The notes below the pieces were generated by a model. It was not told the DNA's origin and made no database searches. It worked only from the letters and a program-made list of their open reading frames with translations. A DNA stretch of 64,000 nucleotides, taken from contig OX597826.1 in assembly GCA_951406725.2 (NCBI GenBank), positions 9,114,001 through 9,178,000 on the forward strand. Direction: 5' to 3'. Positions 1-64,000 of this stretch are shown piece by piece (the stretch's first letter is position 1; every line of letters starts with the position of its first letter). A program made the position numbers and the translations under genes. The DNA comes from Octopus vulgaris. Lineage: Eukaryota.

Positions 1-69
1 TGAAATATGGTTAGTCAACCGGCTAGAAAATCATCATCAGATCAAATTTTGATGAAGCTTCATTGACAA

Positions 70-150
70 TGAACTTCCACTGATCCCTGTCTTCCATTGC
101 AGATGGCAGCAGGTCAAGGCTGATGTTAGTCATGTTTCAGCACCTGAATG
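70..150 (-). mobile_element. Degenerate LINE (RTE-like) 3' fragment
   Basis: Minus strand reads ..DLLPSAMEDRDQWK.., resembling the C-terminus of RTE ORF2. Very short. Confidence 0.35.
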
Positions 151-214
151 GACATTGCTGTATTAGTTCTTATAATAACACTCCGGGAAAATTCATTCAT
201 TTTTACTTCTCCAA

Positions 215-385
215 CCATGTAGTTGAGAAGCTTGCTTTGCAACCACATAGTTAGAAGTTCAGTCTCACTGCATAGCACTTTGGGTAAGTGTCTTCTTCAA
301 TAGTCCCAGGCTGACTGATATCTTGTGAGTGGATTTGGTAGATAGAAACTACAGAAACACATCATATATATGTGTGTGTGTGTGT
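215..385 (+). mobile_element. tRNA-derived SINE (family A), 5' part
   Basis: Decayed match to the head/core of the copy at 29975 (aagcttgct..aaccaca..ttcagtc.cactg..aagtgtcttct..gtgagtggatttggtaga), ending in (TA)/(TG)n. Confidence 0.75.
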
Positions 386-451
386 AAGTAAAAGGGCTAT
401 GAAAGGTCTCTGTATATTTTTGTTAGTTGTAATTATTCAAACTGGTATGTA

Positions 452-541
452 ATTCCTGATGAAGAATCTAATTTTTATTTCAAGAAGAGTTTTCAGTTTT
501 TGCCTTTGGAATTAATTTGACTCTGAAACAATTTTTAGAAT
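452..541 (+). ncRNA. Degenerate type I hammerhead ribozyme motif in a Penelope-like pLTR relic
   Basis: attc CTGATGA agaatc...gactct GAAAC aatt ttta gaat: core motifs, stem I and stem II pairing and a palindromic stem III loop. The cleavage triplet is mutated. Confidence 0.45.
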
Positions 542-636
542 GTATATTGGTTCTGTACCAACCGGGATTATGAATAAAAGATCCTCTACACCTACAATTT
601 TTTCCTTTCCTTATACTTTATTTATGTTTGTGTGTG

Positions 637-688
<52 letters not shown>

Positions 689-859
689 ATCTTGGGATGC
701 TGGGCCTCACTAAGGAAATTACAAAGAACTGGGGGATGTGGCAATCTGCTGTACTAAAGACATGTCATGCTAAAGAAAATTGCTGTCTTCCACACATACA
801 GGCTTGCACCTTTCAGGTGGTGGTGCCACTTAAAAATCAGTCGTGCTGTGTTAATGCAC

Positions 860-1035
860 CTGTGACAGTCCTGCATAAATGCACTCATGCTGGTGTCACT
901 TAAAAAGCACCCAGCACATTCTGCTAAGTGGTTGGCATTAGGAAGGGCATCCAGTTGGAATCTGGACAGCTCCTTGCTAGCTAGCTCCATGTCAAACCAT
1001 CCAGCCTGGAGAGCAGACATTAAATGATGATGATG
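860..1035 (+). mobile_element. SINE family B 3' part with (ATG)n tail
   Basis: aaaagcacccagcaca..gtggttggcattaggaagggcatccag..acattaaatgatgatgatg. Same family as 6880, 13655, 45090 and 54075. Confidence 0.7.
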
Positions 1036-1036
1036 T

Positions 1037-1084
<48 letters not shown>

Positions 1085-1087
<3 letters not shown>

Positions 1088-1225
1088 AGAGTTTACGAAA
1101 AAAACAAAAGACGTAGACAGGTGGTGTACAAAACAAACAGATGTATTAGTATAACGCTCAGGAATAGAAAAAGTCTTTTATGTTTCGAGCCTACGCTCTT
1201 CTACAGAAAGGGACACAGAAAAAAA
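1085..1225 (-). mobile_element. Penelope-like terminal repeat relic carrying a variant minimal hammerhead (1174-1210)
   Basis: Reverse complement reads ctttCTGTAGAaGAGCgtagGCTCGAAACataaaag. Related to the repeat at 12015-12212 and abuts (TA)n. Confidence 0.55.
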
Positions 1226-1254
1226 CACACATACATATACACGTATGTCTCTTT

Positions 1255-1460
1255 ATTTTTGTGTTTATTCCAACCACCACCACCACTATCACTTGACAAC
1301 TGGTGTTAGTTTATTTACATCCTCATAACTTAGCAATTTGGTCCAAAGAATCCAATAGAATGAGTGCCAGACTGGAGTTGATTTGTTCAACTAAATCCTT
1401 CAAAGCAATGATCCAGCATGGCTGCAGTTCAATGACTGAAACAAGTAAAAGAGCAGAAAA
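1255..1460 (+). mobile_element. SINE family A 3' part
   Basis: cacttgacaactggtg..taacttagc..ccagcatggctgcagt..aatgactgaaacaagtaaaaga. Confidence 0.7.
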
Positions 1461-2053
1461 GAAAAAGATGAATGTAGACAGCACACACACACAATTACGC
1501 ACAAATACAAGTGAGTGTGTGAGCGCACAGAGAGTAAATGTATTGTTCTTCAGAGATGCATTGTTGAGTCTTTCAGCTGTTTGGCCAATGGAACTACCTT
1601 TTTATTGATTTATAGTGTAACACCGAGGCTGTGGTAGAAGACACTTGCCCATTGTGCCGTGGAATGTGGGTCAGACTTGGGCTACATGATTGCAAAACTA
1701 ACTTCTTAACAATCTAGCCATTTCTGTGTCCTGCCTACACGGATACTGAGATACTCTGGTTCACATATATTGAAACATAGACTTGCATACACAAATACAT
1801 CTACATGTGCACAAATACAGGCAGGCAGGCATACACATGATGATAATAGACAAACATGTATACACACACATGTATAATGTATTTATAATGCATGTATATA
1901 TTACAGTATCAATATCATAATTAAGTTGTTCAGTTCACCTAGTATTGTGTGTGCATGTGTGTGTTTGTATATACATGCATATAATAGGTGTATATGTTAA
2001 CAAGTTGTTCAGATCATAATCAAGTTCTTCAGATCTTTCAGTGTTATTGATTT

Positions 2054-2098
<45 letters not shown>

Positions 2099-2274
2099 CA
2101 CAGCATACATATGAAATATACATAATACCATCACCTACTAGTCTGGCTTACAAGTTGCTGGTTGATTTAATTAAATGGTCTACATAATTAATAAATCATA
2201 TGAATGTATGTAACAATTGACTTTCAATAGACTGGGAAACTCCTAATGGTGACAATGAGCAATTTACTGTGAGA

Positions 2275-2555
2275 CTGAACATCAGCATTATTAACACTAC
2301 AATCACCACCACCAACACCGATACCACCACCACCAACACCACCATTATTATCATCATTATCTGTATCATTACCATCATTTTCACCACCATTATCGTCAGC
2401 ATCATTATCATCATCATCATCATTATTAGAATCAATTTCAAGTCAGTATCATCAGCAGCATCATTATTTATCAGCAGCATCGTTACTAACACCATTATCA
2501 TCATTATCAGTAAATATCATTATTATCACCCTCGTTATCACTATCATCAACTTCA
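2275..2555. repeat. Degenerate (ATC/ACC/ATT)n trinucleotide tract
   Basis: Direct inspection. Explains the Ile/Thr/Met-rich ORFs. Confidence 0.85.
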
Positions 2556-2644
2556 TATCCACTTTTTTGGAGGATATATGTTGGGGCAAGTAGGTGAGTG
2601 GACTACATTGCTTCCTTTCAAAACAACCCAACCCTATATATATA

Positions 2645-2824
2645 TTCTTTTATTTGTTTCACTCTATTGACTGTGGCCATGCTGGAGCATTGCGTTTAGT
2701 CGAACAAATCAACCCCAGGACTTATTCTTTGTAAGCCTACTATTTATTCTATTGGTCTCTTTTGCCAAACTGCTATGTTACAGGGATGTGAACACACCAA
2801 CATCGGTTGTCAAGTGATGGTGGT

Positions 2825-2881
<57 letters not shown>

Positions 2882-3060
2882 GCGCACGCATGCATACATA
2901 TGCTGGGCTTATTTCAGTTTCTGTCTCCCAAATCCACTCACAAGGCTTTGGTCGGCCCAAGGCTATAGAAGACACTTGCCCAAGGTGCTACGCTGTGGAA
3001 CTGAACCTGGAACCATGTGGTTGGTAAGCAAGCTACTTACCACACAGCCACTCTTGTGCC
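2645..3060 (-). mobile_element. Near full-length SINE family A with internal (CA)n
   Basis: Reverse complement aligns end to end with 29975-30380. Confidence 0.85.
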
Positions 3061-3344
3061 TATATATATAAAACCACTTGCTGTATTGCCTTGCTGATGT
3101 GGCCGATGTGGATGATCACTTTTATCAAAAGCACTGGGCCAAAAACTTTTAGAAGAACGAGAAAAAGCTGATTTAATCATTTCTTCTTCTTTACTTGAAT
3201 AATACTTTATTCAATCAATCCTGAAAAGGAGGAAAACTCAGTTGATCCTTTTGGGAATTATAAAGAGAAAGTAAAGTGAAGTGACTAAATCCAACAAAGT
3301 ATGTTGTTAGGTGTTCTACCAAGTGTGCTGTTAATGTAGATGAT

Positions 3345-5300
3345 AATGATGATAGTAGTAGTAGTAGTAGTAGTTATTTCTAAGGTAGAGGGCCAGAAAT
3401 TTCGCTTGGGGTGGTGGTGGTGCTTGGTTGATTAAATCAGTCCCAGTACTTGACAGGTAGTTTATTTTATTGACCATAGATGAAAGAAAGAAGGGCAAAG
3501 TTGACTTGTGTAGGGACATAGTGAATCAAAAGAAGTACCACAGGGCATTTTGTCCTTGGCTCTGATGATTCTGCCTACACACCATCCGGATGATGAAAGT
3601 GGTGGTGATGGTGTTGGTGGTTGTTTTGATGCAAGGCTAGCAGTTTTGGGGTGGGAGTGTTAGTTGATTAAATCAACCCTCAGACTTGCATGGTACTTTA
3701 TTTTAGACGAAAAGCAAAGATTTGTATTCACAGCAGGATTTGTATTCACAGTAAGGGTTTCTTGCTTCATCTTAAAAGCACATACTTTGTACTGGTAGAT
3801 AATTCACAAAATCAAACCCTTAGTATATAATGGATATTTTCATCAATCCTGTATTAACGAATAATAGGATCAACCCTTGTGAGATTTGGACTCAGTTGTT
3901 AGCAGGACATAAATAAATTATTGTGAGATATCTATTGTGATGCACTACTGTTTTTATCACTCAATGTTTTTTTCTGTTAAAAAATAATATTGATTTCTTA
4001 CATTGGTACAAAGCCAGATATTCATAAGAGAGAATAATTGAAGTTGAATGAGTTGACCTTGATGTTTGACTGGTACTATCATTGTACACGCCATTGGCAT
4101 GAGGCCAGACTTTTTTTAATAAAAGTTGCGTATCCTGGTAGTGTGTCTCAGTGCCATGGGTATTCCAGTTTCTGTGAATTTCTTGGTATATTGTGCGTAT
4201 CTTAGTTTTAGATACACTGTATTCCTAATAGTTGTAAAATGTTGGTGACAAAGAAAACATCTGGTTATAGAACACTATCTCAGAAAACACATCTAACTTA
4301 TGCAAGTATGGAAAAGCAAGCATAAAATGTAGTTGATTCCAGTACATAACTGGTATTATCACTCACAGTGCTATTGGCACAGGGCTGCTGGATAGGGTTA
4401 CAAGTAACAGATTATGCAGGATGTAAAGGATTGTAATTAAACTCCACAAAGCATTTCATCTGATGCTCTATTGATTCTGCCATTCCACTACTGTTACCAC
4501 ATTAATAATGATAATCTTTCCTGCTGCAGGCACAAGACTTGAAATTTTAGGAGATTACACAGTAACTAGTACGTACTTCATGACCCCAAAAGCATGAAAG
4601 ACAAAGTTGACCTTGACAGAATTTAAAACCTAGTCAGGAGGAATACTGAAAGCATTTTGTCTGGTGTGCTAACAATTCTGCCAACTCACTGACTTAATAA
4701 TAATAATAATAATAATCCTTTCTACTATAGGCACAAGGCTTGGAATTTGGGGGAGGGGTAAGTTGATTACATCAACTCCAGTATGTAACTGGTGCTTATT
4801 TTTATCTACATAAAAAAATGAAAGGCAAAGTTGACCTTGGTGGAATTTGAACCCAGATCGTAAAGACATACGAAATACTGCTAAGCATTTTGCCCAGTGT
4901 GCTAATAATTCTGCCAGTTCACCACCTTTAGTGAAAGTAATTATAATAATAACAATAATTTCTTACATTCCTAATCCTACCACCCAGGTTAGAAATTTTG
5001 GATTGAGGGAACAGTGGATTATATCAATGCAGTACATGACTGGTACTTATTTTTTTTTCAACCACGGAAGGATGAAAGGTAAAGTTGACTTTGGTGGGGT
5101 TTGAACTCAGGAAGTAAAGAGCCAGAAGAAATACTGCTGGGCATTTTGTGTCTGATACTGTACTGATTCTGCCAACCCACTTCCTTCACTCTCCAGTAAC
5201 AATGAAGATAATAACAATTTCTTAACCATGAAACATGAGATTTTTACCATTTCAGCCAACTCACTGCTTCTCTGCTAATGATAATAATGCCTTTGACCTG
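3345..5300 (-). mobile_element. Cluster of head-to-tail SINE family C copies with (TTA)n tails
   Basis: Recurrent motif ggcacaagg..gttgatta..actggtacttatttt..atgaaaggcaaagttgacc..ggaatttgaactcag..gcatttt..ttctgcca near 3370, 3630, 4000, 4510, 4710 and 4960. Confidence 0.75.
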
Positions 5301-5614
5301 ACATAAACCAATTTTATAGGGGAGAGTAGCTTAGTCGATACTTCGTAGGGGAGACTACATAATCAATACAATCAATCACAATATACTACTATCACTTTAT
5401 CTATTGACTTTTTGAAAGATAAAAAAGCCAAATCAAATTTCTGCAGTTTTTTTAGACTCAAAGCAATAAAGCATTGAACTTAATATAGCATAAAGCATCA
5501 AGTCTGGCATATGACCATGATTCAGTCCTCTTTAGTATTGAAGTCACTGTCTCACAAGGTTTTGGATTCTAAACATGCCAGCATTGGACCAAATATAACT
5601 AGTCCAACTATTAC

Positions 5615-6326
5615 CTTTTACTTGTTTCAGTCATTGGACTGCAACCATGATGGGACACTGCCTTGAAGGGTTTAGTCCAGTGGCTTTCAACCAGTATCCA
5701 TATGGTCCCTGAGGCTCCATATAAAATTTTTGGGAGCCCATGTAGCAAAATAGTGAATTGAGGATACACAATAGTATTCTAAGGGCTGCTGAAAACATTT
5801 TACTTCAGATGTATGTATTGGTATTTATTGCAAGAAACTGCTAGGTGTCCTTCTCTGGCATTTTACTAAGGTCAACCTACACAAGTGAATGTGTGAAAAA
5901 CCAAAATAGGAATTTTGAAGTTTCTATAAAACTTGTTTTTAACATTGGTTATAGGGATCCACCAGAATAAAATAGTAATCAAAGGGATCCATAGATTAAA
6001 AAAACAAAAAGGGAGAGCCTCAGGTTTAGTCAAATAAATTGACCCCCAATATTTTTAAAGTCTGGTACTTATTCCAGCAGTCACTTTTACTAAACTGCTA
6101 AGTTATGAGGATGTAAACAAACCAATGCTTGCTATCAAGCAGTGGGGGAACATACACATTTATATAGATGAGCTTCGTCACAGTTTCTCTTTTCTAAATT
6201 CACTCACAAAGTATTGATTGGCTTGGGACTATAATAGAAGACACTTGCTCCAAGTGCTGTGCAGTGGAACTGAACCTGAAACTACTTGTTTGCAAATCAA
6301 GCTTCTTAACCACATAGCCATGCCTG
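5615..6326 (-). mobile_element. SINE family A interrupted by a hAT-type MITE
   Basis: 3' end at 5615-5677. The remainder (6024-6326) matches family A in reverse. Confidence 0.75.
5678..6023. mobile_element. hAT (Charlie-like) MITE
   Basis: Starts CAGTGG and has an 8-bp TSD GTTTAGTC at 5670-5677 and 6024-6031. A related copy lies at about 44762-45008. Confidence 0.7.
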
Positions 6327-6350
6327 TACATATAAGCAAGCACTATTAAC

Positions 6351-6414
6351 CATCATCAATAGGATTTGAACCAATGCAGGGAATCCATCGCCTTAACCAC
6401 TTTACCACAATGAC
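6351..6414 (-). pseudogene. tRNA-Ser pseudogene lacking the anticodon arm
   Basis: Reverse complement is GTCATTGTGGTAAAGTGGTTAAGGCGATGGA-[gap]-TTCCCTGCATTGGTTCAAATCCTATTGATGATG. It carries the AGTGGTTAAGGCGATGGA D-arm of eukaryotic tRNA-Ser, a B box and a paired acceptor stem. Confidence 0.7.
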
Positions 6415-6879
6415 TCCCAATTAATGCAAGTCTCCCACGTGACAGGCAGGGATATTTTTTTAAAATATATTTTTATGGAATATCTATTTTATGCTCTACA
6501 CAGCATAAATCAGAAAACTGAAATTAATTTAAACATTATAAAGCCTCACTGAATGTGAGATAAGAATGTAAACAGTTTTTCTATGATATTGATGTATGGG
6601 GGAAAAGAGTGAGTCTCAAATGCCTCATTTCACACTCTGTTGATCACTCCTCGGAGATGTTCTCATCTTCTTCCACCAATCAATAACATAGATCAGCTGT
6701 TGTTATATCAAGCAGTCTTAAATTTGGCTAGCATTGTAGTAGATAACTTAATTTACATATTTATGCTTTTGATGGCTGATCATTAAATAAACAAAAAATA
6801 TTTCTCTCTGTCACACACAAACCATTCATCATCTGACACAAAATCACCTCCTCAAATGCTCCCTCTTGCTTCAAACATT

Positions 6880-7210
6880 CCTGCTGGTTTTGCAAAGTTA
6901 CTTGGTAACCCTGCCAGGGCAGGTGACACTTAAAAGGCATCTAGTCCACACTGTAAAGTCATTGGTATTTGGGAGGGCATCCAGCTGTAAAAACCATGCC
7001 AAAACTGACCCCACCTGTGCTGGTGCCACGTAAAAAGCACCCAGCCCATTCTATGGGGTGGTTGGTGTTAGGAAGAGTATCCAGCCATAAAAACTGTGCC
7101 AAAACAGACATAGATGCATGGCACAGGCTTCTGCCTGGCCATTTCCTGTCAAACCATCCAACTCATGCCAGCCTGGAAGGAAGACGTTAAACGATGATAA
7201 TGATGATGAA
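6880..7210 (+). mobile_element. SINE family B with internal duplication and (ATG)n tail
   Basis: Two tandem gtgccacgtaaaaagcac..tagga..catccagc..aaaa units, ending gacgttaaacgatgat. Confidence 0.7.
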
Positions 7211-7499
7211 CACAACTTAAATCAGAACTAACTTTGTCAAGGGAGAAAAGGCAGCACCTGCAACCCTTTTTCAACAGAATGGCAGAGGAAGCCATACTTG
7301 CAATGGAATTGATTCCACTAAAATGCATCTAAGGACCAGGTGATGGTGGTGTTAAACTGATCCACAGGAACAGTCCATTGAAGTCCATTAAATAGGCTTC
7401 CGCACAGTTTCTGCTTGGAGGATGCATCAAAAATGTAATTACTAAAATAAGAGTAGGACATAGAGAGTTCAGAGAATTTTTATCTCTGTGATCAACCAA

Positions 7500-7545
<46 letters not shown>

Positions 7546-7559
7546 GAAATGAAGATTGT

Positions 7560-7910
7560 ACAATGCATGTGTATGGACTGCAGTGCTACATGATAGTGAA
7601 ATGTGAGCCCTGAATGCAAAGGACATGCGAAGACTAGAGAGGAAAGAATCTGGTATGCTCCACTGGCTGTGTAGTGTCAGTGTATCAAAAGAAAAGTTAG
7701 GCTTAACAGGAATTAGATGCAATGTGCAAGAGAGAAGATTGTGCAAGTTTGATCATGTGATATGCATGGATGGACAGAACTTGTGGAAGAAGGAGACCCA
7801 GGAAGATATGGGACAGCCTTGAAAGCTGATCTCAAGACACTGTGCCTTACAAAGGAGATGATAAAGGACAAAGATATCTGGCACCTTTCTTTAACTCAAG
7901 AAGACCTGTC
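7560..7910 (+). mobile_element. RTE-clade LINE 3' fragment
   Basis: Translates as LHDSEM*ALNAKDMRRLERKESGMLHWLCSVS..KLGLTGIRCNVQERRL, typical of the post-RT region of RTE. Confidence 0.7.
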
Positions 7911-8539
7911 CACCACAACAGAATTGATGTCCTAAAACCACCTTGATAATGCTTGTCTGTCAGGGGTTTTGCCCCCCCCCTCTCCATCCTCTATACTCCA
8001 TAAATCGTTTCCCCCATATCTAATCCCCTAATACTCATCATTTCTCTATTAACCAAAAGCAGAATAGTCACATACTATATCCACCCCCACTGGCTTTTTC
8101 AGTTACCTTTCCCCACCACCACAAGCCACTTTCATTTCCCATTGTCTTCCCCTGCCCGCTGTCTCCACCAGTCACCTCCTTTCTGTGCCTTTTCCCCCCC
8201 CACCTCTTTTGTACTGTTCTCCATCATTGATATCTTGCTTACCTGCTATCACCCTCATTGCCCTCACATATCTACCACAAGCCCTGCCTTCCAGAGTTTC
8301 TCCTATATTTCTTTCCATAATTGGCTACGGGTCACCTCAATCCTCCCTGTTCACCCAGTCCAAACTTCTATACCACCTCACTTATTCTCCACTCCCAATT
8401 TTCCGACACATCTTTGCCATCTGTGTCACTATTGCTCTCTTTATCTTACTCTCTAACTTACTCTCCTTTCTTTTCCAACTGGGGTATCCATGTATTTACT
8501 GTCCTTCTATACCTTTAATCTCCCAAGTAACACACCCTT

Positions 8540-8755
8540 CAATAAATCGAAGGAGAGGGGCTTTCTCCGTCCGGGTTGCAGATCCGTGGAATAAGCTGCC
8601 GGATGAGATAGTGAAGATGCCAACGACTGCTCGGTTCAAAGTCTCCCTTGACCGGAAATGGCCTGAACTCTTTGCATGAACACCACCCTGTACATAACTC
8701 CATGTCCCCCTACATGGCTTTGCTTTTTGAGTCAAAAAATTAACTTAACTTAATA
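8540..8755 (+). mobile_element. CR1-clade LINE 3' end (5'-truncated)
   Basis: RRRGAFSVRVADPWNKLPDEIVKMPTTARFKVSLD matches the CR1 ORF2 C-terminal FS.RV...WN.LP..F K..LD motif. Followed by a short 3'UTR and (TAACT)n-like tail. Confidence 0.85.
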
Positions 8756-9067
8756 CTACTCTCTCCCAGTTGAGGGTTTTTTGTCTTGTAAGGTACTTGA
8801 TGACCTTGTTGGTGCCAGTGTCTTGTAACAGTCACTGGTGCTGGTGCCACATACACTGTACCCCATAAACTCTGTAAAGTGATTAGCATTAGGAAGGACA
8901 TCCAACTGTAAAAAACATGACCAAAACAGATCATGGAATCTGGTGTGACTTCCAACCTTGCCAGCAACAAAAATAGATGTTATATGATGATGATGATGAT
9001 GGTTTTGCTTAACCCAAGGCTATTGTAGAAGGCACTTGATCAAGGTGATGTGCAGCAGGATCAGACC

Positions 9068-9413
9068 TAAAGGTAAAAGGGTAAAGACCCTCTTTGGTCA
9101 TGAATGACCATGGGATTGGATCTAGAAAGTTTCCCTCCAAGGCACAAGTCTGGGCAGAGTTATTTATGGAAGATTAGTAGTCACCCATGCATACCAGCCT
9201 CCTCTCTCCATGCCACCGATGTTGTCCAAGAGAAAACCTAAAGCTGATACAGCTTGGCAACAGTGATATCACAACTCATTTCTACAGCTGAGTGAATTGG
9301 ACCAACGTGAAATAGTGTCTTGCTCAAGATCACAACATACAGCCCAGTCCAGGAATCGAGCTCACTAACTCATGATTGTGAGCCCAACACTCTAATCACT
9401 GAACCATGTGCCT
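9068..9413 (-). mobile_element. tRNA-derived CORE-like SINE (family D)
   Basis: Reverse-complement head ggcacatggttcagtgattagagtg..gagctcgattcctgg and central tgtgatcttgagcaagacact. Related heads at 23249 and 38557. Confidence 0.7.
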
Positions 9414-9923
9414 TCACTATGTGACTGCAAAATTAATTCTTAATCACAGAGACATGACCGTTCCCTACACACCATTGTTATCCAGTACATTAATACAGTA
9501 TGATTACTCAAACCTTTTGAAGACCAAAATTACGTATCATTCTGTCTACCATATCAAACAGCCGCAGTTCTTTGTGTTTTGTTTTTATTTTCTTTCTTTG
9601 AATTTTATTTCAACAAATTTCCTGAAAAACACAAAATTAAACAGTATTTAATTTGTGGCACTATCATCATCGCTGATAACATTGTCATCAACAACATCAT
9701 CATCATCACCAATACCATAATCATCATTGTAACGAACAGTGATAATATCTCATTGTCGTCATCATTCTTAACATCATTATCGCCATTGTCATCATTGATA
9801 ACATCCTCATTAATATCATCAACATCCTTATCATTATCATTACAAACTCGCACAGACAATTATCCTAACTTCAGTCATCTTTTCTCAGATTTCCTTTTTA
9901 TTTATTTTTTTTTTTTTTGGTAG

Positions 9924-9975
9924 TGCCTTTTCTTCAGTTCTTCCCTGTCTAACCTCATCTTTGAATTCTCGTTGC
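9924..9975 (+). other. Candidate small exon (alternative acceptor at 9938)
   Basis: Branch-like CCTAAC at ~9865, long T tract then TAG at 9921-9923, and donor GTGAGT at 9976, in non-repeat sequence. Confidence 0.3.
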
Positions 9976-10601
9976 GTGAGTTTATTTGTGTCTGTATTTT
10001 TGTTTAAATGTATTCATGTATGTATCTACATGTATCTATGTATGTGTTCTTGTAGTTCTATTTAAATATATTCATACTTACATGCAAACACACATCATTG
10101 TGTATCTAATAGACATACATTATGTATGTATATGTACATACATATATACATGTGTGTGTGCAAGTGTGTATACCTTTGTGTGTGGATGTATGTGTTTTAT
10201 ATATATATATACATACATACATATATACATATATATATATATACACACATATATATGTATATATATGTATATATATGTATGTATATATATATAATTGCAA
10301 AGGGGGAAAAATGCCAAATCCTTAGTTCCAGTCAACATGGCTTCAGTTTGCATGCTTGATTTGTTAACTGTTTTTTATATATTTTTTTATTATCAATAAT
10401 TCAACTGACCCTCTTGACTATTTGGCTTAATATTTCTGCCTAACTTGTAGGCAGTTTTTCCTTTTTTTTTTTTTACATTTCCCTTTTTTTTTACTTTCCT
10501 TTGTATCACACATCATCTATTTCAGTGTTTCACTCAGGATGTGAACACAGTCTATCTTCTTTCTCTCTCTCTCTCTCCTTTCTCTCTCTCTTCTCTCTCT
10601 C

Positions 10602-10632
<31 letters not shown>

Positions 10633-12014
10633 CTTTCTCTCTCTCTCTCTCATACGCACACACACACAACCCTATACCACAAATAGTAAAATGATAGACA
10701 AGTCGGAAAAATAACTATTGAGATTTAAGAACATTGGTATGGATACATAATTGTATGCATATAATATATTATAACATTACGCATGTGTACGTTGTCTGTG
10801 TGGAAATTTTTCTTCATATATATATATGTATGTGTGTATGTATGTATGATGTAAGTTCGTATGTATGTGAGGTGAGCTAGAAATAAATGCCACTAAGCAA
10901 ATCCTCCGAGGGTGTCTCTCACTCTCTCTCCCTCATTCGTTCTCTCTTTCTCTCTCTCATTCGTTCTCTCTCTCTCTCTCCCTCATTCGTTCTCTCTCAT
11001 TTCCCTCTCAAGAAGGCCCCTTCATAATCAGTGCTTGTCTGCTTCACATAACATCTTCTACATCGTAGTCTGCAATCTATGTTAATATTTGATAATGTCT
11101 GTGACCTTGCCAAGTAATGGAGCGTCATCGCACTGCCAATCTCTGCTCAGTGGCACATACATTACTTTGTACATGATCAAAGCTTCTCTGCTTAGATTGC
11201 TATAAAACATTTTATAGTCACTCTCTTCAATGCATATATTCAATTGATTGGTTCTGAAGAGGCAGCAAGCAATCACACAAACAATGTCGCAAATCAGATA
11301 AACTATCAGAAAAAGAATGGAAAACATGGGTGTGGGTATTGCTGTGTGGTTAAGAAGTTTATTTCACCGCCTTGTGATTGTAGATTTGATTACACTGTGT
11401 GGCATCTTGGGAAAGTATCTTTTACTACATCCTTGGGATGACCATATATCATGAGTGGAATTTGGTGGAAAGCAACAGTGAGGGATCTCATTATATCTAT
11501 CTATCTATCTTTCCATTCACCCATTCATAGATGTATGTGTATCTGTGCTTTTGTTTTTGTTTATTGGTGTAATCTGGTGGTGTTATGTAGAAAAATGGTA
11601 AACCTGGTACACCCTGCAAAGTGGTTGGCATTAGGAAGGGCACCAAGCTGTAGAAACTATGCCAAAACTGACATTGGAGCAAGACAATCTGCTGACCTGT
11701 TGGATCCTATCAAACTATCAAACCCGTGCCAGCATGGAATACAGACGCTAAATGATGATAATGATAAATGAGATCATTAAAATAGATGAAATAGGATTAG
11801 AAGTGCTAAGCAGTAATGTGTACAAATATAAACTTGTTGGGTTCAAATGTGTCAAACATATCTGAACTGGTATCAGGTTCATGGTGAAATAAGTATAGGA
11901 GTTAATATGGATCAACTGAAATTCTTCAAGGCAGTGTTGCAGCATAGCCACAATACAATGACTTAAAAAGAAAAGTATATTATGTATATATATCAAAATG
12001 TGACCATGTGTGTA

Positions 12015-12212
12015 CCGTTGGCGATTTTCTTTTTTTCCCTCCATCTTCCCTTCTTTAGATCTTTCCTTTTCCTGTGTTTCTGACGAAGAGCTCCGCTCGA
12101 AACGTTAAACCCTTTTTCTTCCCTTCCTTCCTGAGCGTCCAATAATACTATACTTGTTCCACGTCCTCGTGTTGTTGTGTTTTCTTCTTTGTGTTTTCAT
12201 GTTTGGATTAAC
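12015..12212 (+). mobile_element. Penelope-like terminal repeat relic
   Basis: Contains a minimal hammerhead, ends in (TA)n and is homologous to 1085-1225. Confidence 0.55.
12076..12110 (+). ncRNA. Minimal type I hammerhead ribozyme motif
   Basis: gttt CTGACGA a GAGC tcc GCTC GAAAC GTT aaac: stem I gttt/aaac, stem II GAGC/GCTC, loop-less palindromic stem III (AACGTT), as in dimer-forming Penelope hammerheads. Confidence 0.65.
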
Positions 12213-12249
<37 letters not shown>

Positions 12250-12250
<1 letters not shown>

Positions 12251-13133
12251 TGATGTGGTATCAAAAGGCTCCCAAACTATTTATGCTTAATAAAAAATAA
12301 TTTATTTACCGAAGTTTTAATGTCATCTCCTTTGAAATAGTCACCCTGCATAGCAATCCACTGGTCCCAACATTTCTGTTAATTTTGGAATCCAGGCTGG
12401 AAGTCCTTTTCCATAAGCAAGTTGAGGACCTTCTGCAGTTTGCTCTTGAGTTTGACAATGATGTTAAAACGGCAACCTTTGAGCTGCATTTTCATCTTGG
12501 GGAATAGATGGAAGTCTGCAGGTGCTAAATCTGGCAAATAGGGTGGGTGTGGAGGCAATACCATGTCATTCTTGGCGAAAAACTCACAAATGAGGAGAGC
12601 TCAGTGACAGGGTACATTGTTGTCATGAAGAATCCCAATTCATTGGGCTTCACAGATTGTCACTTTTACTGAATGTCCTCCCTCGGATGTTTCAAAATAT
12701 CACAGTAGAACTCCCAATTGACAGTCTGGCCCTGGGGGATAAATTCTCAGTGCATAATACTACGTTTCTGGGGGTGACGTTCATGACAGGTCTTCCAGAT
12801 CACTCATTATCTTCTGGGGATGCTCTTTTGCTTTTGAAGTGTCTGTGCCACTTGAAACATTGTGTACGACCAATTGTCTTATCACCATAATCTTGCCGAA
12901 GCATGCTCAATGTTTCAGTAGCAGACTTCCCAAGTTTACCGCAAAATTTCATTTTGGCTCTTTGTTCCTGTCCATGACAAAACTGCTGACTACACACCAT
13001 ATGCATAATAACAAAAGCACAAATTTAACAACTTGCAAAGTAAACTCAACAATGTCACTCGGCACACTAGTCTTGTGCTGCCATCTGTTGGCACACTACA
13101 GAAATAGTGCAAGAACTTTTTGATGCCACCTCA
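12250..13133 (-). mobile_element. Internally deleted mariner (DD34D) transposon
   Basis: TIRs tgatgtggtatcaaaaggctcc and rc tgaggtggcatcaaaaagttct. N-terminal EQRAKMKFCGKLGKSATETLSML and C-terminal HPPYLPDLAPADFHLFPKMK. Confidence 0.9.
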
Positions 13134-13146
13134 TATATATATATAT

Positions 13147-13322
13147 ATATATATATTTATTTATAAGGTGTGGCTGTGTGGTAAGAAGTTTACTTCCCAA
13201 CCTCATGGCTCCGGGTTCAGTCCCACTGTGTGGTACCTTGGGCAAGTGTCTTCTACTATAGCTTCTGGCTAACCAAAGTCTTGTGAGTGGATTTGATTGA
13301 CGGAAACTGAAAGAAGCCCATC

Positions 13323-13361
<39 letters not shown>

Positions 13362-13597
13362 GTGTGTGTGTGTGTGTATGTACCTATATATGTCTGTGTC
13401 TGTCTCCTACCATCACTTGACAACTGATGTTGGTGTGTTTACACCCCTATAACTTAGTGGTTTGGCAAAAGAGACCGATACAATAAGTAGTGGGCTTACA
13501 AAGAATAAGTCCTGGGGTTGATTCTTTTGACTAAAGGCAGTCCTCCAGCTTAGCCGCAATCAAATGACTGAAACAAGTAAAAGAATAAAAGAATATA
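13147..13597 (+). mobile_element. Full-length SINE family A
   Basis: End-to-end match to 29975-30380, with internal (TA)n(TG)n. Confidence 0.85.
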
Positions 13598-13609
13598 TCT
13601 TTCTATCTA

Positions 13610-13654
<45 letters not shown>

Positions 13655-13656
<2 letters not shown>

Positions 13657-13880
13657 TCATCATCATCATCGTTTAACGTCCGTTTTCTGCGCCAGCACGG
13701 GTTGGAGGGTTCGACCGGGGTCTAGGAAGCCAGGGGCTGCTCCAGGCTCCAGTCTTATCTGGCAGAGTTTCTATGGCTGGATGCCCTTCCCAACGTCAAC
13801 CACTCCGCGAGTGTAGTGGGTGCTTTTTACGTGCCACCTGCACAGTAGCCAGGGGGTGTCCGGCATCGGCCGCGATCGGT
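13655..13880 (-). mobile_element. SINE family B (young, CpG-rich)
   Basis: catcatcgtttaacgtccgttttc..gggttgga..ggctggatgcccttcc. Confidence 0.8.
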
Positions 13881-14262
13881 TGGTATGAAGTTTGCTTCCC
13901 AGCCATCTGGTTTCAGGATCAGTTCCACTGCATGGCACCTAGGACAAGTGTCATCTGTTATAGCCCTTGGTTGACCAAACCCTTGTGAGTGGATTTCATT
14001 GACAGAAACAGAGAAGCCTGTCGTGTGTGTGTGTGGATGTGTCCCTGTCTTGACATCATGTGGTAGTTGTAAATGAGTGTCACTGTCATGCAAGCAGTGT
14101 CCTTCATCTCCAATCTTCCATGAAGACATGTCTTAGCCTGGGAGAAATGTTACCTTACTTGGAAACAGGTGAGGGTTGGCAACAGGATGGACATCAAGCC
14201 ATAGAAAATCTGCCTCAACAAATTCTTCATAGAAAAGTGATCATTAAAACAATGATGATGAT
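13880..14262 (+). mobile_element. SINE with family A head and alternative 3' end, (ATG)n tail
   Basis: Family A core followed by accttacttggaaacaggtgagggttggcaacagga.., a motif also seen near 23650, 28920 and reversed at 63530. Confidence 0.65.
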
Positions 14263-14722
14263 GTTCTTGTTTAACTCCAGGTCATTTCTAACTGTGCACT
14301 CTTCTGGCTGTCTTTGTTTCTCTGTGTTTTCTTCTTTTCTTCTAGTTATGACCATCACATCTTTATTTAGCCATTGAATATTTGTGGGCATTTTTATCCT
14401 CAGATGTCTATCTGTTTCTGACACATTAGGTTGTAATCTGAGGGGATTTGGCTGCTCTTACTATCAATTTATTTTTACACTAAAAGAGGGAGGATCTGCA
14501 ACTATGTGGAAGTTCTCTTGTTTCATAAAACATATCCTGTAAAATCTATATATTTTCATACAATGAAAAATAAACTATTTGATAGTTTAATGAAAAAAAT
14601 ACAAAACATGAAGTTAATAATCTAATTAAATTTTTAATTTTCAATAATTAATTTAAGGAATCTATAAATTGCTATAAATCTATAAATTAGTTGCGGCAAT
14701 AAATAGCGCAGACAATATTATA

Positions 14723-14852
14723 TCCCTCCCTCACATGCCCTCTCCCTCCCTCTCATGCCCTCTCCCCCCCTCACATGCCCTCTCCCTCCTCCTCATGCCC
14801 TCTCCCTCCCTCTCATGCCCTCTCCCTCCCTCCTCATGCCCTCTCCCTCCTC
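14723..14852. repeat. Minisatellite, ~21-23 bp unit (CCCTCCCTCTCATGCCCTCT), about 6 copies
   Basis: Recurrent catgccctctccc at 14733, 14755, 14774, 14794, 14814 and 14835. Confidence 0.85.
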
Positions 14853-14944
14853 TTCCATTCTCTTGTTAGTGAAACAATAGCCATGCCAAAGCAAAACTAA
14901 GTTGAATAAGATTAAGAAGGTACACTCATTTGATCCTTAGTGCT

Positions 14945-17700
14945 TGTTATTGTTTATCCTCTATCAGCTCTGACCAAGCAGGCTTATTCTAGATGTGATC
15001 ATTCCATCTTTTATTCAAACAATATATCTAAAATTATCCATGTTATTCTATATTATCCATTGTATCATTTCTTTTGTTGGAAAGTAGAGTTTGATTTGGG
15101 ATAGATTAGGTTGTTATTTCTAGTAAGTAACTGCATAGAGGCTCCTTCATTGCCTTATCTTACCAGTTGTATTGGTTATCTGCAGCATTGCAAGTTCTTG
15201 ATCACTAAGACATTACTGCACCGTTCTTTGCTTATAATATTTCCCAAGAGCACAACTGCTGAAGAGAATCTATCAGTGGAAGATGTTTAACAACCATTCC
15301 AAGTTTCATGTCTGTAGAAAAAAACAAAAACTGTCATTTAGCAATCATCAAATGGATTTGAAAATTAAGAACCATCATTTTAAATCCATCTTATGATTGC
15401 TAGGATTAACACTACAGGAGCCTGTACTGTAAACTATTACATAATTATCTTCTTCAGACATTGGTCTGTGACTGGTTATTCTCTCATCGGACACTAATAT
15501 ATTCCAGTTAGTTTTCTCGTGATTGGTACCAGTATGAGGAATTTTTCTGGCTGACAACTTTCAGTTCTTGCTTCTACATTTCATTGATCTCTTAATTTGA
15601 ATTAAGACAACATATCTGGAGCCTGGAGCTTATCAATTATATTCAGACTGGTACTTCACTTGTTTGTACTCTATTGACCCTGGGTGAATGAAAGGTACAA
15701 AGTTGACCTCAGCTGGATTTGAACTTAGAATCTAAAAGGCTATGATTATATAGTTCAAAGCTTTTTGTTGGGTACTCTTAACATGTCTGTTTAGCTACTT
15801 TGTCGTACAACAGGCAAGAAACAAATAATACAAGCCAGTAAGGGTGCCTCTGCATAGTTACTCAACCTGCTAGAAGTAGCAGCTAAAACAGTATTAAACC
15901 AAATTCTGCCACCTCTAAAAAGGACACACTGGATAATGTTGTCCAATGTTCATTATTCTTGTCTAAAAAGTGGAATGGTCATCGCTTAAAACATTACCAT
16001 TTTTAGAAGACATACATGGGTTAATGTAGTCCATGTATAAAGTGGGAGGAATCAACATGTGAATTTCTGCACTTCTTTGACTTGCTAGAAATTTCTCACT
16101 GCTGAGTTTAACTCCTATGAGAATAGTTTTAGAGATTCACGGTTTCTGGTAAGCCAAGTTACCATAGTTATAGAGTACATAAGGTTAAAGTATTAATTGA
16201 TGCCCAAATAACTCTACAAATAACAGGAATCATCCTTAACATTTTTACCACTTCTTTTGTCTGCATTTCCTCTCAAGAGGGCATCTATGTGGTCTCCTAT
16301 GTTGCTAAAAATAACAACTAATTATCCTTCAAATTTCACTGTGCTAAAAGGTAAGACAAGAAGACGCACAGTTATCTATGAGTTTGGAGTGTTTGTTGTT
16401 TAGCCCAAGGTGAGTCACAAACAAACAGTCCTATCATCAAATCATTCCAGTCATGACTATCCCAACTTATTTTCAGGCAAAATGTATCTAAGGTTACAAT
16501 ATCTAATGTGTCTTTCTTTTTTTTGAGATTGAAGGTTATGATCTGTAGCTGTTATTCCTTGCAGGTTAAATGACTTTATAGAATTCTAGCAGGTGTGAGT
16601 GTCTATGCAACTGTTGCACTGTCACTATATGTCAAATATATGTTCATATAAGGTAGCATCCCAGCATTGTTGATATTAAATTTATTATGGATGTGATTGT
16701 TATTGTTTAACATTTAGTCAAATCAAATTGCATTCCATTCATGACCATCTCATCTTGGCATCATATATCTAAAACTATGATATATTCTTAAAGATCGTCT
16801 TTTATTAAGTTGTTGGATTTAATGTTTTGCGGCATTTTGTCTGTCCTTAGGTTCTGAGTTTAAATTCCACCGAGCATGACTTTGCCTTTCATTTTTCAGG
16901 GTCAATGGAATAAGTTCCAGTTGAGCACTGGAGTCGATGTAATTGGCTAGCCCCTGTCCCCCAAAGTTTCAGGCCTTGTGGCTAAAGTAGTTGGATGGGA
17001 CTTGAGGGAAATTGCTGCCATATCTAGCTGTTATGGCAGCAGCAAATTGGCAATTAGATAGAATGGCTGTATTGTGGTATTCATTTTGGCTGTGTGTTTT
17101 GATTTCATATTTGCTGGGATTAACTTTGCTTTTCATCCTTTCAAGGGTTGATAAAGTACCATTTCAGTGAGGTGTGTGTGTGTGGGGGGGTGTTAGAGCA
17201 TTGGATAAGATGCATTGTGGTATGTGTTGCAGTTTGTTATGTTCTGAGTTCACATTTCACCTTATTTGCTGATAGCCAGGGCTAATGAATTGACCATGAG
17301 AGCACCCCATGGAACCTTCAATTGGCCAGCATGCACAGATAGACCTACAACCAGCATAGATAAGCTGGCAATGACATGATGAGGCTTTCATTCAGCAACA
17401 GATTAACAATAGCTGTAAAGTAGTATCTAACAAGTCATGTGACCATATAGATCGCTTGTTGGTTCTTTATTGTTGTTTGACCTCAGATCAGACCTCGATC
17501 AAGTACATTTATGGTCAAAAACAAATTAACTTTGCATGACCATCTTGTTTTTTATATTTTATTTTTTTCCTGCTTATGTGTAGTACCCAGGATATATTAT
17601 CAAATGTGCTCCTTCTTTTCATTAAGGCTGTAGGGAGCAGTTTGAGGGAATATTTGGTTGCTATTTCTAGCAGGTTCAGTGACTATGCAGACGCTCCTTT
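14945..17700. mobile_element. Cluster of ancient SINE-like repeats (family E) and family C copies
   Basis: Recurrent gttgtttagcccc..gacctatgatcaa..ttccag.tgtgaccatcc..gtatcta..gatttgagg..gctatttctagcag motif. Also at ~24060, 33230-33630, 34395, 35900-36900, 41610 and 44165. Confidence 0.6.
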
Positions 17701-18286
17701 GCAGGCTTCTGCTGAATGTCATATCTTAAATTTCTACCCCCACCCATTGCAATCAAAGACTTCATGTTTAAGTAACTAATTCTTACAACTGGTTTATTGT
17801 TATGTCACGTCATTGTTGCTTTTGTTGTCACCGATATTATTGTTACTATCATCATTGCTATTGTTGTTGTTCTTCTTCATATTGTCATCATTGTTGGTTG
17901 TTGAGCCATCTTTTTTTTTCTTCTTTCCATTGTTGTTGTCAATGATGATATGTTAATACTTGTAATAGTAGTAGTAGTAATAGTTGTTGGTATGTCACTG
18001 TTGTAGCTATTGCTTGGTAGCTTTCGGTAAATTTGAAAGTGATAATAATTTGTCACTGACAGACAGTATTCCAATTAAATACCATTTGAGTTTGTCTCAT
18101 GTTAACAGTAAATCCTCATTCAACTGACATTTCTTATATGACGTGAATACTTTTCATTTACGCTACTACTCTCTTTAATTGAACAAAACTATTTCTTCCC
18201 CCCCTCTCTCTCTCCCCCTTGCTTGCTCACCATGTATCCTGCTCTTTTTATTTTATTCATGCATTTAAATGTGTGCGAAGCAAATT

Positions 18287-18320
<34 letters not shown>

Positions 18321-18537
18321 CGCACACATATATGCACACATGCACACATATATACACATATATATGCACACATACACATACACACACACATATATATATG
18401 CACACACGCATATACATATTAATATATACATACATATACATACATACACATATATATGCATAAACACACATATATGCATACATATATTTGATGATAGCTG
18501 CTGCTTTTTAGAATATTGTCATACTGCATATATGTAG

Positions 18538-18584
<47 letters not shown>

Positions 18585-18785
18585 TTCTACTTCTTTGAGA
18601 ATATTGCCATACATATATAAATATATATATATACACACATATATTTCACTATAGTAGTATTTGTTAACCTACTGTTTTATGACTTAAATTTTCCTGTCTG
18701 TGGCAAAAATTTTGCATATAGCAATCATCAGAATGATTTTTGAAATGTAGGTTCTTAATTTTCAAATCCGCTTGATAATTGCTAT

Positions 18786-18817
18786 ATGCAAATTTTTTGG
18801 CTAGAAACAGGAAAAAT
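18786..18817 (+). CDS. Candidate short first coding exon MQIFWLETGK, phase 2
   Basis: ATG at 18786, 10 codons plus AT, then donor GTAAGC at 18818. Unique sequence, with a possible acceptor at 18721. No homology recognised. Confidence 0.25.
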
Positions 18818-18900
18818 GTAAGCCATGCAGCAACAGATTACTATGCGGCAATCTACCACATGTAGCGAGTACTCTTTAATTTGCACATGATAACACTTGT

Positions 18901-18946
<46 letters not shown>

Positions 18947-19539
18947 CTGGTAGTGATGAAGCATAGTTAGTATTTTCAGAATTACTCACATACACACACT
19001 CATATATACACACACACACATTTTTGCATACATGATATTTATAATTTTCAAGAAAAAGAGAAGTTTTCCCCAAAGTCATTTGCAATATAAGTGAATCAGT
19101 TCAAACAGACTTATAAATTTGGTTTGCCAAGAATTTATCAATTCGGTATGTCCACTCCCCATCTCTCTCTCTCTATATTTATAACGTGCTTTCTCCGAGT
19201 ATGTGGGTGCATTGCTGATACATTCCTGGCAAACCAAATTTGTGAATCTGTTAGAACTTGTAGCCTAAATATTGCAAACCACTTCAGGGAAAAGGCTTGA
19301 TTATCCGTCATTATTGTCCTTCAACATTGCCTCTATAGAAATGTGCTTGTGTGCTGTTTATGTCCCTAACTATTCCTTTCCTAGTACCATAAAACAAATC
19401 TATCAAACACTTTGATACCCTTGTTTATACCAAATTTGTTTGTTTGGTGAAGAAATTTCTAATTGGTTACTCCAGCTGCCAGAAATATCAACCAAATCTC
19501 TTATTTCAAATCACACATTATCTTTAATCCTTTAGTATA

Positions 19540-19707
19540 GGCGTAGGAGTGGTTGTGTGGTAAGTAGCTTGCTTACCAACCACATGGTTCCGGGTTCAGT
19601 CCCTCTGTGTGGCACCTGGGCAAGTGTCTTCTTCTATAGCCTTGGGCCGACCAAAGCCTTGTGAGTGGATTTGATAGACAGAAACTGAAAGAAGCCTGTC
19701 GTATATA

Positions 19708-19755
<48 letters not shown>

Positions 19756-19845
19756 CGTGTGTATATATGTTTTTGTGTCTGTGTTTGTCCCCCCAACATC
19801 GCTTGACAACTGATGCTGGTGTGTTTACATCCCCGTAACTTAGTG
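19540..19845 (+). mobile_element. SINE family A (3'-truncated)
   Basis: ggcgtaggagtggttgtgtggtaagtagcttgcttaccaaccacatggttccgggttcagtcc. Confidence 0.85.
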
Positions 19846-20507
19846 GAACTGGCTGGTTTGAACATAAAACAGGTAGGATATTTGAGCTGGATATGACCAA
19901 TTTAAATGCTAAAGGGTTAAAAAATCATATGGGCTCTCACAGCTGACACATCTTTCATTCATCAAAACTAAACTGAGGCTAAACAACAAATCCCAATATT
20001 TTGTCATTGATTACTAAGTATCATTTTAAATATTCTTCCTTTTTAGTTTTCTGTTTTGCTTGTTAAACTAATAATGTATACATAAAAAAAAAATGCTTAC
20101 TTAGTGACTTTCTCTTATCAGTACCTGTTAAGGCATTTGAAACATGTCCAGAGATATAGTTCTATACTTTTGAGATGTAACCAATACTTTCAGAAGTGAT
20201 TAAAATAATATCAGCCTTTAAGCTAATGTTTTTTTCTTCACTGCATGATTAAAGTTTTTGTTGCGCTCTGTAAACACTAACTTTATTATACACAAAATAT
20301 AGCTTAGTGAAAATGCTTCAGGGGTATGTTTTGCATACTAAATAGACAGTAAGGTCTCAGATTATTAGTGTGGTTTGTAGATTAAAGCTCCCTACTACAT
20401 ATAACATAAAAACACAAGCAAGAGAAATAAATTGAACAAAATTATTTGAAATTTTTGAAAATAAAGATGATGTTGGAATTGGCTCTTGTCATTAAAGTCA
20501 GCTGTTG

Positions 20508-20546
<39 letters not shown>

Positions 20547-20559
20547 TGTGTACAGTGCT

Positions 20560-20912
20560 CAGTGCAAGATAGGGGTTCCAAACTGATGATGCGAATTCCA
20601 AGTGTGGTCGTACCATAGCTGTATACAGTTTTAAATAGATGGCTGGAGAGCGGCTAACAAAAGACCTGCTGAGTGATGCCAAGACACCCTCGGCCTTCCT
20701 GACAATCTTAGAGATATGCTTTGACCAACGCAAATCACTGCTGACAGTGATGCCTAGGTCACGCTCGCAAGAGGATTTCTTGATATCAGTGTTGTGGAGG
20801 GAGTATGTGAACGCAGGGTTTTTTCTCCCAAAATGCATGGTGGTACACTTGTCCACAGCCAGTTTCAGTTGCCAGTCTGTGATCCATTGCTGCATTGTGT
20901 CTAGGTCTGATT
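20560..20912 (-). mobile_element. CR1-clade LINE ORF2 internal fragment (RT thumb region)
   Basis: Open frame WQLKLAVDKCTTMHFGRKN..ERDLGITVSSDLRWSKHI..LYTAMVRPHLEFASSVWNPY contains hallmark CR1 motifs. Confidence 0.9.
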
Positions 20913-22675
20913 GCTGTTGACAGCATCAGGTGTGTTTTGATTGTATTTGATCATCTCAGGGAAGCATATTGTAATTAGTATAATAGAGAAATGAACCAAA
21001 AGTATTGATATTGAGTTGTATACAATCATCTTAGAGTCTCAAACATTGAGGAAGACACATTGAATAATCTGATCCTGATGTACATCATACTTCTTTTAAA
21101 AAAAAACAGGGATGATCAGGACTAGATTTCCTTTGATCACAGAGGTCTGCTGGATGGGGTTTCACTTCGGGCAGCAACAACTCAGAATAATGAACTCCAT
21201 ATATGGAAAACTGTTGTGAAAAGATCCTAACCACCCCCACATGACCAAAAGTGAACTGATGCATTTCAATAAGTCAGCAGTTGATGGTTCATATTGGATT
21301 ACTGTGTCAGTTTAATATCATACATATGTTTGGTAGAGTACGGAACATGTTCTATGTGAACATAATAATTCTGCGAAAGGTTATTGTAGATAACCATATC
21401 CAAATATTTATATGGGTAATACTATTCCTACACCCTTGTGCAAATCACAAAGGCATCATAACATTATTGGTGATGAGATATTCAAACCCAAAGACATAAC
21501 AAAAACGAAAAAGGATAATTTAGAAGAGGAAAAAAAAATTAGTGCAAGAAGTAAAGGAGGAAAACACCAGACTCATTTCAGTATTATTAGATCTCATCAG
21601 CAGGCAAAGTCTAACCAGATTAGAGAGATTTAGGTTTGCCAGGAGTGAACACTGCATGGTAGAGTAACTTCATAAAATAAATATGTGGGGAAGTACTCAG
21701 GGACTCCTGCAGATAAAAATTTAATAGTAAAGTAGATACTAGCATACTTCACTGAATAAACCAAGGAATTTTAATTCATTAAAATTTCACCCTTTGTGAT
21801 GAGAATTTGGTTAGTTCTGTGTCTGTGACTTAAGTCTACATCACACAGCTGACTACACAGCTGTCTACAGCTATTTAATTACAACCACATTTCACCAATT
21901 TTATTTTTCCTTGATGGTGTTTAAATAGTTTAAATTAAACAGAATTTCCAAAATTGCTGCTGTTCAGTAGTCAACCAGAGGATTAACTGATTAACCATTT
22001 CAAGAAATTTAGCAATGATCATTAATCAACTAATGTGGCAGCAACCAATTTATTTCAAACTCATTTATTTTTCTTATTTTTTCAGTATTTAAAAGCAAAA
22101 ATGTTGTTGTTATTAAATATAAACTAAATGTCAGTTTGGCTTGGTTAAGCAGACGAAGCTAGTTCAGTCCCAGTTGTCAGATAGAATTTCCCTTTGAATC
22201 ATTTGGCTTGTGTTTCCACTATTAGAGCAGAACTGAATGCAAAACATAAAACTACAATGTTTTATCCCTGTATTATTGAAATACTGGTTGAAAAAATAAA
22301 AAAAGTTTGGGGTCTCAGAAAATATTCTCTAGACATTTTGTGTGAAGATCCTAATATAGGTATCAACTTATCTTGACCTTAAGGAGTAGAGAAGAGTGAG
22401 GTTATTTTTTGGAAGGAGAAAGAACTTTTCTGGGTGTCTAATAGAGTTGAATTCATTGAAAAGATATTAGGTGTCCTTCTGGGATTGAAGAATGAAAGGA
22501 GCCATCATGGTAGCAAACAGTGACAATAGCTGTATATGTGAATTTGTGTGTGTGTGTGTGTGAATAAATATGTGTCTATGTGTGAGAGAGGATAGGGAGG
22601 GGATTGCTTTGTTTGTTTTTGTTATTATGACTAAAAAAAAATTTTTTTAATGTATGTTGTTTCTGTGTTCTTCAG

Positions 22676-22797
22676 GGCAATGAAATTTTGATTTGCATAA
22701 TGGAGTAAATATTATTCAAATAAACTGAAATGAGATACACAGTAACTGAATTGTTCCTTATGTATATCTTTCTTGATTTTGGAATTTTACTTGGAAT
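22676..22797 (+). CDS. Candidate exon with ATG at 22730 encoding a hydrophobic, signal-peptide-like N-terminus MRYTVTELFLMYIFLDFGILLG, phase 2
   Basis: Branch-like TGACTAA at 22628, acceptor tttctgtgttcttcAG ending 22675, donor GTGAGT at 22798. Lies in a ~1.3 kb repeat-poor island. Confidence 0.4.
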
Positions 22798-23248
22798 GTG
22801 AGTCGTTCATGGATATTTTACTAAAAGAGAAAGTTACCCTGGGAAGAGAGTAACCACCAGCAACTAAAAGGGTGTGACTATATATATATTCAAGACACAA
22901 TAATAGGCTGTTGATTTTTCTGAATAGAGTAGATAAATTGGCATAAATGTTTTAGTTGGACCTCACACAGAGGGGTGTGAATCTACTATATGAGATTGTA
23001 GATGGAAATTTTGTGGGATAAAGCTAGCAGTTTGGAAAGCAATAGTTTAAGGATGGCCATATTGTTTTTTTCTTCTTAAGCTGTTAGTTGTTCTACACTA
23101 AAGATGGTCGTATAAAAGACTCAGTCCTTAAAAGACAGCTAAGAGCAGTGGTTTTGTTGACATTTTTGAGATTGTGTTGCTCTAAGCAAGTGTTTTGTAC
23201 TATAGCCCCAGGCTGACCAAAGTAGGTTTGGTTGATAGAAACTGAAAT

Positions 23249-23545
23249 TGGGTGCATGGCTTAGTGGTTAGGGTGTTGCACTCATGATATAGCAATCATG
23301 ATTTCAACTCCCAAACTGGATGGTGCATTGTGTTCTTGAGCAAAACACTTCACTCACGTTGCTCTGTGGTCATTTTGACACCTGATGTGTGGTACATTGT
23401 GCATCTGTTCAGACAACATCAATTTGATGGAGAGAATGAGCTAACGTGTAACACAAACACTTGATCACTATAAACAAATCATTTGAGCAGTTTGTTTGGC
23501 AAAAGTTGAATGCTCATACATCATCTTTTACGGGAGAGTCCATCA
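23249..23545 (+). mobile_element. tRNA-derived CORE-like SINE
   Basis: A box gcatggcttagtggttagg, B-box-like ttcaactccc, core tgttcttgagcaaaacactt. Confidence 0.7.
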
Positions 23546-24822
23546 TTACGTGTATGTAAGTGTCCCCTTGTCTTAATTTTGTGTGATTGTTGTAGATGAA
23601 GGGCTTTCATTTCCAATATTTTGTAAAAACATATCTGGCCACTGGGAAATATTACTTTGCTTGGAAACAAATGAGGGTTGGGGATAAGACAAGCATCTGG
23701 TTATAAAGAATCTGCCTTAATAAACTCTGTATGGTCCATATAGGCAAGGATATTACAATAAACTATGATGATGATAATTGGTTGCCTTGTTTTGTCCATC
23801 ATATGAAGAACATTTTTCAAGATGCTTGAGTATTGGTAGGGATTTGCCTTAAATCATATATTTTTTAATCTGTTGGACACTTAGATACTCTTTGCGGTTA
23901 GCTCTGTGCATGGCACACTGTTTAAAATTTACTGGCTTGATGATTCTAAAGTGTGTAAATTTGGATGAGTTCTCACTAGTACTAACATGCTATCTTAAAG
24001 ATAGTGACTTGGCTATGACATGGGCTTTGATATATAGTGATTCGGAATATAGGATAGAGAGAGATTCCAGCTGTGACCATCTCATATTTTTCCTAGGAGC
24101 AGGCAACCCGGGATTATATTAACCAGTTTGTCCTTCTCTAAGATGGTATAGGCTGGATTCTTGAAGATTTGGTGACTATTCCTAGCAGACTGAGAATGAC
24201 TTTGATCATAGTGCTGCTTTTTTGAAAAACAATAAGCAAAAATAGCACACAAACACATCTATAGATAAACAGATAGACATGTGGCCACAGCTGTCTTTTG
24301 CTACTAACTTTGTGTGTGTATGAATGTGTGTATATGTATATATATAAATGTATACTTTGATGGAAACAAAAATATACATATATACAACATATATTTACAC
24401 TCATACCAGCTTGTATGTGGATGTACACACACATACAGATTTTAAAGGCTAGCAACATCATCAATATTGTTTGTATTATGGCAACATACAGAATTCATTT
24501 AAGTCTGTTATCACCAACCTGCTATTCCAGGAGAGAAATGACCTTAGTTCACATGTGCACATGCATTAAAAAAGAGGGTGAGGGGAACGGAAAATAAATT
24601 CTTTGTTGATATATGCATGCCATGGGGAAAAGAGAATCTTGGAGAAGGAGAGGTTTGCTCAGACATCAAGTTTCTCATCTCCCTGTGGCATATGAACTTT
24701 TCCAAATTTTCAGATTTATATTAAGAAACTTACCAACCCAGGATATCATCCCAATTTCTCATTTTTTAGAGTCTATAAATACAAATTTATTTATACCCCA
24801 CCTCCAAAAGGTAACAATATAC

Positions 24823-24863
<41 letters not shown>

Positions 24864-24976
24864 TATGTATGTATGTATGTATGTATGTATGTATGCATGC
24901 ATGCATGCATGCCGGCTGGCCGGCCGGCCTGCAAATGTAGTATGTGCGTATTTTTGTATGTGTCTAAGTGTATCGG

Positions 24977-25500
24977 CATCATCATTTAGGATCCGCTTTC
25001 CATCCTGGTTTGATTGGAGCTGGTAAGCCAGAGAGCTACACCAAGCTCCAATCTGTTTTGACTTGGTTTCTACAGCTGGATACCCTTTCTAACACCAACC
25101 ATTCTATGGAGTGTATTGGGTGTCTTTTATTTGTCCTCAGTACAGGTGCCTTTTATGTGTCACAAACACGAGTGCCCTTCATGTGTCACAAACACGAGTG
25201 CCTCACACGTGTCACCAACCCTGGCCATAACTACTGTTTTACTTAGTTTGACATGTCTTCTCAGATATATATATCATCATCATTGTTTAACATCCATCTT
25301 CCATGAATACAGTAAGACTATTGACAGGATCTGGCCAGGTAAAAAAAATACTACCCTAGGCTACTCTGTCTGTTTTGACAGGGATTTTATTGCTGGATGC
25401 CCTTCCTAACACCAACCACTCTATAGAGTGGCCTCAGTGCTTTTTATGTGGCCCTAGCACAGGTGAGGTTAGTTTTGGCATGATTTTTACAGCTATATGT
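24977..25500 (-). mobile_element. Two SINE family B copies with an internal 27-bp tandem repeat
   Basis: catcatcatttaggatccgctttccat..; unit gtgcc..atgtgtcacaaacacga x3 at 25146-25220. Confidence 0.65.
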
Positions 25501-26533
25501 ATAACAGTTTCTTCTTTAAGAGCACGTGTGTTTGAAAAGGTTAAATGAAAGCACTCACACACTAGAAAAAAATTATTCCCAAAAAAGGTTAGTAACATCC
25601 TCATAAAAGATTTCATAACATTCGTTTAAAAAATAATTTTGAAAAAAAATCACCTTTACACTTCAAAAACTGTATTAAGTAATTCACATAGGCTTTCAAG
25701 TGTGTGTGTGTGAGGATGTTCAAGTGAGGGTAAGCTTCCGGTGCATGACTTGATTTGATTTTAGTTCAAGTTTTACAATCTCACTCCGTTTTATTTTTGC
25801 CTCATAGAAGTCAGTTTGTTTGTAGTCAATAATCTGGAAGTTGAAGAGTTCTTTGAGAGTAACCTCACTTATTGCACGAATATCTTCAGCTTAATGCTTA
25901 CACATCTAATTCCTATCCAACTCCATGAACCTTCACGTTCTTTTACTTTTCTTTCCTAGGTTTCTCAACTTTTCCACAACACCACCCTTCTTGCTTGCTG
26001 ATTCTGTACCTTTACTCACATTTCTTCAAACAAAGCACCAGAGTGAAGCAACGTCATTTTCTTCAATCTTTATGGCAAATAAATTTTATTAGTGTTCCAA
26101 TTTTTCACAGAGAATTATTATTGCTTGCACAGCTTCCTGCTCTTAGAAATATCACCATGAAACATAATATACAAAATAACAATTCTCTGTTGCATGTATC
26201 AGAGAATGAAAGACTATGACAAGTGAGAGATGATGTGGTGGAACAGACTCATCTAACCCATGCCATTATGGCAAATAGACATAAGATGACAGGGATGACA
26301 TGTATATGTATTGTTGATGTCATAAGAATTTTGAAACTTCAAGAGAATGTGAAATAATTATCTTTTCTAACTTAGGATCTTGAAACAGAAAAGCTAATGA
26401 TAATGGTGTGTAAATATTAAATAAAAAGATCCTTTGGATAGAAAAAGTTGAAGGCTGCTTTGGCAACCTTATATATTGAATATATATATGTATATATATA
26501 TATATATATATACACACACAAACACAGACACAC

Positions 26534-27803
26534 ACATGGTGCAATGGGTAAATTGTTGCTGTTTTTAATTTGTGCATGTGCGTTGTTATTGATTTTGTCG
26601 ACTACACAGTATAGTAGAGTCAGTTGGGCACCGTCTGTGAGAAAATCAGCACTATGTGCCAGAAATTTGAAAATGACATGCTGTACTGCATGGCATTAAT
26701 GCTGGATTCTCCAATATGAACATTTCAGAGTATTTGGGTGTCAATCTGAGGACAGTGCAGAGAATTAGGAAAGAGTTAGATAAGTCTAATGTGGATTACA
26801 AAGGTACAGCAGCTCGGAAAGCTCATTCTCATCATTCTGATGAGAAAAGAACTGAAATTGTTAGTGAGATCCAGGCCATGATTGACAATGATCCCTCCAA
26901 GTCAGTCAGGTCCATCACCAGGAACATGAGAGTGTCTGAGTTTCTTATCATGCAGGTAGTTCATGAAGAAATTCGATATTCCTCACACAAGATAAGAAAG
27001 GGCCAATTTTTATCCCAAGCCATCAAGGACAAGAGGAAACACCGTGCTACGAATGTTCTAAACAAACTCAGGCATTCCCTCCAAACGATTGTGCTTTGGT
27101 TTTTCTCAGATGAGAAAAATTTCTGCCAGGATCAGATGGTGAACACACAGAACAACCATTGGCTTGCTGTGTCCCCAAAACAAATACTGAGACTGATAAA
27201 AATCAAACATCCATTTAACATCATGGTGTTTAGAGTGATCACTAGTGATGGCGACGTTATGATCCCATTCATCTTCCCACATGGCTTCAAACTCAACATG
27301 GAAGCCTACATCAAGTGCCTGAAGGATGTAGTGCTGCTCTGGGTCTAAAGGGTGGCTGCTGGAAGATGCTATGTTTGGCAACAAGACTCTGCACCATGTC
27401 ACACAAGCAGGAGAATCCAGTCATGACTGTCTGGCAATTTCTGCAACCACATCACCCCTAACATCTGACCTCCTAACTGCCCAGACAGCAACCCTTTGAT
27501 TATGTGTAGAGCGCAGTTGATTGAGACACCAACAAAACTCCCTGAAACCCAAGATGAACCGAAGGCAAGGATTATGGCAGTATTCACCAACTTAAACTAA
27601 GAGACCATCCAGAAGAGTTGCAGGAAATTCCGAAGCCGTCTGGAGGCCATGATCGAAGCTAATGGTGATTTTTTTTGAATAAATTTTCTTTAGTATTTCA
27701 AGATATATTTATGTAATTTTAGTAAATATATCTGTTAAAATGAGATGTTGGTGTTATTTTCCTTTTTGTGTAATTTAGACAATTTATTCTTTACAGCACC
27801 CTG
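26534..27803 (+). mobile_element. Near full-length Tc1/mariner element of the DD37D (maT) type, pseudogenised
   Basis: ORF 26716-27348 with HTH and FFSDEKNF continues through stops to QQDSAPCH..PPNCPDSNP(L)DY, with 37 residues between the 2nd and 3rd Asp. Right end gcaccctg-TA. Confidence 0.9.
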
Positions 27804-27822
27804 TATATAAATGTATGAGTGA

Positions 27823-27869
<47 letters not shown>

Positions 27870-28254
27870 GATGAGTGTATTTTTACCTTGTTAACAATTA
27901 ACACTGAAAAAATACAAAGGCAAGGAATTCTGTCTTCTGTAATTCTGAACTATTTTTCATTATTTTTCTAAAATTCCCCTAGTAAACACAGTTATAGAGC
28001 ATGCATACCGATGTAAACATTGGCAAAAACACACCTTTAGTTCCTATAAGTAATCTCTATCATTATACATAATTTAAACATTAATTTTCTTTTATATTTA
28101 ACATACACTAAAAATATCCCTCCTCTTTCTATAGGCTACTTCTGACGTTATATCATATAACGTTTTTTCAAACAATATTAATAGCATTCAGTAAATCATT
28201 ATACATATCCATCATTTTCTGTTAAAATGTCTTATTGACGAGTTTCATTTCTTC

Positions 28255-28341
28255 ACTTCCCTGAAGAGAAGATTACATTGATTTACACCATTTATTCTTT
28301 GGAATAATATCAGTGAAATCTTTGAAACATGTGTCAGAAGT
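28255..28341 (+). ncRNA. Type I hammerhead ribozyme motif in a Penelope-like pLTR (~27880-28378)
   Basis: acttcc CTGAAGA gaagatt-a-cattgat..atcagtg-a-aatcttt GAAAC atgt GTC agaagt: intact core, GUC cleavage triplet, 14-bp stem II and stem I with one mismatch. Confidence 0.7.
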
Positions 28342-28374
28342 AAAAGTATTTGAATTACACCTGCGTTAAACTCT

Positions 28375-28425
<51 letters not shown>

Positions 28426-28446
28426 CATACATACATACATACATAC

Positions 28447-28664
28447 ATAATATTGGTTTCAAATTTTGGTACAAGGTCAGAAATTTTGGTGAGTGAGATA
28501 GTTGATAACACCAACCCCAGTACTCAACTGGTACTTATTTTATTGACCCTGAAAGAATGAAAGTCAAAGTCAAACTTGGTGGAATTTGAACTCAGAACGT
28601 AAAGATGGATGAAATGCTGCCAAGCATTTTGTTTAACATGCTTATGATTCTGCCAGTTCCCTGC

Positions 28665-28667
<3 letters not shown>
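28447..28667 (-). mobile_element. SINE family C
   Basis: ccccagtactcaactggtacttattttattgaccctgaaagaatgaaag..ggaatttgaactcagaacgt. Confidence 0.8.
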
Positions 28668-28707
<40 letters not shown>

Positions 28708-29194
28708 TAATAATAAATTTATGTGGCTTGTTTAAATATAGAGAGAGTAATGTCTCAATACAAAATTAGTAAAGTGATGTGTGTGTGTGTGTGTCATATA
28801 TGTATGAATGTTAGTATTTTGCTTGTCATTTGAGCAAAGTGGTGCTTATGTTGACATACCTTGTTCACATTACAACTAATTGCATTATGTTTTTTGAAAA
28901 CCTGTGGAATATATAAATTCCTTACCTAAAAAAAACAAGTGAGGTTTGATCGCAGGAAGAGCATCTGGTCATAAAATCCTACCTCAAAATGAATTCCTAT
29001 CCTAGCTATGCTAATAAAATTGAACAGATAAGTGAATGAAATAGATATAAAAAGATGTAAGTTCAAACTTAGAAAGTGAAGAAGAAAAAACTACTCAATA
29101 GTTGTTGAGTTTAGTCATTTATTTGAAAGTATTGCAGCTGAGGAAACTTCAACTCTGAATAGATTAATAAATATGTTGAATGTTGAATAAATTA

Positions 29195-29255
<61 letters not shown>

Positions 29256-29439
29256 TACATATTGATTGTTTCACCTTGACTACTTTCAGTAGGAAACCTA
29301 GATTTGTAAGTTTTGTTAAATTTCTTAACTAATATATTTTATATACTTCATTAGTGAGAGTATTACAATGTAGACACCATCAGTTGAAATAGCTAAAGTG
29401 CAATCTGTTATGTAACTAAATGTGTGTGTATGTATATAT

Positions 29440-29828
29440 GCAATGGTCCCTATCTGAAAGTTTTGGTTTTCTTCCAGAGTTTTGTTTTGACGAGGAGGTT
29501 TTTCCCTCTTTCTCAAAGGCTGTCATTACCTTCGAGACAGTACTTCTTGATATACCAAACATTTCGGCTGTTTTCATTACGCTAGCACCTGCCATATGAG
29601 CACCAACAATTTGACCTCTTAGAAAGTCCGATAGATCTGTCATTTTAATGAATTTTAATTACCTTTTTCTGATGATATCCGAAAAGAAACAGCAATTTTA
29701 GCAAAATATATTAAGCAACACTAAAAATAAATAAAAAACATAAAAATAAACAAGCTTTTGATGATTTTATAGATATTTCAATATTATGATGCTATGATGC
29801 TAGGTGTTTCCATTATTTTGTCCAACCC

Positions 29829-29831
<3 letters not shown>
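29440..29831 (-). mobile_element. Tc1-like transposon 5' fragment
   Basis: rc TA-CAGGGGTTGGACAAAATAATGGAAACACC terminus. Paired-like HTH MTDLSDFLRGQIVGAHMAGASV..GRKPKLSDRD, truncated at a microsatellite. Confidence 0.9.
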
Positions 29832-29870
<39 letters not shown>

Positions 29871-29974
29871 CAAAAGGGATTTTAAAATCCAGGCAGATAC
29901 CTTATGAGCACTTTGTAATCCAAACGTGGCTAACTATATTGAACAGTAGGAAACACCAGGAATTGTGTAGAATA

Positions 29975-30380
29975 GGCGCAGGAGTGGCTGTGTGGTAAGT
30001 AGCTTGTTTACCAACCACATGCTTCCGGGTTCAGTCCCACTGTGTGGCACCTTGGGCAAGTGTCTTCTACTATAGCCTCAAGCCGACCAAAGCCTTGTGA
30101 GTGGATTTGGTAGACAGAAACTGAAAGAAGCCCGTCGTATATATGTATATATATATGTGTGTGTTTGTGTGAGTGTGTTTGTGCCCCTAGCATTGCTTGA
30201 CAACCAATGCTGGTGTGTTTATGTCCCCATTACTTAGCGGTTCGGCAAAAGAGACCGATAGAATAAGTACTGGGCTTAGAAAAGAATAAGTCCTGGGGTC
30301 GAGTTGCTCGATTAAAGGCAGTGCTCCAGCATGGCCGCAGTCAAATGACTGAAACAAGTAAAAGAATAAAGAGTAAGAGT
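29975..30380 (+). mobile_element. Full-length young SINE family A (reference copy)
   Basis: tRNA-like head (A box gtggctgtgtgg, B box ggttcagtcc), core, internal microsatellite and 3' end tgactgaaacaagtaaaagaataaagag. Confidence 0.9.
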
Positions 30381-31689
30381 AATAAGCACAGTCATACTGC
30401 CATTCATTTGGTAAATCGGGAGTTCACTTTGAAGTATTTTGCATAAAATTCCAGTCTTTACATATATAATTAGCTAGGTTTGGCTATTGAAAAAGGTTTG
30501 AAGAAATATGCTTTCAATACCCAAAACAAAATGTTTTTGTAAGAAAAGATGGAATAAATCTAGTTGTAACCTTATTCTTAGCATTTTGTTATTTTTAATT
30601 GTTAATTTCCTAGTCAAACAATTAGTTTCAGTAAATGTGTGTAATCTCTATATATACATATACACACTCTGGATCAAAAGTTCTGCTCAGATAGAATTTC
30701 AGTGAGTATAAAAACGGCTGTGCAGTTAATTATTTTCCTGTTTAAAATACCATCTACCATCCCATTTTGTTTGATAAAAAAAAGTTTTTGCTTCATTAAT
30801 TATGCTTGTCTATTATCTAATTTGATGAGTTTACCACTCTTATATTATATTTTTTTTATCTTAGGCAGTAATTAGAATTCTTACTAATGTTAATAAATGA
30901 GACTCATAAAGAAGTTATTTCCCTAATAACAAAGATAAAAGCAAAAAAAAAAAATGGGAAAAAAAAACATTGTTAGTCATATGATATGTTAATTATATTT
31001 CTGTTTTGTGTCAGTTTGTTTTGCTAGGTGAAAAGTAACAAGAGGTTCTGCTATTAATGGTGACCTAAGCTTGGCATCTAGATCTCATGATTCTGCTTAA
31101 TTTACAGAAATGTTCATATCAGTCATAATGTAGATAGAATAGGAAAAAAGAGGCAGGAACTGTTGTTAATGATGACTGTATTTAATTATTATACTAGCTG
31201 CAGCTGGTTGACTTGTTTGAATGGTCGGCTATTTGGTTGTAAAGGATCTTTATTTTATTTAGGGATACATTTTGTCCATGATGGTACTCTTGGCTTCAGA
31301 TGGGGGCAACATAAGATACAGAATATCACTGCTGGGTTGTTGTTATTTAGTCACAGGTCTGCCATCATCATCATCATTTAGCGTCCGCTTTCCATGCTAG
31401 CATGGGTTGGACGGTTCAACTGGGGTCTGTGAAGCCAGAAAGCTGCATCAGGCCCAGTCTGGGCAAGTTATTGATCAAGGGCGTTGGCACTTATGAACAT
31501 CTTCTCTTTTTAAGGGTTATCAAGGACTACATTATGTAATGTGTCCTCTATTTTCAAGAATGTGGGGTATTATTTTTAGAGACTTTGGTTGCTTTTTCTA
31601 GCAAGTTGAGTGACCATATAGAGGCTCTTACAAGTTGAAGTCAGGCATGGTGAGTTAAAATCTTCTATGGGTTATTTTGGGAGTAGTCG

Positions 31690-32040
31690 GTATCAGCCAC
31701 AATTATCATCCGCACTGGGCTATAAGATTGATAAACAAGCCCCTGGTGAATAGTTGGTCTGTTTCAGGCAGATCTCAGCAGGTTGTGTAGAGGCTGGCTC
31801 TTCTCTCATTGAGTGTTTAACATCAATCAGCTCATTACTGGCATTATCTTCCACATTGATGCTTGCCTGAGATTCTACCAAACATGATAGTTTGCTCAAG
31901 GCTGTTGAATGGCTAAAATATGCTAGAAAACATTTCTTTGGTATTCTGGGAATACAAGAATGAACTGACTGGATTGGTTCAGCAGATGAGTTTTCCATCT
32001 TTATCGCAGAGGTTCTGTGTACTTGCTCTTCATTAAGACA
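31690..32040 (-). mobile_element. Old degenerate LINE (RTE-like) 3' fragment
   Basis: Higher-GC coding-like stretch with weak resemblance to the RTE C-terminus. Confidence 0.35.
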
Positions 32041-32044
32041 GATG

Positions 32045-32445
32045 CAGGCATGGCTGTGTGGTAAGAAGCTTGCTTCCCAACCACATGGTTCTGGGTTCAG
32101 TCCCACTGAATTGCACCTTGGGCAAATGTCTTCTATTATAGCCTTGGGCTGACCTAAGCCTTGTGAGTGAATTTGATAGATAGAAACTGAAAGAAACCTG
32201 TTGTATATATAAGTATATTTATGTGTGTGTGTGTGTCATTGCATCTGTGTTTGTCCCCCACAACCGCTTGACAACTGGTGTGTTCCTGTAACTTAGCTGT
32301 TCAGCAAAAGAGACTGATAGAATAAGTACCAGGCTTAACAAAAAAATAAGTACTGGGGTTGATTCATTTGACTAAAACAAATTATTCAAGGCAGTGCTCC
32401 AGCATGGCTATCAGTCTAATGACTGAAACAAGTAAAAAATAAGAT
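32045..32445 (+). mobile_element. Full-length SINE family A
   Basis: Matches 29975-30380. Confidence 0.85.
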
Positions 32446-35400
32446 ACATTTCATTTTCAATTAAAGTTTGGTGAATTGAGAAGCAAACCTTAGTTCTAAT
32501 TTACAGTCCTTGTTAGCTCTGATCACCTCCATGTTGTTAACCCCATGTTAGCTCTGATCAACTAAACCTATGAGCAAAAAGCATTTAACCCCAGTGCATC
32601 CCATTTTAACTGAAAGTATAAAGTATCCAATACTGCATTATTTACACATGCAAATATCACCTTTTATTTTATTTATTTATTTTTTTAATTGTGACATGAA
32701 GGAAATTTTGCTACTATTCTTAACATATCAATCAACCATGTTAAGCCATTTTCTCAATTTCTTTCCTGTGAAATACTTCAATTTCTAACTTTGGTTCAGT
32801 GCCACAGATTTGTAGGAAAGCGGTACCGATATTTTAACTCTTTTCTTCGTTATATTTCTAATGCTATTGCAGTTTCTATGTTTCAGCATATGTAGAAATT
32901 AATCAAGGATTCGGAAGGATTTCATTAAAAAAAACTAACAGATTTTTCATCGTTAAACTATTGTTTGGAACATAGATTAACAAAAAGTTCTTACATAAAA
33001 TTATATAAGAATGTTTTCATCTAAATATGGATTCTTTAAAATAGAAGAACTTGTTTCATAGAATCAGAAGTGGTCTTCCTTGAGTTTGTATCAAATGGAC
33101 AAATTAAAAGCAGCGTGTGAATGGATTTAAAAATGCTAGGATGTTGAGTGAAAGTACTAAATTCTGCTATTGGTCCAGTATTCCATTGTTTCTACCATTC
33201 CACTGTCTTATAACAATTTTTTTTTTTCAAATCATATCCTATTATCTTAAAAAAAACAAAACATGGTCACTTTGAATAATGTGGTTCTAGATAGACTATA
33301 TCTGAGGTTGGAGTAGAAAATATGGAATATTCAGGGCTGGAATACTGTTAATAATAGGACTGCTAAATCAGTGCTAACCTTGGATTAAATATAAAAAACA
33401 ACTACATTAATAAAGATTATCCAGCAAGGGAGCATCTATAAAGTCAATCAACTTATTTGAAATAGCAGTGAAGTCTCCTTCAGATCTTACACTGATATCT
33501 TAAGAAAAAATAAAGACACTGGATAATGAAGGCTTAGTTACAATCTGTCTAAAAATAAGACAGGATGGTCATGGATGAAACATTTTCAATCATAGATTTG
33601 GTCCATCAGGGCTGGCTTGTGGCTGAACAACAGCAGTGGTTTTCAGTTATATATATTAACTATCGCTATATCTTCAATAGTGAGTTTAGCAGAGAAAGTT
33701 GTAAGAGATCTGGAAATTGATATTTGCCAATTAACAAGTTCAGTGCTTATGATTGTTTGATTAAAATCCCACCTAGATTAATTAATTTAATTAGTAACTG
33801 ATTAATTAAGCAGTAGGAACAATTCTGACTTTTGTGACACATGCCACTGAGTTTAGATCCTGTCAAGGAACACAATATCTAACAGAGAAGAAAAGAAAGA
33901 AAACCAAGACAAAGCAATCTGTAATAGATTGGTTTCCTTTTCTCTATAAGGAATCAAATAATCTCTAACCCACTTGTTACTATGGAAACTAAGATAATCT
34001 TTAGCTCTTTGAACCTAGCTGACTTTCAGACTGAAATACAATTTTTCCTTTTTTTCCTTTATTTCTTCAATATTTATATTTTTAAGTCATTTGAAAACAT
34101 ACCTGCATGTAAAAGAAGAAAAATATGTAAAAAAGTTGAAATAATCTTCTCTTTTATTCATATAAACATGCATGGCTCCCTTTTCTTTCGCTTATAAAAT
34201 TTTATTAGAATATTTCTTATCCCTAACATTCTTCACTCATCTTATCTCCTCCTTTCATACTTTCCAAAGATACTCACTCACACACACACACACACACAAT
34301 AATCACCCTTCTTCAAAAGCTCATTTAAAAAAAAAATTATTTTATTAAAATAATCTCTTGATACCACCCTTTCAATAGATACAAGCAAACAAGAGGGCCT
34401 TTATATGATCATACAACTTGCTAGAAATAGTAGCCAAATCTCCCTCAAATCACACCCTACAATCTTGAGAAGGGGGGAAGGATACACTGGATAGTGTAGT
34501 TTTATATACTACACTGTCAAAAATAAGCTTGGATAGTTATGGCTGGAATGGCTCTGAATCTAGGTCTGGATATAGAGATGTTTTAATCTACCTACCTAAC
34601 AACCTACCCTGACCCTTTCTGAACTAATCCTGTTTGTTTTCATTATTGTCTTCACTGACGGGAGTGAAATGCTTCTTTTTTCTATTCCCTTTTGGTGATA
34701 CCAAAGACAAATATTGCTTCTCCTCCTTTTAATTAAAACCATCCAATGCTGTTTTCTTCCATTGATTAACAGCTCTAGTTTTAGTTTAAAATTAAATTCA
34801 GTAATTAACTAATTAACACTATATTCACTTTGTTTTTACTGATTAGGTAGTTCTATTACACTTTGTGAAGTGAAATTTCCTGTGTAAAACAAAAACAAAC
34901 AAAAAAATTCTTCTCAGAAAAAACAACAAAAAAACAATTTGTTTTTCTTCTTTTCTTTGAACCTGTAAATTTTCTTTTTTTCTTTTTTGGTTTATTCTAT
35001 TTAATGCTTGTTATTTTTTTAACAAAGAAACATTTTCCTTCCTTGTTAATTAGTTATTCCTCCTTGTTTTTAAATATTTTTATTTTTTCATAAAGCAAAT
35101 TTGTTGTATGGTTGTATAATTTTTTCTTAGCCATTTTACATCTTTTTCAATTTATAGTTTCTCTTTTTTTGTTTTTCATAGCCATGGTAATATACATGGA
35201 AAAGTTCTTCAAATTTAAAGTAATTGATTGCTTCTTTTCACAACAAAATGTCATTTGGGGCATTGCTTTTAACACTTCCCCAGTAATAGCAATACTGTTG
35301 ATGGCGTATGTCTATTGTATCGCCAGTAATCCATGTGAAGCTCTGAACTTAACACTGCTAACAGCAGTGAACTGTGCCTTCTACTATGCTTATATGTTTA

Positions 35401-35519
35401 CAGCTAAGTGGACTGAGCTGATAAATCTTAAGTGGACAGACCTCAACAACAACTGGACATTAGCTATTAATTTATCAACACCCAGAGTATTAAATTAATA
35501 CTTTTGCCAGTTTTAAATC

Positions 35520-35885
35520 TGAAGATTTATGTATGAATTGTTGAATGAAAGAGATTTTTGTTTTAAATTTTGAAATAAGTCTTGATCCTCTTGTCACCTT
35601 GTAATATGCAAGTCTAAATTATGTGGTGTATCTTTTTTAAACACAGACAAGTGTGATTTGAAGGAATTTTGCTGTTAGTTCTAACAAGTTGAAAAACAAT
35701 GAAGATTTATATATGAATTGTTGGGTCAAAGAGATTTTTGTTTTATAGTTTGAAATAAGCAATTTTATCTTGTCATTTTGTAATATGCAAGTCTAATTTA
35801 TCTGGTGTATCTTTTTTTAAAGACATACAAGTGTGATTTGAGGGAATTTTATTGTTATTTCTAGCAGGTTGAAAAACAGTGAAGG
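35520..35885. repeat. Tandem duplication, ~181-bp unit x2
   Basis: tgaagatttat.tatgaattgttg..aaagagatttttgtttta..tgtaatatgcaagtctaa..gttgaaaaaca at 35520 and 35700. Confidence 0.9.
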
Positions 35886-38556
35886 TTGATTTAAATAGTT
35901 GTTACTAATAGTAGTGTTTACCTTAAAAAAACCATGATCATACAAATGTATGATTAAAGGTATTACAACTAAAATTGTCCCATCTTTTTATTTTTTTCAG
36001 GCATAACGTATCTTGAATTTGTCCTTCCTTGTTTTTAAGACTGTATGTTGTGATTTAGAAGAATTTAGCTGCTATTTCTAGCAAATCAAGAAACCCATAG
36101 TGGCTCACTTGAACAGTAATTGTTGTTCTTTAGCCCTAGATCAGCCCTGATCAAGCACCGTAATCATCCCATCTATTTTTTTATATGCACAATGTATCTA
36201 GGAATATATTATTTATTGTGTCCTCAAGGTGTTGAGCAATATTTAGATGTGATATCTAACAGGGTAACTACATGGAAGCATCTTCTTTGTCTCTTAAATA
36301 TTCCCCTTGTTTAATGTTCAGAAGCTTGGTATGAGTAGCACTAATCTTTGGTTGTAGTTTGACAAAATCAAACTCAGTTTTTCTTTTATTCTAGTCTATT
36401 GGGTTTTCTTGTCTATTTTCTTGTTTGGGAACAATACTGGTTGCAAATGGAATGTTATTGAATGTTTTTTTAAGAGCATTTTTTTTTTCCTTTCATTATG
36501 TTTTAACTTATAAAAACAAACCATTCTTAGAAGAACAACACCAGCAATAAAAGGCGAAATACTGACAAAGAGTTTATTTAAAATGGAAAATGAAAGCTGT
36601 AATGGATGATAAAAGACGAAGTGTTTTGAAAAACAAGACATTTGTTGGAAAACAACTGATATCATAGATAAAACTTGAAGAGATCACACAGAATAATAGA
36701 CTTGTTGTTTAGCCACAGAACAGTTCTTATTGAATAGAACTATGATCAAAAGTATTCCAGCTGTGACCATCCCATCTATTTTTTCCCTGGCATAATGTCT
36801 CTAGGATTGCATTGCTCAATGTGTTCTTCCTTCTATAAGATGGTAAACTATGATTTAAGAGAGACAACTATTTTTAGCCGATCAAGCAACCACCTAGATG
36901 GTCCCTTGTTGATTTAGACATCACTCAACGTTTCTACTGACAATGATAATAATCTGGGTCACATGTGGTTTCCCTGATTGGTTGGTCCTAAGTGGCTGTT
37001 CCTTTATCAAGGGTCACTTTATCATATGTTCTCTTCATTTTCCCTCTCCTTTAACAAGTCTATATAAAACCCAGCTGTTTTAAGTTTTATGTTCTCCATT
37101 AGGCATTCTTGTTGCTATGAGTTGCCCTTGTAGAAATAAATGAAAACATTATTATTATTATTATTATTATTATTTATTGCTGTATCTGAATTCATTTCTA
37201 AATTATATGGCTAAATTGCTCAAAAATTCAAGATTAAAAGCCAGATATTCAAATTTCTGTTCTTTGGTTATTCCTATGCAGATACGTTGTTATACCATTT
37301 ATGTGTCATAAAAAAAAAAAAAAAAAGAATCTTCAAGTTTCAATAACCACAACTCATACGAAATCCATTTGCATTTTATGACTTCTAGGTTGAATTTATC
37401 AATAGAATTATGGATTAAATTTAAATTCATGTGTGCAGCCGTTTTAAGCAGGTTAGTCTTATAGTCTGTGTGCATCATTTAAGCCAAAAACTTAGTTTAT
37501 GATTTAAATATTATAGATGCAAAAGTACTTTATTTTATTTTTTTATTGGTGACACATATTTCTATGTATGACTATTTTTGTGAGTGCTTGCCTGTCTTGA
37601 TGGAAGTTATCAACTTGTTTGTCTCTCTATTTGACAGAAATGTCTGTATCAGACAGAACTATCAGTTGCTGATACTTCTGTCTCATACTTAGCATTTGTA
37701 CCACAAAGATAAATTCACAAGTTATGGTGAACAAAACTTGCTGGTTAACTGGCTCTTGCAACACGCTTTAAATTATACCAAATTATTTATTCACTAAGCA
37801 AGCTTGTTTTCTTCCCTACATCAACCTGTGTAGAATCTTATGCATTTTTGTGATTATATTTTTCCTGGGCCTGGTGCGGCCTTCTGGCTTCCCAGACCCC
37901 AGTTGAACCGTCCAACCCATGCTAGCATGGAAAGCGGATGCTAAACGATGAGGATGATGATGATGACAGTTTTGACGTGCATGTTAAAATTAAGGGTATG
38001 TAACATTTTGGCACAGCCATTTTGGTGCCAATTAGTTGGTGTTGCTGAATCGACACTGACTTATTTGACATCAGACATTTTCTCTTTCTGTCTCTGTTTA
38101 TGTGTGTGGACACATTTCTCTTTATATGTATGAGGAGAGGGAAATTGCTTATGTCAATCATGTTTAATTAATAAATTGTAATGTCTCTCTCTCCCACTCT
38201 GTCCTTATTTAAGACAACAGTGTCATTCTTGGAATATTTGGCTACTGTTTCTGACTGGTTGAGAGACTACATAATTTCCATTGACCAGTCAGTACTTACC
38301 AATTTTTTTTTTGTGACCTTTAATATTGTGAAACTATGCAGTTCTGAAATTATCTTTGATTTTTCACATTTACATACAGAAATTAAAAATTGATTACCTA
38401 TTTTAATGTCAAATTGCTAGAATTGTCAGAGTATTAGTTAGAATGACTTGCAGCATTTGTTTTGTCTTTCTGGTGTCTGTTCAAATCCTTTTGTGGTCAA
38501 CTTTGCCTTTCAGCAATTTTGGGGTAATTGTAGAGTAATTTTGGGGTAATTTCAGT

Positions 38557-38865
38557 AAAGGCATGTGGCTCAGTAGTTAGGGGACTTGGCTCACGATCAT
38601 AAGGTCATGTGTTCACTTCCTGGCTGTGCAGTGCATTGTGTCCTTGAGCAAGACACTTTATTTCATGTTGCACCAGTTCACTCAGCTGGCAAAAACAAGT
38701 ATTACCTGTATTTCAGAGTGCCAGCTATGTCACATTTTGTGTCAAACTGAATCTCCTTGAGAACTGTTAAGTGTTCAGCCACTTGCATGTTAATTTCACG
38801 AGCAAGCTGTTCCATTGATCAGTTCAACTGGAACCCATGTTATCATAACCAACAGAGTGCCAGTG
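38557..38865 (+). mobile_element. tRNA-derived CORE/Nin-like SINE, with a partial 3' duplicate to ~39060
   Basis: ggcatgtggctcagtagttagg..gtgtccttgagcaagacactttatttca..gccacttgcatgttaatttca. Confidence 0.7.
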
Positions 38866-39503
38866 AACTATTTCAGTATTGTTACTAATTCTTGTCTCTG
38901 TTTCATACCTCCAGTTCAAAGATCTGGCCTTGTCATATTTATACCTTGTTGATTTGATCCGAACATTGCATTAACAGTACATATCTGCAAAATACTTGGC
39001 CACTTGCACATTAATTTATTATGTAGGAATTCATTTGGTTAAACAGCTGAAAGTTCATCATTGAGAGTCTAGAATTTTTGCTATATATGCTTATTTTCAC
39101 ATGTTTGCCTGAAAACAATCTCTTTAACAGCTATACACTTCAATATTTTGAAAACAAACATTCATTCAGTGTTGCTTAATTTTTAATGAAGCAAACAAGC
39201 AAAAAGAAGAAACACCTATTTTTGGTCATTTAATCCTAAATATATCCCAGAAAAGACAGACAGATGAGATAGTTAAACTAATAAAAAATCTTTTGAAATG
39301 GAAAAATAAATTTCAAAGTTCCTTTATTGTTTAGTAAAAAGTAGGTGAGAAAAAAAAATAACACCTTACAGATTGCACAAAGTTGTAACTGTTGTTTATT
39401 TCCAGCTCAGCTGTAAATAAACAGGCCTCTGATCAAATACATCTTAGCCATGACTTTCTCATCTTCCTTTTTAAGACATGGTGTTATTGCTACATGATCT
39501 CTC

Positions 39504-39569
<66 letters not shown>

Positions 39570-39573
<4 letters not shown>

Positions 39574-40680
39574 ACATGACAAGAAATACTACCCATTTTG
39601 TAAACCAAACAAATCTGTCTCATACATCAATGTCTCCTCCAATCATCCAAAATCTATTATTGATAACATCGTTAGCGCTATCTTGATCAGAATCTCTAAC
39701 TTTTCCACAAGCGAAGAGATTTTTGATCAACATGCACTGGTATACATACAACAATGCTCTAAAATTAAGCAGCTTCAAAACTAAAATCTCATACATACCT
39801 AACACAAGATTTAAGAACAAAATGGCTGGTCTCCCACCTGACCATGTCACAGAAAGTCAAGAGAAATGCAATGCAATATTTGATTGCAACCAATGTAAGC
39901 CATCAGTTAGATACGTATATAAAGATGTTAGGAATAGATACTGGAAGCAAAATAGTGGCAGTGAGGAGATGAGTAAAACCAAGAGTTCACATTCTAGAAT
40001 ACGGGAAGTCATATGGCTTGTCCTCACTTTTTCTCTTAGAGTAAGAAATTTGCCCAAGTTGTTTTTTAAGATTCTGAAGGAGAATTTCCCAAAGAATCAT
40101 AAATACTACAGAATCTGCAATAAATCCTTCAGCAAATTTTTTATTTGGTAATGCCGAACTTGGCCTCCATTATTGCATCTATTAACAGGAGCAAATTAAA
40201 TGGGAAAGTGCATTGGAAGCGTTCCTATGTTGGAAACCCTGGTATTAGGTAGGTAAACTCTAATAAGCTTCAGGTTAGTGTTACAAACCATTTACTTCTA
40301 CTGGCGTTATCGGCCTTCTGTAAGAGATATCTGAAGGGAAGAGTGCTGGAAGCCAGATAAGTAATGTTAGTATTAGTAATAGAGATATGGGTGGTTCTAG
40401 TAAATCCTGTAATTGTAGAAACCCTGGATTATGTCTCCTTGACAGATTTTGTCTGACTAGTAATGCTATATATAAATGTGTTGTTAAAGAGGAGGGTAAT
40501 TTGGATAGGTTTTACATAGGCAGTACTGTCAATTTTAAGGCGAGGGATAGGACCCACATGAATTTGTTTGCGAACAAAAAATATTGTAACTCCACTACTC
40601 TTGCCTCTTATATACATGGTTTAAAGAGGAATAAAAAAAGTTACTCTTGAATGGTCTGTTATCTCGAGGGCCCTTTATTT
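39570..40680 (+). mobile_element. Penelope-like retroelement fragment (RT C-terminus, Cys linker, GIY-YIG endonuclease), Neptune-like
   Basis: YYPFCKPN..YINVSSNHPKSII..RISNFSTSEEIF..YNNALKLSSF; then CNCRNPGLCLLDRFCLTSNAIYKC..FYIGSTVNFKAR..H..STTLASYIH. Frameshifted. Confidence 0.9.
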
Positions 40681-41670
40681 TACCTTCTTTTTGTTTCAAA
40701 AAAGTCAATGTGTTATTTGAAAGAGTTTTGGCTGCTAGTAGAGGCATTCTACAAAGCCTTTTCTTTCTCATTAACTCAAGTTTAGACGAAAGTACTGTTG
40801 CTTTCCAGTCTTAGGCCAACTCTGAAAAGCACCCCTATAGATAAATGTTATTTTAGCCATGTTCATCCCAGATTTTCTTTTTAATTTTTTCCTGATGCAG
40901 CGTATCTAACACTGCACTACTGTTTGTATCTTATCCTAAGATTGTAATGTGTGATATTAGTAATGCTATATGATGACTTGAGGAAGATTTAAATACCATT
41001 TCTATAAAGCCAATGACCATGAAGGTGCTCCCTTCAGTTAATCTTTTTTTATTGTTGCTTAGCTCCAGGTAAATTCTGATTAAACAAGTCTATAATCAAA
41101 AGGATTCCAGATCTAACCACACCATTTTTTTAGAGCTATATCCAACATCATCCTTTAACATTAATTTTCCATGCTGGCATGATGGGTTGGGTGGTTTGAC
41201 CAGAGCTGGCAAATCATTGAGCTGCACCAGGTTCCATTCTGGTTTGGCTTGGTTTCTATAGTTGGATGCCCATCCTAATGCCAACCACCAAGCAGCGTGT
41301 GCTGGGTGCCTTTAATGTGGCACTGGCATGAGCCATGGCCAGTACAACATTATTCTATATGTCCTTTCCTCATCTAAAGATAATGGGGTGTGTTTTAGCA
41401 GATCAAACAGCCTCAGATGATGTAGAGATTTAAGGTGATAATATTAAAGGAAGTAGAACTGTAAAAGGAGGTGAAAGTTGTGAGAGACATAGTAGATAGA
41501 TCAGAATATGTAACTTATAGTACTTAATTATACCCCTTTATAATTCTGAGTTCAAATTCTGTTATGGTCAGCTTTGTGTTTTATTCTTCTGGGGCTGTTG
41601 TTGATTTTGATGTTTAGCTCCAGGTCTACTCTGATCCAGCAGACCTATGATCAATGGAGATTAAATCCCA

Positions 41671-41713
<43 letters not shown>

Positions 41714-42381
41714 CATGTAATATACTTATGACTACATTATCTAATGTCTCTTTTTGCCACAGATGTAGAATGTAAATTAAGGAAGATTTGGTTGTTGTTT
41801 CTAGCAGATTGAGTAATCATATATAAAGATAACCTTGGTACGTCCCATTGTGGTTAGTGAAATAAGTATTAGTTACAAACTCTATTAACTCTAGTTAATA
41901 ATAGAATTAATTGAAATGGCTTGTAGTTCACTATTAGTAATTTGTTGTTTATGTAGCATTATGTTTAATTATTAATTACAATTATTGAAGACAGTTATAC
42001 TGGGCAAAATATATTGACGTATTTAGTTATAGCTTTTTGCTTTTACCTTTCATCATTCTGACGACAATAACATATAAAATATCATTGAATTACTGCAATT
42101 AATTAGATAAACTACATCACCCCCTCAAATCTGTAGCTCTGTACCTAATTTAGAAATCATTAGAGTTGTTGTTATTATTATGAGAGTAAGTAGATGTCAA
42201 AATTGGTGCAGCATTGACTGAATCGCCTTCAAGCACTGAGTCTTGTCTCTTTCCATTCTGACTTCAAATGCTGCCCAAGTTGAATTTGCTTTTTGTTCTT
42301 CAGTAATAAGTACCAGACACATATCGATATTAATTTAATTAACTGCTTCTTCCTCCCAAATTTACTCCCATTGTGTAATCC

Positions 42382-43662
42382 CATTGGGTCATCCCATAAA
42401 TAATGTGCATTTTTCAATTGCACGAACTAAAAGTTGGAGGGAGACGGGATAAACTACTTGCATCAACTTGCTATAAAAGCAGGTAGAAATTTTACTTTGT
42501 TCTTATTCTTAGTACAAGTTTTGAAAAGTGCAGTTCAATTTTAACAGTTATTTTTTAAAAGCTATAATGGAAATGACAAAGTAGGCATATTTTGCTTTAT
42601 GAGTTCAGTAAAGGCAACAACGCAATGGAAAGTGCAAGGAATATCAATGCAGTATTTGGGGATCGGACAATAAGCGTAAGCCAGAGTCAACTGTGGTTCC
42701 AGAAATTTCGAGCTGGAAACTACATCCTAGAAGACAAGCCTCATCCTAGAAGATCTGTAGAGCTCAATAAGGATGTCCTGCAAGCCCTGGTGGAACGAAA
42801 TTCCATCATAACTGTTGGGGAACTGGCAGAGAATCTTGGATTTGGCCATTCAGTCATTCATCAACATCTGTGTGCCACTGGAAAAAGTCAGCAGATTGGG
42901 TCAGTGAGTTCCTCACAAAATTTCCAAGTCTAATTGTGCACAGAGAGGTAATGTGTGCTCTTCTTTGCTGTCACATCTCATGAATGAACCTTTTTGGGGC
43001 TGAATAGTGACTGGTGATGAGAAATGGTTCTCTGTTATCTATAAAAATGTCAAGTGCCAAAGACAGTGGGTAGGGAAAGGAGAAACACCAGCATCCCAGG
43101 CTAAAGGAAGTCTTCACCCACTTAAGGTGTTGTTATTTGTTTGGTGGGATATGAACAGTTTAGTCCTATTTGAACTTTTAAACTCAATCCAAATGATAAC
43201 AGGTGATCTACTGCGAGTAGCTCGAGCACCTCAAGTCAGGACTAGAAGATAAATGACCATCTTTGGTTTCAAGATGAAAAGTGTTCTTCCATCAGGATAA
43301 TTCTCAGCCACATACAGTGAGGATGACATTCCAAAGGTTGGAGCAGTTTGAATGGGAAATGATGCCTCACCCACCATATTTGCCAGACATTGCCCCACTT
43401 GATTATCATTCATTCCAAAGTCTTCAAAATCATTTGGATGAAAAAAATATGAATTTTGTAGACGATGTCAGAACAGTACTTGTGGAGTATTTTTTTGTCA
43501 CGGACAAGTGAATTTTGGGAGAGGGGCCTTGCAAGTTTACCAGATAAATGGAAGAGCATTGTAGAAAATGAGGGAGATTATATTTTAGATTACAAAAGAA
43601 CTTTATCTTAATTTTGAAAAGTAAAAATATAAAAAACACACTATTTATGAGATGACCAAATA
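42382..43662 (+). mobile_element. Full-length decayed mariner (DD34D)
   Basis: TIRs ttgggtcatcccataaata and tatttatgagatgaccaa-TA. Motifs LYEFSKGNNA, TGDEKW, HQDNSQPH, HPPYLPDIAPLDYH, with multiple stops and frameshifts. Confidence 0.93.
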
Positions 43663-44761
43663 CTTTACATTATTCTTGAGAAACTGACAATATATTGGCA
43701 AATACAATTTAGTAATGGATTATATTCCTTGCAGCATTCTATTTCATGTTCAAAGTTGACTGTTGCCTTTTGTCCTTTTATGGTCAATTAACAAAAGTAC
43801 CAATCTATATAATTATTATAGATGATATAAAGGTAGTGAGCTAGATAAAATGTTTGGCAGCCCTTCTACCAGATCTTTACATTCTGAGTTCAAATGTTGC
43901 TGAGGTTAACACTGCCTTTCCTCCTTCAGGGCTCAATAAAGTAAGTACCAGTTGAGCACTGGAGCTGATGTAATCGAATTCCCTCAAAATCAGTGATTTT
44001 ATGACAATATTAGAAAGGATTTTTCGCGATAATATATTTTTGTGCTCTGTATAACTAAATGACTATTTCTCTTTAACTATAAGAGACTTAAAAGGCAACT
44101 ACTGATTACCATATCTTAAATATATTCTCATTTACAATATGATACCAAAATCAAGTTATCCCCCCCAAGTCCACAGGCCTATGGTCAATGGCATTCAGCT
44201 GTGACTTTCCCACTCGTTTTTTTTCTGGCATAGTCTACCATGGACTGCATTATTTCATGTGCCTTTTAAGATGGTGGAGTGTTATTTGTGGGAGGTTTTG
44301 CCACTATTTCTTGCAGATCAGGCTACCATTTAGTATAAGTTTTGTCATTGGTTATGATGTTAAAGGTGAACCATTGTAAATTGGTTGATCACTGGATTCC
44401 ATATCTTCCTGTATGTAGTTTGAACCAAGTTATTTTTTGTTTATCTAAGTTCAGAGTCTAGGAGTATTGGCCTTATATTCAAGCTCCCAAAATTTAACAA
44501 CATAGACATCAGTAATACATTAAGATCAAGTCAATTGACAATACTCTATATTCTTATATCAAGGAATCAGTTTAGCTGAACATCCAATTCTGGTCCAAAC
44601 AGTATGGAGGAAATTTCTTGACACTAACTCATCCGAGATTATCTCTGGTTCTTTCTTATAAAAACTCCCTTATTTTAAAGTGAACCCTATTTTAATTAAA
44701 AGCTTCCGTCGTAATTTTATGCCAGAATGTTTTTTGTTGTGGCCCAAACACTAACTTAATA

Positions 44762-45008
44762 TATCCCTTCAATCAGGGTCCATAAGGCCCTTAGGGGTCC
44801 ATATAAGATTTTGTTGTTAAAATTTATGTGCAATAAATTGGTATTCTACAACACACAAAATATTTTAATTTTTTTTTTAGACAATTTCTAATAGTATTTA
44901 ACTAAAAATATAATAGGATTTTTTAAGCATTGAATGGCTGTGAGGACCCATCTGAATCAAATAAGAATCATAGGGATCCATAAGTAAAAAGTGGTTGGGA
45001 ACCATTGT
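44762..45008. mobile_element. hAT-type MITE related to 5678-6023
   Basis: ggtccataaggcccttaggggtccatataagatt..gggatccata..ggttgggaaccattg. Confidence 0.55.
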
Positions 45009-45089
45009 AGTAAATACTTACTGGCACTGGGTACTTACTTGACCAACTTGTAAATAGCAGCTAAATCTCCAGCAAACTATAGACTACTG

Positions 45090-45276
45090 TCATCATCATC
45101 ATCGTTTAACGTCCGTTCTCCATGCTAGCATGGGTTGGACGGTTCGACCGGGGATCTGGGAAGCCAGAAGGCTGCACCAGGCTCCAGTCTTATCTGGCAG
45201 TGTTTCTACAGCTGGATGCCCTTCCTAACGCCAACCACTCCGTGAGTGTAGTGGGTGCTTTTACGTGCCACCTACA
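45090..45276 (-). mobile_element. SINE family B (young)
   Basis: Near-identical to 13655 and 54075. Confidence 0.8.
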
Positions 45277-45500
45277 CTGTCTTAATAAAAAAAAAAAAAA
45301 ACACCGGAGAAATGAATCTAGCTCTGTGGAAAACAATATTGGGTGATCATGGCTGGAATGTCTCTGATCATCAGTCTGTTCAATCAGGAGCTGACCTGGG
45401 TTTAAACAACCACCACCAATTTATAATTAAGGTTATTATTTTACTAAATTCTTGATTATTTTCAAAATTAATTAGTATATAGGTGGCAGATTTCATTCCA

Positions 45501-45602
45501 AGGGTGGGCTGAAAAGTTCATAGGTTGACTATGAAGGAGTGATGCTAAAGCTGCGAAATCTTACATGCATTAATTTCAACTCTTCTTGTTAATAACTGCA
45601 TC
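45501..45602 (+). mobile_element. Solo mariner left end
   Basis: gggtgggctgaaaagttcatagg..ctatgaaggagtgatgct, the same end as at 54744 and rc 50393. Confidence 0.75.
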
Positions 45603-46042
45603 ATAGAAACATATTTCATGAAAGAATTAATTAATGATGTTGGATCTTTTAAGCTGTTCCAGTTAGCAAAACTTAGCTAGAACAGCAAAAACTCAAACAC
45701 TTTGCTATTCTGTTTCTCTGAATATTCACTTTGTATTTCAATTCACTTGCGCCATATTCTTGGCAAGAACACCACTTAAATCCCTGTAGGCCATTCTTTG
45801 TTTGGCTATTTTTCAAAGCTCCTCTACTACAGAAACATTTCTCTATTTTTAAACATTTTCAACCATTTCTGTAATGGGTTGGATTCTTCAGTAAAATTAA
45901 ATATTTACATGTAACACTTTGTACAGATATTTTACAGCTGGAAAATTAACTGTCTAGTGTAAACCACTCAAATTTGAAATGGCACTAAGTCACTTTTATT
46001 TTTTTTTTTAATTCCAGCTAAACAACAAAACATAATATCACA

Positions 46043-46098
<56 letters not shown>

Positions 46099-46487
46099 TC
46101 TCACACGCGCTCTTTTCCTTTTGTTATACTTTTTAATGTGGTCAGCTTTTAAGAGAATTAGAATGTTTGTATGTTGTTGATTTGGCAGCAATATAGGGTG
46201 TTAACAGATAGTGTTGATGTGTCAGCAGTGTAGTACTTCAACAGGTGTCTCATTTCATCTGTCTTGGCACAGTACGATTGAGTAGTTGATTTGGACTCTA
46301 TAGTATCATGCACCCCACTCCTCACATTGTATGTTGTCATAGCTTGACAACTGATTTTAATTGATCTCCTTAATTGACAGGTACTTTATTTTATCAACCC
46401 CCTTGTCAAATGAAAAGCAAGGCTGACCTTGTTATTTGAAGTTTGAGGGTGAAGAACCAGAAAAAAATAAAGGGACACTTAGTACTT

Positions 46488-46715
46488 ATTTCTTTACTAC
46501 CCACAAGGGGTTAAACACAGAGAGGACAAACAAGGATAGACACACGGGTTAAGTCGGTTATATTGACCCCAGTGCGTAACTGGTATTTATTTAATCGACC
46601 CCAAAAGGATGAAAGGCAAAGTCGACCTTGGGGGAATTTGAACTCAGAACGTAGCGGCAGATGAAATACTGCTAAGCATTTCTCCCGGCACGCAAACGTT
46701 TCTGCCAGCTCGCCT
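46488..46715 (-). mobile_element. Young SINE family C with 18-bp TSD
   Basis: AAGGGACACTTAGTACTT at 46470-46487 and 46716-46733. rc head ggcgagctggcagaaacg. Confidence 0.9.
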
Positions 46716-46799
46716 AAGGGACACTTAGTACTTGTCTTGATTCCACAACAACAGAAAATTCTCATACATAGTTTACCAGAGGTGCCAAAATTTGAAGGG

Positions 46800-46960
46800 C
46801 AGTTTGTATAATGCTTGTATATGAACTACAGTGTCTCATGGTAGTGAGACATGGTCCTTGAATAATGTTAACATGCATGAACTGGGTATAAAGGAATTGG
46901 ACGTAGTGCAAGAGAGAAGGCTGCATACTAGTATGGGCATTAGATGCATAGAGAACTAGC
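46800..46960 (+). mobile_element. RTE LINE-derived fragment (related copy at 56360-56580)
   Basis: gtagtgagacat..tgttaacat.catgaactgggtataaaggaattgga..gagagaaggctgca is shared by both copies and translates as ELGIKELDVVQERRL. Confidence 0.6.
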
Positions 46961-47728
46961 AAACACACCCGTCCTTTGGATGGTTTAAGTTGCTTTTGTG
47001 GTGTTTTTTTTTTACCAAATAATTGAACTACTGAGAAGGTTTATGAAGTAGCATGGCAATCTATGTTTTTGATTAACCAAGTAATGGAAAATCGAATTGA
47101 AGGCTGGTTGTTGTGGAGGTTGTTGCCTTTTAATGATCATAGATATAAGTTCGCAAGCGATGCAAAGTAGAGGTACTGAAGTGTTTAGGGAGTTGATTAC
47201 AGATAATGACTACAAAATATTGTTGTTTTATATGAAAGCAAAATTTCTTGTTGGAAACAGCCACATAAATGGTGTAAAGAAATTGAAGTTGAAACTTCCC
47301 CTCTGCGAGATAATTTTTTTCAACAGCAAAGGGAGCTATTTTTTTTGAGAGATAAGCTAACAAAAGCCCCTTTAGTCTTCCCACACATATGTTTGTCCCC
47401 CCCAACATTGTTTGATAACCTATGTTGGTGTGTTTATGTCCCCATGACTTTGTGGTTTGGTGAAAAGACCGCAGAATAAGTACAAGGCTTACAAAAAATA
47501 AGTCCTGGGGGTCGATTTGCTTGACTAAAAGCAGTGCTCCAGCATGGCTGCAGTCAAATGATTGAAACAAATAGAAGAATATCACCATCATCATCATTTA
47601 ATGTCCATCTTCTATGCATGCATAGGTAGGACAGCTGACAGGAGCTGGCCAGGTAGAAAATCTGCCGAGGCTACTGTGTCTGTTTCTATATAGTTCAGAT
47701 TTGCACAGAAAACAAATATAAGCATATA

Positions 47729-47765
<37 letters not shown>

Positions 47766-48269
47766 ACAATTGTATGTATATATCCATATATGAATGCATG
47801 TGTATATATGTGTGTATTTAGATTCCAGCCTGCCTGTCTGATTAAGAAGTTTTGTTTCTAACCATATGGGTTTAGGTTCAGGCATCTAGTGCAAGTGTCT
47901 TCTGCTACAGCCCCAGGCCAACCAAGACCTTGTGAGTACATGTAAGTAGACTGAAACTGAAAGAAGCCCATTGGATGTATGTGTGGGTGTGTGCATGCAT
48001 GTGTGAGTGAGTGTGTGAGTTTCTATTTCTCTTGCATTCACTGGTTTGCAAGCAATGGCTTCCTGATTGTTCAGTTGCTTATAATCCAGCACAAAAGCAT
48101 GTCCAGGCTGCTTGTTGTTTGATAGCACTGGGAGATTATTATCTCAATAACAAGGGAGTTTGGCTATAGCCTCACTCGGAAGCAATAAGGACTGGCAACA
48201 AGAAGGGGCATCTCACTGTAAAAGGAATTTTGACCCAAGCATGAAATGTTGATGTTATAATAATAATAA

Positions 48270-48735
48270 CAGCAATAATAATCCTTTCTACTAAAGGCAC
48301 AAGGCCTCAAATTTTGGTGTGAAGGGGCTAGTTGATTACACCAACCCTAATGTATAGCTGGTACTTAATTTATTGACCCTGAAAGGATGAAAGGCAAAGT
48401 CAGCCTTGGCGGAATTTGAACTCAGAACATAGAGGCAGATGAAATAATAATAATGATAATAATAATCTTTTCTTTATTAGCCACACGGGCTGACAAAAAT
48501 AATGTAATAATAATAATCCTTTCTATTAAAGGCACAAGGCCTGAAATTTTGTGGTGGTGGGGGTCGGGGCAGTTGATTAGATCATCCCTTGTTTACAACT
48601 GGTACTTATATTATTGACCCCAGAAAGATGAAAGGCAAAGTCAACCTTGTCATAATTTGAACTCAGAATGTGAAGCCAGATGAAATACCACCAAGTATTT
48701 TGTCCAGTGTGCAAATGATTCTGCCACCTCACCAT
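48270..48735 (-). mobile_element. Tandem SINE family C copies separated by (AAT)n
   Basis: aataatcctttcta.taaaggcacaaggcct at 48278 and 48512, with a stub at 48460. Confidence 0.8.
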
Positions 48736-49136
48736 AGATCTATTTTTTTGTGTATGTATGAATGCGTGTGTGTGTGTGTACATTTGTGCATGTGTATATG
48801 TGTTTATGTATGCATGTGTGTATGTGTGTATCTGCATTTGTTTACATCTGTGTTTGTTTACATCTGCAACTTCGTGTTTTTGTCAGTTTGCGCTGTCAGC
48901 AAATCGCCTCATTCCTTCGTACCTTCAAAGCCGTGTAGAATATGCAATCGCTTATTTGGAAAACAAGTAAAAGTTAGCATCAGAAAAGCATTTGGCTGTA
49001 AAACAATGCTTCAGATAACTTGTTTGTCCAAACTATGAAATCCTAGAAAAACAGACATAAAAGGGATGCACAAATATGTGTATAAATATGTGTGTGCATA
49101 CATTTGCATATATGTGTGTGTATCTGGGTGGGTGTG

Positions 49137-49215
<79 letters not shown>

Positions 49216-49555
49216 ATTTATATATATAATCCTCTTAATATCCACATTTCCAGCTTCCTGGATACCCTTCTTGTCACCAGCTCTCACTTGTTGCCAAGCA
49301 AGGTAATGTTTCCCTTGGAAATGACACTGCTTTTAAGACTGTCACTCATTTACAAGTGGTACATGATGTTAAGAGACAGGAAAACATCCCCCTCCCCCAC
49401 ACACACATGACAGGCTTCTTTCAGTTTCCAACCACCAAATCCACTGGCAAGGATTTGACAACGGCTATATTCTGCAAGAAACTTGCCCTGTGTGTTATAC
49501 TGTAGGGTTGAATCCAAATAGTTGGGAAGCAAGCATCTTAACCACACAATATATA

Positions 49556-50186
49556 CAGTGACCCACAAAAGTGTACAACACACAGTCAAAAATCCAAGTT
49601 TTGCATATACTGAATTAATGTAAATTAATGAAATTTCCACCATATATGAAGTTTTTTGTAACGAATCCAATGCAAAAATCAGAATTTCATAATAATGAAC
49701 AGAACAAATTTTGGATTTTTTCGGTTTGAATGGCAGTTTTTTCTAGCGGTGTCATATGAAACTGTCACCCATAATTATGACCCTAGTATCGACCTACTGC
49801 ATTTCAATCTGTGTTAGGGTTAGTGATGGGGGGAAGGGTATCTTTTTTTCTTCAGAAATGTAAATAAACCCAATCTGTTTCTTAAATGAGGGACATATTC
49901 ATATGGCACAGAATGTTTTTAACCTCAATAGACGTCATTGATTGGTTGAAATTGCAGAAATTGAAGAAAGACAACAACAAATATCTTACAAACTATAGAA
50001 TTTTCTCAATAAAGCCAAGAGAAAAAGATGTTTTATAAACACATTCTACCAGTATACGAAGTTTAAAAGTCTTTAGTTACGTGGAAATTATTTTTTAAAA
50101 CTGCCGTTCAAACCGAAAAGATCCCAAATTTTATATGGCAAAAAGTTGAAATTCAAAATGCAAAAGTTTACAACACACTTAACTCA
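49556..50186. mobile_element. Tc1-like IR/DR terminal fragment interrupted by a MITE
   Basis: TA-CAGTGACCCACAAAAGT terminus, with direct repeats caaaagt(g/t)tacaacacac at 49566-49583 and 50161-50178. Confidence 0.65.
49713..50124. mobile_element. 412-bp MITE with ~28-bp TIRs and 8-bp TSD (Merlin-like termini)
   Basis: TIR GGAT(T/C)TTTTCGGTTTGAA(T/C)GGCAGTTT; TSD CAAATTTT at 49705-49712 and 50125-50132. Confidence 0.85.
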
Positions 50187-50393
50187 ATTGATATCAAAAT
50201 TTATTCATCACCATGAGGCGAACACAAGCAATGTTTTCCTTTTGAAGTCTTCTTTAAACTGTCAGTTGTCAGTTTAGCTGGAAAATAACAATGCAGTTAT
50301 TAATAAGTAGAACAGAAATTAATGCCTGCAAGATTTCACAGCCCTAGCATCACTCCTTCATAGTTAGCCTATGAGCTTTTCAGCCCACCCACA
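50187..50393 (-). mobile_element. Mariner left end (internally deleted), inverted copy of 54744-54950
   Basis: Reverse complement aligns over ~205 bp with 54744-54950. Confidence 0.85.
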
Positions 50394-50424
50394 TATATGT
50401 ATACACACATATATATATATATAT

Positions 50425-50672
50425 ATAAAATTCGTTAATTTTAATGATTCTATCCTTTAATTATGTTTAAATATATATACATACATATATATATATATAT
50501 ATAATATAAATAAATATATTCAAGTGGAAAAAATTTACAGATTTTTTCTCTTATGAGGTTTCTCACGCTAACTACTTGATAATTTCTTATGAAGATTTTA
50601 TCCTATTTTAAAATTATATATATATATATTTAAGCATAATTAAAGGATAGAATCAAAATTAGTGAATTTTAT
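50425..50672. repeat. Inverted repeat with ~52-bp arms, probably Penelope pLTR ends
   Basis: ataaaattc..aatttt..gattctatcctttaattatg.ttaaatatatata (50425-50479) versus its reverse complement at 50621-50672. Confidence 0.7.
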
Positions 50673-50877
50673 CAGTGGCCGGCATATAAAAAATAAAACC
50701 TTTTAGGTAAAATACATGTATAAAATATATATTTGTATAGGTTATAATTATAATTAAGGGCACAGAAGTTACCATTCTTATATGCTGAAAATAGACATCA
50801 AATATGTCCAGCCATTGCAGATCTTCATTTCACATATACACATGTTGAAAGTCGGAAAGCGGACTGACTAAAAATTC

Positions 50878-51233
50878 ACTAGCCCATGAAAAGTGTGGAT
50901 GCATACTAACAATATTCTTAACAATTAAACCTGGAAAAGCAGAGAACAAGAAAAAACTCATTAAAATTAGAGCTTAAAATACTGCTGCTAAAATTAAAAT
51001 TAAAAAGTACCTCTTAGGTACTTTTTCATATTCTTTTAAAAAATTCAATTAATTTCATTTTTCCCTTATTTTAACTTTATTTTTTTGTACTAAATGAATT
51101 AATAAAAAAAATATTAATTTTTGCAGCAATATTTTAAGCTCTAATTTTAATGAGTTTTTTCTTGCCCTCTGCTTTTCCAGGTTTAATTGTTAAGAATATT
51201 GTTAGTATATGTCCGCATTTTTCATTGGCTAGT
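50878..51233. repeat. Long fold-back: 120-bp arms, 116-bp spacer
   Basis: 50878-50997 versus rc of 51114-51233, about 10 mismatches by manual count. Confidence 0.92.
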
Positions 51234-51407
51234 CCAGTGTTTTTACAGGTATCGCTGTAATAGTAAAATTTTAATTAAAAATATATAAAATTACCATTTT
51301 TTTGTAGTCATTTTGAATTCAAAAATTTCCAAGAAAATTCAAACAAAATTTTGGTTTTTTCATTTGACTAATTCTCATTTAGAAATTAAATAAAAAATGA
51401 ATGATAA

Positions 51408-51864
51408 TCATTGCAACTTTGCCTTTTCTGGACATAATGTACGTACTGTCATTTCAGTACTTTACAGAGACAAAGTTACAAATGAATATATTTAAAGAAT
51501 TTTTAAAATAATGAAAAAAAAATGAGGATACAAATTTAATAAAATGACTATGTTAAATAAATTAAATTAAACTAAATTAATATTGAATAGAATATAATTA
51601 CAAGTAGCATTTGCCTTTTCTGAACAGCCTTACTACAAACTTCAGCACTGCTCATAGAGACAAAGCCACAAATAATCATATTCTGTTTACTATAAAATTA
51701 ATAAATAAATTATAAATAGTAATTTTTAGCATGCAAATAAACTCCATGTTTGAAAATTTAAAAATAGTGAAAATTGACTGTTAAAATATTTGAATTTTTG
51801 CCATTTGCCTTTTTCTGAACAGCCCTACTACATGATTCAGTAATGCTCATAGAGACAAAATAAA
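51408..51864 (-). ncRNA. Array of three related RNA hairpins (pre-miRNA-cluster-like)
   Basis: Copies at 51408-51485, 51604-51669 and ~51797-51864. Conserved UUUGUCUCU..CUGAA..CAGAAAAGGCAAA on the minus strand. Plus-strand C/A mismatches become G-U pairs on the minus strand. Confidence 0.5.
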
Positions 51865-52639
51865 AAAAAAAAAGAAATTTATTAAATAATTTTGTTATTA
51901 AAATAATTCATTAAAAAATGGACTTTTAAAAAGCCATATTACAAAAAATTAAGCAAAAGAAATTTAATTTTTTATAAAAAAATAATTTAGACTAATGAAA
52001 ATAAATATTAGAACTCTTTGTATTGATTTGTGTTGTCTTTTATCTTTTATTGTGTTTACGTGCCTAAGAAATAGCTTAGTTCATATATGAGTAGTGTCCC
52101 TTTAATATCATGCAAAAATTGATAAAAATTTGAGAATCAAAATTAAATATCTTTTTTTTCTAATGGATAAAATTTTTATGAAATCTTTACTAATATATTC
52201 CTTTAACATTTCTCTTTTATATTAATATCAATATAATAACTCTTAATCAAAATTAAAAGACTGGTGTGGATTCAAAGTGTCGATGTCGAGTGTTACTACC
52301 CGTCAGTCAACCAGTTTGGTCTATACATTTTTTCTCTTAACTTTTGTTCTACTGCAACAGATTTTAAGTATTTATGTCTAAATGTAGCTTAACACTAGTC
52401 AAACATAATGAAAAAGCTAAATTTGATTTCGATTAAAACTGAATTAGTGAGACTGCTTGGAAGATGCTGACTGCGGCAAAAAAGCTACGTTAAGAATATT
52501 ATTCAACTCCTACCATTGTTGAATGATAGAATAATTCTTAAAACTATCTGAATTATGTATACACTTCAGCAATGTAACTACACTCATGCTGTTGGTGATT
52601 TTTTTTTTTCCTTTTTCGGATTTTCCCCTTTTACTTTCA

Positions 52640-53910
52640 GTGTTCCAAATTATTAATGAGTGGTCCGATAACTGTGTAATTATGGGTTGTGAATGTTACT
52701 TAACTACTTCAGAGAAATTTGTTATTACTTCTGAGCTTTTGAAAGGTAAATCAGTGTTAGAAATATCTAGAATAATTGAAAGATATCACTAAACTGTGAA
52801 AAAGTTTGTAACAGCTCCTATGACGATATGTAAGAGAGCTGAAAAGGGTCAGTTGAGGGCTGTTTCTTAATGTTCTCTGTCACAAATTAGGCATGAAGCA
52901 GTAAGGAATCCAGGTCTTTTCAAGCACACTGGCAAAACAACTGTGTCCAGAACTACCCAATGTTGTCTTCTGAAAAAGATTGGTAAACCAGTGACATCAA
53001 TTAAAAGGCCTCTTTTAAACAAAATACGCATACAAAAATCATCTGAAATACGCAGAAGATAACATGAAGGTTGACTTTTCAAAAGTTTTGTTTACAGATG
53101 AAACTTTTGCTACCCTTGATGGACCCAATGCTTGGAGCAAGATATGGATTGTAAATAGACGGGATTGTCATCAATGCTTGAGATGCCAACAAGAGGGGAG
53201 GAGGCATCATGATTTAGGAAGGTATTGTTGGAGGTATCAGGGTTGGTTCTAGGAAAGTGCCTGATGGTGCTAAAATGGCTGCAGATGCTTACATAGCTCT
53301 TTCTATAGTAATTCTGACTTTACCATCATACTCTTGCCTCTTTCACCAACCTTCAAGACAACTATAGCATTCATGCAGGACAATGCACCCTCACACTCAG
53401 TGAAGGAAACTACAAAGTATCTGCAACAATTAGGCCTCTATGGACCTCTAAAGATGCAGTGGCCTGCCTGTACTCCTGACCCAATAGACATCTTGTGGAG
53501 TATTCTAAAGCGATGAGACTGGATGCCACTTTAGGAGCAAGGATGAACTGTGGCAGGCAATAGTGGATGTATCCTGTGATCATCAGAGGAGATCCAGAAA
53601 TTAGCATGTTCTATGGACCAGTATTTTTTCCAACTTATTTCAAACAAACACTCATATATTCCTTACTAACCAGCTCGCCTATCATTTTTGAACACTGTTT
53701 GTTTGTTTATTTCTATTTCTTCCATGTTTATGACTGTATGTGTTCATTTCAGTATGTACATCAGACAATTAAACTGGTATTTTCTTGATTACATGAGTTT
53801 TAATTACACTTCATTAATAATTTGAATCTGTGAAAGTTTATGTAAATTTGGTAAATGGCCGTAATTTCTGTGTTGTTTTACAGAACCTAACATCTTTTAC
53901 ACACCATATA
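52640..53910 (+). mobile_element. Decayed Tc1-like transposon
   Basis: HTH (ELLKGKSVLEISRIIER), DFSKVLFTDETFATLDGP, FMQDNAPSH, WPACTPD..LWSILKR. Ends are uncertain and may begin near 52260. Confidence 0.85.
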
Positions 53911-54019
53911 CATAGAGCTCTTGCCATCATTCTGTGAAAATTTCACTGGATTCTAACAAGTAGTTTAAAAAAAGAATGTTACATTGTTAATAATTTGAAA
54001 CGCTGTGTATGTGTATGTG

Positions 54020-54074
<55 letters not shown>

Positions 54075-54076
<2 letters not shown>

Positions 54077-54447
54077 CATCATCATCATCATCCGTTTTCC
54101 ATGCTAGCATGGGTTGGACGGTTCGACCGGGGTCTGGTAAGCCATGGAGGCTGCACCAGGCTCTAGTCTGATTTGACAATGTTTCTACAGCTGGATGTTT
54201 TTCCTAACGCCAACCACTCTGTGAGTGTAGTGGGTGGTTTTTTACGTGCCACCTACACAGGGGCCAGAGCAGGCTGGCAAATGGCCTCGATTGGTTGGTG
54301 CTTTTACGTGTCATCGACACGAACGACAGTCAGGCGGCGCTAGTTCAGATGGTGCTTTTTACGTGCCACCAGTACGGGTGTCTTAACTACATTTTCCATT
54401 TGAATTTTTATTTTGATGTTGACGTACTTGACTCAACAGGTCTCCTC
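54075..54447 (-). mobile_element. SINE family B
   Basis: catcatcatccgttttccatgctagcatgggttggacggttcgaccgggg. Confidence 0.8.
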
Positions 54448-54450
54448 ATA

Positions 54451-54482
<32 letters not shown>

Positions 54483-54484
54483 GA

Positions 54485-54680
54485 GTCAAATCAAATAAAC
54501 GAACAATAAAATTAACAATAACAAACAACAAGAGGACATGCACAAGGAATGAATTAGTTTGACACTCAGTGAAACGAGCGTATTTGATGTTCCGAACATA
54601 GCTCTTCATTGGAAAAGAAAAGGGTAAAGCCCAAAGAAGGAAAAAAATCTCCAACAGCATATGTGTAGTTACATTGCTGA
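54485..54680 (-). mobile_element. Penelope-like terminal repeat relic with a decayed hammerhead (54583-54618)
   Basis: rc ttttCCAATGAaGAGCtatGTTCGGAACatcaaa has the same architecture as 12076, with a mutated core. Confidence 0.4.
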
Positions 54681-54684
54681 AGTA

Positions 54685-54732
<48 letters not shown>

Positions 54733-54743
54733 GTACACACATA

Positions 54744-55910
54744 TGTAGGTGGGCTGAAAAGTTCATGGGGGTAACTATGAAGGAGTGATGCTAGGGCTGT
54801 GAAATTTTGCATGCATTAATTTCTGTTCTACTTATTAATAACTGCATTGTTATTTTCCAGCTAAACTGACATCTGACAGTTCAAAGAAGACTTCAAGGAG
54901 AAAACATTGGTTGTGTTTCATGGCATGATAATGAATAACTTTTGATTGACTATAAATCAAATTAGCCAATGCTATTAGCATATCTCATAAGAGTTGAGAA
55001 TATTCAGCACAATGGACTTGGCATGGTGGAGGCACATGGCCTAGTGGTTAGAGCAGTGGACATGCGGCGAGGGATCACCGGTTCAAATCTCAGACCAGGC
55101 GATGTGTGTGTTTATGAGTGAAAACAGCTAAGCTCCACACAGCTCCGGCAGAAGGTAACGGCGAACTTCTACTGACTCTTTCGCCACAACTTTCTCTCAC
55201 TCTTTCTTCCTGCTTTCTTGCAGCTCACCTGCGACGGACTGGCGTCCTGTCCAGGTGGGGAACCTATATGCCAAGAAACCCGGAAACCGGCCCTTATGAG
55301 CCAGGCAGGGCTCGAGAAGGAACAAACAAACAAATAAAACTTGGCATGAGAAAGGCTTCTGCTCGGTGGGTGCCACATCTTCTGACACCAAGGTTGATCA
55401 CATCACGGGGGAAAAATCTGATATGGTTTGAAGCAGACCCAGCTAGTTTCCTTGAATGTTTCATAACCCAGGATGATTGTTGGGTTTATCACTTTGAGCC
55501 AGAGACAAAGAGACTACCAATGCAGCAGAAACACCCTGCCTCACCTGCTCCAAAAAAGGCCAAGGTTGTTTCATTTTCAGGCAAGTTGATGGCCTCAGTT
55601 TTTTTGTGAAGCAAAAGGCATTGTATTTATCTTCAAAGATTCCATACCATCAATAGAGAGTATTTTGTCAACTTGCTGAGGCAGTTACAAAAGTTTATGA
55701 AGAAGAAATGCCCAGAAAAACTGATGGAAGAAGTCTTGTGTCATCAGGACAATACTCCAGCACACAAGCTGTTGGTTTCGCTGGCTGTTGTGCGTGACTG
55801 TGGCTTTGAACTAGTTGATCACCCTCCCTATTCTCCTGATTTGGCCCCATCTGACTAACACCTGTTCCCTGACATGAAAAAACATTTGGCTGAGAAGCAG
55901 TATCGCAGCC
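54744..55910 (+). mobile_element. Internally deleted mariner (DD34D) interrupted by a SINE
   Basis: LGMRKASARWVPHLLT, ITQDDCWVYHFEPETK, HQDNTPAH, HPPYSPDLAPSD. Ends gtaggtgggctg and cagcctacccca-TA. Confidence 0.9.
55026..55338 (+). mobile_element. Young tRNA-derived SINE (family F) with (AAAC)n tail and 10-bp TSD
   Basis: A box tggcctagtgg, B box ggttcaaatc; TSD ACTTGGCATG at 55016-55025 and 55339-55348. Confidence 0.9.
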
Positions 55911-55918
55911 TACCCCCA

Positions 55919-55954
<36 letters not shown>

Positions 55955-56029
55955 TATTATACCAACAGTATATTGGATAAGTATTATCCCTTAGTGGATT
56001 GGATCCACAACCCCTAACTTTCTTGGTGG

Positions 56030-56061
<32 letters not shown>

Positions 56062-57239
56062 TATATATACAGATACAATCATATTGTATACTGTTCATAC
56101 ATATACTGTATATATCCTCCATATACTTGCTGTATCTGCTGTAAGCTTTGGTTACACAAGAGGCTATTAGAGACAGCTGGCTCTGTTGTAATAATTAGAT
56201 AAATTCTCTTAAATATCTAGAATATTCACTAGAAGTAGTTGACAGTTTCTGATGTGACATAATTAGCATTAGAGGTAATGGTTCTGATAGTAGTGTAGCC
56301 AGGATAAGTTTGATTTAGAGCTCTGCTGGCTACAAAGACCTTCTCCCTCAGAGTGAAGAGCAACTTGTATGATGATTGTATTTGCATTGAAATGTCTTAT
56401 TGTAGTGAGACATAAGCCTTGAATACAAAGGTTAGATGGATGGTGTTAACATTCATGAACTGGGTATAAAGGAATTGGATCTAGTGTGAGAGAGGGAAGG
56501 CTGCACTGATATGAACATGTGATCTATATATACAGAGAATGGTTGCTGCTTAAGAAGGTGCCAAGTGCTCCAAGCTAGTGGAACCTGTTGAAGAAGGAGA
56601 CTATTTCTCCTGCACTTTCTCACCACTCAGATTGCTTGCATAATACTGAATTATATGGGGACTACTTGCAATCAGTTCCATCCATTTTTCAACCTCATCA
56701 CATGGCCTGTATAGATTGTTATGTATAAGGGAATGCATGGAAACGTCTCTGCCGAATTCATTCTAACTTCATTTCTGTATTGCTACCTGTCTGTCTGTCT
56801 GTCTGTCTCTCTCCTCTGAGCCACTTCCTTTGTCACTCATCACTTACTCATGTCTCTGTTCCAGTCTTTACCTCAGTCATTCTGTCTTTACCATCATACT
56901 CTTGCCTCTTTCACCAACCTGTTCTGGTATCTCAGCTGTTGCTGCACTCTTTCCTATTCCCTTCTTCGGTCACATTATGTGAACGAAAAATATACATCTC
57001 AGTGCATTGAGTATTCGGCACTTAAATTGTGCAAGGTATACCATTTTGTGCTGAAGTCACTGTTAAAGCCCCCATGTCATCTACCTGTGCTCTCCACTGG
57101 ATTGATTTGGTGAGTGAGCAGAAGAAAAGTAGGGTCTGAAGTTCCCTTTAGCTCCTCTGAGGATTTGTCAACTTCTCTGGTGTTGGTACCATGAGAAAAA
57201 TGCACAAAGGACACTGTATAATGTGTGTGTGTGCAACAC

Positions 57240-57418
57240 ACACACATAGATATATGTATACATTGTATATGTACACATGTATGTATGTACATCATTTTGT
57301 ATGTTTTTCCATGCTGGCATATATATGCTATAAGCCTATATTTATGATTATATAGATACATACATGTGTATGTACTTGTGTTTATATGTGTGTGTATGTA
57401 GATATGTGTGTGTGCGTG

Positions 57419-57449
<31 letters not shown>

Positions 57450-57640
57450 GTGTGTATATATATATATATATGTATATATATACATATGTGTGTATGTATA
57501 TATATATACATACATACATACATACATGTGTGTGTATATATATACATATGTGTGTATGTATATATATATATATATATATATATACATACATACACACACA
57601 TGTATGTGTGCATGTGTGTGTATATGTGTGATATATATAT
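57240..57640. repeat. Compound (TA)/(TG)/(CA) microsatellite
   Basis: Direct inspection. Similar tracts at 10100-10295, 18285-18590 and 49070-49230. Confidence 0.9.
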
Positions 57641-57889
57641 AATAGCTCTTCTTTTATGTGTGTTATATTGAAAAGAGGACTGTATTTAAGTTTGATCTTT
57701 TTTTATGAAGGTTTTTTCATATTTCTTTATTAGTGTTTCTGTGACAGGATTGTACAAGGAAATGTTGATGGTTGTATGAACTTTATTGTTTGCAAACTAG
57801 ACATAAAAGTCTAATAAGGAAATATGAAAAAATTCTTAATAATAACAAAAGATCAAACGTGAGCACAGTTGTTATATCTATATAACACT

Positions 57890-57921
<32 letters not shown>

Positions 57922-58429
57922 TACATACACACACGTAAATGTGTATATATAAAACCTGGGTTTTCTTAGGCATGTGTTTTTCACTAAGCTATGGTTGAGT
58001 GAGTCAATGAGGAAATGATACTGCATCCCTGGAAAAAATTATATTTAGTTCCCTTGTGGTCCTGTTCTTCTTGCTGTAAATATGTACTGTATCGTTTATC
58101 ACAGTAATCAAATACTGTATAATTGAAAATTGTTCTGTGTTCATCTAGCTTTGCAGCACTGGGCCTTATATTAATCCCACGGGTTTGAATATATCAATGA
58201 GAAACCATATCGGTGTGTTTACATGGATTATTAGATAATAATGAAGTCTTTGGATTGCAGGAGAGGACATTTTACTCTCATTTGATTTGCCTTGATGCTT
58301 TGATAGAATGTTTAATGTGAGCTTTGAACTCAAAATGTAATTGATCTGGTGAGAAGAGAAATTTTCTGAAACCTTCAAGTTTTATTTATTTATTTTATGT
58401 GCCAACCGGTGAGCAATTGCATTCTTGCT

Positions 58430-58960
58430 TAAAGTATCCAATGAACCAATCTCTGTTGCATGGCATTTCTGACGGTGAGAGAAGCACAGTAGTCTATACC
58501 TTAAAGCATAACAAATATTGGGAAGAATATCATTGAAAGAGCAGGTCCCTTTTTAGCTTCCTTGCTCATCTTTATTTCTTCTGCTTCAATGCAATGATAT
58601 TTTCCACGGTTTTTTTCCTACCAAATATTGGTATCCTGTATATAGATTTTTAGGCCAACTTTTCCTTTTTCTTGAAGTCTATCGAAACTTATAGATTACG
58701 CATTGATCTGCTCATGGTGACCTGATTTACCTGCATAAGGATCTGTAAGATATTTTGCATCAACCTATTTAATTCCTTCTTTTCTGTTACTATATTTTTA
58801 CCTTCCTTTTTATAGTGTGTTATGACTGAAAACATCAGTGGAGTCAAGACATTGCCCTCTAGCACACTATTTACAATTCTGAATTTCTGTGATAAACTAC
58901 CCATTGACATGCACTCGACATTTACTATCATTATGCAGTTCCTTTTTCAGGCTGATATAT
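58430..58960 (-). mobile_element. Old RTE-like LINE reverse transcriptase fragment
   Basis: rc gives NSVLEGNVLTPLMF (QG..LSP.LF motif) and ..GKVGLKIYIQDT (GL.IN..KT motif). Confidence 0.6.
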
Positions 58961-59441
58961 ATTTTTCTGGTAATATATTTCATAGATGATTGTCATAATT
59001 CCATAGATCTTATGAAGCTAAGACAGAAATGAATTGAAATTGAAAAACAACTGCATAACATTTGTGTGAATAAATGCCAGAGTACAAGTGAGGCAAGAGA
59101 AAAACTGAATACAGGTGCAAGAAAGGAAGCTGTGATGGTCTGGGTGTGTGAAACATAGGAAAGCTGACTGCTGCATAACGAGGTGGCTAGTGCTCCGAAT
59201 TAATAGAACTTTTGGAAAAGGGATACTAAGTAAGACTTAGAATAAAGTGGTAAAACCTGACCTGAAAATGCTACGTTTCAAGGAGGAGATAACAAAGCTC
59301 CGTGCTGATTGGTGATATGTAGTGCATCAAAAGACTTGCCTACCCTTTGCAAAACATACCCTGACATAAAGAAAGTATTTAGAGGCTGAAATATTTTGTA
59401 CCCTGCTAAACTTACATTTGCTGCATCGTACCCTAACTTTT

Positions 59442-59726
59442 TGTGGAGCAGCGGACTTGCGATTGAGGGATTGCGGGTTCGAATCTCAAATGGGGCGATG
59501 TGTATATTTATGGGCGAAACACCTAAGCTCCACGCGGCTCTGGCAGAAGGTAATGGCGAACTTCTGCTGACTCTTCCGCCACAACTTTCTCTAACTCTTT
59601 CCTCCTGCATCTAGCAGCTCACCTGCGACGGACTGGCATCCCGTCCAGGTAGGGAACCTATATGTCAATGAAACCGGGAAACTGGCCGTTATGAGCCACG
59701 CATGGCTTGAGAAGGAACAAACAAAC
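59442..59726 (+). mobile_element. SINE family F second copy
   Basis: cctaagctccacgcggctc.ggcagaaggtaatggcgaacttct..gaaggaacaaacaaac, matching 55026-55338. Confidence 0.88.
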
Positions 59727-60740
59727 TTTTTGAGCCTCTATTTGCTTTCATCACCTATTTCTCGTGTTGCCTTTTTTTTTATCCATCTTTTCATCACTCA
59801 TCTCCCTACCACCTGTGCTAACCATATCATCCTCATTGCTCAGTCTCTATTGGCTTTCACTGGTGCTATGTATAAGAGACTGCATCATACCATCTTCATA
59901 TCTCTCTTTCCCCACTGTACACACTAATTTTGCCCACATGTGTCACCGACTGTCATTCTCTCTCTCATGGGTCACTTCTCTTACCACCCATCACCTATTT
60001 TACCATTATCTCATCACCCTTCATTACCTTTGTCCACCTCTGCAAATATTAATCATTTCTCTCTTGACTCCACTCCAAATCACTCAACCATTTCCTTCAC
60101 ACTCTTGCTGCTTTCACCCAGCCATCCACCCTGCTCCTTCTGATATCATCACATTCCTCTCATTAGTCACCTTAGCAAATGTACAATGCTGGAGGTTATC
60201 GATCATTCTCTACCCTTATGCTCTTGATCCTCTCTTAGCCATCCATTGCTAGTCTTTCTGTTGTCATAGTTCTCTCTTAATCTCCTCCTCAACCTGTACT
60301 TCTTAGCTTGATGAGTATGCAGCATTTATTGTGTATAAACAGGCTCTTCTCTGTGCTGGTGCTGCAGCAAAGACCCACTCACTTGCTGCTTTCCCTCTGC
60401 AATGATTAGTGAGCACGATAACCTCTCTAGTGCTGGTATCACAAAAGATGGACCCTGCTCACTCTATTAAGTGGTTGGCAAATGAGCAGGGAAAAGCTGG
60501 TCTGTGAGTCCTGCTGAGATCTATTCGACCTCTCTGGTGTTGATTGAATGAGGAAGTGCACTTAGTACACTCTGTGAAGAGGTTGGTGACAGGAAAGGTA
60601 ACCAAACCAAATATGTACTAGCCCCAGTTTATGAAACTAGTTGTCCCTTATTAGAAATAATTTGCAAGACACCTCCAACCCATGTTAGCACGCATGGAAA
60701 GCAGATATAAAAATTATCAACTATGCCCTCTTTTCCTCTT

Positions 60741-60774
<34 letters not shown>

Positions 60775-62449
60775 CACATATACATGTATATGCATACATA
60801 TCCACACACATAATATTTTTATACTGTATTTAAAATATATAATGGGTGCTACTTAAGTTTCATGGAAGGAAGTTCCATATAGAGCTTTGCATAAAGATGA
60901 TATCTGATTTATCAGCAGTAGAGAGTTCTCTCTCCCTCCCCTTGTTGTATGCTCTCTTAGTGACAGATTTAATTCCTTTAAATGGAATTAAGCATCTTTT
61001 GAGGACTAGAATTAAATCTCTTATTGAGGCAGTGGAATTGGTCATTTCAACAATAGACAGTAGTCGTATGTATGACAAAACTGTATAATTTATGTGCATA
61101 TTATATATGTATGTTGGTGGATAGCTTTGTACAAATGCAGTGCACGGATGCGTAAAATGTGTGTACTGATGTGTGTTTGCATGTGCGTTTTGGTGATGCA
61201 TGTAAATGAATATGTGTACAAATACGTGTATATGCATGTTTTGTGGGGTTTTTTTTAGTTTGTTGCAGTCATTACAGCTGAGGTTGTGTTTTGGAGCACC
61301 TGTATATGCGTGTGTAAGCGTGTGTGTATAGATTACACAGTCATGCAATGAAATATATAAAATCTAATCTGAATCAATATATGTTGAATATATTTAAGTT
61401 TGGGCTTCGTTTACACACACACACACACACACACGCACGGGGACACATCTGTGTTTCTGTGAGTGTCAATATATGCATATATGAATATATATGAGTATGT
61501 TAAAATATGTATATTGACAACAATGAATTATTTTGTGCAAAAACATCATTTTTATTTATATTTTAATATATTCCATTTTTTTCTTCTTTCTGATGTTGTT
61601 GTTGTTGTTTCTTCTACTTCTCCTTATTTATTCCATGTAAACATTATTACCGTAGCAATATATGGAAGTGTCTCTAAATAGGAATCTTTGTTGTTTTATT
61701 GAAAAATCAAAATTTTTAAGATCTTTGCCAAGTTTATTTTTATTTATTTGTTTTTTTTCTTTTCGTGGGGGTGTGTGGCTGGTTGGTTTCTTGTGTGGTT
61801 GTTTACTATTGGAATGGTTCCAGTTGCCCAGAAAGTAACTTACACATTCATGGTAATTTGCCAAGAGACAAACGGTTTTAACACTCTTGTTCAAATTTCT
61901 CTTGTTTGGCCTGGAAAATTAAAAATAGCCCTGCAAACCTTTGAGACCCTTGAATTTCCTTACTTGTCTTCTGGTTTACAGGAATTGATTCAAATCTTTC
62001 AATAAACAGCATTCACCTACCCTGTTTCTACACGAAGGACTAAAAGCCTGAGATGTCAAACTCTGAACTCTGCTTTGTTCTTCTTGCAATGTAAACTAAT
62101 TGCTTTGTTTCCATTCCTGAACTCTCTTGGATTATATCATGTTCGCTGATGCCGTAGCCACTTCAGTTTGAACCGGATGGAATTAGTAACTGCTATAAAA
62201 ACATCTATGACCTCACATTTATCTGCTATGTCAAACTTCAAATTCTTTCTTTCTATATAATTTTATATACTTACAAATGCTTACACTAACACATGAAGAG
62301 TATATTCTTAAAAAAAGACTCTCTCACACACTTTGCTAAAGAAACAAGGCTTTAAAACTCATTTATTATCTCCCTTGACTGGAACTTTTCTGTTGAGAAA
62401 CTTCACTCTTTCTTTTATTTCCTTCGGTCATTTGTTTGACATTCTCTTT

Positions 62450-63300
62450 CCTGTCCATGGAGAAGGACTATAGTCCATGTCTGCTGATTAACAATATTTA
62501 ACTATCTTGTTTCTTGATGAATTAGTTTGAAGCTTGAGACATTGAACTCTGACTTCTACTTTGTTTCTCTTACAGCATTAACGAATTATTTTGATTTTTT
62601 ATTCCTCAAATCTTTTGGATTATCACTTATATATGTTGATGCTGTACTCATTCTCTTGATAAGACCTGGACTCCCTATTGACTTTTTTTTTTTGAATATA
62701 CATTGGGAAGGCCTACTACTTTTGAGCTATATTATCATTAGTCACTGTATGTCCTCATTTAACCTTTATCACACTGATTCGACCCTACAATAGTTTCCCC
62801 TGTCACTGCATTATTTTTGAGGGAACAAAAGACATGAGCACCTTCTGTTTTAAAATCATTATAACTTTCATTTTATTGCATGTACAGATTTTATTTTCTG
62901 TGTTCTAATAAAGGAATGAACGAATAATATTTTGAAGTAATGTATTAAGGAATAGATGAAAGAGCTGCCCCTCAAAAATGTATCTCCTTTGGGTCTCTAC
63001 TTTCCTTAAATCAGCCAACCATGGATCATAGTATCTCTTTGGTGTATTGTTCTCAATATAACTGTAAGCACAGTCTATGTCTTTATCATCAGCTTGAATA
63101 ATTTTGCCATCGATATCCACCTCAGTAAAGCCTTCAAAATCATCATCTGAGTCAGAATCAAACAAGATTCCTTCAAGAAAAGCTTCAAATGGGAGAGTGG
63201 TAAAAAATCAAACAAAAACTAAGTTCAATTTCAAAGCTTGATCACTTTGTGGTTTAGTATATAAACAGTGAAAATGGTATCAGAAAACGGAAATTTTGTT
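62450..63300 (-). mobile_element. Highly decayed DNA transposon, piggyBac-like N-terminus
   Basis: Acidic DSDSDDDFEGFTEVD followed by fragments such as LPMY..GSPGLIKRMS. The superfamily call is tentative. Confidence 0.4.
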
Positions 63301-63734
63301 CTGAATCGAATGTAGCCAGTTTACAGCTTAAAGTACTGGAAATAAACCTAGTGGTGTGTTTATTTTAAGCCCCCTTCTCAAGGTGACAAAATGTACCTGC
63401 AGCTACAGGAGAGAGAACTTGTGGGTGACAAATTGTGACAACAGTGCAGAGAAGGTTAATGTCCACATTTCCATGCTTGCATGGGTTAGATGGAATTTGT
63501 TGAGACAGATTTTCTTCATTCAGTTTCCCTTCCTGTTACCAACCCTCACCTTTTTACAAGCAAGGTAATATTTTCCCATGGTCAGACATGCTTTTCCCAG
63601 AAGACGGGACATGAACAATCTTGCTTGTATGATGATGATGCTCATTTACAATGATCACATGTCTTAACAAGGGTACACTTAAATATACACACACACATAT
63701 ATGACCAAGGATATCACATGGTGAAAGATGGGGC

Positions 63735-64000
63735 TCAATATGTCCGGATATGGCCAATCAGGCTGATGTATGCTCGGAAGGTTCCATCACAGGTCAGGCA
63801 CTGGTGGTCTCCTGGGAATGAAGGCAAGAAGTTGGCTCTGGATTTGCACATCTCACATTTTCTTTGTGCCCCTGCAATCCCATCCTGTCTGTCGGAGGTG
63901 GCACCTCTTTGGTGAGGCCACATCAGGCAGAGCAGTCCTGTTCTTGTAGTTTGGAGAAAAATACCTTTGCCACACTACATGCTGTGCTGGGTTTTACTTG
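63735..64000 (-). mobile_element. RTE-clade LINE 3' end with C-terminal C2H2-like motif
   Basis: CLTCDGTFRAYISLIGHIRTY* resembles the RTE C-terminal CxxCxRxF..IGLxSHxRTH. Runs off the window end. Confidence 0.8.

What the first reader, a model, noticed from the sequence alone, without database searches (positions are those of the whole stretch)
51408..51864. Regularly spaced array of three strand-specific RNA hairpins with unalignable AT-rich spacers
Seen: a ~60-nt core recurs at 192 and 194 bp intervals (tttgcc at 51418, 51610, 51804), while the ~120-bp spacers are very AT-rich and barely alignable, unlike ordinary tandem repeats. On the minus strand each folds into a long stem. Copy 2 is GUGGC-UUUGUCU-cua-UGAGCAGU-GCUG-aaguuug-UAGU-aag-GCUGUUCA-gaaa-AGGCAAA-u-GCUAC. 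The outer and apical stems differ in sequence between copies yet still pair (copy 1: UUGUAACUUUGUCU/AGGCAAAGUUGCAA and GUACUG/CAGUAC). Several positions are G-U only on the minus strand, which argues for selection on an RNA rather than a DNA palindrome. The 5' arm start UUUGUCUCU is invariant, like a shared seed. Known: animal miRNA clusters have this layout, and coleoids gained many novel miRNA families. Inference: a lineage-specific miRNA cluster or another structured RNA array, antisense to the putative host gene. I do not recognise the family.
Basis: partly seen in the sequence, partly recalled or inferred. Interest (0 to 1): 0.8.

Follow-up and report, generated by a model that had tools for sequence, protein, structure and literature searches.

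The report
Transposon carrying conserved microRNA-like hairpins
The three hairpins are not a host microRNA cluster at this site but the inner part of a decaying copy of a dispersed, likely rolling-circle (Helitron2-type) transposon, whose sister families keep the hairpin almost unchanged while everything around it has diverged, which suggests the transposon's ancestor used it as RNA, possibly as its own microRNA.

Summary
The repeats are at the stated coordinates. Copies 1 and 2 fold significantly on the minus strand; copy 3 does not.

Hairpins and spacers together lie inside a 1.65-kb dispersed element (50879-52526).

The ends fit a non-autonomous Helitron2/Helentron (HLE2): an 11-bp asymmetric inverted repeat, a terminal palindrome and TA-rich targets. 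Longer relatives carry a decayed UCH-like gene whose homologues follow a PIF1 helicase. No autonomous partner was found.

Four families share the hairpin. Between F1 and F2 the 51-nt cores of hairpins 2 and 3 are 94% and 100% identical, the termini about 65%, and the spacers do not align. Six of eight family hairpins have 34-45 bp stems that fold on the transposase-sense strand. Many complete copies lack the hairpins (0 of 22), so they are not needed to move.

Best reading: an RNA module of the parent transposon, most likely a small-RNA precursor (untested), probably inert here.

The parts
50879..52526 (-). Non-autonomous transposon copy, family F1 (1.65 kb); minus = sense of the UCH-like gene in longer relatives
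   Evidence: Ends fixed by many dispersed copies; window copy equals family majority at 1572 of 1650 positions
52501..52524 (.). Terminal palindrome (5' end in gene sense); partly decayed in this copy
   Evidence: Same position in F1-F4 with compensated stems: ACTAC/GTAGT in 14, ACCAC/GTGGT in 4, CACAC/GTGTG in 2 of 57 ends; TA follows in 46 of 57
52490..52500 (+). Asymmetric subterminal inverted repeat TTAAGAATATT next to the palindrome
   Evidence: same motif in all four families
50911..50921 (+). Partner inverted repeat AATATTCTTAA, 32 nt inside the other terminus
50878..51001 (.). Outer arm of a 124-bp inverted repeat (terminus of the element)
   Evidence: 91% complementary to 51110-51233; F2-F4 have an equivalent with different sequence
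51110..51233 (.). Inner arm of the long inverted repeat, holding a third copy of the 11-bp motif at 51190
51402..51496 (-). Hairpin 1 (divergent paralogue, branched top, folds on both strands)
51585..51686 (-). Hairpin 2, long strand-specific stem-loop
   Evidence: -38.9 kcal/mol over 51580-51695; z -3.9; model score 87 bits
51786..51881 (-). Hairpin 3, core intact but basal stem decayed in this copy
   Evidence: not significant here; family majority z -3.1; 51-nt core identical to F2 hairpin 3

Best explanation
The hairpins are the inner cargo of a dispersed non-autonomous transposon, likely a Helitron2-type (HLE2) rolling-circle element, and were likely kept by selection in its parent as RNA stem-loops predicted to be cut into small RNAs, while this genomic copy is drifting. 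Shown: dispersed copies with fixed ends; four families with the same layout; hairpin cores far more conserved between families than termini or spacers; folding on one strand; complete copies without any hairpin; in one longer F4 copy the hairpin lies about 350 nt after the stop codon of a UCH-like gene on the same strand. Inferred: a RepHel-UCH transposase acted on the palindrome and inverted repeats and moved these copies in trans; the parent's transcript ran through the gene into the hairpins; Drosha/Dicer would process the 34-45 bp stems into a trans-acting miRNA-like product, as rice miR820 is made from CACTA elements. Odds by step: transposon cargo 0.95, HLE2 class 0.8, selected as RNA in the parent 0.7, small-RNA precursor rather than another RNA role about half of that.
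For: Dispersal and ends: (194 exact terminal motifs, control 0). Neutral-looking decay: hairpin cores 6.8, 4.9 and 8.4% from majority against 6.4-8.3% in spacers (hairpin 2 was the query, so its value is biased low). Between F1 and F2: cores of hairpins 2 and 3 are 94% and 100% identical, the palindrome-end region 65%, spacers unaligned. Majority hairpins fold at z -3.1 to -6.4 as RNA on the sense strand in 6 of 6 F1/F2 types and z -4.3 in F3. G-U oppositions outnumber A-C 46 to 20 over 8 types (nominal p 0.002, types are related). Lower-stem pair 28/84 reads UA, GU or GC by family. 6 of 8 types have 34-45 bp, 97-115 nt, loops of 7-14 nt. Dispensable in cis: 1 of 40 loci picked by the terminal motif had hairpins and 0 of 22 with both ends did. 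Class: UCH-like fragment inside the element, 21 matches in the genome; homologues at 27-36% identity directly follow a PIF1-type helicase in L336/L337/L338; UCH is reported almost exclusively in HLE2 (PMC11417382, passages).
Against: No small-RNA data were available; processing is untested. The F4 majority keeps the core sequence (71-82%) but does not fold significantly (z +0.6 and +1.35), and F1 hairpin 1 is branched and not strand-specific. RNAalifold did not recover the hairpin from a 23-row alignment (4 pairs); with my hand-drawn structure the number of pairs with two-sided change was not above shuffles (9 against 7.8, 181 of 500). The loop-flanking motifs are conserved too, which fits a protein-binding element as well as a miRNA. 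All UCH Pfam hits are below the curated cut-off. No Rep domain or intact transposase was linked to these termini: none in 16 HLE1-type loci, the 4 DUF6570 regions fetched or around L336/L337. RNA-seq reads fall on both strands and give no direction.
Confidence: 0.4

Rival explanations
1. Same transposon, but the hairpin is a cis-acting 3' UTR element of the parent's transposase mRNA (protein-binding site for localisation, stability or translation), not a small-RNA source.
For: Lies about 350 nt past the UCH-like stop in L288; short motifs CUGAA, UAGUA and CAGAAAA around loops are kept in 7-8 of 8 types, including F4 where the long basal stem is lost.
Against: Three spaced copies with 34-45 bp stems and compensated basal stems are more than a protein site usually needs (own knowledge); 15 other UCH-match loci showed no hairpin.
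Confidence: 0.25
2. The hairpins work as single-stranded DNA on the displaced strand during rolling-circle transposition (for example a second-strand priming signal).
For: They fold on the gene-sense strand; DNA-parameter z is -1.9 to -4.2 in 5 of 6 types.
Against: 0 of 22 complete copies sampled carry them, so they are not required; DNA folding is weaker than RNA folding in 6 of 6 types and absent in one (z +0.8).
Confidence: 0.1
3. The element captured a real host miRNA cluster with bits of its spliced host transcript; conservation reflects the host locus.
For: Helitrons capture host DNA (PMC4224331, abstract passage); splice-donor-like motifs occur only on the hairpin strand of the F2 majority; one subfamily carries a captured helicase piece.
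Against: No source locus among 155 + 20 hairpin loci inspected (21 matches were not listed and some listed ones were not fetched); families differ in spacers and basal stems as if evolving separately.
Confidence: 0.1
4. No function at any stage: internal repeats of a HINE-like element, kept similar by recent duplication or conversion between families.
For: HINEs often carry central tandem repeats (PMC4067079, PMC7492417, passages); the F3 hairpin is a chimera of F2 hairpins 1 and 2, so recombination between copies occurs.
Against: Only the core is shared, spacers do not align, basal stems differ yet pair, and G-U exceeds A-C 46 to 20.
Confidence: 0.1
5. One reading: a functional host miRNA cluster at this very locus (a domesticated copy).
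For: Hairpin 2 is intact and folds well here.
Against: This copy is as diverged from the majority as others (95.3%), hairpin 3 has lost its basal stem, and octopus novel miRNA families are reported not to co-occur on scaffolds (PMC9699675, passage).
Confidence: 0.04

Closest known systems
Helitron2 / HLE2 (FoHeli of Fusarium; HLE2 subgroups c and d of HELIANO)
   Same: 5' terminal hairpin plus short asymmetric inverted repeat, with the partner repeat about 30 nt from the other end (PMC5148889, passages); UCH domain after the helicase (PMC11417382, passages).
   Different: Insertion in TA repeats rather than T|T; an extra 100-170 bp inverted copy of one terminus; conserved internal RNA hairpins were not mentioned in the passages I read; no autonomous copy found.
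DINE-1 / HINE non-autonomous Helentrons, including oyster Cg_HINE
   Same: Non-coding, subTIR + internal IR + terminal palindrome + central repeats, deletion derivatives outnumbering the parent (PMC4067079, PMC7492417, passages).
   Different: Their IR is short and 1-22 bp from the subTIR and their central repeats are plain tandem units; here only a structured core recurs between unrelated spacers.
Rice miR820 in CACTA transposons
   Same: A DNA transposon carrying its own miRNA hairpin (PMC3459959, abstract): the working analogy.
   Different: miR820 is shown to be expressed and to target OsDRM2; here neither product nor target is known, the host is an animal and the element class differs.
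Clustered animal pri-miRNAs
   Same: About 35-bp imperfect stems, conserved core, AU-rich unalignable spacers (own knowledge).
   Different: Multi-copy and decaying rather than single-copy and conserved; no Rfam family at gathering score; no read evidence.

Membership tests
HLE2 (Helitron2/Helentron) non-autonomous element | Short asymmetric (sub)terminal inverted repeats, about 11-17 bp | tested here: met
   11-bp pair at 50911 and 52490, same in F1-F4
HLE2 (Helitron2/Helentron) non-autonomous element | Terminal palindrome next to one repeat | tested here: met
   52501-52524; compensated between families
HLE2 (Helitron2/Helentron) non-autonomous element | Insertion at T|T (or T-rich) without target duplication | tested here: inconclusive
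   TA follows the palindrome end in 46 of 57 ends; flanks are (TA)n; no empty sites were compared
HLE2 (Helitron2/Helentron) non-autonomous element | Termini shared with an element encoding an HLE2-type RepHel | tested here: inconclusive
   Only a UCH-like fragment lies inside the termini; its homologues follow a PIF1 helicase but those loci show no termini; no Rep domain linked
HLE1 (canonical Helitron) | 5' TC, 3' hairpin plus CTRR, A|T target | tested here: not met
   F1 read on minus fits TC...CTAG but F2, F3 and F4 do not end in CTRR; no match to 16 autonomous HLE1-type loci
Animal miRNA gene | Unbranched stem of about 35 bp with apical loop | tested here: met
   6 of 8 family majorities; in this window hairpin 2 only
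Animal miRNA gene | Expressed 20-26 nt arms with homogeneous 5' ends and 2-nt 3' overhangs | not testable with these tools
   No small-RNA run was offered; mature sequences were not readable in the supplements of PMC9699675
Animal miRNA gene | Locus conserved under selection (single copy, orthologues) | tested here: not met
   Multi-copy; hairpins diverge like spacers among copies; orthologues in other species not examined
SECIS element | RUGA core, AA in apical loop, GA on 3' side at set spacing | tested here: not met
   0 of 8 majorities match; F2H1, F2H2, F3 and F4 lack the UGA
Hammerhead ribozyme (retrozyme / Penelope pLTR) | CUGANGA...GAAA core with three stems | tested here: not met
   0 of 8 contain CUGANGA; no Rfam hit

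The most novel reading that the evidence does not exclude
An animal rolling-circle transposon lineage encodes its own microRNA cluster downstream of its deubiquitinase-bearing transposase gene, a trans-acting weapon against host silencing like rice miR820, and has scattered well over a hundred ready-made precursors through the genome as raw material for new cephalopod miRNA genes.
Probability: 0.25. Interest if true: 0.8.

Novelty: new variant of a known kind. Interest (0 to 1): 0.42.

Why it matters
For annotation, the locus should be masked as a transposon and not called a novel miRNA cluster. The remaining interest is in the element family. A structured RNA module under selection inside an animal Helitron2 lineage did not appear in my searches (listings plus the passages cited). 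If the hairpins yield small RNAs, this would be a transposon-encoded miRNA cassette in an animal and a concrete source for new cephalopod miRNAs, whose origin is stated to be unknown (PMC9699675, passage). It is directly testable with existing small-RNA libraries.

Tried and rejected
Rfam: no hit at gathering score over 49000-55000, the array itself or an F2 copy. SECIS of a Naiad selenoprotein retroelement and hammerhead retrozyme: motifs absent; no reverse transcriptase linked. Canonical HLE1: fits F1 only. A Helitron helicase fragment inside one F1 subfamily (L009/L046) looked like the partner but is antisense to the UCH gene direction and absent from other families, so I read it as captured. 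Autonomous partner hunts failed: 16 regions around Helitron_like_N hits (of 150 listed), 4 DUF6570 regions (7 matches), 40 right-end loci with 8 kb upstream, 12 regions around UCH copies. Protein search for longer relatives of the UCH fragment found none (weak evidence). Patterns found nothing in viral or metagenome contigs. Sequencing runs: no RNA holder listed; laid RNA-seq reads are sparse, come from other copies and fall on both strands, and the main joint equals the DNA deletion form. RNAalifold gave no usable consensus (model R1 unused). Octopus mature miRNA sequences could not be checked: in PMC9699675 supplement 1 was unreadable, supplement 2 was not searched and supplement 3 gave no match; these unseen files may bear on the miRNA question. 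No earlier findings were returned.

Full report
OBSERVATION. Against 500 dinucleotide shuffles, copy 2 folds only on minus (z -3.9 against -0.3), copy 1 on both strands (-4.8 and -2.8), and copy 3 on neither (-0.2, +0.4). Rfam gives no hit at gathering score.

THE BLOCK IS PART OF A DISPERSED ELEMENT. A 90-nt query around hairpin 2 gave 42 matches on 18 contigs from 40 scored of 96 candidates. Matches run through the spacers and out to fixed ends at about 50879 and 52526. The terminal 21-mer occurs exactly 194 times (control 0) and a 22-nt hairpin arm 88 times within one mismatch (control 0). Among F1 copies, divergence from the majority is 6.8, 4.9 and 8.4% in the three cores and 6.4-8.3% in the spacers; hairpin 2 was the query, so its figure is biased low. 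The window copy matches the majority at 1572 of 1650 positions. Paired positions are not consistently better conserved than unpaired ones (differences of -0.015 to +0.027 in agreement).

ANATOMY AND CLASS. One end carries a palindrome (52501-52524) beside TTAAGAATATT (52490). The complement AATATTCTTAA lies 32 nt inside the other end (50911), and a third copy sits in a 124-bp inverted duplicate of that end (51110-51233). TA follows the palindrome end in 46 of 57 ends. The palindrome stem changes with compensation between families. This layout matches Helitron2 termini (PMC5148889, passages) and the subTIR, IR and palindrome of DINE-1/HINE elements (PMC4067079, PMC7492417, passages). F1 alone can be read as TC...CTAG, but F2-F4 do not end in CTRR, so I reject HLE1.

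FOUR FAMILIES. RNA-seq reads that matched hairpin 2 with other flanks led to F2 (three hairpins, spacings about 330 and 480 nt). Pattern searches gave F3 (one hairpin, about 1.9 kb) and F4 (one hairpin). All have the same ends and long inverted repeat. In one long F4 copy (L288/L342) the order on the hairpin strand is palindrome end, a decayed UCH-like reading frame, about 350 nt, hairpin, inner inverted arm. The His-box piece scores Pfam UCH at E 0.0011, below the cut-off. The frame has 21 matches in the genome; in most of the 14 loci examined it sits inside the same termini, and none of the 15 loci other than L288's own showed a hairpin. In L336/L337 more distant homologues (27-36% identity) follow the end of a PIF1-type helicase. 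UCH is reported almost only in HLE2, enriched in subgroups c and d (PMC11417382, passages). So the parent was likely a RepHel-UCH HLE2 transcribed on the window's minus strand. I found no Rep domain or intact transposase within these termini, so the class stays an inference (0.8).

THE HAIRPIN WAS SELECTED IN THE ELEMENT LINEAGE. Between F1 and F2 the 51-nt cores of hairpins 2 and 3 are 94% and 100% identical, the palindrome-end region is 65% identical and the spacers do not align. Majority hairpins fold as RNA on the gene-sense strand at z -3.1 to -6.4 in 6 of 6 F1/F2 types, more weakly on the other strand and as DNA; F3 gives z -4.3 against -0.3. G-U oppositions outnumber A-C 46 to 20 over eight related types. 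On a hand-drawn structure 79% of cells pair against 35-49% when slid, and one lower-stem pair reads UA, GU or GC by family; but the count of pairs with two-sided change is not above shuffles (9 against 7.8), and RNAalifold failed on the same alignment. Six of eight types have 34-45 bp over 97-115 nt with 7-14 nt loops, the geometry of animal pri-miRNAs (own knowledge). The two exceptions count against: F1 hairpin 1 is branched, and F4 keeps the core sequence (71-82%) without significant folding.

IT IS NOT NEEDED TO MOVE. Of 40 loci taken from the first 100 listed terminal-motif matches (contigs C1-C3), 1 had hairpins; 22 had both ends and none of those did. I had skipped five loci already held, four of which carry hairpins (5 of 45 with them added back), and one close neighbour. 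The motif is F1/F2-type, so F3 and F4 are not sampled. The commonest form joins the two ends across the cassette. This argues against a required cis signal and for a role in the parent's transcript. No stand-alone source locus appeared: 0 of 155 hairpin copies lacked element sequence nearby, and 20 more loci were 18 F1-F3, 1 F4 and 1 chance match.

MECHANISM. Shown: transposon cargo, family-level conservation, strand-specific folding, dispensability, position after a UCH-like gene in one copy. Inferred: mobilisation in trans by a RepHel-UCH enzyme; transcription of the parent through the hairpins; processing to small RNAs. I put the small-RNA reading at 0.4, a 3' UTR protein-binding element at 0.25, an ssDNA signal, a captured host cluster and no function at 0.1 each, and a functional host cluster at this locus at 0.04. 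The closest working analogy is rice miR820, a miRNA inside CACTA elements that targets a DNA methyltransferase (PMC3459959, abstract only). SECIS and hammerhead were tested and fail. Expression could not be judged: RNA-seq reads are sparse and on both strands, and octopus mature miRNA sequences were not readable in the supplements of PMC9699675.

VERDICT. The locus is an ordinary decaying transposon copy, not a host miRNA cluster. The family is a new variant of a known kind: an HLE2-like element with a conserved, pri-miRNA-shaped RNA module that my paper searches did not turn up. Interest 0.42; 0.8 if small-RNA reads show processing.

Noticed in passing
L151:8030-8130 (G000:C4, about 100.552 Mb); L027, L038, L041: The terminal palindrome is extended by fold-back copying of about 30 further bases in L151, and its 4-nt loop appears in flipped orientation in some copies, as if the terminal hairpin had primed DNA synthesis.
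   Followed up: partly
window 50878-51001 and 51110-51233; F2-F4 equivalents: The long inverted-repeat arms are about 90% alike within each family but 65-73% between families, so the two arms evolve in concert; no explanation tested.
   Followed up: partly
L009:2346-2885; L046:5432-7435: An F1 subfamily carries about 2 kb of extra DNA with a PIF1 helicase C-terminal fragment (Pif1_2B E 6e-12), antisense to the UCH direction; 47 matches in the genome.
   Followed up: partly
L140:2660-6060 (F2), minus strand: Splice-donor-like motifs occur only on the hairpin strand of the F2 majority (about nine sites, none on the other strand), none in the F1 window copy.
   Followed up: no
window 52558-54688: A decayed Tc1/mariner-like element with 56-bp inverted ends sits 30 bp from the right end of the hairpin element; family assignment is by eye.
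   Followed up: no
window 50221-50369 and 54769-54917: A 149-bp inverted repeat (94%) brackets both elements, suggesting nested insertions in another DNA transposon.
   Followed up: no
window 39687-40650: Fragments resembling a Penelope-like retroelement with a C-terminal GIY-YIG domain (Pfam E 0.02, below cut-off); similar frames in L008, L150, L158.
   Followed up: no
G000, many contigs: The genome holds many Helitron_like_N matches with open frames up to 1744 aa, i.e. young autonomous Helitrons; the 16 regions fetched are unrelated to this element.
   Followed up: partly
G000:C20, 44.00-44.20 Mb: A local cluster of at least six partial F1 copies with hairpin 3, probably a segmental repeat.
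   Followed up: no
L177:5242-5950: The 29-bp subterminal unit of F2 is expanded into a tandem array of about 20 copies.
   Followed up: no
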